DNA from: Octopus sinensis
Lineage: Eukaryota
Direction of reading: 5' to 3'
Assembly (NCBI RefSeq): GCF_006345805.1
Contig: NW_021825323.1
Location: forward strand, 620,001 to 684,000
DNA length: 64,000 bases
Under the pieces are notes generated by a model, which saw only the letters and a list, made by a program, of their open reading frames with translations, ran no database searches and had not been told where the DNA came from. The position numbers and the translations under genes are program-made. Shown here in pieces: positions 1 through 64,000 of this stretch; the stretch's first letter is position 1; the number at the start of each line of letters is the position of its first letter.

Positions 1-1154
1 GAGTCAACCCATTGTTTTGGCACCACCTCCCAATATTTTTTATATGGTTTTCTACCCTTTTCCATGAAATTTGTTTACTTATGCTTGAATCAAGCACAAG
101 AATGTCATCAGCATAAATAATCATATTACTATTTATGACTATTTATCACAGTGGTTCTCAACCTTTATTTTTGTATCGCCCCCTTGGAATTTTTTTCGCC
201 CCTCCAATTTTTATATCGCCCCTTTATTTCATTAGTAAAAATTTTTATTTAAAAAATAAGAGTTTTAATGAGATCCTTGTGGTTGACAAGTTTTTCAAAA
301 TTTGTACTTCTTTTCGTAAGTGTAATTCTAATGTCGCCTCTTTCTTCTATATTTAGTTTGTTTCTTTTTTTCCGATCATACTATTCAGAGTGCTGAATCC
401 TCTCTCTACGCAGTATGACGTAGGAAAACATAATATTATTGGCATCATTTTTTCCCATAATTTCGGGAATTTCATTTTTATAGATTTTTCTCCCCAGAAT
501 TTTTTTTTTTAAATAACGAAAACAACAAAAAAAAACTAGCTATCATGAACTGGCTCGCAGGATTGAAAGACAATTCCCCAGAATTGTGTCAGGTTTTCAT
601 TTTTAAATTTTATTTTCAGTTCTTCGTCGTTTTTTAGTTCTATTAATTCTTCTTGACATTCATCATCAGAATCATAATGAATGGGCAACTAAGGATTAAT
701 CATCCAATCAGAAAAGTTTAAATTAATTAAATCTTCAAATCTTTCAACTTTATATCTCTGCAACTTTATATGAATAAGATAATCCAGAGACATTTTGAGA
801 TATATTTTTATTAAAAATTGACGGTAAGGTGTTTTTATTTTCAAAATTCTTTTTTAATTCTAGAAAAAAGTCTGGCTTTTTTCCAATTAAATTATGATGT
901 TTTCGCTTTAAATGTTCAATCAAACGAGACGGTTTCATTGCCTCATTCGAAAAAATTGTACCACATTGAAGACAAAGTGGTTTATTAGGATCTTGAGGAT
1001 CTTTAAAAAATCCAAGAGAAATATATTCATCTTTATACATTCTGACTTTTTTTGAACACGACCCATAAAGATAACTAGAAATCACGCTTAGAAATTTAAA
1101 TAAAATATAATAAAAATATCATATTATAATAAATATTATTAGACTCGATTATAT

Positions 1155-3885
1155 GAATGAATGAATGAATGAATTTTTATTAACGGAAAGCCGAAAAAAG
1201 AGGGAGAAAGTTAATGAGACAACGTATGCCTCTTCTTCGTTGTTTCCCTCTTTTTTTTTTTTTTTTAAAAAACGTGGTGTTTGTGACGTGGTGTTCTTGT
1301 GAGCAAAATAAAAGAAAAATACTAATAACAATTTCACAATGAATTATTCAAAATCCAAGAAGAATTTTAAATCCCCGAATATCCAGGCTTCTGTGCCATC
1401 AATCTCGGCTTCTGTGCGCTCTATTTCGGCCTCTGTGCCTTCTATCTCGACCTCTGTACCATCTATCTCGGCCTCCGTGCCATCTATCCCGGCCTCCGTG
1501 CCATCTGTATGCCTGAGTATTGTACTATCAATACACAACTCAGAGCTCGATCTATTGAGATAGCAAAAACACTTTGTGGTTGTGAAATCGCTTGTAAGGC
1601 TCGAGTGACACGTCGTCACTCGGCGACTACGTTTTGGATTTCAAAAGTAAAGAGGATCTTTCGGCCTTTGTTGACTACTGTAAGTATACCCAGCCCTTTG
1701 GACCAAATGGCCACAAATCGAGGAGGCAAAGCCACGTGCGTCCGCGATAATGCTTAGGAACCTCCCGAACTGGGTTGGAACCGAGGAACTTGTAAAGTAT
1801 CGGTAAACTAATCTCTCCGGGGTTTTTGGTTGAGAGATTTTTCCGAAATGGAAGTCCACTTCCTCTGGCTAAAGTGACCATCCCCTCTAGGGGTGAAGCA
1901 GCCTCTCTCATGAATGGGGTTGAAAATTGGTTTCCGCGAAATTTTCTGTAGTTGGTACAAGCAACCAGACACGCAATGTTTCCGCTGCCAGCGTTTCGGA
2001 CATATCTCACGGTTCTGTAAAGAAAAAGTGAGATGTCTCATTTGTGAGGGCCCACATACCCGTTCGGAATGTCCTCTGACTGGAAACTACCCTACCAAGT
2101 GCATAAACTGTGGATCCTCAACACACATGGCCAACTATGGAGGATGTCCTGTTGTCAAGGAGCTTCTTAAAAAGAGATTACCTCGGAAAATACAGATCAG
2201 TCTACTAAACTGAAATTTGGACACATCTCCCGCAATGAAAATACAAGGAAAAACGATCAAAACTGAAACAGGAAACGTGAAAGTACAAAATACCTGGAAA
2301 GGATGGAACTTTAATAAAAGTACAAAATTCGTGGATGCTGAGGTTCAGACTGACGATATCTCTGAATCCATGTCAAACACTTTGAAAACTGCGACACCCA
2401 CTATATCTACGCAAAAACCAAAATTAAAGTTGGAACAAGGCGTAAACACAACCGAATATATGACTCAACTCAAAAAAGGCATGAAACTCGGGGACACTTC
2501 CAAATCAAACCGGGACAACCACCATGCAACATACAGGTGGCAGATGAAAAGACAAATGCAATTGAACATTTAAAGCAAAACTGGAGGACCTCCATCTTAA
2601 ATCGAAAACGACGACTAAAAAAACGTTTAAAAATTTACTGGAACTGGTGGCGCTCGTTATGGAGGACAGTCACCAAAACTTGACGAGATGAGCGTTTTTA
2701 CGCTTATCAACGCCCGGTCAATTCGGAAACGGGCTACGGAGCTAACCTACTTGGTTAGCTCGGTAAACATGGACACATTGGTTGTTAATGAAACGAAGCT
2801 TAAGGGAAATCAGCATCATAAAATCCATGGTTTTCAGTCGATTGATATCCCATGGCGACCTGACGCAGTGGCTGGCACTGGGACATCCATATATTATAAA
2901 GACAATCTGATGGTGAGGGACTTGAAAATCGTCGAACAAAATTTGTGCGAACTGATTACATTGAAACTACTAAATCCCTTGGATGGATATCTGTCGGAGC
3001 TATGTACTCCAAAGCAATGAAGAATTATCAAAATCTTATTGAAGAATTTTTCCAGAACAATGATAGAGGAATTCTAATAGGAGACCTTAACGCAAAACAC
3101 ACATCGTACGGATGTGCCAACACAAATTCGGACGGTAATATACTCCTCAGATTATCGGAGAACTGCGGTTTTAGTGTTTTGACCTCACGAGAACCAAACC
3201 ACTTCTCTTGTTATGGAGAGGATTGTATTGGAGTTTTCCTCGTATCGGCAGATGTTGTTCATCAATGCAGCATACCAAGGATTGAGATAAACATTGGTAG
3301 TGATCACCTACCTCAATCCTTGTGTATGCGAACATCATCTACGATATGCGAAGATCTGTTTATCGGATACGATACGTCTCGGACAATCTGGTCGGACCTT
3401 GAGGTATCAATGAAAAAGCATTTGACACCGTATCCAATACAAAACATCTCTTCGAATATACAAATTGAAAAACTTGATAAAATTCTCAGAGAAGCTATAC
3501 TGGACTTTCTCCGAAAATCTTCAATCAGGAAATACATCATGTCAAATACTAACAGAAAAACCCGGATTGACGAATCTTTGGGAAAACTTATAAAATGGAA
3601 GGGAAACCTTGAAAAGAAGCTAAGACGATGCAGTGACCCCATAGATCGTATTCGTCTTCGGGATAAGATTCGTACCGTGAAAATAGAGATAAATGATGTC
3701 GCAAAAAAACATTCAGACCTTGCTTGGAAGAGTCAATGCTCGAAACTGAATAAGAAAAACCCTCATTTTTGGAAGGTTTTCAACAGACTGAGTAATATGG
3801 AGAACAAAGGAGAAGAGATCCGACTAAAAACAACTGAAGGAATAGATATCCCGCTCGATGAAGTTCCCTCACATCTGCGAAGTCA
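1155..3885 (+). mobile_element. Jockey/I-group LINE: ORF1 and the APE half of ORF2, no RT domain; 3' tail inverted
   Basis: Three gag-like CCHC knuckles (CFRCQRFGHISRFC, CLICEGPHTRSEC, CINCGSSTHMANYGGC, 1914-2213). APE motifs INARS, NETKL, GDLNAKH and GSDHLP (2688-3320). 12-bp direct repeat ACTCGATTATAT at 1143-1154 and 3886-3897. AATAAA plus (ATTC)n tail on the minus strand at 1155-1181. Confidence 0.88.
1393..1509 (+). repeat. 21-bp tandem repeat (about 5.5 copies) encoding (VPSISAS)n at the LINE ORF1 N-terminus
   Basis: Units of consensus GTGCCATCTATCTCGGCCTCT read directly; matches ORF 1339-1563. Confidence 0.9.
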
Positions 3886-5266
3886 ACTCGATTATATATC
3901 TTTATTTTTTCAAAGATTATCGACTTCTAACATAAGATTTTAATTTTTCAAATATTAGCAATCAGCCATCGCCCCCCTGGCAGAAAAAATCGCCCCCCTA
4001 CCAAAAAAAATCGCCCCTAGGGGGCGAATCGCCCACCGTTGAGAACCACTGATTTATCATATGACTATTCACGCTGCAGCGTATTCATGGAGCATTCCAA
4101 CTTTTTTTAATATTCTAACTGAATGTTATAAAACCAGCTAAGAGAAATAGTGAACATTTTCAGTTGGAGATATAAGACTTGTTAATGATTTAAGAAACAT
4201 ATGGAATCAATATTCTTAGCTTGTTAATGTTCTTCGTAATATTGAATCCACTAACTTTTCTATCGAGAAGCATTACACTTTTCTGAAAATACAAAATATA
4301 AAGGAAGATAATTGTTAAATAAACGAATATATCATCATTGATGAGCAATTTTGTTTGGGAGAGAAGTCCCGGCCGACCAAGGACTTGATGGCTATCAACG
4401 GTAGAATACGTCACGAGATTGCCTTTATCAAAGCTTTTTGAAATTACAAATGACCGAGTGAGGTAGAAAAAAATTGGCTTATGAGATTCTACAAGTGTCG
4501 GACACGACTTGATTGGACAACCCAACTTAAACTCATCTCCACGTGTTTGTAATAACTCGGCTAGATTTTCATCGGTTGGAAGTACTTAGTTTTCACGTCT
4601 AATATTTATCGCCGAGTTCTGAGATTAGTCGTCGGATGTTTTCAATGACGAGATCTCCTCTTTTGTACCAGCAATTGACATAATCTCAAAATGGCAATGC
4701 TTTATGTGACTATCAATTGTATAAATGCCGTCGACTAATTTATACCATTTTGGGTTTAAAATGGGTCTTACAAAAAGCAAAGTAGAAAAATAAAATTATT
4801 TAATAAACAATGTTAGCATTATTTAACACCGATGGGGCCAATCTCTGAATTCTAGCAATTACGGTGTTGCTTAAAAATGGAATGATTATTCATAAAGAGT
4901 TAATCATAGTTTCTTCTACCTTTCGAAGTCAAAACTCGATAGTTTACAGAGCTTCTTTTCATAAGCGATTTGACCTCGAGAGGCGTAGTGATCAGAGTTA
5001 CTCTTAACAAAGAATCTTGATTGCTATCCTTCGCGTTAACAGTCAAACAATTTTCTCGGCACAAAAATGACTTTTTAATATCATTTGACAGTAAAATTAA
5101 ATTTTTAGAAAGAAAAAAATAATTATATAGTATATATCCTACTTTAAACGAAATATACATTATTTTGAAATATGACATATCCAAATTTTCTAATACTTAA
5201 ATTCAATTAAAAAATCAGAATTAATAATGAGAAAGAAATAAGATTAAAACAGAACTCCTCGAAAAT

Positions 5267-6041
5267 CTAATTTAAAGAAGTGAATCCCAGAACGAGATCC
5301 TTCTGAGTCAAATTCCTGTAAACAGCTTTAAGTATATCAGACTACAATGTAAGTAAAAATAAATAACCTTTTCCTCCAGTTTAAATTGAAATTTGTCCGA
5401 AACAAATATTCTGTAAAGAGACTTTTTACGACTTTGCTGAGATCCACCACCAGCAGTGAATCTAATCCTCTTTCCAATAATTTCAGCAGGATAGACCAAA
5501 TCCGACATCCACTGATCATGAACGGCAGTAAGAGTGCGACTTCTAACAAATCAAATCTCATAATACATACCGTGGCCTTTTTTGTTTAAAAAGGTATTTC
5601 TTGCTCTCCTTTGGCAATATTCTCCTGTTGGACAGGATCACAAACGTTGGCGCAGAAGGGGAGAAGAAAGAAGACAACTCTGAGATCAGATCCTCGTGAA
5701 TATCACGATATGCCGCCATTTCGTTTACAGGAACAAATAAAACGACCGCCCTTTCTCCAGAACGACTAATAACTTCCTAAATTCATTTTAAAATTATTGA
5801 GTACCTTGACACTGTTTATGTGAAGTTTGGATAATTGAACTCCAAAGGCAGTTTTGGAAATTATTTGCTTCATAGCATTCAGCACTTGATTTAGTAATTC
5901 GGTGTTAGCAGACTGCTCTTTCTCGCTACGAATGTTTGAAACTCTCTGCATTCCCTAATGTTGATATAGACCGAATTCATTACAGAATTAACAGGAGCGG
6001 ATGATGCAGGCTATAAATATGAAAAATTCAAATAAAACCAT
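5267..6041 (-). CDS. RPS7: 40S ribosomal protein S7 (eS7), about 5 introns of 26-29 nt
   Basis: Spliced translation contains [19 protein letters not shown]|[28 protein letters not shown], the eS7 signature. Confidence 0.93.
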
Positions 6042-6244
6042 GTTCTGTTTCGTAGCTTGCTGAACTGTTTTATTAGCAGATTTAACTTTAGACATATATC
6101 TAAATACAAAATTAACAAAGCGTTCCAACCACCAAATAACGTGAAAAATAGCGTGTACTATATAATTTAAAAATAATTAGTACATGATTTTAAATATTTA
6201 ATAATCAACTATAAAAATAAACATAAAAATGATTATTAGCACAA

Positions 6245-6795
6245 AAGATTGGGAAAGACTTCAGTCGACTTAAAGCTAAACAACGTGTCCTTACGCTTCT
6301 ATAGGAGTCAGCCGGTCCTAGGAGTAACCCTCGACATGCACCTCTGCTTCTCCCCGCACGCAGACAACCTTCGTGACAAATGCGAAAAAAAATTGAATAT
6401 CCTCAGAACTCTATCCGGCTTATGAAAAAACGGTTCACACTCGGTACTGGCAAATATCTACCGCCAATACTTTGAACCGTCAATTTCCTACGTCTGTGGA
6501 TCATGGGGTCTGCGGTTATCGTTGTCCAACAGGATGCGAATCAAGGAGGTTCAACAAAGGGCTAACAGATTAATCAATCGTTGGTCGCACGATAACGAAC
6601 GCCCGGGTCCGGCTGAACCTTTGTCCGTCTGCAAATGCCCCGTCAAAACCGGCCAGCCGCCCGGTGCACTCCTGTATGGGCTAGTGGAAAGATCACCGAG
6701 CGAGGATGAGGTCCCTGGTCAAGTGCATCGGGATCACGTGACGTTTGTTCGGTTTTTACCATGGTCTTGGTGGTTAAATAAAATAAAAAATAAAG
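6245..6795 (+). mobile_element. 5'-truncated LINE 3' fragment (I/Jockey group)
   Basis: LGVTLD...KKLNILRTLSG post-RT motif; ends TTTTTACCATGGTCTTGGTGGTTAAATAAAATAAAAAATAAA. Confidence 0.75.
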
Positions 6796-6879
6796 GACTG
6801 CAATAGCTATCCCGTGTATCGTTTTTAACCGCGTAAGCGCAACCCCCAAACTACGTGGATTGAAAGTGGATATTGTTAA

Positions 6880-7100
6880 AGTACCTAAATATTCAAGTTC
6901 TGGTGACCGTTACTTCTTTATCCCGATCGCTGTAGAGACATCGAAGGTCCCTGGCCCGCTGATTTCCGCATTTATTAACAACATCAGCAGAATAAACTTT
7001 TTCGAAAATGTGACTAACACGAAACAGGATGGCTCTGGTAAAAGTTGTCGATCAATATTCTTTGTGGGAATCGCCACTCCGTCCTTTCAGCTTGGCTAGA
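6880..7100 (+). mobile_element. Degenerate CRE-type non-LTR element 3' fragment (REL endonuclease C-terminus)
   Basis: KYSSSGDRYFFIPIAVETS; a frameshifted ILCGNRHSV corresponds to the RGN motif. Confidence 0.6.
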
Positions 7101-7275
7101 AAATAATTATTTTTACGTCTAGTTGTAATTACTAATGTTAATAAAAAAACTTATATTCTTTTTTACCATTGTAATTTTTATCTTTAACAGTAATTTGTTA
7201 ATTTGCATGTTATTTTAAATAGATGTTTTCTGTATTACAAAAATTTTATATTTATTCTCATAATCAGTGAAATCA

Positions 7276-7575
7276 AGTACGCCTCGGAAGAAAGACAAGT
7301 ACGCCTCGCTCGCCGACAGATTCCTCTTTGTGCCTGTTTCAGTCGAAACATCAGGCACATTCGGCCCAGCCACGCTACGTTTTCTCACCGAGAGAGGCCG
7401 TCACCTCGGGAGGATTAGAAACGACCCCCGCGAGGTCAATCGGCTTTTTGAGCGCGTCTCAATAGCCGTACTCAGGGGGAACAGTTTCTCTATTCTCTCT
7501 GCGGCTAGTAGCTGACTTCCTGTTCCATTTTCTTTTCTATTTGTTAATTAATAAACAAAATAATTATTAAAAAAA
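7276..7575 (+). mobile_element. CRE-type non-LTR element 3' fragment with A-tail and TSD
   Basis: KYASLADRFLFVPVSVETSGTFGPATLRFLTERG...ERVSIAVLRGNSFSILSAASS*. A-tail present. 14-bp TSD AATCAGTGAAATCA at 7262-7275 and 7576-7589. Confidence 0.85.
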
Positions 7576-8056
7576 AATCAGTGAAATCATTTAAACTTGC
7601 ATTAATCTGATGTTATTTCTTAAATTTATCCAGTGTCATTGTTCTGGATAGACTATATGAAAAGATTTAAGTCCAAACCTTAGACATATGATCTCTGTTC
7701 TGAAGGATATCAATAGAAATCCTTTAGTAGATTTTAGCAATCCAAACTTGAAGCTGAAAAAAGTCATTTTTATTAAATTGGTTTTTTTTTATAAAAATTA
7801 AATTTGTTATAAGCAATAAATTGTGTGTTATAATTCATGTTTTATAAGTCTTTTAAGATTTTATTATTTTGCTAATTGAATTGTTTTTTGTTAATTTTTC
7901 GAATTGTATCTCTAATTTTGTAAACGATAATAAATAACGATTTATTAGATTTTCAGGAAGATCTATCAAAATTCCAATTATTAATAATCAATTTGACCTC
8001 GCAGATATTTTTAGCAATTTTATAAATATCCGTTAACTTTCTTGATTGCACAGCGC

Positions 8057-8368
8057 CAAAGCCCACTTGTGACATTTTGTGGAATTAAGAATAAATCTAA
8101 AAAATATAATGCTATCTATTTCTTAGATCTTAAGGAAATTTAAATTTAATCTCATTTTATCTAAAGCCTACTTGTAAAATCTTGTAAATTAAAAATAAAT
8201 TTCATAAAATATAATGCTATTTATTTTTTAGATCATGAGGAAATCAAGTTTTATCTTATATTATCTAAAGCCCACTTGTGAAATCTTGTGAAATTCAAAA
8301 TAAATTTTAAAAAATATAATGCTATTTATTTCTTAGATCTTGAGGAGATTGAGTTTTATCTCATTCTG
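8057..8368. repeat. About 104-bp tandem repeat, 3 diverged copies, just upstream of coronin
   Basis: AAAGCC(C/T)ACTTGT...AAAATATAATGCTAT(C/T)TATTT...TAGATC recurs at about 8058, 8163 and 8267. Confidence 0.85.
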
Positions 8369-8476
8369 TAAAAAATAGTTCGCAAGTTAACTGGAACTCA
8401 AGATAAAAATAAATTTTAAGATAACCGCAAGCACAGTATATATAAAAGAGCTTATCATAGATTTCGAATCGTTGGA

Positions 8477-10170
8477 ATGTATGACCTAGCGTATTCCAGA
8501 TATCGAAATATCATTGGGAATGTTGACAGAAACAGAGAGTATAGTAACATAAATTTTCCTGAGTCGACTGTTGACTCAGATATGATTGCCGTAAATAACC
8601 ATTTTATTGCATTTATCGAATCTACTCTTGGTGGAGGATCATTTCTTGTATTGAACCTTTCTAAAGTACAAGTTAACTTTCAAATATATTTAGGTGGGCA
8701 AAATAACACACAACACCCCTCGAGTAGTTGGCCACCGAGCTCAAGTAATGGATATTGCATTTTCTCCTTTTGAAGATAATATCATCGCAAGTGCTTCGGC
8801 AGATGGCCTTATTCAAATATGGGAAATACCAATTTCAGGACTTAGGAGTAACCTCACAACTCCGAATATGGAACTCAACGGACACGATAGAAAATTATGC
8901 ACTATAAAATGGAACCCAATAGCTCAAAATATCCTCATTTCCGGAGGTCATTTGAAAAATATCTACTTTAGGTCTTGACCATTTTTGTATTTTGTGGAAT
9001 ATTGAAAAGGGCCTGAAAATTAAAAAAATCAATTTCGAATGTGGAATTTTTAGTTTCAACTTCAGCTACGACGGGTTAAAAGTATCGGCAATTCTCAGAA
9101 ACATGAAGTTGGTGATTTTTGATCCAAGAAATGAGCAGATTGAGCATGTAGCCTATATTACTAAATTAAGGGATCAATTTCATATGGTTTTGTTCGTTCT
9201 GCGAGAGTTGTTTTTCTCAAAAATAACAACATTTTAACATGTGGATTTGAAGATGGTTCAAACAGATGTTTAAAAATATGGAATTCAGTTAATATTTACG
9301 ATACAGTATTTATCAATTTTAGGATCATCTTGAGACTCCTTTAACGAAATTCATTACTGACTCTAATCACGGATCAATGCTCGTCCACTATGAACCTGAA
9401 CATTCTCTAATATTTATAATTGGTCGAGTATTTGTTTGTTATGATCGATGAAGGGAGACTCTTCAATTTCGATATTTCAAATCTTGGATAAATTTCCTTA
9501 TCTGAAGCATTTGTCCATATATCAATCAAATCTTCCTCCACAGCGAAGTTTCGGAGCACTTCCATCAATTTCATGTAATCCCAAAATAGGTGAGGTTGGA
9601 AGGTATTTGCGTCCTGATTTGTTAATATAGAATCTTCCGTGGTCTTGGAAATGGTTATTGTGAAGTTGTGAGCTTTTTAATACCTTCAACGGTGTTTATA
9701 TCATAAACATGTTTAGTCTATGTCGATCATAAAAGAAATGTTTACTGATGTAAGAGCTAACTCTCCTACACTGACAGCGGATGAATATATTTCACTAAAA
9801 TACAGGGTTAAGCCAAAAATGGTTAATAAATTCAAAATCAAAAACAGATGTCATATTTTTTGGACGAGCGCAATAATATACTGGTTTCCAACAAAAATAA
9901 AATTCCAAACACCAATAAACAAGAATTGTCAGATAGGAAAGTCAATGTATATGAGAATAATAATTTTAGAACGCATCCGAATTTGAACAAAGATTAATTG
10001 ATCTAGAAAAGCGCATTATTCTGTTAGAAACCAAAAATTCTAAAAAATATATTTTTACATTTTTAGAATCAATATTGAAAACAGATCGTGCTTATCAAAT
10101 TATTGTATTTTTAATAATATTAATATGCTTTTTTAACGAGTGGATTAACATTTCACAAATTGATAATTAA
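8477..10170 (+). CDS. Coronin (WD40 plus C-terminal coiled coil), about 9 introns of 23-35 nt; the 3' end is uncertain
   Basis: SRYRNIIG, GGGSFLVL, GHRAQVMDIAFSPFEDNIIASASADGLIQIWEIP, LNGHDRK, G|GDSSISIFQ and coiled coil EFEQRLIDLEKRIILLE. Confidence 0.92.
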
Positions 10171-10199
10171 TAAAACTAAATTTTAATAATTCAAATATA

Positions 10200-10953
10200 G
10201 GGTTTGCAGAGAGTTAACGTCAAAGCTCAAGGCCTTCAAGCAATTGACCCCCATACTCGTATATAAACAATACATTCTTCCAACATTGGACTACGCAAGT
10301 CCATCATGGGCGCCTCTGCTGTCAACAACACTCCTTCAGAAGTTGCAATCAATCCAAAACCAAGCACTCGAAATCATTACGGGTTGTATGAAGTCAGAGT
10401 AAGACTTCGCCATCTGTGGAACCCAATTCTTCGCCTCTGCGAGTATGATCAAAAACCACCCAAGTCACAATCTCACGACAACACCAACCCCTGACAGGAA
10501 CATCAAAAGCACACCAACACTCCACCACTGCCGCGTATTCTAAGCTCATTCCCCACCAAAAAAACGTCGAAATAAAAAATAATACTAAATCCTCCTTGAA
10601 CGCACTAACCGCAAACAATATCCTCAACAATCACCCCCAAAATAACTCAGCTGAAAAGGATCTCAGCCGCAAAGATCGGGTCGAACTTGCAAGATTTCGC
10701 TGTGGGCATCACCATTTACTTCTCGACTATCAAAAAAAAACTGGATAAGGACGTCGATCCGTCCTGTCCAATCTGCCATGACGGACGACACACAGCAACG
10801 CACGTCGTCCTGGATTGCAAAAATCTCACCGTCATAAGAAGATCTTATAAAGTTAACTCCCTCCTTAACTTATGGTGTGACCCTAAGAGGTCTGTCGGTT
10901 TTCTTCGTGCCGCATTCCTCCCAATTTCAGAAGGGAAGGGGTTAAATAAATAA
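10200..10953 (+). mobile_element. LINE 3' fragment (I/Nimb-like C-terminus), frameshifted
   Basis: ILPTLDYASPSW, LARFRCGHH and the C-terminal zinc knuckle CPICHDGRHTATHVVLDC; ends GGGTTAAATAAATAA. Confidence 0.8.
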
Positions 10954-11439
10954 CGCTTCATACATTAGTTTAATTAGCTTGGAGCGAATGATTTCAAATG
11001 ATTCATAGTCGCATGGTTCCTCTCAATGAGGACAATTTTATAATGAGAGTGCGTGTTTGTTTATACCTTGAATAGGTTTACTAATTAGCCTAATATTCAC
11101 TAATTCTAGCACACCCAAGTGATAATATTCTTAATCAAGTTGTTTCGGACATAAAGAATTTTCTATCAATATTCCAATCCAGTTGGATGAATTTACTTGA
11201 ATTGATTATTGCAGTCAACTAATTGTCTTTGTTCTATATGTGCAAATAAATTTAATTACCGAAGTTTTTTTTAAAACTTCCGAAGCATTTTATTAATAGC
11301 TAGCAGGCCGTTATTGCTGACTCTAGTTTTAAAATAATCAAATAATTTTAAAATAGAAAAATTAACAGACAAAATCATTAATTGTGTTCTTTTTGATTTG
11401 GGAATGTGATCTATGACGGCATTTATTAGCTCCAGGGAA

Positions 11440-12370
11440 TTTTCATTCTGATATATAATGCTTGCAATTTTTAAGCATTTTTAGTCCTTCTTTGTAATTC
11501 ACACAAAATTTTGTTTCCTTAGACTTTTCATTCTTATCCTCAATGGCGAGAGAGGTAATGGAGGACTTCAATTTTGTCCAAATTGACAAGTAGTTTATAA
11601 GATGGGCATTGACAGCAACTAATAAAACTTTTATCTTTCTTTTTTCAGTTATGCAGTCCACCGTAGAGCCATTATTTACAAATTTTAATATTCATCTACG
11701 GTTTTGGTGAAAAATTTCCACTTTAAAATTTTAAAGCAACGCGGTTTCTGATATTTTCTAATCATTAGGAGTATTTGTTTGTCGATTCCAGTAATATTCG
11801 TGGAAAGCAACAAAAGAAATCCTATAAAATTATTTAAGAATTAAAGCAATCTTCAGCTTTCTGGCAAACAGTTTTCGAAAAGACAGATTTCTAGAAAATG
11901 CCAATTTCATTAATGTCATAAATAATTTTTACCCTATACTTTTGAATTTCTGCAGAAATTAATGTTATAAACATTTCAATTTCTTCTTTTTGGTCAAATC
12001 CGATAGTTGTGTACTCTCCATGTAAAATTCGAAACTTGAAATTTTTATGTCTCTTAAACCAACTTAGTCAACCATTGCTAGCTTTAAACTCTTAAATCCC
12101 ATCTGTATAAAAAAATTCATTAAAAAATAGCTTAGCCGACAAAATTTTCATAGAAAATGTAAAAATGTAAAAAATAGTGAAAATATTTGTCGAAATTTCC
12201 TAGAAAAAAAAATTTTTGCCAAAATTGTGACAAGTAAAAGCGGTGGCGAGCAGCACAAATTTTATTGTATGTGTTTTTCAAAATTTGACTCAAAAGTAAT
12301 AAATTTTGGTTAATCTTTGATAATACTGTAATATCTCCGATTTTAGCCATATGATAATAAGTCCCCATTG
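11440..12370 (-). pseudogene. pogo/Tigger-type transposase remnant
   Basis: FKASNG(stop)LSWFKRHKNFKFRILHGE, YDINEIGIF, RKYQKPRCFK and KIKVLLVAVNAH, with stops and frameshifts. Confidence 0.75.
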
Positions 12371-12586
12371 ATTCCTTATATCTAGAAATCTTTCATTTTT
12401 GAAAACAGTAAAGACAGTATTATTTACTGGAACATTGTTATCTTAAAAGCTCTAATTAAATTGAAATATCTCTAATTAATTAAATTGTTATATTTTTATA
12501 AATATTGTTTTAATTGTAATTTAATTTATTTCAAATTAATAAATAATTAATTCAAGTTAGGGAAAATTAATTGCTTGGCATTATCT

Positions 12587-15098
12587 ATGTCGGACATTCT
12601 ATCCAACGAAGTTGAAAGTACATTTATAAAGCAATTTTAATATCAAGATGAGTTTATTAAACAAGAAGACACGTTTGCAGACACAACTGGAATGGCCAAT
12701 CCAAACCTTATATTAAATGTAGATGATTTACAAGATATTCAACGTTCTAAATAATTTTAATATATAACCAGCCATTGATATTAAATGTCCTGTCTGGATG
12801 GCTGACGCTGCTACTGATAAGTGTCTTTTATGCGGTAAATTATTCAATTTTATTCGTCGACGACACCACTGTCGATGTTGCGGGAAAGTAATTTGTGGTC
12901 TATATTAAAGATTTTTTGTTACGACTGCTGCAACAGCCGAACCCAATTAAGACATCTCAATAACGAAAATGCCCGTGTTTGTTCTATTTGCTATAACACA
13001 CTAACATGTCAATACTTTTAAAATTAATATTTAGTAAGGGGAGGAATAGCAGCCATTTCCACTTCTCCTCAACTAGCAAGGCTTCCCCCTTGTGGAGGAG
13101 TACTCAGTCAGTTATTTCTAATTGAATGACAGAACGAAATATGACCAAATCAACTATCAGAAAAGTTTCGTTCTCCCCAAATTTGGAATCTTACAAATCA
13201 AATTGTTCACAAAAATCGGATAATTCGTTTGATGATTGCCTCTTTACTATTATCGATGGTTTTTTGTGATTGTAAATGTTCAGATGATAACCGGCAATAC
13301 AAAAGTAAGATTATGGATGTTATTGAAGGTTTGAGAACTTTTCATCTTTTAAAATATTTTTTATAATCTTATAATTTAGGTTTAAGAAAGAATATTGTTG
13401 ATTTTTACAGAATTCTTGTTTTAAAAAATGTTATGATTAGATTTTCACTTTACTCGCCCAAAAAATGTCGTATTTTTATTTATTTTGGATTAGTGTCTAA
13501 AGAAGAAGATTGCGATGATTTTTTTGCGTTTTTAACACAAGGATTGGTGATATATTCTCATCCTGAAGTCGCCATGATAGTGACAAGTGAAGATAGAATG
13601 GAAAATTCTGATTTAATAACATGGATTATTCGCATTATTCAGCAAATCTGCTTATCTATAGAGTCTGGTTTGGTTTTCTCATGAATTATGTAGGCCGTTT
13701 CCTAACTCGGCATAGTGTTGTATTGTGTAATACGTTTAGTGACATCAAGCTCGACTCTGCTTTCATATTTGTCGAAAAAACTTTTCAAAATGTCGACATT
13801 GGTGAAAACCCTTACCTTTCTACTTTATTCGGTGTTTATATTGATTCGGGCGAGGTCGAGACTGCAAAAATTCTACCTCGAAGACTCCTATTAAGTTTAT
13901 GCTCAAAATACGCCGGAATCTATTCGGATTGTAATTTTTAATGTATATTTGAGGTTATCCATGTCCTTTATTTTCATTTGTTGGCCGTGGTTCAGTTTAT
14001 GATCGTTCTATGAGAGAGGATAGTCTAATTTCTTTATATATTGGTGGAATGGAATCTGTCCCTACGGTGGATGACCTTATCATTACAAGAGATCTCAACG
14101 ACGGAAATATATCACTTATTTTTTCACGTGATCAGGAAAAAGTTGAAGTTGTGAAATATTGTTTAGCAAATTAAAGACTGTATTGACTGTTGTGTAGGAT
14201 CCACCTTGTTCATGGCCGCCGGAAACTTCACTGATTCGAATAATAGTTATGCAATTTACAATTCTGATGTATTTCAGTCTACGTCCGGTTTTAAAATTGT
14301 TTTTAAATATTTTTTGAAGAAACGAGTCACTTGATATATTATACTTTTATCATCTTTTGCTCGGAGCCTGAAAGAGCAAAAAGTATCATAAGAGAAGCCG
14401 AAGATGGCTTGTTGTTGCTTGTTGATGTGGATACTTTTAAAAAAGTTAATAAGGTATAAATTGTTAATGTTTTCTACTTAGGTATTGACAAATAATGAAG
14501 AATTGGATTTTTTAGCAACGTTTGAATTAAATTCAAAACATGTGAATGTAAAATTAAATTGGAGCAAAGAAAAAAATGTTGTCACAAAGTACTGATGAGT
14601 CAATATTTTGTTTATAGACGTCTAAGCTTATTTGACGAGCGGTTATTGAATTCCACTAACAACATATATACTCGTGGTTTTATAGATTGCGATGTGATTA
14701 ACATTACTGTTGGATATTTGTTCCGTTTGGTAGAGATTCTCGATCTTACAAACTATTTTTCCAACCAGGTGAACTCGTTAAAACACATTCTTTTCATATT
14801 GAGAACATTTTTAAACCTGGCAGTGAAATTCATAAAAATACGTAAAAACGGATTCACTGTTTTAAGAATTACAATCAATGAATCAAATGTATCTGTTTTA
14901 GTTAAAATATAGATATCTTATCAAATTGTAGGAAATCAAAGTGGTTCGTTAAATTCCCAGCCAATTGTTCACGATGTGTTACTACAGTCGATTGTGAGTA
15001 AATTTCCCCGTGTCGATGCACCTCAGGATTTCGATTCTAGTTACAATCAAAGATATAATATTGACATCGAAGCAATATTCTGCATGATTCATTCATAG
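12587..15098 (+). CDS. SARA/endofin family FYVE protein (ZFYVE9/ZFYVE16-like), multi-exon
   Basis: FYVE domain PVWMADAATDKCLLCGKLFNFIRRRHHCRCCGK|IFCYDCC...RVCSICY; PP1-type RKVSF motif; C-terminal domain block LFGVYIDSGEVETAKILPRRLLLSL...YPCPLFS. Confidence 0.85.
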
Positions 15099-15740
15099 TT
15101 ATCTCGTTGATATAATGACATTTTTAATATAAAAATTATTTATAAAAAGTGAACAAATTTATATATCATACCTTTGGACAGATTTGAACAGCAAAGCTGT
15201 AAACTATAATAATGTGAACTTATTACATGAAAGATTGTTTACAAAAATGTGTTTTGAATTCTCTGCTATATACGTTTTTAAAACATCTCCACAAATTTTC
15301 ATCTTTAAAATTTTAATGAGATATCTCGCAAAAATATTTCTAGTCATTTCTATAAGCAAGCCTAACTTTGTGTATTTTGCTTACTCTAATATTTCTGCAA
15401 TCATTCTTGTAAAAATTCTTTAATTTGTTTTTCTAAAACTTATTTTCTGTTCTAAAATAATTCGAATAGTTTTCATACACAGATTAATATTGTGCATCCC
15501 GTAAGAGTAGGCTTACCACTTTATAATTCTATAAATCCGCGACATTTATCGATTTCAATAATCAAAATCCAAGACTTTCCGGGAAAAAAAATTTCACGGA
15601 AAAACAAGAAAATATCTTAAGTTAAAATTAATTAGGAAATTCGATTATATTTTTGAACTGAATGAACTTTATCTAGAAATTTTTTATTATTTTTGATTTT
15701 TCAAAAAATCAGTGCACGGCATGTCAATGTTCAATTAACA

Positions 15741-17342
15741 AGTCACGCGCCATAAATGAAACGCGTGCCTAAAGTGAAACGCGTGACCTTGAATTTAACC
15801 TTCATTAAGCTCTTGACAATTATCAAGTCAATATTACAGATGATTGCGCACTTGAGATAATATTATCGAAATGAGATTTGCCAACATTGTAAAGGATGAT
15901 CAGGAGTATAAGAATATTCTTGATTTTTTAATAAATAATACAATACCAGAAGATTTTTCAAGACTAAAAAGATTTCGTTTTCTCAAAAAATGTAGAAATT
16001 TCGTAAATTCTGGAGGTACTATTAAATCTAATGATAGGTGTGCTATATTATAACAATCTGATGGAAACAAAATATTGGTAATTGCCTCAAATGATTTCGA
16101 ATCCATGAAACTGCATTGTGAAAGGATTCATTCAATTTATCACTATGGATTTAATAAAATGGAAGAGTATGCAAAAATAATTTTTGCATAATCAATCGAA
16201 ACATAATTAGGGATGTAATATCATCATGCCACAAATGTCAGTCAGCGAAGTCAGCCCTTAAAGACAAAATATCCACTAGTCAACATAGTAGCCAAAGAAC
16301 CTCGAGAACGGTTCATTCAATAGCTTATTTTTAGCTATCAAGTTGATTTAGTCGATCTTTCGTTTTATTCAGATATAAATGATTCCTATAAATATCTTAT
16401 GAATGTCATAGATATTTATTCAAAATTTTGCTTTGCTAAAAAAATAGAAAATAAAGAAGCAGTTACAGTTTCGGAATCATTGAAAACTATATTTCTTTCC
16501 TATGGTCCACCAAAAATTCTGCAGTCTGACAACGGAACAAAATTTGTTAATTCAGAAATAACGTCATCATGTGAAGAATTTAAAATAATTCATAAAAGGG
16601 GACGTCCAAGACATCCAGAATCACAGGGACAAGTGGAGCGTTGCAATCAAACCATTTGCAGATGGATTCAAAAAGAACTCACAGACAAACAGAAAAAATG
16701 GGTGGATGTGTTAGAAAAAATTGTATATTAGTACAATATTTCAATTCATTCTTCTATAAATATGTCACCATTTATGGCTTTTTTCCGAACAAGAGGATAT
16801 AACATTTCTTATTATAATGATGATGAATTAATTGAAGAACATGAAAATCAAACTATCATAAATGACAAATATCTTGAAAGAATGGAACGAAATTTTTCAA
16901 AAACATTGAAAGAAATTGCAATTGGAAATAATGTTTTGCTGAAAAAAGATTTTGATACAAATCAAAGGACGAAAAAGCGAAAATTAGAATCTTTTTATCA
17001 TCAACAAATCTTTACTGTTGAAGATTTAATTTCAAATAATAGAGTTAAAATAAAAGATCAAGATGGAAATGAAAAAATAGTATTTAAATCACAAGTTAAA
17101 AAAATTTAGACAGGTAAATTTTCAGGTTAAAATATTTTTAATTTTTTGGTAATTTTAAAATGGCTAACCATTATTTAAATAAATTGTGAATCTTTCAAAC
17201 GATAATAATAAAAAATTGATTTCTCGGTTTTATTCCTGTTTTCATCAAAGGATTGTTAATTTTATTTTCGAGGTTTTTTGTGGTTTTCTCAAGGTTCACA
17301 GCGTTTCGCTTTAGGCACGCGTTTCATCCATTGCGCGCGACA
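15741..17342 (+). mobile_element. Ginger-like DNA transposon (KRBA2/SCAND3-type DDE integrase), inactivated
   Basis: About 50-bp imperfect TIRs sharing ATGAAACGCGTGCCTAAAG(T/C)GAAACGC. HHCC finger; ER|YQVDLVDL, VIDIYSKF, LQSDNGTKF, RGRPRHPESQGQVERCNQT. A frameshift and premature stops are present. TSD not resolved. Confidence 0.85.
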
Positions 17343-17344
17343 AT

Positions 17345-20300
17345 TATTAAGGGGGCGCTAGAATTTAATTATTCGAAATATTTTTGTTAATTTTTGTAAA
17401 TCATTATTGTATGTTTTTCTATTAATTTTAAATTCAAATTGTCTTGTGTGTAATTAAACAAAAAATTTACTGATAATAAATATTTATTAATTTTATTTAA
17501 TATTTTATAAACCATACAAATTCACTTCCTATATGTCTCATGTATCAAAAGGTCTTTACAAATGAAAGAATGAAGCTCTCAAGAATGCTAAATCATCTTA
17601 AGATTTGTCAGCCTGAGAAACTTGACGCAGATATTAATTATTTTTCCAATTTGAAATATAATTATGAAAATCGTCTTATGATTAATCAAATATTTACAAA
17701 AAATTCGAAGATACTTGGAAAAGGCCTATTAGCATCACACAAAATATCACAATTGATGGTGAAATCAGGAAAACCTCGTACTATTGGAGAGTTTTTAATA
17801 TCACCAGCTGTCAAAGAAGTGCTAAGTTTAATGGTTGATTGTGATTCTGAACAGATAATATGATTTTGAAGCTAAATTCATTTTTAACAAACATGGATAT
17901 CAACAATTCTAGATTACATAAAAAAATATCTTCAATTGTGGAATGAAGTTGAAACGCTTATAATAGAATTTCCTTCAACATATCTAGTTAAGAGGATTTA
18001 GTGAAGTCTCCAATATTTTGAACAAAATTATTATTTAACCCTGGGAACACAGGAAAGAGGAGTAGTAATCGTCTAATTGAGTGATCCCGGTGTCAGTGCG
18101 TCTCCTTTTATCTCTTCCTTGTCTCGAATTCTTAATAAACGTCCAAAGGGGGATGGTTTTTTCGAATTTCCTAGCACACTTCTCATAGGCAAGATATTCC
18201 TCTTCAAGGGGACTTCGGGTAGATCTGGCCATCGTTAAGAAGATGTGCTGTCTTTCTGTAAGATGGTCCATTAATTTTTTGACGTTGAGTGTATTTCTCA
18301 ATTCCAAAGTCAGCGTCATTTTGTCACGTTTCAGTAACATCCGTAAGCACTGATTCTATACGACTTCCAGTTTATTTTGTGCGGATATTGACAATGGCGT
18401 GATCCACAACGCACATGCGTGTTTAATTGTAGTTTGTATAATAATTCAAAATGAGGAATAGAAGATACTGGAGATCTAGCAAAAGCTTTGAGATTCGTGA
18501 AACCACTGACTCCACTTGATTTTTGAACGTCATTAATGGGTCGAATGTAACTCCAAGGATTGAAGGGTTCCTTTTAACTGGGATTAGTTGTCCATCCCAA
18601 GTTATTTTTGGGTCCAGTGCTGTATGTTTCCTGTATGAAGAGATAATCGTAGTGCTTGATTTCCCAGGTGATATCTTCATTCGGTTTTTGAGAAACCATG
18701 GGTTCATAAGGTTAATGGTCTCCTGAACTTTCCGTGTGGCTTCTTTGTAATCTTGATGTTTTGCTGCGATAATTAGATCGTCAGCGTATGATAAAAGGAT
18801 TGTATCTTCGTCGTTTGGATTTGAGAGGTTTTTTGTAAATAAATTGAACAGGATTGGTGATAAGGGGGATCCTTTTGGGACCCCGTTTGGGAGGTATCGT
18901 TGTTTTGATTTTCGGTTATTCATTATAACCTGTCCACTTCTGCCATTAAGGAAATTCGCCAGCCATATCTTCGGATGGATACCGATGGAGAAATTTTGGA
19001 TGTTGAAGTTTTCCTCGGTACTGAATCGAATGCTTTTTCGATATCCAGAGCGACTATTCCTCTTCAAGGGGACTTCGGGTAGATCTGGCCATCGTTAAGA
19101 AGATGTGCTGTCTTTCTGTAAGATGGTCCATTAATTTTTTGACGTTGAGTGTATTTCTCAATTCCAAAGTCAGCGTCATTTTGTCACGTTCAGTAAAATC
19201 CGTAAGCACTGATTCTATACGACTTCCAGTTTATTTTGTGCGGATATTGACAATGGCGTGATCCACAACGCACATGCGTGTTTAATTGTAGTTTGTATAA
19301 TAATTCAAAATGAGGAATAGAAGATACTGGAGATCTAGCAAAAGCTTTGAGATTCGTGAAACCACTGACTCCACTTGATTTTTGAACGTTATTAATGGGT
19401 CGAATGTAACTCCAAGGATTGAAGGGTTCCTTTTAACTGGGAATAGTTGTCCATCCCAAGTTATTTTTGGGTCCAGTGGTGTATGTTTCCTGTATGAAGA
19501 GATAATCGTAGTGCTTGATTTCCCAGGTGATATCTTCATTCGGTTTTTGAAAAACCATGGGTTCATAAGGTTAATGGTCTCCTGAACTTTCCGCGTGGCT
19601 TCTTTATAATCTTGATGTTTTGCTGCGATAATTAGATCGTCAGCGTATGATAAAAGGATTGTATCTTCGTCGTTTGGATTTGGGAGGTCTCTTGTAAATA
19701 AATTGAACAGGATTTGTGATAAGGCGGATCCTTGTGGGACCCCGTTTGGGAGGTATCGTTGTTTTGATTTTCGGTTATTCATTATAACCTGTCCACTTCT
19801 GCCATTAAGGAAATTCGCCAGCCATATCTTCGGATGGATACCGATGGAGAAAATTTTTGATGTTGAAGTTTTCCTCGGTACTGAATCGAATGCTTTTTCG
19901 ATATCCAGAGCGACTATTCCTCTTCAAGGGGACTTCGGGTAGATCTGGCCATCGTTAAGAAGATGTGCTGTCTTTCTGTAAGATGGTCCATTAATTTTTT
20001 GACGTTGAGTGTATTTCTCAATTCCAAAGTCAGCGTCATTTTGTCACGTTTCAGTAAAATCCGTAAGCACTGATTCTATACGACTTCCAGTTTATTTTGT
20101 GCGGATATTGACAATGGCGTGATCCACAACGCACATGCGTGTTTAATTGTAGTTTGTATAATAATTCAAAATGAGGAATAGAAGATACTGGAGATCTAGC
20201 AAAAGCTTTGAGATTCGTGAAACCACTGACTCCACTTGATTTTTGAACGTTATTAATGGGTCGAATGTAACTCCAAGGATTGAAGGGTTCCTTTTAACTG

Positions 20301-21187
20301 GAAATAGTTGTCCATCCCAAGTTATTTTTGGGTCCAGTGGTGTATGTTTCCTGTATGAAGAGACAATCGTAGTGCTTGATTTCCCAGGTGATATCTTCAT
20401 TCGGTTTTTGAAAAACCATGGGTTCATAAGGTTAATGGTCTCCTGAACTTTCCGCGTGGCTTCTTATAATCTTGATGTTTTGCTGCGATAATTAGATCGT
20501 CAGCGTATGATAAAAGGATTGTATCTTCGTCGTTTGGATTTGGGAGGTCTCTTGTAAATAAATTGAACAGGATTTGTGATAAGGCGGATCCTTGTGGGAC
20601 CCCGTTTGGGAGGTATCGTTGTTTTGATTTTCGGTTATTCATTATAACCTGTCCACTTCTGCCATTAAGGAAATTCGCCAGCCATATCTTCGGATAAATA
20701 CCGATGGAGAAAATTTTTGATGTTGAAGTTTTCCTCGGTACTGAATCGAATGCTTTTTCGATATCCAGAGCGACTAACACCGTTCTTTGATGTGGTTTTG
20801 AGTAGTTTCAGTTCATCTGAGATGAACTGAGTCAACTTCGTAAGATATGTAGAAGTTGAACGGTCTCTTCTGAATCCATGTGAGAATTAGCTTTTCCAGT
20901 GTTCTTGAGAGTCCACAAAGAATTGATACAGGACGATGAATCCGTGAATTTTGAACAAAAAAAGAAATAAATTACAAATTGTGAATAGAGGAGATTTGAA
21001 CTGATATAAAGAAACTAACAAATTTTCATCAGGTACAAGGCAGTCATTAAAATTTTTAAATAAAAAGTTTTGTTTAGGAATTTTTTTTTAATTCTAAAAA
21101 ATAATAGATAATAAGGGGGCGCTGAAATTTTAACCTTCAAAATTATTCAAAAGGGGCGCTGACTTAAAAAAGGTTAAGAACCAATGA
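17345..21187 (+). mobile_element. Second Buster-type hAT remnant, internally deleted and interrupted by a LINE; left TIR not found
   Basis: SHKISQLMVKSGKPRTIGEFLISPAVKEVL (17540-17863). The C-terminus FPSTYLV..RGFSEVSNILNK|KRNKLQIVNRGDL rejoins across the LINE. Right end GGTTAAGAACCAATG is followed by the nnnTAnnn octamer ATTTAAAG. Confidence 0.75.
18028..20947 (-). mobile_element. 5'-truncated LINE RT fragment with an internal segment of about 860 bp present in three tandem copies
   Basis: 13-bp TSD ATTTTGAACAAAA at 18015-18027 and 20948-20960; (TAA)n tail. RT motifs ALDIEKAFD, GVPQGS and YADD are repeated three times; ORF offsets are 859 and 861 bp. Confidence 0.92.
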
Positions 21188-21660
21188 TTTAAAGGTTTCT
21201 TCTTTAATTCGATCTCTTTCTTTACCAAGTGGAATCATAATTGAAAATAATCTTTCTACAGGAGCAGTAGTGCCAGATAAGTAAAAAACATATTTGATAA
21301 TTTTAATAAAATTTGGAATTTGAATACTCTTTTTATTAAAATATTTACAAACATGCATTCAATTTGATTCGCAATTATCCTGATTAGTTTTCCATTCTCT
21401 ATTTGTTGTTGACCAGAACGATTTAACAGTAACAAATTCGTCAAATAAATTGTCGATATTTATATCTGGCGTAGAATTTCATGAGTTTACTCAATTCAGG
21501 TTAACTTTTCTGTTCTGAGTCTGTGAAATAGTTGGCGGGTCTGAACTTTTTGAGAGTGTTCCACATGCTTTGGGCAGATTTTTCCTTTCCAAGCGTTTTG
21601 ATTTGTTTTTCCCATCTTCTTCTTTGGGATGCTTTCAGTTTCTTAGTGATTGTATCATTT
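21188..21660 (-). pseudogene. hAT transposase C-terminal fragment (21188-21500) abutting a short LINE ORF2 linker fragment (21530-21660)
   Basis: NLFDEFVTVK...KYVFYLSGTTAPVERLFSIM (hAT dimerisation motif); RRRWEKQIKTLGKEKSAQSMWNTLKKF (LINE linker). Confidence 0.65.
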
Positions 21661-22792
21661 ATAAATAAAGAAAATGATTTACGCTTAATTTATTACTATC
21701 AAACTTATTTTTAGTTATTAATCTTAGCGACCTTTAAAACTACTTGTTAGCTATCTTTCGATTCCTAATTAAAAATAACAAAATTATTTTCGAAAGAACA
21801 GATGACATAACAATTTCTTATGTTATTAGATCGCTTGTCCACTGAACAAATGGTAAAGTTATACTCATATCCATTTAATTATATATGTCTTATTCTTTTA
21901 TTTCAAGAGTCCTTATTCAATCTTGTTTCTATAAATAACAATCTTGTTTTTAAAGGTTTTCTTTATAGTAAGTGATTGTATGATGCGTGTCCCTTCTCAT
22001 TAATAACCAAACTTTATTATTTTTTAATAATGGAGTCATTTTTCCATAATATGATGATGACTAACCTTTGTATAATATACATTCTAGTAATTAAGCATAG
22101 TGAACAATCCTGGAGAGAGCATATAGCAATCGAATGTTTGAAGAAGAATTCTTATTAGGATGACTGAGTCCTTATCTAAGAATTCTATCAGGGCTTCAAT
22201 AAGTTTTTCTACACAAACAGTGTCGAGAGCTCTGATGGGATTAATTCTTTTTAAATTTCAGAATTTTTGCTATGATATCAAAACGCGAATGATCAGAAAC
22301 CAATAACGTTTATATGCTACAACGGTAGTTCTACGTTTATATGCTAATGAAAACGATTTTAATCGATAGCTTCCTTTTTCTTTAAAGAATTAAAATTATT
22401 TAAAATCAATTCAGCAAATAATTACCTAAGTCAGTTTTTAAATAACTTTAAAATGTCAATGCAACTCCTCATCACAAAATCTAACAAAAACTTCCACTAA
22501 GAATTAAGAGATTTTTAAATTTACATTAAGGTCCTGGTAGTGTCCTCAGTTAAAAAGTATTTATTTGATTATCAAATCTTGTTGACCTATCATCAGACAG
22601 TCATCCCTGTCAATCATTCATTTCTATATTCAGTCAGCATATTTTGCGGAATTTTCTTTCTTACAGTGTTTTGATGTTTAAAATATAACAAAATGAAATT
22701 GAAGATGTTTATTTTTTAAATTAATTCAAATTGTATAAAAATAAAATTGCAATGGATATTAGTACACCAATAATTTCTAGAAAATAAAATTA

Positions 22793-23213
22793 TTATTTTT
22801 CACCTTTTTTAGGAAAAGATTTTTCAACATAGCTGACGCACTCTAATTTGACCATTGGTTTGAGTTTTCCCCAAATAATTGCATTTTCTACGAAACCATA
22901 CACGGCTGCTGTTTCTATATGGTCATTTGTCGTTCTTATAATATAATTCCCAGTTCCCAGAGCCCCAACTGAATCAGTATTATTTCCAATAAAAATAAGT
23001 TTGTGGTTTGTTTCATATACTGACCAGCCTGTTTCTTCTCTTTTATAATTTAACAAAAAGCGTTGTTTATTTTCTAATGAAGTGGCAATGTATTTTTGGC
23101 AAAGTAGATCCTTAAATTCCCCAGAAATCATACTAAAATCAAATGGATAACCTGTTTATATTATTAATAAAAATACAAATTGATAATTTGAGAAATAGAA
23201 AAAAAATAATCAT
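22793..23213 (-). CDS. Orphan secreted protein of about 133 aa, requiring a 19-nt intron
   Basis: The hydrophobic leader MIIFFLFLKLSICIF joins the 112-aa ORF in frame only if GTTATCCATTTGATTTTAG (23133-23151) is removed. No family recognised. Confidence 0.5.
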
Positions 23214-24085
23214 TATATGATTATTATAGTAAAATTTGTTTTCCGATAACAGACTATTTATTATGCTGATTCCGAATTTTGTTTCTCAATTAGGAAATAA
23301 AATAGCAAAAATTAACTGAAATTCAACGAGGAGGAAATTATTAACTTAGGAAACAAATAGCACAAATTAACTGAATTCAACGAGGAAGAAAGTTAGTTAG
23401 TTGATCCCATGTTTCACTATTTTGTAAAAAATCAGCAGCAAATAAAAAAGCGATCGACGGGGGCCAACCGCGCTTACAGGTCCAAAAGCCCAATGAGGGG
23501 AAATGGTCCAAGGCATTAGAAGAGGTCAACTGGATGCACGCAGTGATGTATTTTGTGGACGACGGGATGGTGGTTTGAGCGGATACTTGATGGCTGTATA
23601 CAAATTTTTTTGCTTAAAAATGATTCGGATTCATCAATAACTTTTAATTAAATACTGCTAATGTGGTTCCATCATCCATAACGAATTTACATTTGACTCA
23701 TAATGTTTAAATTCTAGTAAATTTTCTTTTATAAGCCCGCTTTAACTGTCCACATTTTTTCTCATATATCGTTTAAGTCAAAAGAACTCTACAGCTGACA
23801 GTGAAAGATTTCTTTGAGTTTCAATTCAGCTGACAGGAAATGGTAGTCAAATTAATACGTTGAAAATCCGCAACAGCATTTGTTTACAAGAAAGCCAAAG
23901 ATTGAGTTGGAGTCAGACAAACAACTCAGACATCAGCTGTTCCACAAAAACAAATTTCTATGCATGGAAGAGACTTTCATTACTAGCGGGCTGGCTACGT
24001 AGTCAGGTAAATCTTTTTTCATAGACTATAATGTTAAAATAGACTATAATTTAAAGGCGTTAATTTAAAATAAATTTTTTAAATA

Positions 24086-24391
24086 ATGGGAACTGTGTTA
24101 GGTACTAAAAGAAGATCATTAAATGAACCTGTTGGAAATGAGAGACCGCCCGCATACTCATCGAATCCTACAAATAATTATCCCTCGCAAAATCCTGTCG
24201 TGGCATCTATTAGTAAATATGCACGAACCAATTCTTTGGGGAAAGTTACAATTCCAGTAAAATTATTTTATCTTCTTTTTTTTAAGGCTCCACCTCCTGG
24301 AATCCAGCCGAACCAGGCACAAGTTGCAGCTTTTGCTGGCAGGGAAGTAATTTTAACGCGAGAAAAACACGATTTCAATCCCTTAATATAA
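24086..24391 (+). CDS. Small Pro-rich protein, DAZAP2-like C-terminus; probable 42-nt in-frame intron
   Basis: PPPGIQPNQAQVAAFAGREVILTREKHDF resembles the DAZAP2 C-terminal motif as I recall it; PPAY motif; N-terminal MG. Confidence 0.45.
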   Translation: MGTVLGTKRRSLNEPVGNERPPAYSSNPTNNYPSQNPVVASISKYARTNSLGKVTIPVKLFYLLFFKAPPPGIQPNQAQVAAFAGREVILTREKHDFNPLI

Positions 24392-24689
24392 AATTTCTAT
24401 CCACGAATATTTATTTTTAATACTAATTTTCATAATTTTCGATCTTTAAAAATACTTTACTCCGAATATTATTTGGTATGTTTGTATTAACAAAAGGACC
24501 GACTGTTTGTGAGTTCATAAGAACGTTAAATGGCACTAATTACTTGATTAACAAGTGTTACTTTGACATTTAAATGAGTCGATTTAGGCATTAAATATTT
24601 TCAATTGACCTAAATTATTTTTTTTGAAAAACAACAAGAATGAATTAAAGAACTATTTAAGAAGTCAAATATTAACTCCCGGCTAAGCG

Positions 24690-25230
24690 GATAGCTTAAA
24701 GTTGCCGCGAGATCCTTTGTATCAGCCAAAAGGATTTGCATACATCCATCTTCCTCCGAGCAATAAGGAGATCGACGTCTTTCAGGAATTTCGATGTCTG
24801 GGGACCGAAGGCTTCGGAGGTCTCGAATGTCAGATGGACAAGGAATGCTCGGTCAAATCGACTAATAAGTGCTGTGACACATTCTCCAACGGGAACCTAA
24901 CCATGTCGGCCGTCGACCCAGGCTTTGCTTCCAATCGCGGTAAAGATCTCAAAATCCAGAAGTACGGTCACCTCTTCAATTTCGTTTTCACGCCCATCGC
25001 CGTTGAGACCTCTGGGGTCTTTGACCGCAAGTCTCTGTTTCCTACGCGGTTTGGAGAGAAGAATCGCCAAAAAGAGGGACGACCCGTGAGAGTCCTTTTA
25101 ATTTCTTCAAAGCCTCTCCATTGCCGTAATTCGCGGCAACTGTTTCGAAATCCGTGAGCCTGGGAGGGCGCCCTAAATGCGTAGTCTTCAACAATCTTTC
25201 TCCTTTTCTAACTGTCTTTTCCAATTTTTT
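24690..25230 (+). mobile_element. CRE-type non-LTR element 3' fragment, frameshifted
   Basis: CCDTF...AVDPGFASNRGKDLKIQKYGHL...FVFTPIAVETSGVF, then ISSKPLH/AVIRGNCFEI in shifted frames. Confidence 0.75.
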
Positions 25231-25865
25231 GAATTTTCCTTTTAAAAAGTGCTCTAAAGATGAAGTCTTTGAGTCTCCAATGACGTGGTGAGGGCAAAGC
25301 AGGTTGGGAATTTTATTGCGACTTTTATCGAAATTTTAAGACAGCTAAGGTGGAAATACGGCTGACGAATCGGAAACTGAATCTGATCTTCCTGGGAATG
25401 GAGGAGAGGCGTTTTTTGCAAGTGGCAGTCTCTGCGAGAACATCTTCAGAACCTTATTTTCACTTTTCTTTGATATAAACGGTTTTGTTAAGTAATCCAC
25501 GTCAAGCACGTTATACTTATAAATAACCTAAATTGACCTACACTTCACATGAGATAATACTCAATTCAAACAGCACAATTATCTGGAAGAAGTTTATTCT
25601 GACGACAGTTATTTGTTTCTGAACGTAATGATCAAGTTAAAGAACAAAAAAATCTGCATGAAAACTCCCCAAATAGCTTAAGAGGGAATTCTCGGGGAAA
25701 ACAAAAGTTTTAAAACATGACGTACCACTTCATTGATTTTTTCTTTCAATTATAACGGATTTAATATTTCAGTTCTTATTTTTGGAAATAATTAAATACT
25801 GTTACAATATTTATTATTAAAATATTGAGTTATTTAATAATAGTAATATAATAGACGTTCTTTAA

Positions 25866-27081
25866 ATGTTTATCTACTTAAATTTTGTTGCTGTTCTCAT
25901 TTTAATTGATAACTCTAAATCGTCAGTCATTTCAATAAAAATCAAGTTGATATCCGACAAAAACATCCAAGTTAAAAATAACTTGACCAATGACATCAGC
26001 TGGACTCAATTCCTCGAGAAATACAGTGACTAAAAAACCAACAATAACCACATTATAGATAAAACATACTCACCAAATGAAATGTGGTACAGACAAGCAA
26101 TATTTGAAAATAATAAGAGGATAATAAACCATCAAAACGAAAAATATATGAGAGGAGAGTCCTCATACAGAGTGGAGATCAATTACTTTGCTGATCTTGT
26201 TAGTTCTTATAGTATTTTATTACCCCAAAGACTAAAACTGAATTCTTTGAATTGTACAAGGGCTATCAATATGGGAAAAGACAGGAAACAAGCAGATCAG
26301 TCCAAAAACAAGAGGACTTTGACTTACCGGCTAGTGTTAATTGGATCACTAAGAAAATTGTGACTCCCGTCAAAAATCAGAGGAATTGTGGTTCCTGCTA
26401 TGCTTTTAGCACTGTATGCTAATATTGAACTGACTGGCAGACTGGTAGCTTGGAAGGTCAGTATGCTTTGAAGTATAATCAACTGGTTTCATTCAGCGAG
26501 CAAAATATTGTGGATTGTTCCCAGAAGTACGGAAATGAAGGATGTAATGGTGGACTGATGGACAATGCTTTCACATATATCGAAATGAATGGGGGTTTGG
26601 ACACCGAGAAAGAGTATCCTTATGAGGGAAATGTTTTATGGACTTATTAACGAGTCTCATAGGTCGGGACTTGCAGATACAAACCACATAAATTGTCCGT
26701 TTTAGGTTATAAAGACATCATGAAGGGGTCTGAGTCTCAACTTCAACTTGCTGTGGCACGTGTAGGCCCCATTGCAGTCGGAATCGACGCTTCGTCCACA
26801 TTTTTTCAGTTTTATAGCGGCGGTGGAGTTGTATTCTTATGCCCTAGGAGTTTACGACCATTCTCGGTGTTCTGCGGAGGATTTGGATCACGGTGTTCTT
26901 GTCGTTGGCTATGGTGTAGAAAATGGGGTGGATTATTGGCTTGTCAAGAACAGGTCACGTTTTATTAATATTAGTGTCTAGTTGGGGTAGTTCTTGGGGT
27001 GAGAACGGATACATCAAGATGTCACGTGGAAAGAATAATCAGTGTGGTATAGCCACTGCAGCAAGTTATCCACTTCTCTAA
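25866..27081 (+). CDS. Cathepsin L-like cysteine protease (prepro form), 6 introns of 25-33 nt
   Basis: Signal peptide; ERFNIN/GNFD-like prodomain; [39 protein letters not shown]|WG. Catalytic Cys, His and Asn are intact. Confidence 0.95.
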
Positions 27082-27226
27082 TCATTTGGACTTGTTTTGT
27101 TGATTATTAATTTGTTTACTCATGATAACTTTACTGCCTTCTTACCTCTTTTATTCCCTTTGGTTTTAGATTTAAGACAAAGAGTTGGTTTCCAATTAAT
27201 GCGTTGTCTAGTTATATTCAAACTGA

Positions 27227-28030
27227 TTGATAAATAAAAATTTGCGGTTTTATGTTACAGCTTGGGTTTGGATCAATCAAAGGAATTTCCTCAAAACCGA
27301 AATTATTTGCAATATACGAGATGGACCGGAGGTAAATAGAACAGACGAAAAATGGCGAAACTCGAAAAAAGTTGGAACTCTTTTAGGAGATAGTGAAGAC
27401 ATTATGAGGAGAAAGATGCTATCGACTGTTGCACTTAACAAACTGCGGACCACTTGGCTACGAAACCGCGAGGTTGGAACGGCCTTACGTGCCAAATTAT
27501 ACAATGCTTTTATTAAACCCATACTTTTGTACAACGGAGGAACATGGGGAATATCTGAGTCTGAATCAAAATCTCTTGATGCATTCCATAGAAGACAGTT
27601 AAGAATTCTTATTGGCATCAACTGGCCAAAGAAAATCAAGAACTCCACCCTATACAATATCTGCAACAGCAGACCCTCAGTGTGGACATTACCGAAGCAC
27701 GTTGGCGCCTATTGGGCCACATTCTAAGACTCGACCAGGATGTTTATGCTAACTGGGCAATGGAATCATATTACGCAAAGGACGAAAGATCTGCGTCCCG
27801 AGGACGCCCACGAAATACATTACCTATTGTAATCTCAAAAGAACTACAACGCGTTAAAAGACAACTGAAAAATGGAGACGACCTAGATACTCTCAGGAGT
27901 ATAGCATACAACCGCACATCATGGAAAATTATGACCGAAAAGATAGTCTCATATGTGGCACATGTGGGAACTTAATTAGTTTAAATTACATTATGTTCCT
28001 ATGACAGTGCTAATAATAATAATAATAATA
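27227..28030 (+). mobile_element. RTE-clade LINE 3' fragment with (TAA)n tail
   Basis: LYNAFIKPILLYNGGTWG...LDAFHRRQLRILIGINW and ARWRLLGHILRL; tail TAATAATAATAATAATAATA at about 28011-28030. Confidence 0.85.
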
Positions 28031-28034
28031 CGAG

Positions 28035-28520
28035 ATGCTCTCCAGAGTCCTTTAAAGAACAGTTGTTGTATAGACATATCTACACCAAACTGTTTTAAGT
28101 ATTCCTTGTGATATTTAGTGACCATCCCATGCCATCACGCACGGAATGGCATAAACTTTAGACTGGTGCATCAGCCCTAACTCTTTTGCAAGCTCATTTT
28201 CCGCTTTTTATCCACTTCCATTGTATGCACACGATCTAGGCACGTGATTCCCATCTCCATGATAACAATCTCCCTGGTGACCTTATTGCGGATCACAATA
28301 TCGGGTTTGTTGTGCTTGAAAAACAATCGACATGCGTATGGGAATATCCACCTTTATGTACACCTTCGAGTTGCCACACACCGATTAAACTCAGTGCGTC
28401 TGCACATTCTGGAACGCCTCAGGCCATACTTATTGTAGAGTAGAAGATGAAGGGACCTCACCACCTCATTATGTTTTTCTGTGTATACTTCCGCACTTGG
28501 TGGCTAAATGGTCAAAGGTC
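28035..28520 (-). mobile_element. R4/Dong-like REL-endonuclease non-LTR element 3' fragment, frameshifted
   Basis: DHLATKC...KHNEVVRSLHLLLYNKYG...NKPDIVIRNK...EIVIMEMGIT...EVDKKRK...ELAKELG...IPCVMAWDG. Confidence 0.75.
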
Positions 28521-28599
28521 ATCGCTTACTTTTAAAGTAGTTATTCCATTCGAAATTTTTTTTGATTTTTACCGTGGTATTGGCGGTTAAATAAAAAAA

Positions 28600-28815
28600 T
28601 TGGACCTACAAAAAATTTCAGAAGAAATCAAAATTTCTAAATCAACTATGGGTGAATTAATACGCAAATACAAAAATATAAAACAACAAAAAGGCTCTCA
28701 GGATCTGGAAGACCTAGAATATTAAATAATGAAGATTTGAATACATTATTAACACATGTTTTGGAAAATCCGAAAAAATCTGCTTCTGACCTGTCAAAGG
28801 ATTTCAATTCTATGA
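28600..28815 (+). pseudogene. Tc1/mariner transposase N-terminal HTH fragment
   Basis: ISKSTMGELIRKYK and GSGRPRILNNEDLNTLLTHVLENPKKSASDL. Confidence 0.55.
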
Positions 28816-28823
28816 TTTCAATT

Positions 28824-28956
28824 CTATACAGTATGAGACAAGGAACAACCTTCCTATGATTTTTTTTCAATGTTCATTTTCATTTATACAGTATGAGATA
28901 AGAAACAATCTTCCTATGATTTTTTTCAATGTTCATTTTCATTTATACAGTATGAC
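28824..28956. repeat. 59-60 bp tandem repeat, about 2.2 copies
   Basis: ATACAGTATGA starts at 28826, 28886 and 28945. Confidence 0.85.
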
Positions 28957-29109
28957 CTTATTCGGGATCTATTTAAAAATGTTCCAAAAACAGAGGTTTT
29001 CCGCAAAATGGAGGTTCAGTATTTTCTTCAGATGTATCCACAGTTTAACGATTTTAATTTGTTTTTTATTAAATTTATACATATAGGGTTTTCCGAGATT
29101 TAACGTTGA

Positions 29110-29495
29110 AAGCGCAATATTAAAGAATGGTTCTCACCCGGCATTGGCGAACAGATATCGTCAATCATCGAACAATGTTTTTCATACGCTTGTCCTTAAC
29201 GGGGACCGTTTTTATTTTGGATAAACAGTGGGAAAGGCTCAATTAGGAGCTTGCAGATTAACCGAACGTTGGTTATATAAAAAAGACGTTCGAGACCGTC
29301 TCCTCTGCAGTATTTGATTAATCTAAACTTCAGAATGCCGGTCTATATCTCTGCAAAACTTTCTAGTCCGACGATACGATTTTTTGTGGGCTCGTGGGAA
29401 GATTAACGAGCAAAGATGAGGTCGCTTGTGAAGTGCATCGGGATCAGGTGATTAATTTATTCTGTTTTATCGTGGTTTTGGTGCTGAAACCGTGG
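29110..29495 (+). mobile_element. LINE 3' fragment related to 6245-6795
   Basis: Shares GAGGTC...AAGTGCATCGGGATCA(C/G)GTGA and a degenerate terminal TTTTA(C/T)CRTGGT motif with the 6700-6790 region. Confidence 0.65.
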
Positions 29496-29861
29496 ATAAG
29501 TTTTCCCTGTTCCACGGATAGTATCCTTCTACACGTGGGTCTCCATGCCCACTGTAATCGACACATTGAATGTGACCAGGATGTTGGATCTGGTTCCCAA
29601 TTTGATTTGAAGCACCGCAATCCGCTTCAAAACAGACCACAGTCGGGTTACATTCACAGAAGATAGTGACATGTCGTTGGGAAGATAGGAAAGAAGCGTT
29701 ACCATTTTAACTAAAAAAATTTATAAATTTAATCATTCTTAAAGTAAAAAATTCAAATAATTTGTTATTTAAATATTTGATATTTTCTATTAAATTTTAT
29801 TGCTTTAAGTATAAATTTTTAATAATTTAATAAAAATATTTTTTCTAGTGGGACCTTAACT

Positions 29862-32099
29862 ATGCCGAATTTAAATAACATTTCTTCGAATACCTTGTCT
29901 GTCACAATCGATTTTCTTTTGCAACGGAATTTTCACGTATTAAACTATTTAAATGACATCAATAGGATGCAGCCCAAGCACTACAAAATGAATTTCTACT
30001 TACAAATAATTCATACTACCCTTGCTCTACTTCGGGGTCAAATATATTTGTATGATTATTAGTGACATCTCTGCCTCTCAATGCGCCACTGAATTTGTCA
30101 ATTTGGTGGAATTCCACAATTCTTTGTTAGATAACGTCAAGGTGTATTTTCCAGGTGTTTATAATCCTCAGGTGGAAATATATTCCTTGCTGTTTCCGAC
30201 TTTTGTCCATATTTATATTTTATTTATAATCCAAAATGACATTGAGAGTTTGTTTTGTTTGTCAACTTGTTTAGACGCACGTGCCTTTTATAGCAGACAC
30301 GCTTCACTACTTTTGAATAATCCCAACTATGTCAAAATACTTCAGAATTTACTTGACGTGGAACCACAGAATTGCTTTGAAAACAAAATGGTTGACTCAT
30401 TTCGGTATTTACACTTTTTCATATTGACAGTCGATCTCGGTATCATATTTGCCTGACCTCTTCTGTAAATGATGTTTATAAACGATTTATTAACATGAAC
30501 TCTGGTCTAAAGTCCTTAAATGAGCAAGTTCTCCAAGTTGAAGGTTTTTAGTTAATGTTTTGTATTCCAAGTTGTGGAGTCCCCGAGTGGATCATCAAAT
30601 GTTTGGTTGGGGGAATATGTCAACCATAGTTTACATATTAATCATTTTTTAGTGGGGAATAATGTATTTTTTGGGCTGTTGGGGGAGGAAAAATTCGTCC
30701 CTGGAGACGAAAATGAGAGAATAAGGAAAGTAGATGCCAGAAGAGGTGATTTAATCTCTCCATCAACTAGTCGTATTCCTCTTCCAGAAATGTAGGTATT
30801 TGACTGATTCTGTAGACCTGAGCCACGGCGACCAAGTCGTAAACGTTTAGTAATAAACAGCGACACCCCAGCTTGGATTTATATTTATAGTCTTCTGAAT
30901 TTCAAAAATAGGTTTTCTTAGCTATAAAAGTATTAAGCGTGTCTTCTGCTTGTATTAGTGATGATTCTTCATTTATGTCAGCGACCTTCACTGATAACCG
31001 TCTGTCGGTGTTTGGCTTAGCCTCGTCCTCTTTATTGAGAATAAAGTCAATTCATCAACTCGAACAGATTGATTTTGATAATGGTTGTGAGTATATTATT
31101 TTATTTATCAGTCTCTGACATAACTGGTTTATTATGTGATGAAAGGAAGTCGAATATACGGGCACTTTATGGACATTCTGGTCCAGTATATAACAGTTCC
31201 TTTAATCCAATTGGAGATCAAGTCTTATCCTGTTCGCAGGATTCTACAAGTATTTGTTTGGGTGGTATAAAGTTCGTTTGTGGAGTCTACGGACATATAG
31301 CACGCTTTCTGTTTTTAAGGATTTTGGGGGTGCTATTTGGGATGTCAAATTTGGGTTGAAACTTTCTAATAATATTAGACCTTTTGGACATTATTTCTTA
31401 TCGGGAGGGTCGGATTCGGTCGCCAAATTGTGGTCGACGGACTCTCCACTCCCTCTCAGAATATTTTCTGGTCATTTGTCGGACGTTACTGTATATTTTT
31501 ACACTAATATTAAGTGTCTTGCACACCACCCAAATGCAAATTACGTGGCAACGGGCTCCCACGATTACACCGTGAGAGTGTGGGATGTAGCAGACGGGAG
31601 ATGTGTTCTTGTCTTTACTGGCCACACGGTATTCACCGATAGTTGATTTCAGGCTAATGTCTCTTGTCTTACTTTCTCCAACGACGGTAGGTTTCTGGTA
31701 AGTGGTGGAAAAGATGGGTTCATTATGTTGTGGGGTCTTTTGACTGGATTTTTGTTAGTTAAGTTGGTGTGTGATTCCCAAATTAACACTCTTGTTTTTT
31801 CACGTGACGGTGAGATACTTGCCTCTGGTAGAATTTGTGGGTTGTTTGCAAGGGCAAAAGAATAGTAAGATCTTAATTTGGGATTTCCATTCTATTCTCA
31901 GGCATCTGAATCGAGCGGGATTTGAGAATACTGTGGTGACACTGTATTGCATGTTGATTAATATTCCAGGAACGCGAATAGTTCCGAATATGTTTTGTCG
32001 TCTCATGTGACGAAGGATACTGTTCTGTATTCTCTTCATTTTACAAATCGGAATTTACTTCTTGGTGTTGACGGTTTTCACGATGAGTCTACTGATTAA
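29862..32099 (+). CDS. TAF5: TFIID subunit 5 (NTD2 plus WD40), multi-exon
   Basis: SLLFPTFVHIY (NTD2); LYGHSGPVYNSSFNP, VRLWSLRTY, LRIFSGHLSDV, HPNANYVATGSHDYTVRVWDV, HFTNRNLLL. Confidence 0.92.
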
Positions 32100-33165
32100 C
32101 TTTTCCCCATTTTTAATTTTTATAAAACTCTTTTTATGAATATTGTAATCAGGCTATTACAAGATTTGTTAAATAATGGGAGATAGATTTTAATAATTTG
32201 CTCTTAATATTCAGCAAGTTTTATTCTCTATTTATTAAAATATATGAAATTTTTTTTTGCTTGCTTCGTTGTCCCTCATTTAAAAAATCTGAAAAAATAT
32301 AAAAGTAAAAAAGTTAGATAAATAATACTGTAACAGTATTTTTAGAGTTTGAATTTCTTGAATTACAAAGTTTTCTAATGTTAAATATTTCCTAAGCAGA
32401 ATAAAAAATCAAAACACTGTAAAACCTCCCGAATCCACTGCTTTTCATATCCGCCTGTTTTAATCAAAAATTTGTTGTTATGAAAATTAATGAAATGTTA
32501 AGAAAATTAAATAAAAAACATAAAATTTCTAATTTTTATGGATATAAATAATTTTATGTATTCAGTTATTTGTATATAAAAAGAAATACTTAATCTATAT
32601 TGTAAGTTCATGTTTCAACTATAAAATAGTATTTAAATTTCCTCTCAAATCCGCCGATCTTAGGACTGTCAGAAAATCGGCCGATTTGATAGATTTTACT
32701 GTACTATACATTAAAAATATCTTTAAATTTTATCAATTTTAATATATTTAAGATCCGGGCTAAGTCACCAATTATCTGAAAACGTTTAATTGAGTGAAAG
32801 ATTTATTTATAAAGTACTCGTTGTTAATAATAATAATTCGTTGTTGAATTTTGAAGATAAGCAAGATTTTGTCCTATTTACAGGATGAATTACGTCAGAA
32901 ATATTCAATAATTTTTGGTAAGTGTGCCTAAATAAGTCTTTTTTAATTCATAATTACTTATTCTGTATCGAAAAAACAAATTGTCAAAAATGTCCAAAAA
33001 ATAATTTTTTTAATTTAAAATAATTAAAAAAAATGTTTTTAATCAGATTAGAGTTACTCAATTAATCCTTTTTAATCTGATGAAAAATACCAGGGAATTT
33101 AATATTGAGTTAGAAATAAATTTATTTTAACTTTTTTACCAAATATCAAATTAATAAAACAGAAA

Positions 33166-34108
33166 TTATTCATTATTTGGAAGACAAAATTGGTAAACCA
33201 AACGGCGGTAGTCTTTTGCTCTTTTCATAATTCCTTTTTTGTAATATTGTCGAATAGATCTGCTTAACTTGTCGTAGTTCATAAGTGGCCTATTTTTTCT
33301 CTTCCCCCACAATTCCGCCAGTAAATGAGAATTTTCTATTCGAAATATTCCTATGCATTTTAGTAAATTAAAAAACCTTTAGGTTTGTCAATCCAAAGTA
33401 GACAATCGGTACAATTTTGATCCAGCAAATCGCGGAGGAACTCCCAAAGGTGAATTTTACAATTGGATATATTGACTTTATTTTTAGCGTAATTGTCGTT
33501 CCCTTGTGCTTGATTACATATAGGCAAATCTTCATGTAAATAACTTTGTGGATATTGATTAGTTCCCTGGCTTTCATCATAACGATAATTTGAAGGGGTC
33601 TTAACATAAATATTAATAGCCTTTTGGTATTAATTAAAATTTAGATTTACTGAATTTACTGTTTCTGGTTCAGAAGAATATAAATTTTGAGCCCGGCTGT
33701 AATTTTCGAGTTTCCCATTTTGACGATAACTAAATTTTGAATTCATTCTGTAATCAAATTCTGAAAATAGGATTTGTGAGTTGGTGGGCATCATATTCGA
33801 TGCTGAATATTTTTCATCACAAATAGAAAAATAATCATCTCCATAATAATTGTACTCATTGTTGATTGAAGAAAATCTATTATCAAAATAATAGTTTCTT
33901 TCTGAATTTTATATCAATTGTAAATACCTATAACGTGTTTATGAATTTTGTTTCCAGATAAGATTTCCTTGTTTAAACGAGGATTGTCTACCGACCAACT
34001 TGATCTATCTGACTAAAAGTATGTATTAATTAATAAAACTAATTGTGATAAAGAATTAGTCGACTTGTTTGGTGAAAATTCCCAATTTGTATTTTTTGGA
34101 TAATTCAT
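33166..34108 (-). CDS. SPDEF: ETS transcription factor, PDEF/SPDEF type; start codon tentative
   Basis: IHLWEFLRDLL...WIDKPK|GIFRIENSHLLAELWGKRKNRPLMNYDKLSRSIRQYYKKGIM...RRLVYQF. SRSIRQYY is PDEF-like. Four tiny introns give an open frame. Confidence 0.85.
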
Positions 34109-34599
34109 GTTAATAAATTTCAAAATAGAAAAATTTTCAATTATGAGCAGCTTCCCACAGTTAATATTGTAGATTTTACGAGATTATAGATAACATAGAT
34201 TTAGAGGTTTATTAGCTTTGCCGAACATCACAAGCCGATTTAAAGCTTTTGGTTTTTAACGAACTTTTTAGTTTTTTAAGGACAAACAATGATTATAAAA
34301 TCCTTACGTGAGTTAGAAAAAGGCACAATAACGATTCGCTATATTTATGGTCTCATATAATAATTGATTTATCACGGATTAAATATTTTTTCTCATCTAT
34401 ATCTCACACTATTTAATCCTATTGCCTATTTAAATTACTTAAAAAAATTTAGTTAAATAGATTTATAGAGTTCACAGATAATTTTTTGAATATTACTTTT
34501 AAGGACTATTTACATTTTAAGATTAACCAGAGTATTAAAGTTATATTAGATTTTTAATATCATATTTTTTTAATAATTTTTTCCCAAATAAAAAATATT

Positions 34600-34968
34600 A
34601 GATTGGGACTCGACATGCGTGGACACTTTCACTCGAAAGAACATCAACATTTCTTTGCGTTCACCTGGATCGGCCGCTAACTTTGCTGAAAAAGCAAAAA
34701 TTGCCAAATATTCCACAATCGGGGATTCGTGCCGCTTTGTTCCTGTGGCAGTCGAGACTTCGGGTGTCACAGGAACTGTAACTGAGTCATTCCTTAAAGA
34801 AATCGGACGTAAAATCGCTCATATAAAAAACGACTGAAGGGAACCCACATGGCTTCGACAAAGAATAGGTTTTGTCGTTGTTCGCGGCAATGCCTATTCG
34901 ATTATGTCGTCAGCCGCGAATTAATTATATGCGCTTTTTACAGCTCGTCTAAAACCTTTTATTAAAAA
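34600..34968 (+). mobile_element. CRE-type non-LTR element 3' fragment with A-tail and TSD
   Basis: WDSTCVDTF...SAANFAEKAKIAKY...FVPVAVETSG...VVRGNAYSI. 14-bp TSD AAATAAAAAATATT at 34586-34599 and 34969-34982. Confidence 0.85.
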
Positions 34969-35832
34969 AAATAAAAAATATTTAAAGTTCTACCATCCTT
35001 ACTTAATCACCCAGGCGATAATTTTCAAAGATCTAGAAGACTATCTATATCAGTTTAGGTTTATATTGTACTTATAGTTGTGAGTATCTTTTCATTCACA
35101 TACAATGTGTACAAAATAGATCATAACATCTACTCAATCTACTCACACTCTATCCATTTTTATTTATAAGATTTAAAAATAATTTTATTTCAACTTCAAA
35201 GCACGAATGATTCAAATCTATAACAAAAACCCATTGACAATAATTGAAAAAATCATACTTATAAATGTAATTTTTATCGAATCTAATTATGACAGCGCAA
35301 TTTATAATTGATGTAGACTTAGAGCAAAAACACCTTAGGGTAATAATTTTCTACTTTAGACAACCAGTTTTCCACTTTAAATGCGCAAAATTCCAATTCA
35401 AATGTTTAATAACATTTTCTTTGTCAACCATTCCAAGTAATGGTGAAAGCTGTCCGTAGATCTAACTATTTTGTTGCATATGCTTTGCCGGGAAAAATAA
35501 CATTGCGTATTGCTAATAATAAAGTGGGGCAAAAAAGTCACGGAACGTTTGCATATTTTGACTAAATTTAATAATTCTCGATAAAATATTGAATACTGTA
35601 GTTTAAAAAGATTAATTGTTGAAAAAACATCAATTTTTTCCACATAAAATTTGACATTTTTCAATTAAAATGCTTGTTTCAATGATATTTATTGAAATTC
35701 ATAAAAATAATCAATAAAAAATAGGTTAAAAAGAATACACGATTTTATTATCTAATTGGGTTACCCTGGTCTTTTGGTCAATAAATAAATAAAATAGTTA
35801 TATAATCATTCTAAATAAAATAGTTATATAAT

Positions 35833-36010
35833 CAGGGGTCATTGGGGAAAAGTCTTTGACTTTCCTCTATAAGCTCGGACGTCTGATCTCTCTGAAGAGA
35901 AATGACACACGCGAGACGGGCTGGCTCCTTCAGAGGATTTCCCTTGCCATCGTACGAGGAAACTGTTTCTCCATCTACGAAGCGGGGAAGTCCTCTAACT
36001 AACTTTATCA
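35833..36010 (+). mobile_element. Short CRE-type 3' fragment
   Basis: GSLGKSL..FLYKLGRLIS...DTRETGWLLQRISLAIVRGNCFSIYEAG. Confidence 0.75.
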
Positions 36011-36538
36011 CATTTAATTACATTGAGCAGTGAATTGCGATGTCAGGCTCTAATCTAAACAGTCAATTTTCATTGATTTTCATTCTTTCTTAAAAAAATC
36101 ATTATAAAACATGTCAAATTAAAAAAATAGGTGTTCGATGACTTATTTGGCCCTCTGTAATCCCGAATAATCACAGATTTGTCTCAAAGTAGTTTGTTAA
36201 CCTCTGATTGCAAAAAAGATAACGCTAGACCTAAGTACAAGTAATGTGTTTTACGTTATATTTGAGTGAGTCGCAGGTTAAAGAGCAATGAGTTCAACTT
36301 AGAACATGTTTGAAGAAAAATGTTTGCAAGAAATTAAACTCAAGTTTCAAATTAAAGCATTCAGAGTGGTGGACTTTTGCAGAGGCTTTAATTTGTGCCA
36401 TTCTGTCTGATCGAAAAGGAGGATTTAGAAGGAATGTCTTATAAATTTCAAAATAATATTTATAAAATTTTAAATATATTTATATATTTAAAAAATTACT
36501 TTTATTTAAATACTAAAAATAAATTGTCAAAGTATCAC

Positions 36539-39500
36539 ATGCCAGTCAAGTTGGACAACAGAATTAGAATCTTGATAGAAAATTCAGTCCGACAAAATCA
36601 CAGATCTCTATTTGTAATTGTTGGCGACAATGCCAAAGATCAGGTTTAAGCCTCCAATTTATAAAAGGTGCCTACTTTACATCACATTCTTGCCAAAACA
36701 GTTGTAAAAGCACGTCCATCTGTACTCTGGTGTTTTAAAAATAGACCAACTTTTAATATGTTTTGTATTTATAACTATTCATAGTACTTATAATTCTACT
36801 TCCCATAAAAAAAAGAATCGAAAAACAAAGGAAGTTGACTTGGATAATCCATTCGAAGTTTTTATATCGTCTACAGCCATTCGATTTTGTTCTTATAAAG
36901 ATTCACAAAAAATATTGGGAAATACATTTTCAATTTTGGTTTTACAAGTTTATTCATTTCTAATATTTTTGCAGGATTTTGAAGCATTGACGGCCAATTT
37001 GTTGGCCAGGACTATCGAGACTGTGGAAGGCGGAGGAATTGTGATATTTCTTTTAAATTCTGTCACTTCTATAAAACAACTCTACACAATGGCAATGGTT
37101 AGTTTTGGTTATTTTACTTTTGAGGATGTGCACAGTCGGTATAGAACGGAGGCCCACAACGATGTGGTGGCCCGTTTTAATGAGCGGTTTATTTTATCAC
37201 TTGGGAGCTGCCCTAATGCAATGTTTGTTGACGAATCTTTAAATTTACTTCCTCTTACATCACATATTACTCAGCTGAAACCAATTGAGATACCCCAAGA
37301 GGTATTTTGCTTTTATAATTTAATTTAGCAAATTGAAGCACGTGCGTTAGAACTGTCTGGAATTATTGACTCTCTAAAGGATACTCAGCCCGTTGGTTCG
37401 TTAGTTAAAAAATGTAAAACTGTTGATCAGGTTGTCTACATCATATTTATTTTACATGGAATTTAATCTATAAAAATATATTTCCTTCTTTTTTGAATAC
37501 TAATTTTTGAAGGCAAAGGCTCTGTTGACTTTCATAGACGTCATAACTGACCACACCTTTAACACTACAGTGGCGATGACTGCTGGACGCGGGAGAGGAA
37601 AATCAGCTGCCCTTGGACTGGCGATCGCTTCTGCTGTTGCATCCGGGTTGATTAATTCTGATTATTTTCAAGTTATTCAAATATTTTTGTGACTTCTCCC
37701 AGCCCCGACAACTTAAAGACGTTGTTTGAATTTGTTTTTATTGGTCTGGAGGAAATTGGTTATGAGGTATTAACTTATTTTTTAATCTTCAAGAAACATA
37801 CTCATTACCGGGTATATGCTCCACAAAACGTGGTGACACGTGTGAATATTTTTAGACATCATCGTCAGTCTATTCAAGTATTAAAATTGTATTTTATTCT
37901 TAGTATGTGCCTCCAACCGAGAAAATGGGTCAGGCTGATTTTTTGTGTATTGATGAAGCTGCTGCCATTCCTTTACCGCTTGTTGAAGCTCTGATTGGGC
38001 CATATGTTGTCTTTCTCTCTTCTACAATCAGCGGGTTTGCTGTCCGTATAATTTTCAAAGTTACGAGGGTACTGGGAGAGCACTTTCTCTAAAACTAATC
38101 TCCAAGCTTCGGAAATCATCATCAATTGATGTTAAAAAAGGTTAATTAGACATTTAATTTATAAAGGGAGAGGTTTTCGTGAGCTGGAATTGTCGGAGTC
38201 TATCAGATATTCCATGAATGACCCAGTGGAGACTTGGCTCTCTGATTTACTTTGTTTGAATAGTCCCAAGACTCGTCGTCCCGATGGATATCCAAACCCA
38301 GAAGACTGTGATTTGTATTACGTCCACCGAGATAGTCTTTTTTCGTACCACAAGTCCTGTGAAAAATTTTTACGTCGAATTCTCTCTCTGTTCGTCTCTT
38401 CGCACTACAAAGTATTCCTCTTGAAACTAAACAGAACTCTCCCAATGATTTGCAAATGCTGGCCGACGCTCCTGCTCATCATATTTTTGTGCTTGTCCAC
38501 AAAATTGACTCTTCTGGTAAACTGCCAGCTGTTCTATGTGCTATACAAGTGAATAATGTTTGCCTTATTTATAAGGTCGCCTTGGAAGGGGGGATATCTC
38601 GAGCTTCTGCTCAACATTTTCTAGTTCGAGGGCGAGTTCCTTGTGGAGATTTGATACCCTGGACAATCTCTCAACAATTTCTTGATTCGACCTTTACAGG
38701 GTTTTCTGGAGTACGCATCGTTCGTATTGCTACTGATCCTGATTGTCAGAAAGTGAGCGTAGTTGTTTTGGATTGTAGATGGGGTATGGACAACGAGCTG
38801 TTTCATTACTCACCAAGTACTATGGAGGCTGCTTTCCTCTTTTAAATTCAGTCGAGAATTCAGTCGTGGAAGAAAGCAAAGTTAGCCACTTGGTAGAAAC
38901 AATAAATAGTGCGAAGATGATATCACTCTTCGTACAAATTTCCCTCCTTTGTTGCTTAAACTAACCGAACGTCGAGTAGAGTCGGTGGAATATATTGGAG
39001 TCTCTTACGGCCTATCAGTTCCTCTTTACCGGTTTTGGAACAAATGTGGATTTCGGCCTGTTTACATTCGACAGACACATGTTTATAATACATTTTATAG
39101 TAACAGAGCCATCTGACTGGGGAGTACAGTGCAATTCTTATGAAGGCAATTAATCCTCAAATGGATTCCAAAATTGACGATTTTTACATGAGTTTGTATT
39201 TATTTTTTATTTAAAGAATTTCGACAAAGATTTTTGATTTTGTTGGCATATGAGTTTAAAAATCTGGAAACTGGTCTTTGTGCTGACATTTTAAAGGACA
39301 AGGGGAGGCAAATTGATTCTGGTTTTGACATTTTATTCATTTTAGCTGATTTACTGACCAAAGAGATTCTTTCAGTTATTTTAAGCGAATTTGACTTGTC
39401 TCGGCTTGAGCTTTTCAGTAGGAACATGGCAGAATACAACTTGATTAAAGATCTGATTCCAGCTTGTGCCAAAATCTGCTTGGATAATAGAAATCTTGTC

Positions 39501-40093
39501 AATCTCAAAATGACCGACGCTCAACTTGTTTCATTTTGTTAAAAATTTGTTTAGCAAGTAATGGTGGGGCTGGGACTTCAGTTTTTTACCGTGGATGATT
39601 TGGAGAAGCGACTGAACATGCCAGCACATCAAATTCTTGGTTTTGTTGCAAAAGCGCTCAAAAAATTATATCAAGTTGTTTTATTAAAACTATTAGCTGA
39701 TATTTGTTAAACTTTCGGAAACTGACTATGTTGTAGAGAAATCCGTCGAGCTTCCTGTTCCTCTTCCTAGCTTGGACGCGGAATTGGTTTTTTGTGGATA
39801 AATATTTCAGGATCAAGAACAGGATGCAATGGTTGCCGAGGAGAGGACAAAAAAACAGATGAGGAGTCTTACTCAGGCAGATTTGGAAAACTGTGCTATT
39901 GAAGGTGACGACAGTCTCTGGTCTGATATTACTGATAAATTTTCTGCCTCGCAAATTGTGGGCTTTAAGAAGTCGTCGTTTTGTTGTATTTTTTAGTACG
40001 GAGAATTTTTTGGCTACTAAACGCAAACTTTCTGGAAATAATTTAATTCAAGAAATTGTTAGACCTCGAAAAAAGAAGAAAAACAATAAATAA
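36539..40093 (+). CDS. NAT10: RNA cytidine acetyltransferase (Kre33/NAT10), multi-exon
   Basis: KLDNRIRILIEN, DFEALTANLLARTIETVEGGG, DVHSRYRTEAH, TAGRGRGKSAALGLA, IDEAAAIPLPLV, SHYK|NSPNDLQMLADAPAH, VRIATDP...MGYGQRA. Confidence 0.96.
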
Positions 40094-40180
40094 TTACCTT
40101 CATTATTTGTTTTTATTAAAATTTAAAAATTGAATTTTTTTATTAAAGAATTATTTAAGTTTTTTGTGCACGTTTTTTTA

Positions 40181-41271
40181 ATGTTGGTTTCTTTTGACAG
40201 TCCAGTTGTGGATGTTGCAACTTATAATGATAGTGCTGTCGTTGTGGACGTTGAAGGAGACTTATATGTGTAGGGAGCAATTTATTAATATCGTTCCTAG
40301 CAATCATTTATCCGACGAAGGATTGATTAGAAAATCTAAACATAATTTATATGATAATCCCTCTCGGTGTGTACAGTTTATTCCCAATTCGACAATGGCA
40401 GTAGCCATTTCTTCTGCAGGGTTGTTGAAATTTTTTGACACTGAACGATCTTTAATTACTGGCGTCAAGAACACACGCAATAAACCTCACTGTCTCAAGG
40501 CACATAATGAAAACCTTTTTATAGTCGGTGACGAACTGGGATGTCTCGAGGTTGTAAAATTAACTATTTAAACAACAGATTTTTGATTTAAGGGAAAATA
40601 AATGTATTTTCACAGATTATTTGTGTTCTGATTATTTGAGTGATATTTACACAGATGGGAGACTCAAGGCTATTGCCACATCGTATGTTGAATGAGTTTT
40701 ATTTGTAGAGGTGACGGCACTCTCGTCGCTTATGATCTGCGACGTCATAAAACTCTCTGCTCCTCTGAGTCCCTTGACACGGATTTGATGTCTGTGACCG
40801 TCATTTCAGTTTATTTGTTTATATTTTTTTAAGGATGGAATGAAAGTTGTTTGCGGAGATGCGGACGGGGCTCTTGATTTTTTTAATTGGAATGAGTTTG
40901 GAAATATTTTTGACAGATATCCTGGTCATGCTGGAGGAATAAACTCGATTCTTTCAGTTGGTGGTAACACTGTGGTTTCATCCTGTGATGATGGGTTCAT
41001 TAGGTTGATTATAAAGTTGAGTTTATAGAGTAGAATAATTAATTTATTCCCACATTCTGTGATTAATTCCGTTCCTGTTGTACAATCTAACGGAGTCGAC
41101 CGCATTGCTCTAATGAAGGGGAAGTTGTTATGCACTTGTTTTAATGACTGTGACTTGCATATTATTGATATTGAAAAAGCTATTTCCAAGGCTGCGGGTA
41201 TACGCCTGAAAAATTCAAAACCAATGATTAATCCTAAGAAGACAAGATCAACATTTTTTGACGATATGTAA
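40181..41271 (+). CDS. WDR55: WD repeat protein 55 (Jip5-like)
   Basis: GDELGCLE|IFDLR, S|GDGTLVAYDLRR, KVVCGDADGALDFFNWNEFGNIFDRYPGH, CDDGFIR|VVNLFP. Confidence 0.85.
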
Positions 41272-43504
41272 ATGAATTTTACGATTTGTGTCAATTATTT
41301 GTTCTATTTTATATAATGAACGTATCTTGAAGCAAACATTGGTTTATTATTGATAGGTTTTTCTTAATTTTTTAAGAGTTGTCAATCTTTTAAATTATTG
41401 AATGTGTATTTTTTGCGAATATTTGATACAGTTTTGGCTGAGAAACAGTCGCTTTAAAAATATATGAAGTAGTCTTTACGGGCTGATTTTTGAGGATGGA
41501 TTGATAGACAAAATTAAGCTTTATCACATTTCAATCTTGTGGTCTAATTTTGTTTCATAAATATAGGAAATTCTATTTTTATTTAAAGTTTGGTCTCTTC
41601 TGTAATAAAAATAAGCTGCCAGAAAGTCGTCTTAAGTTTATTGAATATTGCAAACAGGTTGTTAAAAACTTTATTGGCATTACATTAATAAATTGTGATT
41701 TGTCGACATTTGAGAATTTATTTGATAGATAAATATACAAGTAATATAGGCGCCATATCAAACCTGTCTTACTTTCCTCACCTGCTACATTTGATTTATT
41801 ACATCGCGAATAGTCTCAGTTAATAGTATTGCAGCAGTGTATACGGTTGGTAACCAACATGAGTAAATTGTTTATAAAATTCTTTTTAAAAACATGCTAG
41901 TTGAAGGGGAATCCTTATATAACACTAGTGTTTTCCTAGTCAAAAAGCTAAATATTTGTTCCACATAATGAGTGTTTCTTTCAGCTTCAAACAAATCCGG
42001 TTTTCGTTAACAGTGTGATCCACGTTTTAGATATCGCTAGCGAAGGAAATTTAGTCAGAACTATACTAGTCCACTTCAGAATGATCCCATATTTCCATAC
42101 TTTTGATCGTTTTCTAAATGTGTCATTAGACGTCCAGGTCGTACTTTCCCACATCTCCCACCACGGTTAGACGTGTTGACATTATTAACTAGAAGTGTTT
42201 ACCTACGTTAAACTAAGCGAATGCAATGTCTCTGTGGGATCCTGGGATTAAATCATAGTGCAAGACGGGGTCAGCACAGGACTGGGAGGTGTGGGCTTAT
42301 ATTGAGTTTTAAAGACCGTCCTCTTATTTTGTAAGCTTCACAACAACATTGGTGTGTTCTACCATTATTGTAGTGTATACCGAGTATTGCGGTGAGACGT
42401 GCACATTTTATTTTCTTTCTTCAGCGTCTCGCCATGCCATGAGAGGAATAAATTCGATTTGAATCGAAGCGTGGCATCGGACTCGTTACGCCGCAGACTG
42501 AGTGAAGATGTTAATCAAATGTCTTGTCTACAAATACTATTCAAAATCAAAGCAGTTTCATGACGGAGAGATTAGATTTTTCATATATCACCTGACCAAC
42601 ATTTGAGACTGTCTCATCTCTTAATCAAAACTTTCCGTCATCATCAAATTCGTCAATCCGATGTACCCGTCTTGAAATTCTAAATCTCTCTCACAAAACA
42701 AGTCTTTTACAACGGCATTGCACCTGGGCCATTCAAAAATAAATAAAATGTATGTTTTGCTCGAATGCCAAATGAGCAATTTCAACTGTATGTCCTTGAA
42801 TTATATATAGATCCGATGTCATTTCAAGTCGAGTGTTTATTACAAATTAAGCCATCATGTACAAAAGTATTATTAGTCGTTTATTTCGGAAGAATTGTTC
42901 TTCAAATTTGAAATCAGAAAAAATACAGAGTGACCGCATAAATTCTTTGGTCGTGCACAATTATCTAGTAAAGTGACTGACTATCCGATAGAAAGTATTA
43001 GATCAGCACTATTTGTAAAGTTCCAAAGATTGACAATTGTTAACCAGAATCACCTATTTCTGCCATCCATTAATTGTGTTTCTTTTGTGAAAATGTTGGT
43101 GATGTGCACAGTTATTGTAAATAACAATTTTAGGATGTCCAAGTTGGAATAAGTGATTACTCACAAGTCGTGGATTGGTCCTGTTAGTTGTCTTCGTGTA
43201 AAAATATGTGTAGAAATATTGGCTAATTTCTTATACAGAGACTTAGACATTTGTACAAAACCGACAGCAATAAGTACTAATTAAGATATGACAAATGTTT
43301 TATTCAACGATCTTTTCAAAATGTTTTATTTTAATCTAAAAAAGTTTAGTAAACCTAAAAATTAACTTTTAGATGATATTTTTTATCAAAATTTTTTAAT
43401 CAAATTCGAAAATTACTTTAGTTACCATATAGATAACAATTTTTGATATATCTTATTAAAAAAATATCAAAATAAAACATTATAACGTAATTAAACTCAC
43501 AAAA

Positions 43505-43875
43505 TCAAAACTCATCTTCAAATTGAAATAAACAGGATTTATTTCTGTTTAAATTTTTTCCATGGTTATTCTAAAATATTGACATGAAAACTCATATACT
43601 TTTTTGATGCAATAAGAGAGATAGTCAGCCGTGTTTTTATGAAAAATTATGTTTCTTAATGAATCTGATACATAACTATATACGTTTTGAGTAGGGCTGG
43701 CTACAATGACTGCAATTTCGCACCCGGTCAAGACGGAGAGTTCATGACCCTTTTATAGGTTGAAGAATTAGTTAACTTTTTTAAGAATTCCTTCTTTTCT
43801 TTTGCTTAAAGTTTGTCTTCGTTTAACTGTGTCGTTAATATATTCCAATTGGATTTTTGATTTTCCTTTAGCCAT
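43505..43875 (-). CDS. Minimal SRF-type MADS-box protein of about 104 aa, 2 introns (27 and 29 nt)
   Basis: MAKGKSKIQLEYINDTVKRRQTLSKRKEGILKK|GHELSVLTGCEIAVIVASPTQNVYSY. Confidence 0.85.
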
Positions 43876-45000
43876 TTCAACAGATAAAATTTGTTGTGGT
43901 TTAAAATATATATGTTATAACAGACTAAAATAAATATAAAAATGTAAAAAAAATAAAAATTTATTTTTATTAAAATATCAACTGGATACACTGCATATTT
44001 TAGTTGTGGTGGTGACGTCCAACTTTTCATTTTTGTCACTTATGCCTTCGAGTATCCCCACCTGATTATTTACCCTAATTATTAGGGTAAAGGCCTAATA
44101 CCAGAGGCCTAAATGAGTAGATAAAGAGGCATATCTATAGACCTCAAAAGATACCGATACTCAGTTTGCTAGTTTAAGCGACTTTGGGAACATAATGTTC
44201 ACAGGGACCTCAGAACTGTCACCACATTATTTAATTTAGCCAGCAAAAACCCGTCAGCGCACTATATCATCCAGATGTGCCAATCATTACGAAATTACAG
44301 AAGGAAATGAGGATCAAATCTGAAAATTTCTTATTTTACCGCTATAAATAAAGATTGTGAAGAATTTGTGAAATTTGACCTGATTTTAAATTCTGCTATC
44401 TGGTGGATGGGAGGAGAAGAAAGCAAATAAAAAATTTCCTGGGAATCGGGCGGCCAATGCTGAGAAAGAAGGATTCCTTGAATATGATTTTTTCATGGTC
44501 TCTGAGTCAATTGAGAAAATTCATGAAGGACGGTGACGATCTCAGAATCTTACATGTCTGGCAGGTCGGCGTGAAGGGATCTGGTGGAAAGGATACATAT
44601 GATTATAGATTTAATGATCTTATATATGTAGCTATTTCTCACTATGTTACGAACAGATGTTTGAAAATGCTCTCTTTTTTTCTTAACATTTTTGTTTGGC
44701 TATCAAAGGGGGTCACTGTGGTCCATTTTTTCACTTAATAAAGGAGAAATATAAAATCTATCGTTCCTTTCTAGGAAAAATTGGTCAACATGATGACTCT
44801 TCTTTCCTTCAAAGGAATTTGAAATCAATAATAAGCCTGCCATGAAAAGGATTGTCGGGATCAGGGGACCAATTATCATAACTAATTATTATCCTGATTT
44901 CGGGTTAAAAAATTAACAATAAATCTTTTGAACCACGAGGAAGCCAAACTTTCGTAAAATGAATTTGTATTTTACCTTGTCATTTTGTTTCTGTCATTAT

Positions 45001-46429
45001 TAGGCAAACCAAAAATTGCACTTTTTAATAAAAAAAATTGCAAAAATGATTTTAAATTGTAAAAAATTGCAAAAATAATTTTTTTTAATTGTAAACATTA
45101 CATTATGCAAAAAATAACGAAATTATTTATTGTAATAGGAAATCAAATATTCCTGAACATTTTCAGGTTTAAAGTTCCTCTCTTTACTAAGAATTTTCGT
45201 CAAAAGAGATATTGCCCTTTCGATAGATGCTGAACTTGCGCTACATTTTCTGAGATGTGAATAAACTTCTGGCGATAGATTCTTATTTGAGAATTCAAGA
45301 ATACTTAGTATTCCTGATTTCTCAAGCTTTTTTGATATATAGGATTTTATGTCGCATGGATCTGATGTAAAGTCTAGGGTGTTTAGATCACCATAAGCTG
45401 TTGCAATGGAGTAATCAAGCAATTCAGTATTTGAAATCATTTCAATTAATCCCAAATAATTTGAACTGATTTGGGTTAAGCTTGGAAACAACGTAGGATT
45501 ATTCACTGATTTTTTTGCCTAAAATAATTAAAAACTAAAACATTTTGTATTAAAACTCCATCTCCTTCAAATTCAGATACGATTTTAATAATTTCTGGAA
45601 GATTCTGGGAGTAATATTTTGCTGCTTTTAGCCAGCTTCCCCATCTTGTAACCACAACTTCGGGTGGATTTCCGATTCGTGAAAACATCTCCAAACGTCT
45701 CTCTTTGTTTTTGACTGTGGCAGCCTTTATAGACGAAATCAATTCATCAACATCTGCGAAGTATGCCTTAATCTTTAGAGCACAGTTGTGCAATAAATGT
45801 GACACGCAAGTCACGTGGAAAAGATTTTGGTATATCAATTTCATTGATGCCCCAGCTAAAATTAAATTTATTTATATATACCACTGGTCATATATCTCGC
45901 CCCATCTGTAACGAATAATATAAAATTTTCACGTTCAATAAAAATTTCTTTCTTTATTACTTTGTCCACCTCAACACAAATTGTTGAAGTAGTAGGCGGA
46001 TAATATAGATTGGTACACGATACTAAATGAAGATTTTTTGGAGTGGAGATTTTCCCAATCAAAGTAATTAAAAAACGAGTTCCATTGATTTGGGCTTCAT
46101 CACAACAAAAAAAACACATTCCCCACTATTGAATAACTTAAAAAAAACAACAGTAAATGAGTCTGAATGGTATTAATTTTATATTTTGATATTTCTTTAA
46201 CATTTAACCTGCAAGATGATTCAGATGGCAAAGGATATGTTTCCTGCTCAAAAAGCCGTATGAGGGAAGGATGTCTGATTTTATAAATTGGTATGTTTGC
46301 CTCCAAAAACGCTTGTGTTACTTTGATCCCCCAATCCTTTCGAGTATCCGTTATCGCCGAAAGAAATGTTTGTGAACTCTGAGATGAATTTGTCCATTCT
46401 ATAAATTTAATTCAAAGAAATACTGTGTG

Positions 46430-46470
<41 letters not shown>

Positions 46471-47134
46471 CTCTTAGAATTTTTTTTTTTTTTTTGAAAA
46501 CCACCAATAACTACAAGTTAATTAATTAAAAGCTTCAAGTGCGGGAAGCCGACGCGATCGAGAAAGAATTAGAGCGTACTATCGCAAGGGATATCCGCTC
46601 GAAAAACCATCTCGATTCGCGGGCGTCGCCTGTGATGGCAGACATGCGGGATCCGATCTCCTGAACGAAGCTGATTGCCTTACTGCCCAAGGAACCGGAA
46701 GTCTCAACCGCGAATGGAAGGAATTGGAACTTCTCCGTAAGTGAGGAGCGCATCAACAAAAAATTTTGTGTCACACCGTACAACATTGAGCAATTGGAGC
46801 AAAATAAATTCCTTCACTGTCAATACAAACTCGGGAATTTCTTTGCATAAAATGAAATTTTCTGTGACACTGTCCTTTTACCCATTACAACAAACAACTA
46901 AAACACGTTTTAATAATCTTTTACTTATAATTATATTATTTTTTAATAAAAAAATTTTTTTTTTAATTTAAAAAAATTGCAAAAAATTGTAAAATGACTA
47001 CAAAAAATTGCAAAAAATTGCAAATTTAAATCGAATAAAAATATAATTAAAATTAATGTCTATTCATTACTTTATTATTATCGAATTTTAATTAAATTAT
47101 ATTTAATTGCAAAAAATTGCAATTGGTTGCCCTA
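45001..47134 (-). mobile_element. hAT element copy 1 (CGGBP1/DUF659-like transposase, intron-containing, disrupted)
   Basis: Ends TAGGCAAACC and GGTTGCCCTA; subterminal AAATTGCA repeats. Motifs: BED-like FCSNC...DAH, TDGARYM, HVTCVSHLLH, TRWGSWL, SASIERAIS. Flanked by GTCATTAT on the left and GTAATAAC on the right. Confidence 0.92.
46431..46747 (-). mobile_element. CRE-type 3' fragment inserted in hAT copy 1, with a split poly(A) tail
   Basis: FLPFAVETSGSLGSKAISFVQEIG...ERISLAIVRSNSFSI; on the minus strand A16 + TTCTAAGAG + A40. Removing it restores the transposase codons VDAHTV; TSD of at most 2 bp (GC). Confidence 0.9.
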
Positions 47135-50100
47135 GTAATAACTTACGACAAAAATTGCGTAAAATAGGATGCAATTTTGCAAAGTCTATTGATATGAGGA
47201 TATGGGGGTACTTGAGATTATGTAATTAAATTGCGTAATAAATTACGTAATATATAATGAAATTTGGGTGTTCCGAAGATATAAGGATACGGGGTACTTG
47301 ACATTATGTAATAAATTGAGTAATAAATTACGTGATATATTATGCAAATTTGAATGGTCCGTAGATGTGAGGATATTAGGGTACTTGAGATTATGTAATA
47401 AATTGGGTAATAAATTGCGTAATATATTATGCAATTTAACAAGTTCCTTAGATATGATATGGGGGTACTTGAGATTATGTAATAAATTTCGTAATAAACT
47501 ATGTAATATATTATGCAATTTTGGAAGGTCCGTAGATATAAGGATACGGGGTACTTGAGATTATGTAATAAATTGAGTAATAAATGGCGTAATATATTAT
47601 GCAATTTTGGAAGGTTTAAGATATGAGGATGTTGGGGTACTTGAGATTATGTAATAAATTGCGTAATAAATTACGTAATATATTATGCAATTTTGGAAAT
47701 TGCGTAGATGTGAGTATTTGGAGTACTTGAGATTATGTAATAAATTGCGTAATATATTATGTAATATATTACCTAATTTTGGAAATTCCGTTGATGTGAG
47801 TATTTTGAGTACTTGAGATTATGTAATAACTTACGACAAAAATTGCGTAAAATAGGATGCAATTTTGCAAGGTCTATTGATATGAGGATATGGGGGTACT
47901 TGAGATTATGTAATAAATTGCGTAATAAATTACGTAATATATTATGCAATTTTGGAAGGTCCGTAGATATAAGGATACGGGGTTCTTGAGATTATGTAAT
48001 AAATTGAGTAATAAATTACGTGATATATTATGCAATTTTGAATGGTCCGTGGATGTGAGGATATTGGGGTACTTGAGATTATGTAATAAATTGGGTAATA
48101 AATTGCGTAATATATTATGCAATTTAACAAGTTCCTTAGATATGATATGGGGGTACTTGACATTATGTAATAAATTTCGTAATAAATGGCGTAATTTATT
48201 ATGCAATTTTGGAAGGTCCAAGATATGAGGATGTTGGGGTACTTGAGATTATGTAATAAATTGCGTAATAAATTACGTAATATATTACGCAATTTTGGAA
48301 ATTGCGTAGATGTGAGTATTTGGAATACTTGAGATTATGTAATAAATTGCGTAATAAATTATGTAATATATTATGCAATTTTGGAAGGTCCGTAGATATA
48401 AGGATACGGGGTACTTGAGATTATGTAATAAATTGAGTAATAAATGGCGTAATATATTATGCAATTGTGGAAGGTTTAAGATATGAGGATGTTGGGGTAC
48501 TTGAGATTATGTAATAAATTGCGTAATAAATTACGTAATATATTATGCAATTTTGGAAATTGCGTAGATGTGATTATTTGGAGTACTTGAGATTATGTAA
48601 TAACTTACGAGAAAAATTGCGTAAAATAGGATCCAACTTTGCAAGGACTATTAATATGAGGATATGGGGGTACTTGAGATTATTTAATAAATTGCGTAAT
48701 AAATTACGTAATATATTATGCAATTTTGGAAAGTCCGTAGATATAAGGATACGGGGTACTTGAGATTATGTAATAAATTGAGTAATAAATTACGTGATAT
48801 ATTATGCAAATTTGAATGGTCCGTAGATGTGAGGATATTGGGGTACTTGAGATTATGTAATAAATTGGGTAATAAATTGCGTAATATATTATGTAATATA
48901 TTACCTAATTTTGGAAATTGCGTAGATGTGAGTATTTGGAGTACTTGAGATTATGTAATAACTTACGAGAAAAATTGCGTAAAATAGGATCCAATTTTGC
49001 AAGGTCTATTAATATGAGGATATGGGGGTACTTGAGATTATTTAATAAATTGCGTAATAAATTACGTAATATATTATGCAATTTTGGAAAGTCCGTAGAT
49101 ATAAGGATACGGGGTACTTGAGATTATGTAATAAATTGAGTAATAAATTACGTGATATATTATGCAAATTTGAATGGTCCGTAGATGTGAGGATATTGGG
49201 GTACTTGAGATTATGTAATAAATTGGGTAATAAATTGCGTAATATATTATGTAATATATTACCTAATTTTGGAAATTGCGTAGATGTGAGTATTTGGAGT
49301 ACTTGAGATTATGTAATAACTTACGAGAAAAATTGCGTAAAATAGGATCCAATTTTGCAAGGTCTATTAATATGAGGATATGGGGGTACTTGAGATTATT
49401 TAATAAATTGCGTAATAAATTACGTAATATATTATGCAATTTTGGAAAGTCCGTAGATATAAGGATACGGGGTACTTAAGATTATGTAATAAATTGAGTA
49501 ATAAATTACGTGATATATTATGCAATTTTGAATGGTCCGTAGATGTGAGGATATTAGGGTACTTGAGATTATGTAATAAATTGGGTAATAAATTGTGTAA
49601 TATATTATGTAATATATTACCTAATTTTGGAAATTGCGTAGATGTGAGTATTTGGAGTACTTGAGATTATGTAATAACTTACGAGAAAAATTGCGTAAAA
49701 TAGGATCCAATTTTGCAAGGTCTATTAATATGAGGATATGGGGGTACTTGAGATTATTTAATAAATTGCGTAATAAATTACGTAATATATTATGCAATTT
49801 TGGAAATTGCGTAGATGTGATTATTTGGAGTACTTGAGATTATGTAATAAATTGCGTAATATATTATGTAATATATTACCTAATTTTGGAAATTCCGTTG
49901 ATGTGAGTATTTTGAGTACTTGAGATTATGTAATAACTTACGACAAAAATTGCGTAAAATAGGATGCAATTTTGCAAGGTCTATAGATATGAGGATATGG
50001 GGGTACTTGAGATTATGTATGTAATAAATTGCGTAATAAATTACGTAATATATTATGCAATTTTGGAAGGTCCGTAGATAAAAGGATACGGGGTACTTGA

Positions 50101-50299
50101 GATTATGTAATAAATTGAGTAATAAATTACGTGATATATTATGCAAATTTGAATGGTCCGTAGATGTGAGGATATTGGGGTACTTGAGATTATGTAATAA
50201 ATTGGGTAATAAATTGCGTAATATATTATGTAATATATTACCTAATTTTGGAAATTGCGTAGATATGAGTATTTGGAGTACTTGAGATTATGTAATAAC
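47135..50299. repeat. Satellite array: about 36 monomers of 86-87 bp (some 98 bp), built from 12-bp subunits, with a 358-bp higher-order repeat
   Basis: Monomer GTACTTGAGATTATGTAATAAATTGCGTAATAAATTACGTAATATATTATGCAATTTTGG...AGAT(A/G)TGAGGAT...GGG. Higher-order repeat starts at 48583, 48941, 49299 and 49657. Confidence 0.97.
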
Positions 50300-51778
50300 T
50301 AGGGCAACCAAAAAATTGCACTTTTTAATAAAAAAAATTGCAAAAATGAATTTTAAAAATTGTAAAAAATTGCAAAAATAATTTTTTTTAATTGTAAACA
50401 TTACATTATGCAAAAAATTAACGAAATTATTTATTGTAATAGGAAATCAAATATTCCTGAACATTTTCAGGTTTAAAGTTCCTCTCTTTACTAAGAATTT
50501 TCGTCAAAAGAGATATTGCCCTTTCGATAGATGCTGAACTTGCGCTACATTTTCTGAGATGTGAATAAACTTCTGGCGATAGATTCTTATTGAGAATTCA
50601 AGAATACTTAGTATTCCTGATTTCTCAAGCTTTTTTGATATATAGGATTTTATGTCGCATGGATCTGATGTAAAGTCTAGGGTGTTTAGATCACCATAAG
50701 CTGTTGCAATGGAGTAATCAAGCAATTCAGTATTTGAAATCATTTCAATTAATCCCAAATAATTTGAACTGATTTGGGTTAAGCTTGGAAACAACGTAGG
50801 ATTATTCACTGATTTTTTGCCTAAAATAATAAAAACTAAAACATTTTGTATTAAAACTCCATCTCCTTCAAATTCAGATACGATTTTAATAATTTCTGGA
50901 AGATTCTGGGAGTAATATTTTGCTGCTTTTAGCCAGCTTCCCCATCTTGTAACCACAACTTCGGGTGGATTTCCGATTCGTGAAAACATCTCCAAACGTC
51001 TCTTGTTTTTGACTGTGGCAGCCTTTATAGACGAAATCAATTCATCAACATCTGCGAAGTATGCCTTAATCTTTAGAGCACAGTTGTGCAATAAATGTGA
51101 CACGCAAGTCACGTGGAAAAGATTTTGGTATATCAATTTCATTGATGCCCCAGCTAAAATTAAATTTATTTATATATACCACTGGTCATATATCTCGCCC
51201 CATCTGTAACGAATAATATAAAATTTTCACGTTCAATAGAAAATTTCTTTATTACTTTGTCCACCTCAACACAAATTGTTGAAGTAGTAGGCGGATAATA
51301 TAGATTGGTACACGATACTAAATGAAGATTTTTTGGAGTGGAGATTTTCCCAATCAAAGTAATTAAAAAACGAGTTCCATTGATTTGGGCTTCATCACAA
51401 ACAAAAAAAACACATTCCCCACTATTGAATAACTTAAAAAAAACAACAGTAAATGAGTCTGAATGGTATTAATTTTATATTTTGATATTTCTTTAACATT
51501 TAACCTGCAAGATGATTCAGATGGCAAAGGATATGTTTCCTGCTCAAAAAGCCGTATGAGTTTATAATCTTTTACTTATAATTATATTATTTTTTAATAA
51601 AAATTTTTTTTTTAATTTAAAAAAATTGCAAAAAATTGTAAAATGACTACAAAAAATTGCAAATTGCAATTTAATCGAATAAAAATATAATTAAAATTAA
51701 TGTCTATTCATTACTTTATTATTTAATCGAATTTTAATTAAATTATTTTAATTGCAAAAAATTGCAATTGTTTCCCTA
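50300..51778 (-). mobile_element. hAT element copy 2, near-identical to copy 1 but missing the segment equivalent to about 46265-46910
   Basis: Ends TAGGGCAACC and GTTTCCCTA. Flanked by GTAATAAC (50292-50299) and GTCATTAT (51779-51786). Confidence 0.92.
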
Positions 51779-52208
51779 GTCATTATATTTCCAGTTTTTA
51801 TTAGGATAAAATTCCACGAGCTTTTCAAACTTCTTTAGGATAGGAGGCATTCTTTTTAAATTAACTCAGGCACAAATATGAGAAAAGATCTCATTTATTA
51901 TTATTATTATTTAAGCCAAACAAAATCACCGTCTTAACCATTAACTAACACGTTCAGGTGATTCCGACACTTCTCAACAGTCGAGCCATCATTTCACGAT
52001 GTTCAGACCGTGACCCCACACACTTTCTGTATGTACGAAAACTATGAATAAACTATTAACTATGAATTGAAGAAAACATCCATTAGCAGACTATGACTAA
52101 GATGTTAAGACCGTCATTTTTTACAAATCTCTAAAATTTATATCAAAATTAATTAATTCTAATTTAAATTTAATTTTATTCAAAAGGATACTATTAATAG
52201 GGCAATCC

Positions 52209-53372
52209 ATGTGGTTGTTTCTTCTCATCCAATTTTTATTGATCTCAACGAGGTCTTTAACCGTATTTTTCATTGAAATAAGTTTAAAGAATAAAGATAA
52301 AAATTACAAAAAACTACTATCCTCTATCGACGAAAAAGGAATCATAAGTTTATCAGACGAACACTATCAACTAATAAACACACAAGATAAAAACTATTCT
52401 ATACTAATATTATTTACTTCAACACATCCAGACCATCAATGTACTTATTGCAAGTATTTAAAGCACAAAGTACATATATTTAGGTCAGCTGTCGGCGAAT
52501 TACAGGTCGCATTAGAGTCATTTCGAAAAGAAAACGTATTTTTCAATGAAACATTTTTTGCCAAGGCCGATTTTGTAAAAGCTCGTCAATTTTTTGTTTG
52601 GGTTAATTATTTAATGAACATAATGTTTTAGAAAAACATTCAGAGTATTCCTCAGTATATATTTATATTTAGTTCCAACTCGGAGAAAACATTCAGGTTT
52701 TATAAACTTTCTAACTTTAAGGAATTTCAAAGCTCACGAAATTGGTCGATTTATTGCGTTGCAAACTGGCAATAAAGTTTAACTAAAATAAACTATTTTC
52801 CAGTTTAAGCTCCACAGGCCACCAAAATATGAAATTATTGTATTTTTGTTTGTTGCGAGCGTGTTTTTTATGGCTGTCCTTTATCTCCAGGAAGGACTTT
52901 TCGAGCGGCTAAGAAGTAAAAAACTTTGGCAGATTTTTTTGACAGTAAAACTGTTTTTTCAGTTTCAGTTGTTAATTCCTTTTTTGACATCTGGTTTTTT
53001 GGCTGTTTTTATCCGCGGAGCTCCTCTGCTTGCTGCGTATCAAGATGGAACTCCTGTACAGTCTTGAATCATATTTTCTAGATGTTTGTATATCCGAATG
53101 GAGATTTCCAATTGGGATTCGAAGCTGTTCTTATATTTGCGATTTGTTTGATTTAGAAATTATTTTTTTAGATATTCTTTCTTCTTTATCCTTGGCTCTT
53201 GTAGTTTATCCGGAAAGTTTTCCCATGTTTAAGGGGACGAAAGGTATTTGGTGGTTTGATTTGGTTTATAGCAATCATTTTTGGAATTACTTTCTTTTCA
53301 TTGATATTTTCTTTGTTACTTCAGGTTGTCAGGGCAAAAATGTCATACTACCCTTTCAAGTTTGATTCTTGA
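52209..53372 (+). CDS. Oligosaccharyltransferase OST3/OST6 subunit (MAGT1/TUSC3-like)
   Basis: Signal peptide; NYSILILFT...HQCTYC thioredoxin-like CxxC; several TM segments; C-terminus FSLLLQVVRAKMSYYPF. Confidence 0.85.
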
Positions 53373-53885
53373 ATGCATTTTTAGATTTCTTCTCTGAAAA
53401 AATACTAAAAAATATGATTTGGGGATATTTTTTTGGTTTATTAATTAATCTTGATGTTTTTTTATATTTTATCCTCCCTGTATTTAGCTTGTATATCATC
53501 AATGCCAGCAGTCTTTCTCTTCACTTGCCTCTGGCACAGCGCGCAGAAACCCCTACTAGCAAGTACTAAAAGATCCCTACAAGAAAATCTAAATACAACC
53601 AAAGCCTGATTGGTTTTCGTCTGTTGCAATCATTCGTTTCAATGTTAAAATTTACATAGTTTAAAACTTAAAAATTTGAAACGTTTTTTAGACTTGGTAG
53701 AATGAATCTTTTGTAAGGTTAAAATGTTTTTATGGTATTCATATGATTTGGAGTTTCACTACCTCAAAAAATTGAAAAATATTAATTGAATAAGATGTGA
53801 AAATTATATTAAAATAAATAATATTATCTGGTTAACTTTAACTGAACAAATTTAATCAATTTTATCGATCATAGTTTGCGAAAGT

Positions 53886-56800
53886 ATGCGGTCTAGTGGT
53901 GAATATTCTGAAATTCCACAAAATGCTCAAGAAGTCAAGCAACGCAGAAATCAAGTAATCGAACAACATGCGGAATTGTCAAAACAAGTCAAAGATCGCG
54001 AATATGATTTGGAAATGTCTCGCAAATTTCATTCTTTCCAGCGAGATCTTGTCTCCTCTAACGAATGGATGACCAACCTTCTGTCTGAAATTCAAGCAAT
54101 GGATATATCCCCTGAAGATATAAATGTTTATTCCTTTCCAATTTCTTATTATTATGTACGTAGAATAACTACAAGTTCATTTCAAAAATGAATCCGATAT
54201 TGCAAGATTACACGTCCACTGTAGACCAAATGAACGGCAACTCACAGTCTATAATAGAGTCAGGTCACATTTCTTCCGCAGATATTATTGTATTATTTTA
54301 CAGTCAGTTTTTAGGATTCTATGGAAAATCACGAAAAACGGTGGCTTCAGTTAAATCAGGAATTTTTGGAGGCGGAAAGAAAAGTTCAAAGTTGCCAAAA
54401 ATTTGTTGATTTAAACGTCGAATATGATAATATGATGCTCTGGATTGACTCCAAAGTTGTATTTTAATCATTAGTCAATTATTATGTTTTTTAAAAATAT
54501 TTTTCAATTAAAAATAATTTTACCATTTGTATTTGTTTAGATTACTGCTCTGGTCAATATACAAGAACTCAACACCTCTGAAAACGCTGCTTACCTCATT
54601 TCCGAAATGGAGAGTTTGTACAAGGTCGGTATTTATTATATCGGGTTAATTATGATTAATTTAAAAAATATGATAATATATGATAGCTATTGATCCTATC
54701 GACGTTTTATTTTGAATAGTTAATCAAGTTATCTCAATTAAAAATCAATTTCATGAGATAAAAAATACTATTTAAAGGAAACGATTTAGTTAAGAATTTA
54801 TTTTTTGTTCGTGTATTATTTGTAATTTAGCGAAATCATTATGTTTTAGGAGTTGGAATTAAATGAAGATAGAGTCCCCGGTTTGTTGGAAGTGTTGGAT
54901 ACTTACAAAAATGAAGCATATGGAAAATCTGTCGAGAAGAGACGCGACGTGAGACATTTATGGGTTTGATATTTTAAGGATCTGCTAAATCAATGGGGAT
55001 ATCTCAACGATTTATTCAACAATGTGAACATCCGAGTTAACGAAATGTCTATAATTCTGGACATTTTTAAGTTTTTGACCTTACAAATTAATTCTCAGGC
55101 AAATAGAGAACTGTAATTCCTCAGTTCAGAAAATTGGACGTTTTCTCGAACAAGACCATGATTTTTCTTCTGATTTGACCAATCTTAAGACTAAAGGAAA
55201 TGAGATCAATGACGAACTTGAACAGCTCCAATCTCAGGTTATTAATTTGGCACTTGAAAATATTTAGATCGAAGATGTGAGTAAATTTGTGGAAAAAGTT
55301 GCTGATAATTCCTCCCCTGAAGAAAAATCCAAATTAGCTGAGTCGATAGAAGCACTGGAATCTGAAATGTCTAGATTGGGATTATTAAATCTAACTTTTG
55401 TTGAGAATTTAAAGGCTTCTCTGGAAAAGTATGAAATCATTAAGAAATCGGAGTCAAAATATTCGTGGATCGAAGAAATGCGTGTTTTGTTAGCAAAGTT
55501 AAAAGAAGATCGAGATTTGTCGAATATAACCGAGGTTGAGATCGTGCTTGAGGCTGCACACACTTATTTGACTGAAATTGAAGGTGAAAGCGAGTTAGTC
55601 GAATCCTTGGTATTTGCAATCGACAATTTAAAAACCAAATTTGATAACATAACTTCCGCTGAACAGCTTCAAACTGATTATAATTCTCTACTTTCTGAAT
55701 GCCAGGATTTTTGCCAATTTTTAAATTCTCGTTTGGATACGTTAAACTATAAAAATAAACTTTCTGTGATCAATTCATGGATTTCTCGGAGACGTGGAAA
55801 TTTCCGTTCATTTACTACTGGAGAAGCGATATGTTGTAATACTGACAATTGTCGAGCACAGTTGAAACAGCTAGAAGGTCTTGAGAAAACGATAAATGAA
55901 AAATCTGATCAAATTCAGGTTACTTTTTGTTTTTTTAGCCTTTTAGGAATGTATTTTGTTTGGACAAAAAATGATTGATTCTGATCATTCTGAGGCAATG
56001 GAGATCCAGGAATCGAATTTGGATGTAAAAATCTCATTTTTATGTTTAGCTGCTGAAGAATTATGACGAACTCAAAGCCGAAATTGAAACCCTTATTCAA
56101 ACCTCGAGGAAACAGGCCGAATCGCTCAACTTTGAGTTCGAACTTGCCGATTTTCGGGCATGGCTGGAAGAAAAACAAATTTTATTAAACGATGAATTTG
56201 TTTTGGTATGATTTTAATATATGGATGGTTAAAGACGTCTGAAAATTTATCACTCTTCACCTCCCGCCATGAAAGACTGGTCGAAGAGTTTGAAGGGAGA
56301 CTTGTTTTCCTTGACAAGTTGGAGAGCATGTCAAAGGAATATTTGGAATTGAATAATGCAGCAGACTATGAATCAATTAGGTTGTGATTGCAGACTCATC
56401 ATTAATAGAAACGACATCAGCGATATTTTTGATCTCAGCAGTTCACTAAACAACATAATTAATAATCGATGTATGTCTGTCTGAGTTTTTATTTTGCTAG
56501 CCCAATTATTGGATCAGGCCATGTTAGAATATAATTTCAATGTGGATGTTGAAGCTGTGGCCAATTGGTTGACTAGTTTAGAAAAAATGTTATCTGCTGC
56601 TAATGAAATTGAGGTTTTTTAAGTTTTTGTTCATTTCTTATCAGAATGTCGAAGATTTGATGGTAGAGATTGGCCGAAATGAGTATATCAGCACTGAACT
56701 CAGTGACATGGAAAGCATTATGGTCGATTTAGAAAACAGGGTCAATGAACTAACATATAATCACCTTAATGGTGAAGCTATTAAATCTAAATATTCATCT

Positions 56801-59800
56801 TTGACTGACCGAAATGTGCTGCTTGCGGTATCTACATGAACTATGTCAACGTTATAGACTGCCCTGGCTCGAAATAAAAATGAGACAGATTCTGCTTCGA
56901 GGGGGATCGTTATGAAGTTACGCTATGATGATATTCTTGAGTGGATGAATAACTTCAAGGCACGTTTGAATGATCCCTATTATGGTTGCTTGATTTTAAT
57001 GATTTTAGGTTCGACATTGGCAGAAATTATCAGGCTCATTAAAGAAAACGAGAAGGTTGATGATACTTTGAATACATATCGAAACCTTTCCCAGCAACTT
57101 TTGAAAGATGTGGAAGCAGAATCTTCTTTGTACGTTAAAAGAACAAATCTATACGAGAGAGTAATGGGTTGATATTCTTACTACATACAAGTAATAGAAT
57201 TGGGAGATAGTTGGGAAGAATTATTGAATATTTATAATGTGCGTAGACAACATTTGGAGCAAGCGCATGATGTCTATGATTATTACTACGAAGTAAGGGA
57301 GGCGATGAACTGGCTTGAAGAAGTAGAAATGTGTTACACCACATCTTATCTCAATGACGAAGATGTCCATTTATTGCACATTGACCGTGTTAAACAGCTT
57401 ATGGATCAAGTTGTTAGTTTTGGAACACGAATTGATGAATTGTCAGATAAAGCTCAGCAATTTAATGTCATAGGAAACAATTTTATTTCTAGATTCAAGA
57501 GTTGAGAATATCCAAATCTGTAGAAAAAAGGTATATTTCCGACGATTTTTCACCATTCGCCCCCAACCAATTGCAGGTCCAACGTGGAGACTTTGTGACT
57601 GTGTTAAGTCAAGAAAATCCAGTTTTTGTCACTTGCATTACATTAGAAATGGACCAAAGTCGAGCTTCCTTCTGATTCGGGACCCAAAACTGGCTTCATT
57701 CCAAGCTCGTTACTCATGATTGCTGGAGAGGATGCAACAGAAGAACCTGCTATTCTTTCTGTACCCCAATTACAATTTTCCTTAGAGGATAGGTGTTGAT
57801 TACGTGATATTTATTAAATAGATATGCCCAGGTTATGGAAAATTGCAGAATCGCTATCGACCGGTTGGATAAAATTACTGTGTCTTATGATTTAAAACGT
57901 CGAGCCATGCAAATAATGTCTCAGATTAACCAAGATGTAGAAGATGTTTATTATATTTTAGATGGATGGTACATACAAGGAAAGTTATATAGATGAAAAT
58001 CCAGAGCAAATGAAAAAAAGATTTGATCGCACACAAAATGTTAGGGAAAATCTTAAACAGAACAAAGAACAAATCAACCAGTTAAATCAAGAGCTAAATT
58101 CAATTTCCGAGTTGATTGACTGCCCTTTGACGATTGAGTTACAATCTGCCTTGGGGCAATTACATTCGAGATGTGATGATGCTGACAGAGAAGCAGCAGA
58201 GATTACAAACACATTGTCTAATGACCTGGAGATTAAAACGTGACTCTTTAATGATATTTTTAAGATATTTCCACGATGTCGATTCTGTGAGTTTGTGGTT
58301 AAATGAGAACAAGTCTTCGGTTGAGAATGATGATATGGGAATTGACCTTTCTTCCAGTATACAGCTTCGAAATGATCACATGGCACTCCATCGTGCTTTC
58401 GTAGTTTTGAATGAACAAGTATTTTATTTGATTGAAATATTTTAGATGGTCGCATTAGAAAATAAGTCAATTGAGTTGATTGAAAAATATCCTGGTGATG
58501 CCAGTGGTATTCAGGAGACACAGGATGCATTCACTGACGAGTGGAATGACTTTGTTACAAAGGTTATAAGCATCTTTTAAGCTAATTCTCAGATCGAAAA
58601 GAGAGAACGAGATTTGCAAGATTCTGTTTCTTGGTTTAGATTCATGGATTTGAATCAGTTACCTACTTGTTTTAATTTTTAAGGACTTTGCAGACGTGGC
58701 TGGACACTACTTCTTCTGAACTATGTTTGAACAATGTGATTCCATCATTTCAAGAATTGAGTGAAGCCGTGCTCAATCATAAAGTATATTCATTTTTATT
58801 TATCTTAGAAATTGAGGGTTGAAATTGATTCATATGGACATTTAATGGATATGTTTGAGACACAAGCTGACGAACTAATGGCAAACTTGCCAGAAAAGTC
58901 TGAACAAGTCAGAAACAAACTTGCCATGTTTTGTAACTCTCGGAACGAACTCGAGCAGCTGTGGGATAACCGTAATGATATGTTGTCACAAGTCAACGAG
59001 TATAAAATTCTTTCTGACGACTTTGATGATGTTCGCTCCTATAAGTTTTAATTATTTAGTTTGAACGATTTTTAACTAAAAAAACTGCCGAACTTGAGGA
59101 TCCTCGCTACGTTGAGTTCTTAAAGTCTACCGAACCTGGGTCCGATTCAATACTAGATTTTCAACAGTTCTGGGTTTTTGTTAGACTAATAATTCTTTAG
59201 AGAAATAGACTTGGTGAACTTTCAACTCTTTCAAATGACATGATTTTTAACGCTCATTATGCCTCTAACCAGATTCAGCAGAGAAAAGAATATTTAGATA
59301 AAAAGTAAACATATTTATCTAACGAAAGATGGGATGAAGTTTGTGATTTGATGAACAGTGCAGTAAAAGACGTTAAAGTCGATAACCTTACGTTCGATTC
59401 TTTTGTTTCGCGTTTGAACGATATCGAGAGATGGGCAGACTCGAAAATTGTAGCTTTATCACGGCCTATCCCGACGGATTTTATACAAATAAATGTTTAT
59501 ATTTGTCAAAATTAAATTTAGAATAAACTCGATTTCATCCGGGATGCGGAAAGCGATTTAAATGATGATATTTTCGGTATCAGTTCTTTGAGAGATACAG
59601 CTAATTGTTAGTTTTGTTTTTATTTAGTTGCGTAGACTTGATTGAGGCTGGTTTGTGTGAGATAAGTGAGGATGCATTGGACAAGAAGTTGAACGAAATA
59701 AATTCGTTGGTTCAGCAGCTTAGAGACGAGTTGGATCAATACCGAGAGAAAGCCGAGAATGCTCAGCTCAATTTGATGTACACGTCAGAAATTAAAGTTC

Positions 59801-62704
59801 TCGAATCGATGCTTACTGGAGTATTTATATAATAATTAATTGTCAGTATCAGGGAACGTTGAGTTTCCAGCCTCAAGTCGCAGATCAGTTTCTTATTGAG
59901 AATTATTTGGACAAAGTAGGAAGTATTGAGACTTCTCTCGAATCATATGCTGCTGTTTATATAGATAATAAGTTTTGTAGCCTTTAATAATAAAATTAAA
60001 CGAAAATATTGACGATAAAGCCGTAAAAATGGAAACAGATCTTCATAGCATAGTTGATCCAATTAATCAACAATATGAAAGGTTTTTTTTACCTTTTGAC
60101 GATGTTTTAGTATTAAAAATCAATGTCAGTGTGAGAAAGAAGAAAAGCGTTTGTTGTTAGATTGCATTTCCCTCCGTCGCCAAGTCGATAATGCATTGGC
60201 ATTTGTTCGGTAAGCGTTTAAATCGTTGATTTCCAGAGAAACTGGACGATATGTTTCTACATTGGGGACTGGTAGCGATGTACCGACAACTCGACGACTC
60301 GTTTCATCGATTTCAAGAATCCGAGATCAGACTAATAAATATGATGAGAATTTTGAAGTCTTTTTATTCACGATTTATTTTAGGAAATATCTAATCGAGG
60401 AATCAAGCTTTTTGAACGCTCACGATATTTGTTGATTGAAGAACATGAAGGCGCTCTTATTTCGAATTGTGTCGTTAATTTACAAAAAGCCATTGATGAT
60501 TATATTTCCGAAAGTGAACTTCTCAGATCTTCTATCGTTGTTGCCGAATCCAAGCTTAACGATGATCTCGTTTTTTACCAATTTATGTTTGACATGAACG
60601 ATAATTCTGCATGGATATGTAAAAAACTGACTTTGGTAAATGAAGGAGGATATGGCAATAGTTTAAATTCAGTGAAAGTTTAAATCGGACTGCTTATTAT
60701 TTTCAGGCAACAATTGCTTCTGTGGTTAAGTTTCAAGACGAGGTGAAAGCACGTGGTGAGGTCATGGAGGAATTGTATCAACATGGAAGTGATTTGACTA
60801 TGGTTTGTCTACATTCATATACATTTAAAGGATTCGGCCAGAAATGAGGAAGTAGAAAGGAAAATATTGCAACTGCGAGGGGAATTTGAAGAGCTTGGAT
60901 TGCGATTGGGAGAATATTCGGAAAGTTTGGAAAAATGCAAAAATCACTATCAATTTAAGTGGGAATGTGAAAAAGTCGAAAATTGGATTGGTTTGGCTAT
61001 CATCCTTATTTAGATTCCAATTACAAGTATTTGTGTGACGAAGCTCAAGTTCTTGAAAAGAGCTCCGTTTGGAAAACTTTTTCTAATAAACAAGTTTATA
61101 ACATTTCGCAGTTAAAAATAATAGGATCGATTTGATAAAAAATTGGAGGAATTTGGCAATGATCGGTTACAAAGTATAAAACAGAATAAAGCGGAACTTG
61201 AGTCGGAGTTGGCTCCTGATTTATTGGAGTTTTATTCGAAAATAATGGACAAGTTTATTATTTAGTGTGCAAAATTTAGATGGAACTTTCTTTTGAGAAC
61301 ATGCGAATCTTATCGTCTCAAAATAAATGAAAAAATGAAAGATACTCAGGATATTGATGATCTGTTATTCGTGTATTCGAAAAACGCGATTGCTTTCAAC
61401 ACTTGGTGTCAAAACAGTCTCGAAGATTTGTCTGAAGCTGTGAATAGTGCTTCATTGGAAGAAGCTGAAGTTAATAATTTTATTTAAAGTTAATAGCACT
61501 TGAAACTTGCACATGAATCATTCCTTGAAACATGCGAACGTAAAGAAAACGATTATGCATGTTTGGTTGATAATTTCGACCACATTGTCCGATTGTCTGG
61601 AGATTTAACTATTTATAACACGATTCCTATCGAAAGGATTACAGAAGTGTGGAATTTGGTGATGGCAGAGTCACAAGTAGTTCTTTGTTAGTATTTTCTA
61701 GCGTAAAACTATGGGAATTGAATCCGAATATCAAAGTCAGGTTCGGAACGACGGTATTTTGAAGAAATTTGCCACTCTTGCCGATGAGTTCCATCGGTGG
61801 ATGATCTATGTGAGGTTGTTTAGTGCTTTCATTGCCACAGAACTGAGTTGCTGTGTTCTTCCGATACCTTGGAGGCCCAGCTTAGACAGTCGGAGGTATT
61901 TTCTTTTACATAGATTCTAATTTATAGAGTTGGGCTGCCGATATCCGCAATAAAAAAAAGTTGCTTCAAGAAATTGAGAAATATGCTGAAATATTAGAAG
62001 GATCGTTAAGCTTCGATAATAAGTACGGTTAAAGTAATATTTGTTTAGATATACGACACACACTGCAGTATCTTTGTCGCAGAGATATGACCAATTGGCT
62101 TCCTTTACAACTCGAGTCCAGTTCAGTCTCAAAGAACAAATTCAGGCGAGGAACTATTCGGGAGTGTCTGAGAAGACTATGAAGGAGTTTAATTTAATGT
62201 TCCTGTAATTATTGTTTTTATATTTTATTTAGACATTATGATACTGGTAGGACTGGAAAGCTTAGTATTGAGGACTTTTTTTCATGCCTTCGTGCTCTTG
62301 GTGTCTCATTACCCGACGATTCAAAGTTTTATTTGCCTGTTTATAAGGAAATACTTGATCAAGTAAATCCCAGAAGGTTGTTTGACTTGTTATTGATGTG
62401 TAGGAAGGATTATGTGAGTATGCAGGAATTTATGACGTACATGATTGGAAGAGAAACGGTAGTTATCCAGTCAGCTAAAGATGTTGATGAAGCATTTCGA
62501 TTTATTGCCACTGATAGAAGAGAATTTGTGACTAGAGATGAACTTTCTACAGTTTTTTGTTATTGTATTAAAATTTAGTTTCTTTCTCCCGAGCTTGTCG
62601 ATTATTGTGTAAATAATATGGAGGAATATCGCGATGAAACAGGCGAGGTAGTTGAGAACTCATATGACTATGGACAATTTACTGCACGCATGTTTGTTAG
62701 TTAG
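53886..62704 (+). CDS. Alpha-spectrin, apparently full length, with dozens of tiny introns
   Basis: N-terminus EVKQRRNQVIEQH...FHSFQRD; spectrin repeats; central SH3 at about 57530-57720 (VQRGDFVTVL...WTKVE...TGFIPSS); C-terminal EF hands (EFNLMF|RHYD...VSMQEFMTYMIGRET...YDYGQF). Confidence 0.93.
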
Positions 62705-62939
62705 ATTATTAATTTAATTAATTTACTTTCTTCTTCTAATTGGTTTGTTTTTATTAGCTTTTATTATATTGATTTTGTTATTTTTGAATTTGAATTAAAA
62801 TCTCAACAAACTGATTTTTTGTATCCTTTAAATTTTCTATAATTATGAATATATTTTTACAAACGTTCTTTAAAGATTTAGACCGCTCGACGATTATAAC
62901 TTGTAAAATGTTTGTAGAAATGGGACCACTTTAACACTT

Positions 62940-63290
62940 TTTATTGACCAAAGGACCAGGGTAAGCCAGTTAATTATAATCCCCCGTGATCCCCCGATTC
63001 AAGCGAGGGAGATCCTACTGAAAGGTTCAATCCTGCCCACAATGATCGGACTGAGACGACGATGTCCCAGGGCCAGAGATCTAGAAGTTTTTTTTCGGTA
63101 GGCATTAAGTGCCTCCTGAGCGTTTCCATATCCGATTGGAAGTTCCAACTGACATGGTGGACCCCATAACGCCACGCTAAGACCGGAAGGAAGGTAAGAG
63201 ATCCCCATTTTTTCAACCACAAATCGACATATATGAGTGGGTCAAGGAAAGTCAAAGATTTTGGTCATTTCCCTGCTCAGTGAGGCTAAC
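62940..63290 (-). mobile_element. LINE 3' end fragment
   Basis: HHVSW...LRRHL...LLDLWP resembles a LINE C-terminus; its terminal 25-mer is shared (1 mismatch) with 35761-35785. Confidence 0.55.
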
Positions 63291-63739
63291 GTTAACTAAC
63301 TATAATTCAAACTATGGATATTGTGAATTTTGTTGGATTTAATTCAAGAAGAATTAGTGTGTTTGAAAAAGATGACTACAGTATTCTTGATATATTTTTT
63401 GTGGATTGACTGTAAAAAAACAATATCTAATTTTAATTCGTTATTAATAAAAAAGAATTTCCACAAAATTAGACTTGAGTCTGTAAAGTTTATAAAAAAT
63501 GCAAAAGTTGTTCTTCAATATGACCATTCAAATTACTTAAGTTGAGCCATATGGCGATTCCATTAGCGATTCTATTAATCAAATTTCTTCAAAAATTTCT
63601 GTTCTAAACCAGCGCTACAATCTTCAAAAAATGATAGAGTTCCTCGTCATCTCATATGAATAATTAATGAATAAATTATTAACTCCAAAAAAAGATTTTC
63701 AAAATAAGTAATGTATTAGTTGAGAACGAATTAAGTTAA

Positions 63740-64000
63740 TTAGGAAGAATCTGGTGAAACCTCGATTTCAATCAATAAATCGTCTGGCGCCACTTTAGAT
63801 CCAACATCAACAAGAATTTGTTTAACAATTCCTGAACAGGTAGAATCTATGGATATTTCCATTTTCATTGCGCTCAATATAACAAGAACGTCATTTGGTT
63901 TGACTATGTCACCAACTTTGACCTTCAGTGATATTATCTCAGCCGGAATTGGCGCACCGACATGTCCTTTATTGGTCTTCAAAGCTTTAACTATTCTCTG
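63740..64000 (-). CDS. PC: Pyruvate carboxylase, C-terminal biotin carrier domain (gene runs off the window)
   Basis: GHVGAPIPAEII...VILSAMKMEISI...DDLLIEIE; SAMKME at the extreme C-terminus is PC-like. Confidence 0.8.
   Translation of the reverse strand, partial: QRIVKALKTNKGHVGAPIPAEIISLKVKVGDIVKPNDVLVILSAMKMEISIDSTCSGIVKQILVDVGSKVAPDDLLIEIEVSPDSS

Follow-up and report, generated by a model that had tools for sequence, protein, structure and literature searches.

How satellites enter gene-rich euchromatin is an open question; transport by transposons and reintegration of circles are usually proposed, for the most part on the strength of association and of the detection of circles. Circles can integrate by a single crossover of the Campbell type, and in bacterial composite transposons the cargo lies between two IS copies (IS-cargo-IS). 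Macrotransposons and composite insertions of maize Ac were reportedly described by Huang and Dooner in 2008. They are also the subject of Zhang et al. 2014 (PMC4270019) and of Sharma and Peterson 2022 (PMC9910405). Sproul et al. 2020 (PMC7403614) proposed a model of eccDNA reintegration or interlocus gene conversion for the euchromatic Rsp-like and 1.688 satellites of the Drosophila simulans clade. In that model, an incomplete repeat at the start of an array and another at its end, adding up to a whole monomer, are expected from circle excision and reintegration. The Cast satellites of Tribolium castaneum lie in gene-rich regions, and both transposition of TEs and insertion of eccDNA were proposed as their routes (bioRxiv 10.1101/2023.04.24.538079).

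The locus analyzed here is a satellite array held between two copies of a hAT-like element. If the assembly is correct, its structure suggests that the satellite block came in by recombining with an older copy of the transposon that was resident at the site.

Nested target-site duplications around a satellite array

The composite is found in a 64-kb stretch of DNA (the window), has a total length of 6,794 bp and shows the order X-TE-Y-satellite-Y-TE-X, where X and Y are two different target-site duplications (TSDs) (Table 1). X bounds the composite on both sides and is present on the plus strand of the window at these two positions only. Y adjoins both inner element ends and bounds 3,149 bp of satellite; of the seven further copies in the window, six are internal to the satellite and the seventh, at 4549, is unrelated. 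A previous sequence-only reading had reported the four bracketing octamers and their nested order. The octamers were exact at every coordinate that it gave, and the nested order was correct, the flanks being swapped between copies A and B.

Table 1. Features of the composite at 44993-51786 (window coordinates)
Feature	Position	Strand	Remarks
Outer TSD X, left, GTCATTAT	44993-45000		Exact match to 51779-51786; fits family motif nTnATnAn
hAT-like copy A, 2,134 bp	45001-47134	-	Outer (left) end decayed, inner (right) end consensus; transposase remnants on minus strand
Private nested insertion in copy A	46447-46744	-	5'-truncated interspersed repeat with long poly(A) end; boundaries from BLAST to consensus
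Inner TSD Y, GTAATAAC, adjoining right end of A	47135-47142		Exact
Satellite array	47143-50291	+	86-bp monomers, seven blocks
Inner TSD Y, GTAATAAC, adjoining left end of B	50292-50299		Exact
hAT-like copy B, 1,479 bp	50300-51778	-	Inner (left) part consensus, private internal deletion, outer (right) end decayed
Outer TSD X, right, GTCATTAT	51779-51786		Exact match to 44993-45000

Copies A and B are direct repeats with a block-by-block identity of 98-100%; their outward-pointing termini, left in A and right in B, each border on X. Small changes separating the copies number more than 25, in addition to a 298-bp insertion and a 359-bp deletion, and no derived variant is common to both. Of the 136 pairs formed by 17 independent family insertions whose TSDs are intact, one shared an octamer, and the chance of two octamer coincidences in a nested arrangement is about 5e-5. 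The nested octamer pattern is beyond chance.

TRF analysis of the array gave a period of 86 with 35.3 copies, together with higher-order periods of 173 and 358 bp. The blocks (688, 774, 358, 358, 358, 259 and 362 bp) each begin with a GTAATAAC monomer, and the octamer occupies one fixed monomer position, six times inside the array. A virtual circle junction, composed of the array's last 80 nt, GTAATAAC and its first 80 nt, was identical to the six internal GTAATAAC junctions at 154-163 of 168 positions. End and start thus make a normal monomer junction across one Y, and the array is a circular permutation, as in the eccDNA model. This end-to-start closure had been noticed in the sequence-only reading and is borne out by the best internal junction (163/168); its further claim that no satellite lies beyond the elements holds for the whole window.

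Satellite matches elsewhere number 545, on at least 12 other contigs, several of which are composed of this repeat alone. With its head-to-tail monomers, the array is a genuine multi-locus satellite of the genome. Derivation of the satellite from the element was rejected, as consensus and array have no BLAST similarity. The closest array, on contig C10167, reaches the end of its contig. Compared over 25609-40194 of C10167 (minus a 956-bp gap), the window blocks are 90-99.7% identical to its units and not collinear with them; a direct copy was rejected, the best collinear identity being 88.7%. Since window units are up to 99.7% identical to C10167 units, the transfer or exchange was probably recent.

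NAT10-like exons lie upstream of the composite and an OST3/OST6-family exon about 0.3-0.4 kb downstream, which makes the site genic. As this exon is so close to the block, an effect on the OST3/OST6-family gene is possible. The nested TSDs and the circularly permuted array set the order of events at one locus: the element entered the satellite first, and element plus satellite then entered a site holding or receiving an element copy.

The hAT-like element family

The element represents a young, hAT-like family with some 50 copies and a consensus of 1,848 bp; five of these copies are clustered on the contig of the window. A TAG-initiated TIR of 12 bp, TAGGGCAACCAA, is present at both consensus ends and AATTGCAAAAAA-type motifs recur subterminally, so that the family has the short TIR with YAG start and the subterminal repeats of hAT elements. 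The 8-bp flanks of other genomic copies, a check suggested by the sequence-only reading, were tabulated for 22 full-length copies and were identical in 19, off by a 1-bp indel in two and unmatched in one. Because flanks match in these copies, A and B can be taken as a true swapped-flank pair. The TSDs follow the motif nTnATnAn, with A4 and T5 in 17 of 17 and T2 and A7 in 15 of 17, and both X and Y fit it. These TSDs, the motif and the TIR support the initial assignment to hAT.

Transposases of the hAT superfamily have an RNase-H-like DDE core and a C-terminal dimerisation domain. Single ORF pieces of the element gave no match in the Pfam search, and the joined minus-strand pieces matched DUF659 at E 0.0035 and Dimer_Tnp_hAT at E 0.11, neither of which reaches the Pfam cut-off. 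The transposase remnant has 53 homologues with identity up to 43%, and their alignment retains the invariant columns D, DE, D, CxxH, W..W and V-E-R-S-F-S; the homologues appear to carry the hAT C-terminal signature. DUF659, carried by homologues of the minus-strand ORF pieces of copy A, was matched in all 22 homologues tested; Dimer_Tnp_hAT was matched in three of the 22, and weakly. PDB sequence searches returned no transposase, Hermes included.

A second copy, on contig C8852, lies inside a related 74-bp array with the TSD TTTATCAC, showing that the family inserts into this satellite family. A close pair on C8851 was rejected as a composite: each insertion has its own TSD, the two arose independently and the DNA separating them is not satellite. 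Elsewhere, C2502 is the only element-bearing contig with this satellite, which lies more than 170 kb from its element copies. The assembly contains duplicated contigs, L002/L003 and L021/L030 having TSDs in common.

Mosaic decay of the copies and proposed origin of the composite

Copy A is 98.2-98.6% identical to the family consensus. In copy B, identity is 99.76% over consensus positions 1-1264 and 94.2% over 1624-1848, and this jump in divergence falls at the junction of its private deletion (consensus 1265-1623, window 51560/51561), which is in no other copy. The outer TIR of A reads TAGGCAAACC against TAGGGCAACC in the consensus, and that of B ends in TTGTTTCCCTA against TTGGTTGCCCTA, whereas the inner TIRs of both copies are perfect. 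The outer tips carry about 6 (A, 1-130) and about 10 (B, 1624-1848) changes from consensus and the homologous inner tips 0 (B, 1-130) and 2 (A, 1624-1848), a ratio of 16:2 over homologous segments (two-sided binomial p ~0.001). Most of the counted changes are homopolymer indels of 1 bp, and consensus errors may account for some of these. The bodies of A and B have 5 and 3 small changes per 1,144 bp, and family copies with comparably decayed tips have 9-17 body changes, subterminal regions varying 3-4 times more than bodies in all copies. Since the bodies are near-consensus despite the decayed tips, the interiors look replaced by young sequence, as gap repair predicts. The outer tips were rejected as a distinct subfamily: their variants are private and the best other copy is 94-95% identical. 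The private insertion in copy A, whose poly(A) appears as poly(T) on the plus strand, is absent from 22 other copies; the inserted part has a 100% match at at least 39 other loci and its junction with the element occurs nowhere else in the genome.

We give an even chance to an origin in which homologous recombination, rather than one transposition, brought together two hAT insertions of independent origin. The old-outer, young-inner mosaic fits an old resident at GTCATTAT that recombined with a younger, satellite-borne copy, on a circle or a tandem template. Swapped flanks together with this pattern of decay are what integration by homology would leave, and misassembly would give the same pattern. 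The sequence-only reading had offered two routes, recombination of a satellite circle carrying one element into a chromosomal copy, or amplification within an array followed by joint transposition of the outer ends; the data lean to the first, the outer ends being far more decayed than the inner.

In the proposed order of events, to which TSD X points at the outset, an element (TE1) would have inserted at GTCATTAT between the NAT10-like and OST3/OST6-like genes and aged in place, both TIRs and subterminal regions decaying, with the 359-bp internal deletion perhaps already present. A younger family copy (TE2) entered the 86-bp satellite elsewhere, within a GTAATAAC monomer, as TSD Y and the monomer register show. 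A piece with TE2 and about 3.1 kb of satellite may then have become a recombination partner, in the simplest form as a circle excised by exchange between in-register satellite repeats flanking TE2, alternatively as a tandem TE2-satellite-TE2 stretch in the donor array. Repair of a break or gap in TE1 from TE2 with crossover (Campbell-type integration, double-strand-gap repair) would give X-(TE1 left tip + TE2 rest)-Y-satellite-Y-(TE2 left part + TE1 right tip)-X. A plain single crossover was rejected, as the old body of TE1 would persist in A or B; for this reason a wide gap or a conversion tract must be added. This last step would need no transposase, the dispersed copy acting only as a homology landing pad that admits the satellite to a genic region. 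Local threefold amplification of the 358-bp unit and entry of a retroposon into copy A would have followed.

Both unique flanks, searched genome-wide, matched the window only, yielding no haplotig, empty site or solo-TE1 allele; the right flank also matches a SINE-like repeat. Probes of 106 nt over both TE/Y/satellite junctions found no second full-length match in the 2.72-Gb assembly, an absence that is weak evidence because satellite regions are incompletely assembled. With no donor, solo-TE1 allele or empty site in the assembly, the two-insertion history is drawn from a single locus. In animals, homology-driven reintegration of circles has, to our knowledge, seldom been documented. We tentatively consider, while leaning against it, that the locus is a natural base-resolved record of a circle of satellite and transposon that recombined homologously with a dispersed copy of the same transposon and so returned to a chromosome. 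If so, dispersed transposon families that insert into satellites would give them homology landing pads throughout gene-rich DNA, a general, transposase-independent seeding of satellites into euchromatin with nested TSDs as its diagnostic mark. Should reads confirm the structure, X-TE-Y-array-Y-TE-X is a search pattern applicable to any long-read genome.

Insertion of the whole 6.8 kb at GTCATTAT in one step, with X as its own TSD, appears unlikely. Element and satellite could have been tandemly duplicated in an array and mobilised by the two outermost ends as an Ac-style macrotransposon, or a composite insertion could have arisen by alternative (sister-chromatid or reversed-ends) transposition with re-replication, the broken satellite flanks being rejoined in register by homologous recombination. 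Maize Ac forms exactly such structures, bounded by an 8-bp TSD and joined internally either by NHEJ or by homologous recombination of repeats (PMC4270019; PMC9910405), and the architecture here agrees: two outward termini lie within a single TSD, the donor flanks (Y and satellite) are inside, X fits the target motif, the orientation of A and B poses no contradiction, and the five family copies on this contig are compatible with local hopping. However, A and B are equal-age sisters under every such model and their homologous segments should have decayed equally, an expectation at odds with the 16:2 ratio. The outer TIRs, which must have been functional, are both mutated and the unused inner TIRs both perfect; as these are present-day states, they lower the macrotransposon claim rather than exclude it. 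Nor do A and B have the common derived variants of sisters, and the TE/Y/satellite junction of a donor site is found nowhere else in the assembly.

An assembly artefact is less probable still. The true genome would then have X-TE1-X here and satellite-Y-TE2-Y-satellite elsewhere, the assembler having walked from X-left through the element, a satellite loop and the element again to X-right. Such a path uses real junctions only and gives the exact mosaic, reads of TE1 supplying the outer segments and reads of TE2 the inner ones; overlaps within satellites are prone to error, duplicated contigs occur in this assembly, the C10167 array runs off its contig, and a second TE/Y/satellite junction would be missing were those reads consumed here. 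Against this, the assembler would have had to make three or more false joins in register within 7 kb, the array is not a copy of C10167 (88.7% at best), and the insertion, the deletion and the small changes separating A from B show that they are not one collapsed node. The window is without N and its 65-nt homopolymer and structured 3.1-kb array point to long reads, able to span an element of 1.5-2.1 kb.

We know of no report of transposition of inner element ends into a circular target. In such an event the right end of a replicated resident element would insert from one chromatid, together with the left end from its sister, into a free satellite circle at GTAATAAC, stitching it between two sister copies. 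This would give X-TE-Y-circle-Y-TE-X without a second element, Y being a true TSD that formed at this locus, and agrees with the intact inner TIRs, the fit of GTAATAAC to the target motif and the reversed-ends and sister-chromatid reactions documented for Ac (PMC4270019), but it again makes A and B sisters, leaves the asymmetry of decay unexplained and is very improbable.

Comparison with known systems

As in maize Ac (PMC4270019; PMC9910405), hAT elements or termini bracket host DNA within one outer 8-bp TSD, DNA flanking the donor lies inside, and the internal junction can form by homologous recombination between repeats. Here, on the other hand, satellite DNA of an animal-type genome is carried, a matching TSD of their own marks the inner ends, and the decayed ends are the outer ones, arguing against mobilisation by them. 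The new, short, circularly permuted euchromatic array, with seeding proposed through homology to a target repeat, resembles the satellites of the Drosophila simulans clade (PMC7403614); there the landing pad is another satellite and the junctions show microhomology, whereas here it is a dispersed transposon and two nested TSDs record the order. Cast of Tribolium castaneum likewise forms arrays within gene-rich DNA. That study gave statistical association and Southern evidence for circles without a diagnostic-junction locus; the present analysis gives one such locus, for which circles are proposed. Direct duplication of a homologous element flanks the inserted DNA, as in Campbell integration and IS composites, and would be reversible by pop-out between the copies; unlike in those systems, the element is a eukaryotic cut-and-paste transposon and the integrating circle is a putative one.

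Structure of the composite and its satellite array

The sequence-only reading had proposed an outer octamer, an element and an inner octamer leading into satellite DNA, followed by the same parts in reverse order. This nested arrangement was borne out, the octamers and elements being found where that reading had placed them. Across the 64-kb window, the + strand holds the outer octamer GTCATTAT (X) at its two TSD positions only. Beyond the two inner TSDs, the inner octamer GTAATAAC (Y) was found in the window six times within the array, at a constant monomer position, and once at an unrelated position, 4549.

Features of the composite and of the neighbouring genes (window coordinates)
Feature	Position	Sequence or remark
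NAT10-like exons	36.7-38.8 kb	one side of composite
Outer TSD X, left	44993-45000	GTCATTAT
Copy A	45001-47134	start TAGGCAAACC, end GGTTGCCCTA
Inner TSD Y, left	47135-47142	GTAATAAC
Tandem satellite array	47143-50291	
Inner TSD Y, right	50292-50299	GTAATAAC
Copy B	50300-51778	start TAGGGCAACC, end TTGTTTCCCTA
Outer TSD X, right	51779-51786	GTCATTAT
Element-satellite junctions		...GAGATTATGTAATAAC / TAGGGCAACC (into copy B); GGTTGCCCTA / GTAATAAC TTACGA (out of copy A)
OST3/OST6-family exon	52101-52631	composite ends ~0.3-0.4 kb upstream of exon
Spectrin-repeat and EF-hand gene		after OST3/OST6-family exon

TRF resolved an 86-bp monomer in 35.3 copies with higher-order periods of 173 and 358 bp, and cutting the array at every Y gave seven blocks of 688, 774, 358, 358, 358, 259 and 362 bp. 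When the last 80 nt, one Y and the first 80 nt were joined, 154-163 of 168 positions were identical to the six internal junctions, confirming that the satellite closes end to start across one Y and marking the array as cleanly circularly permuted. The claim that no satellite lies outside the elements also held, BLAST matches of the 358-bp unit in the window being confined to 47.1-50.3 kb.

At least 12 other contigs carry the 358-bp unit (545 matches), and several of them consist solely of this repeat. The most similar array (C10167:27060-40194) is flanked on one side by unique sequence, the boundary being free of any element, and is cut off by the end of its contig. Blocks of the window array were 90-99.7% identical to single units of this array; collinear identity of the whole array reached only 88.7% at best, making the two arrays relatives rather than one a copy of the other.

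The element family and its target sites

Genome-wide searches covered the 2.72-Gb assembly (13,516 contigs). Copy B as query gave 80 matches and searches with both tips gave 53-55 candidate places, for a family of about 50 copies, mostly 98-100% identical. Leaving A and B aside, 22 further copies of full or almost full length supplied a 1,848-bp consensus. The 8-bp flanks of these copies, whose tabulation had been proposed from the sequence, were identical in 19 of 22, differed by a 1-bp indel in two and were truly unmatched in one. The latter, a full-length copy (L015, C10781:45455-49718) with CTAATTAA as its left and GTGATGAT as its right flank, offers a second candidate for recombination between family copies.

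Seventeen independent TSDs defined the target motif nTnATnAn (A4 and T5 in 17/17, T2 and A7 in 15/17), which both GTCATTAT and GTAATAAC match. Only one of 136 pairs of independent insertions shared an octamer, so that two coincidences in nested order would have a probability of about 5e-5.

The minus strand of the element contains four ORF pieces which, when joined, matched 53 proteins; these are about 400-480 aa long and reach 43% identity. The fragments by themselves scored under the Pfam thresholds. DUF659 was found in 22/22 homologues tested and the hAT dimerisation domain was matched weakly in 3/22, while the homologue alignment keeps the columns D, DE, D, CxxH, W..W and VERSFS. A sequence search for a solved hAT structure gave no match. 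From its TSD, TIR and transposase motifs the element is classed as hAT-like.

One family copy (L026, C8852:147054-151002) is 5'-truncated (1501-2787 of the locus) and adjoins satellite at 2788-3949. Its intact right end lies, oppositely oriented, within a related 74-bp satellite, with TSD TTTATCAC, indicating that the family does insert into such satellite, the monomers of which are rich in nTnATnAn words. A lone satellite-like monomer is present at 331-430 of this locus, and retroelement-like coding sequence adjoins the truncated element end.

The 1.29-Mb contig C1794, of which the window is 620001-684000, holds five of the approximately 50 family members, deletion derivatives included, at about 250.0, 484.0, 583.8, 665.0 and 670.3 kb; the two at 665.0 and 670.3 kb are window positions 44993-47142 and 50300-51786. 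This clustering suggests local hopping, a behaviour known from Ac. Two of the five, at 250 kb (~0.6 kb) and 484 kb (~0.9 kb), resemble MITE-like deletion derivatives. Elsewhere, head-to-tail partial copies (C1200:16615-17753; element segments 1-422, 1-533 and 1297-1479) may have formed as a tandem or through aberrant transposition.

Age of the element ends and origin of the composite

Private to copy A is an insert of about 298 bp (46447-46744) whose minus strand has a long poly(A) end. At least 39 other loci are 100% identical to the inserted part, and its junction with the element is unique in the genome. A 65-nt T run with one interruption (46431-46495) is the poly(A) tail of this nested repeat, which inserted at a TTTTAAA site of the element consensus, as expected for endonuclease-primed retroposition. 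Copy B has a private deletion (consensus 1265-1623) found in no other family copy.

Tip variation was 3-4 times body variation in all copies, and the comparison was therefore confined to homologous segments. Over the first 130 bp copy A showed about 6 differences from the consensus and copy B none; copy B had 10 (3 substitutions and 7 indels) in its last 218 bp and copy A 2 in its last 225 bp. The outer tips thus carried 16 changes and the inner tips 2 (two-sided binomial p ~0.001). Most of these are 1-bp homopolymer indels; errors in the consensus may account for some of them, and not all of the roughly 45 small differences in the two elements need be real. The argument from asymmetry holds whatever caused the changes. 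Likewise, the two outer TIRs are mutated and the two inner ones perfect. The outer-tip variants are private, the best other copy being 94-95% identical to either tip, the level of consensus-type copies. In the bodies (121-1264) copies A and B had 5 and 3 small changes, and four copies with comparably decayed tips (L021, L022, L024 and L030) had 9-17.

At the level of the assembled sequence, Y at both inner ends and the array register show that an element inserted into a Y-containing monomer, and the pair of X octamers at the outer ends records a hAT insertion there. Had an old resident copy at X recombined with a younger family copy sitting in satellite, decayed ends at X and pristine ends at Y would be expected. 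A plain single crossover should leave the old body in one copy, yet neither body looks old, and this misfit leads us to favour gap repair with crossover: the resident copy, once broken or gapped, would be repaired from the younger one, both interiors would derive from the latter and the old copy would contribute the outer tips only. In keeping with such a mosaic, divergence in copy B jumps at the junction of its private deletion. The template may have been a circle or a tandem element-satellite-element stretch; with a circle a single donor element could suffice and the permutation would be directly explained.

A repeat-graph walk over two real loci (X-left, element, satellite loop, element, X-right) would yield the same mosaic. 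Such a misassembly is unlikely: copies A and B are set apart by an insertion of 298 bp, a deletion of 359 bp and more than 25 small changes; the walk would need three in-register false joins; and the window, with no N and a structured 3.1-kb array, suggests reads long enough to span a 2-kb element. Three transposase-only routes were considered: mobilisation of a tandem element-satellite unit as a macrotransposon; alternative transposition with re-replication, giving a composite insertion as in maize (PMC9910405, PMC4270019); and entry of the inner ends into a satellite circle. In each of them A and B would be equally old sister copies, and none predicts decayed ends at X with pristine ends at Y. 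Of the two routes offered by the sequence-only reading, recombination with a chromosomal copy is thus favoured over joint transposition of the outer ends.

That reading had also asked that an empty site (one GTCATTAT) and a single-element allele be looked for in other individuals. Searches of the assembly with both unique flanks found neither; each flank is single-copy, indicating that the assembly holds no haplotig, empty site or solo allele of this locus, and both element-Y-satellite junctions had no occurrence elsewhere in it. Two contig pairs (L002/L003 on C10059 and C4561; L021/L030 on C6125 and C2775) share the same insertion, TSD and flanks, one pair differing by an internal deletion, which indicates that the assembly holds uncollapsed haplotypes or duplicated contigs.

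Genomic setting and known systems

The gene-dense euchromatin described for this region holds for the window, with its NAT10-like, OST3/OST6 and spectrin-repeat/EF-hand genes. Directly right of the composite lies a SINE-like interspersed repeat of about 145 bp (51893-52037) with at least 40 genome copies, 94-99% identical. At 18131-20800 three head-to-tail copies (98-100% identical) of a unit of about 860 bp, from a retroelement reverse-transcriptase fragment, are a transposon-derived tandem repeat in the making.

A full-text literature search found no locus at which two nested TSDs enclose a satellite array that is circularly permuted. The ingredients of the composite, which is a single locus and presumes a correct assembly, are known. 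hAT macrotransposons and composite insertions have been described (PMC9910405, PMC4270019), as have satellite-transposon networks in molluscs, transposon- or circle-mediated satellite spread in Tribolium (bioRxiv 10.1101/2023.04.24.538079) and satellite spread by circle reintegration and interlocus conversion (PMC7403614). The homology-seeded spread proposed for Rsp-like satellites is similar, except that here the landing pad would be a transposon (PMC7403614).
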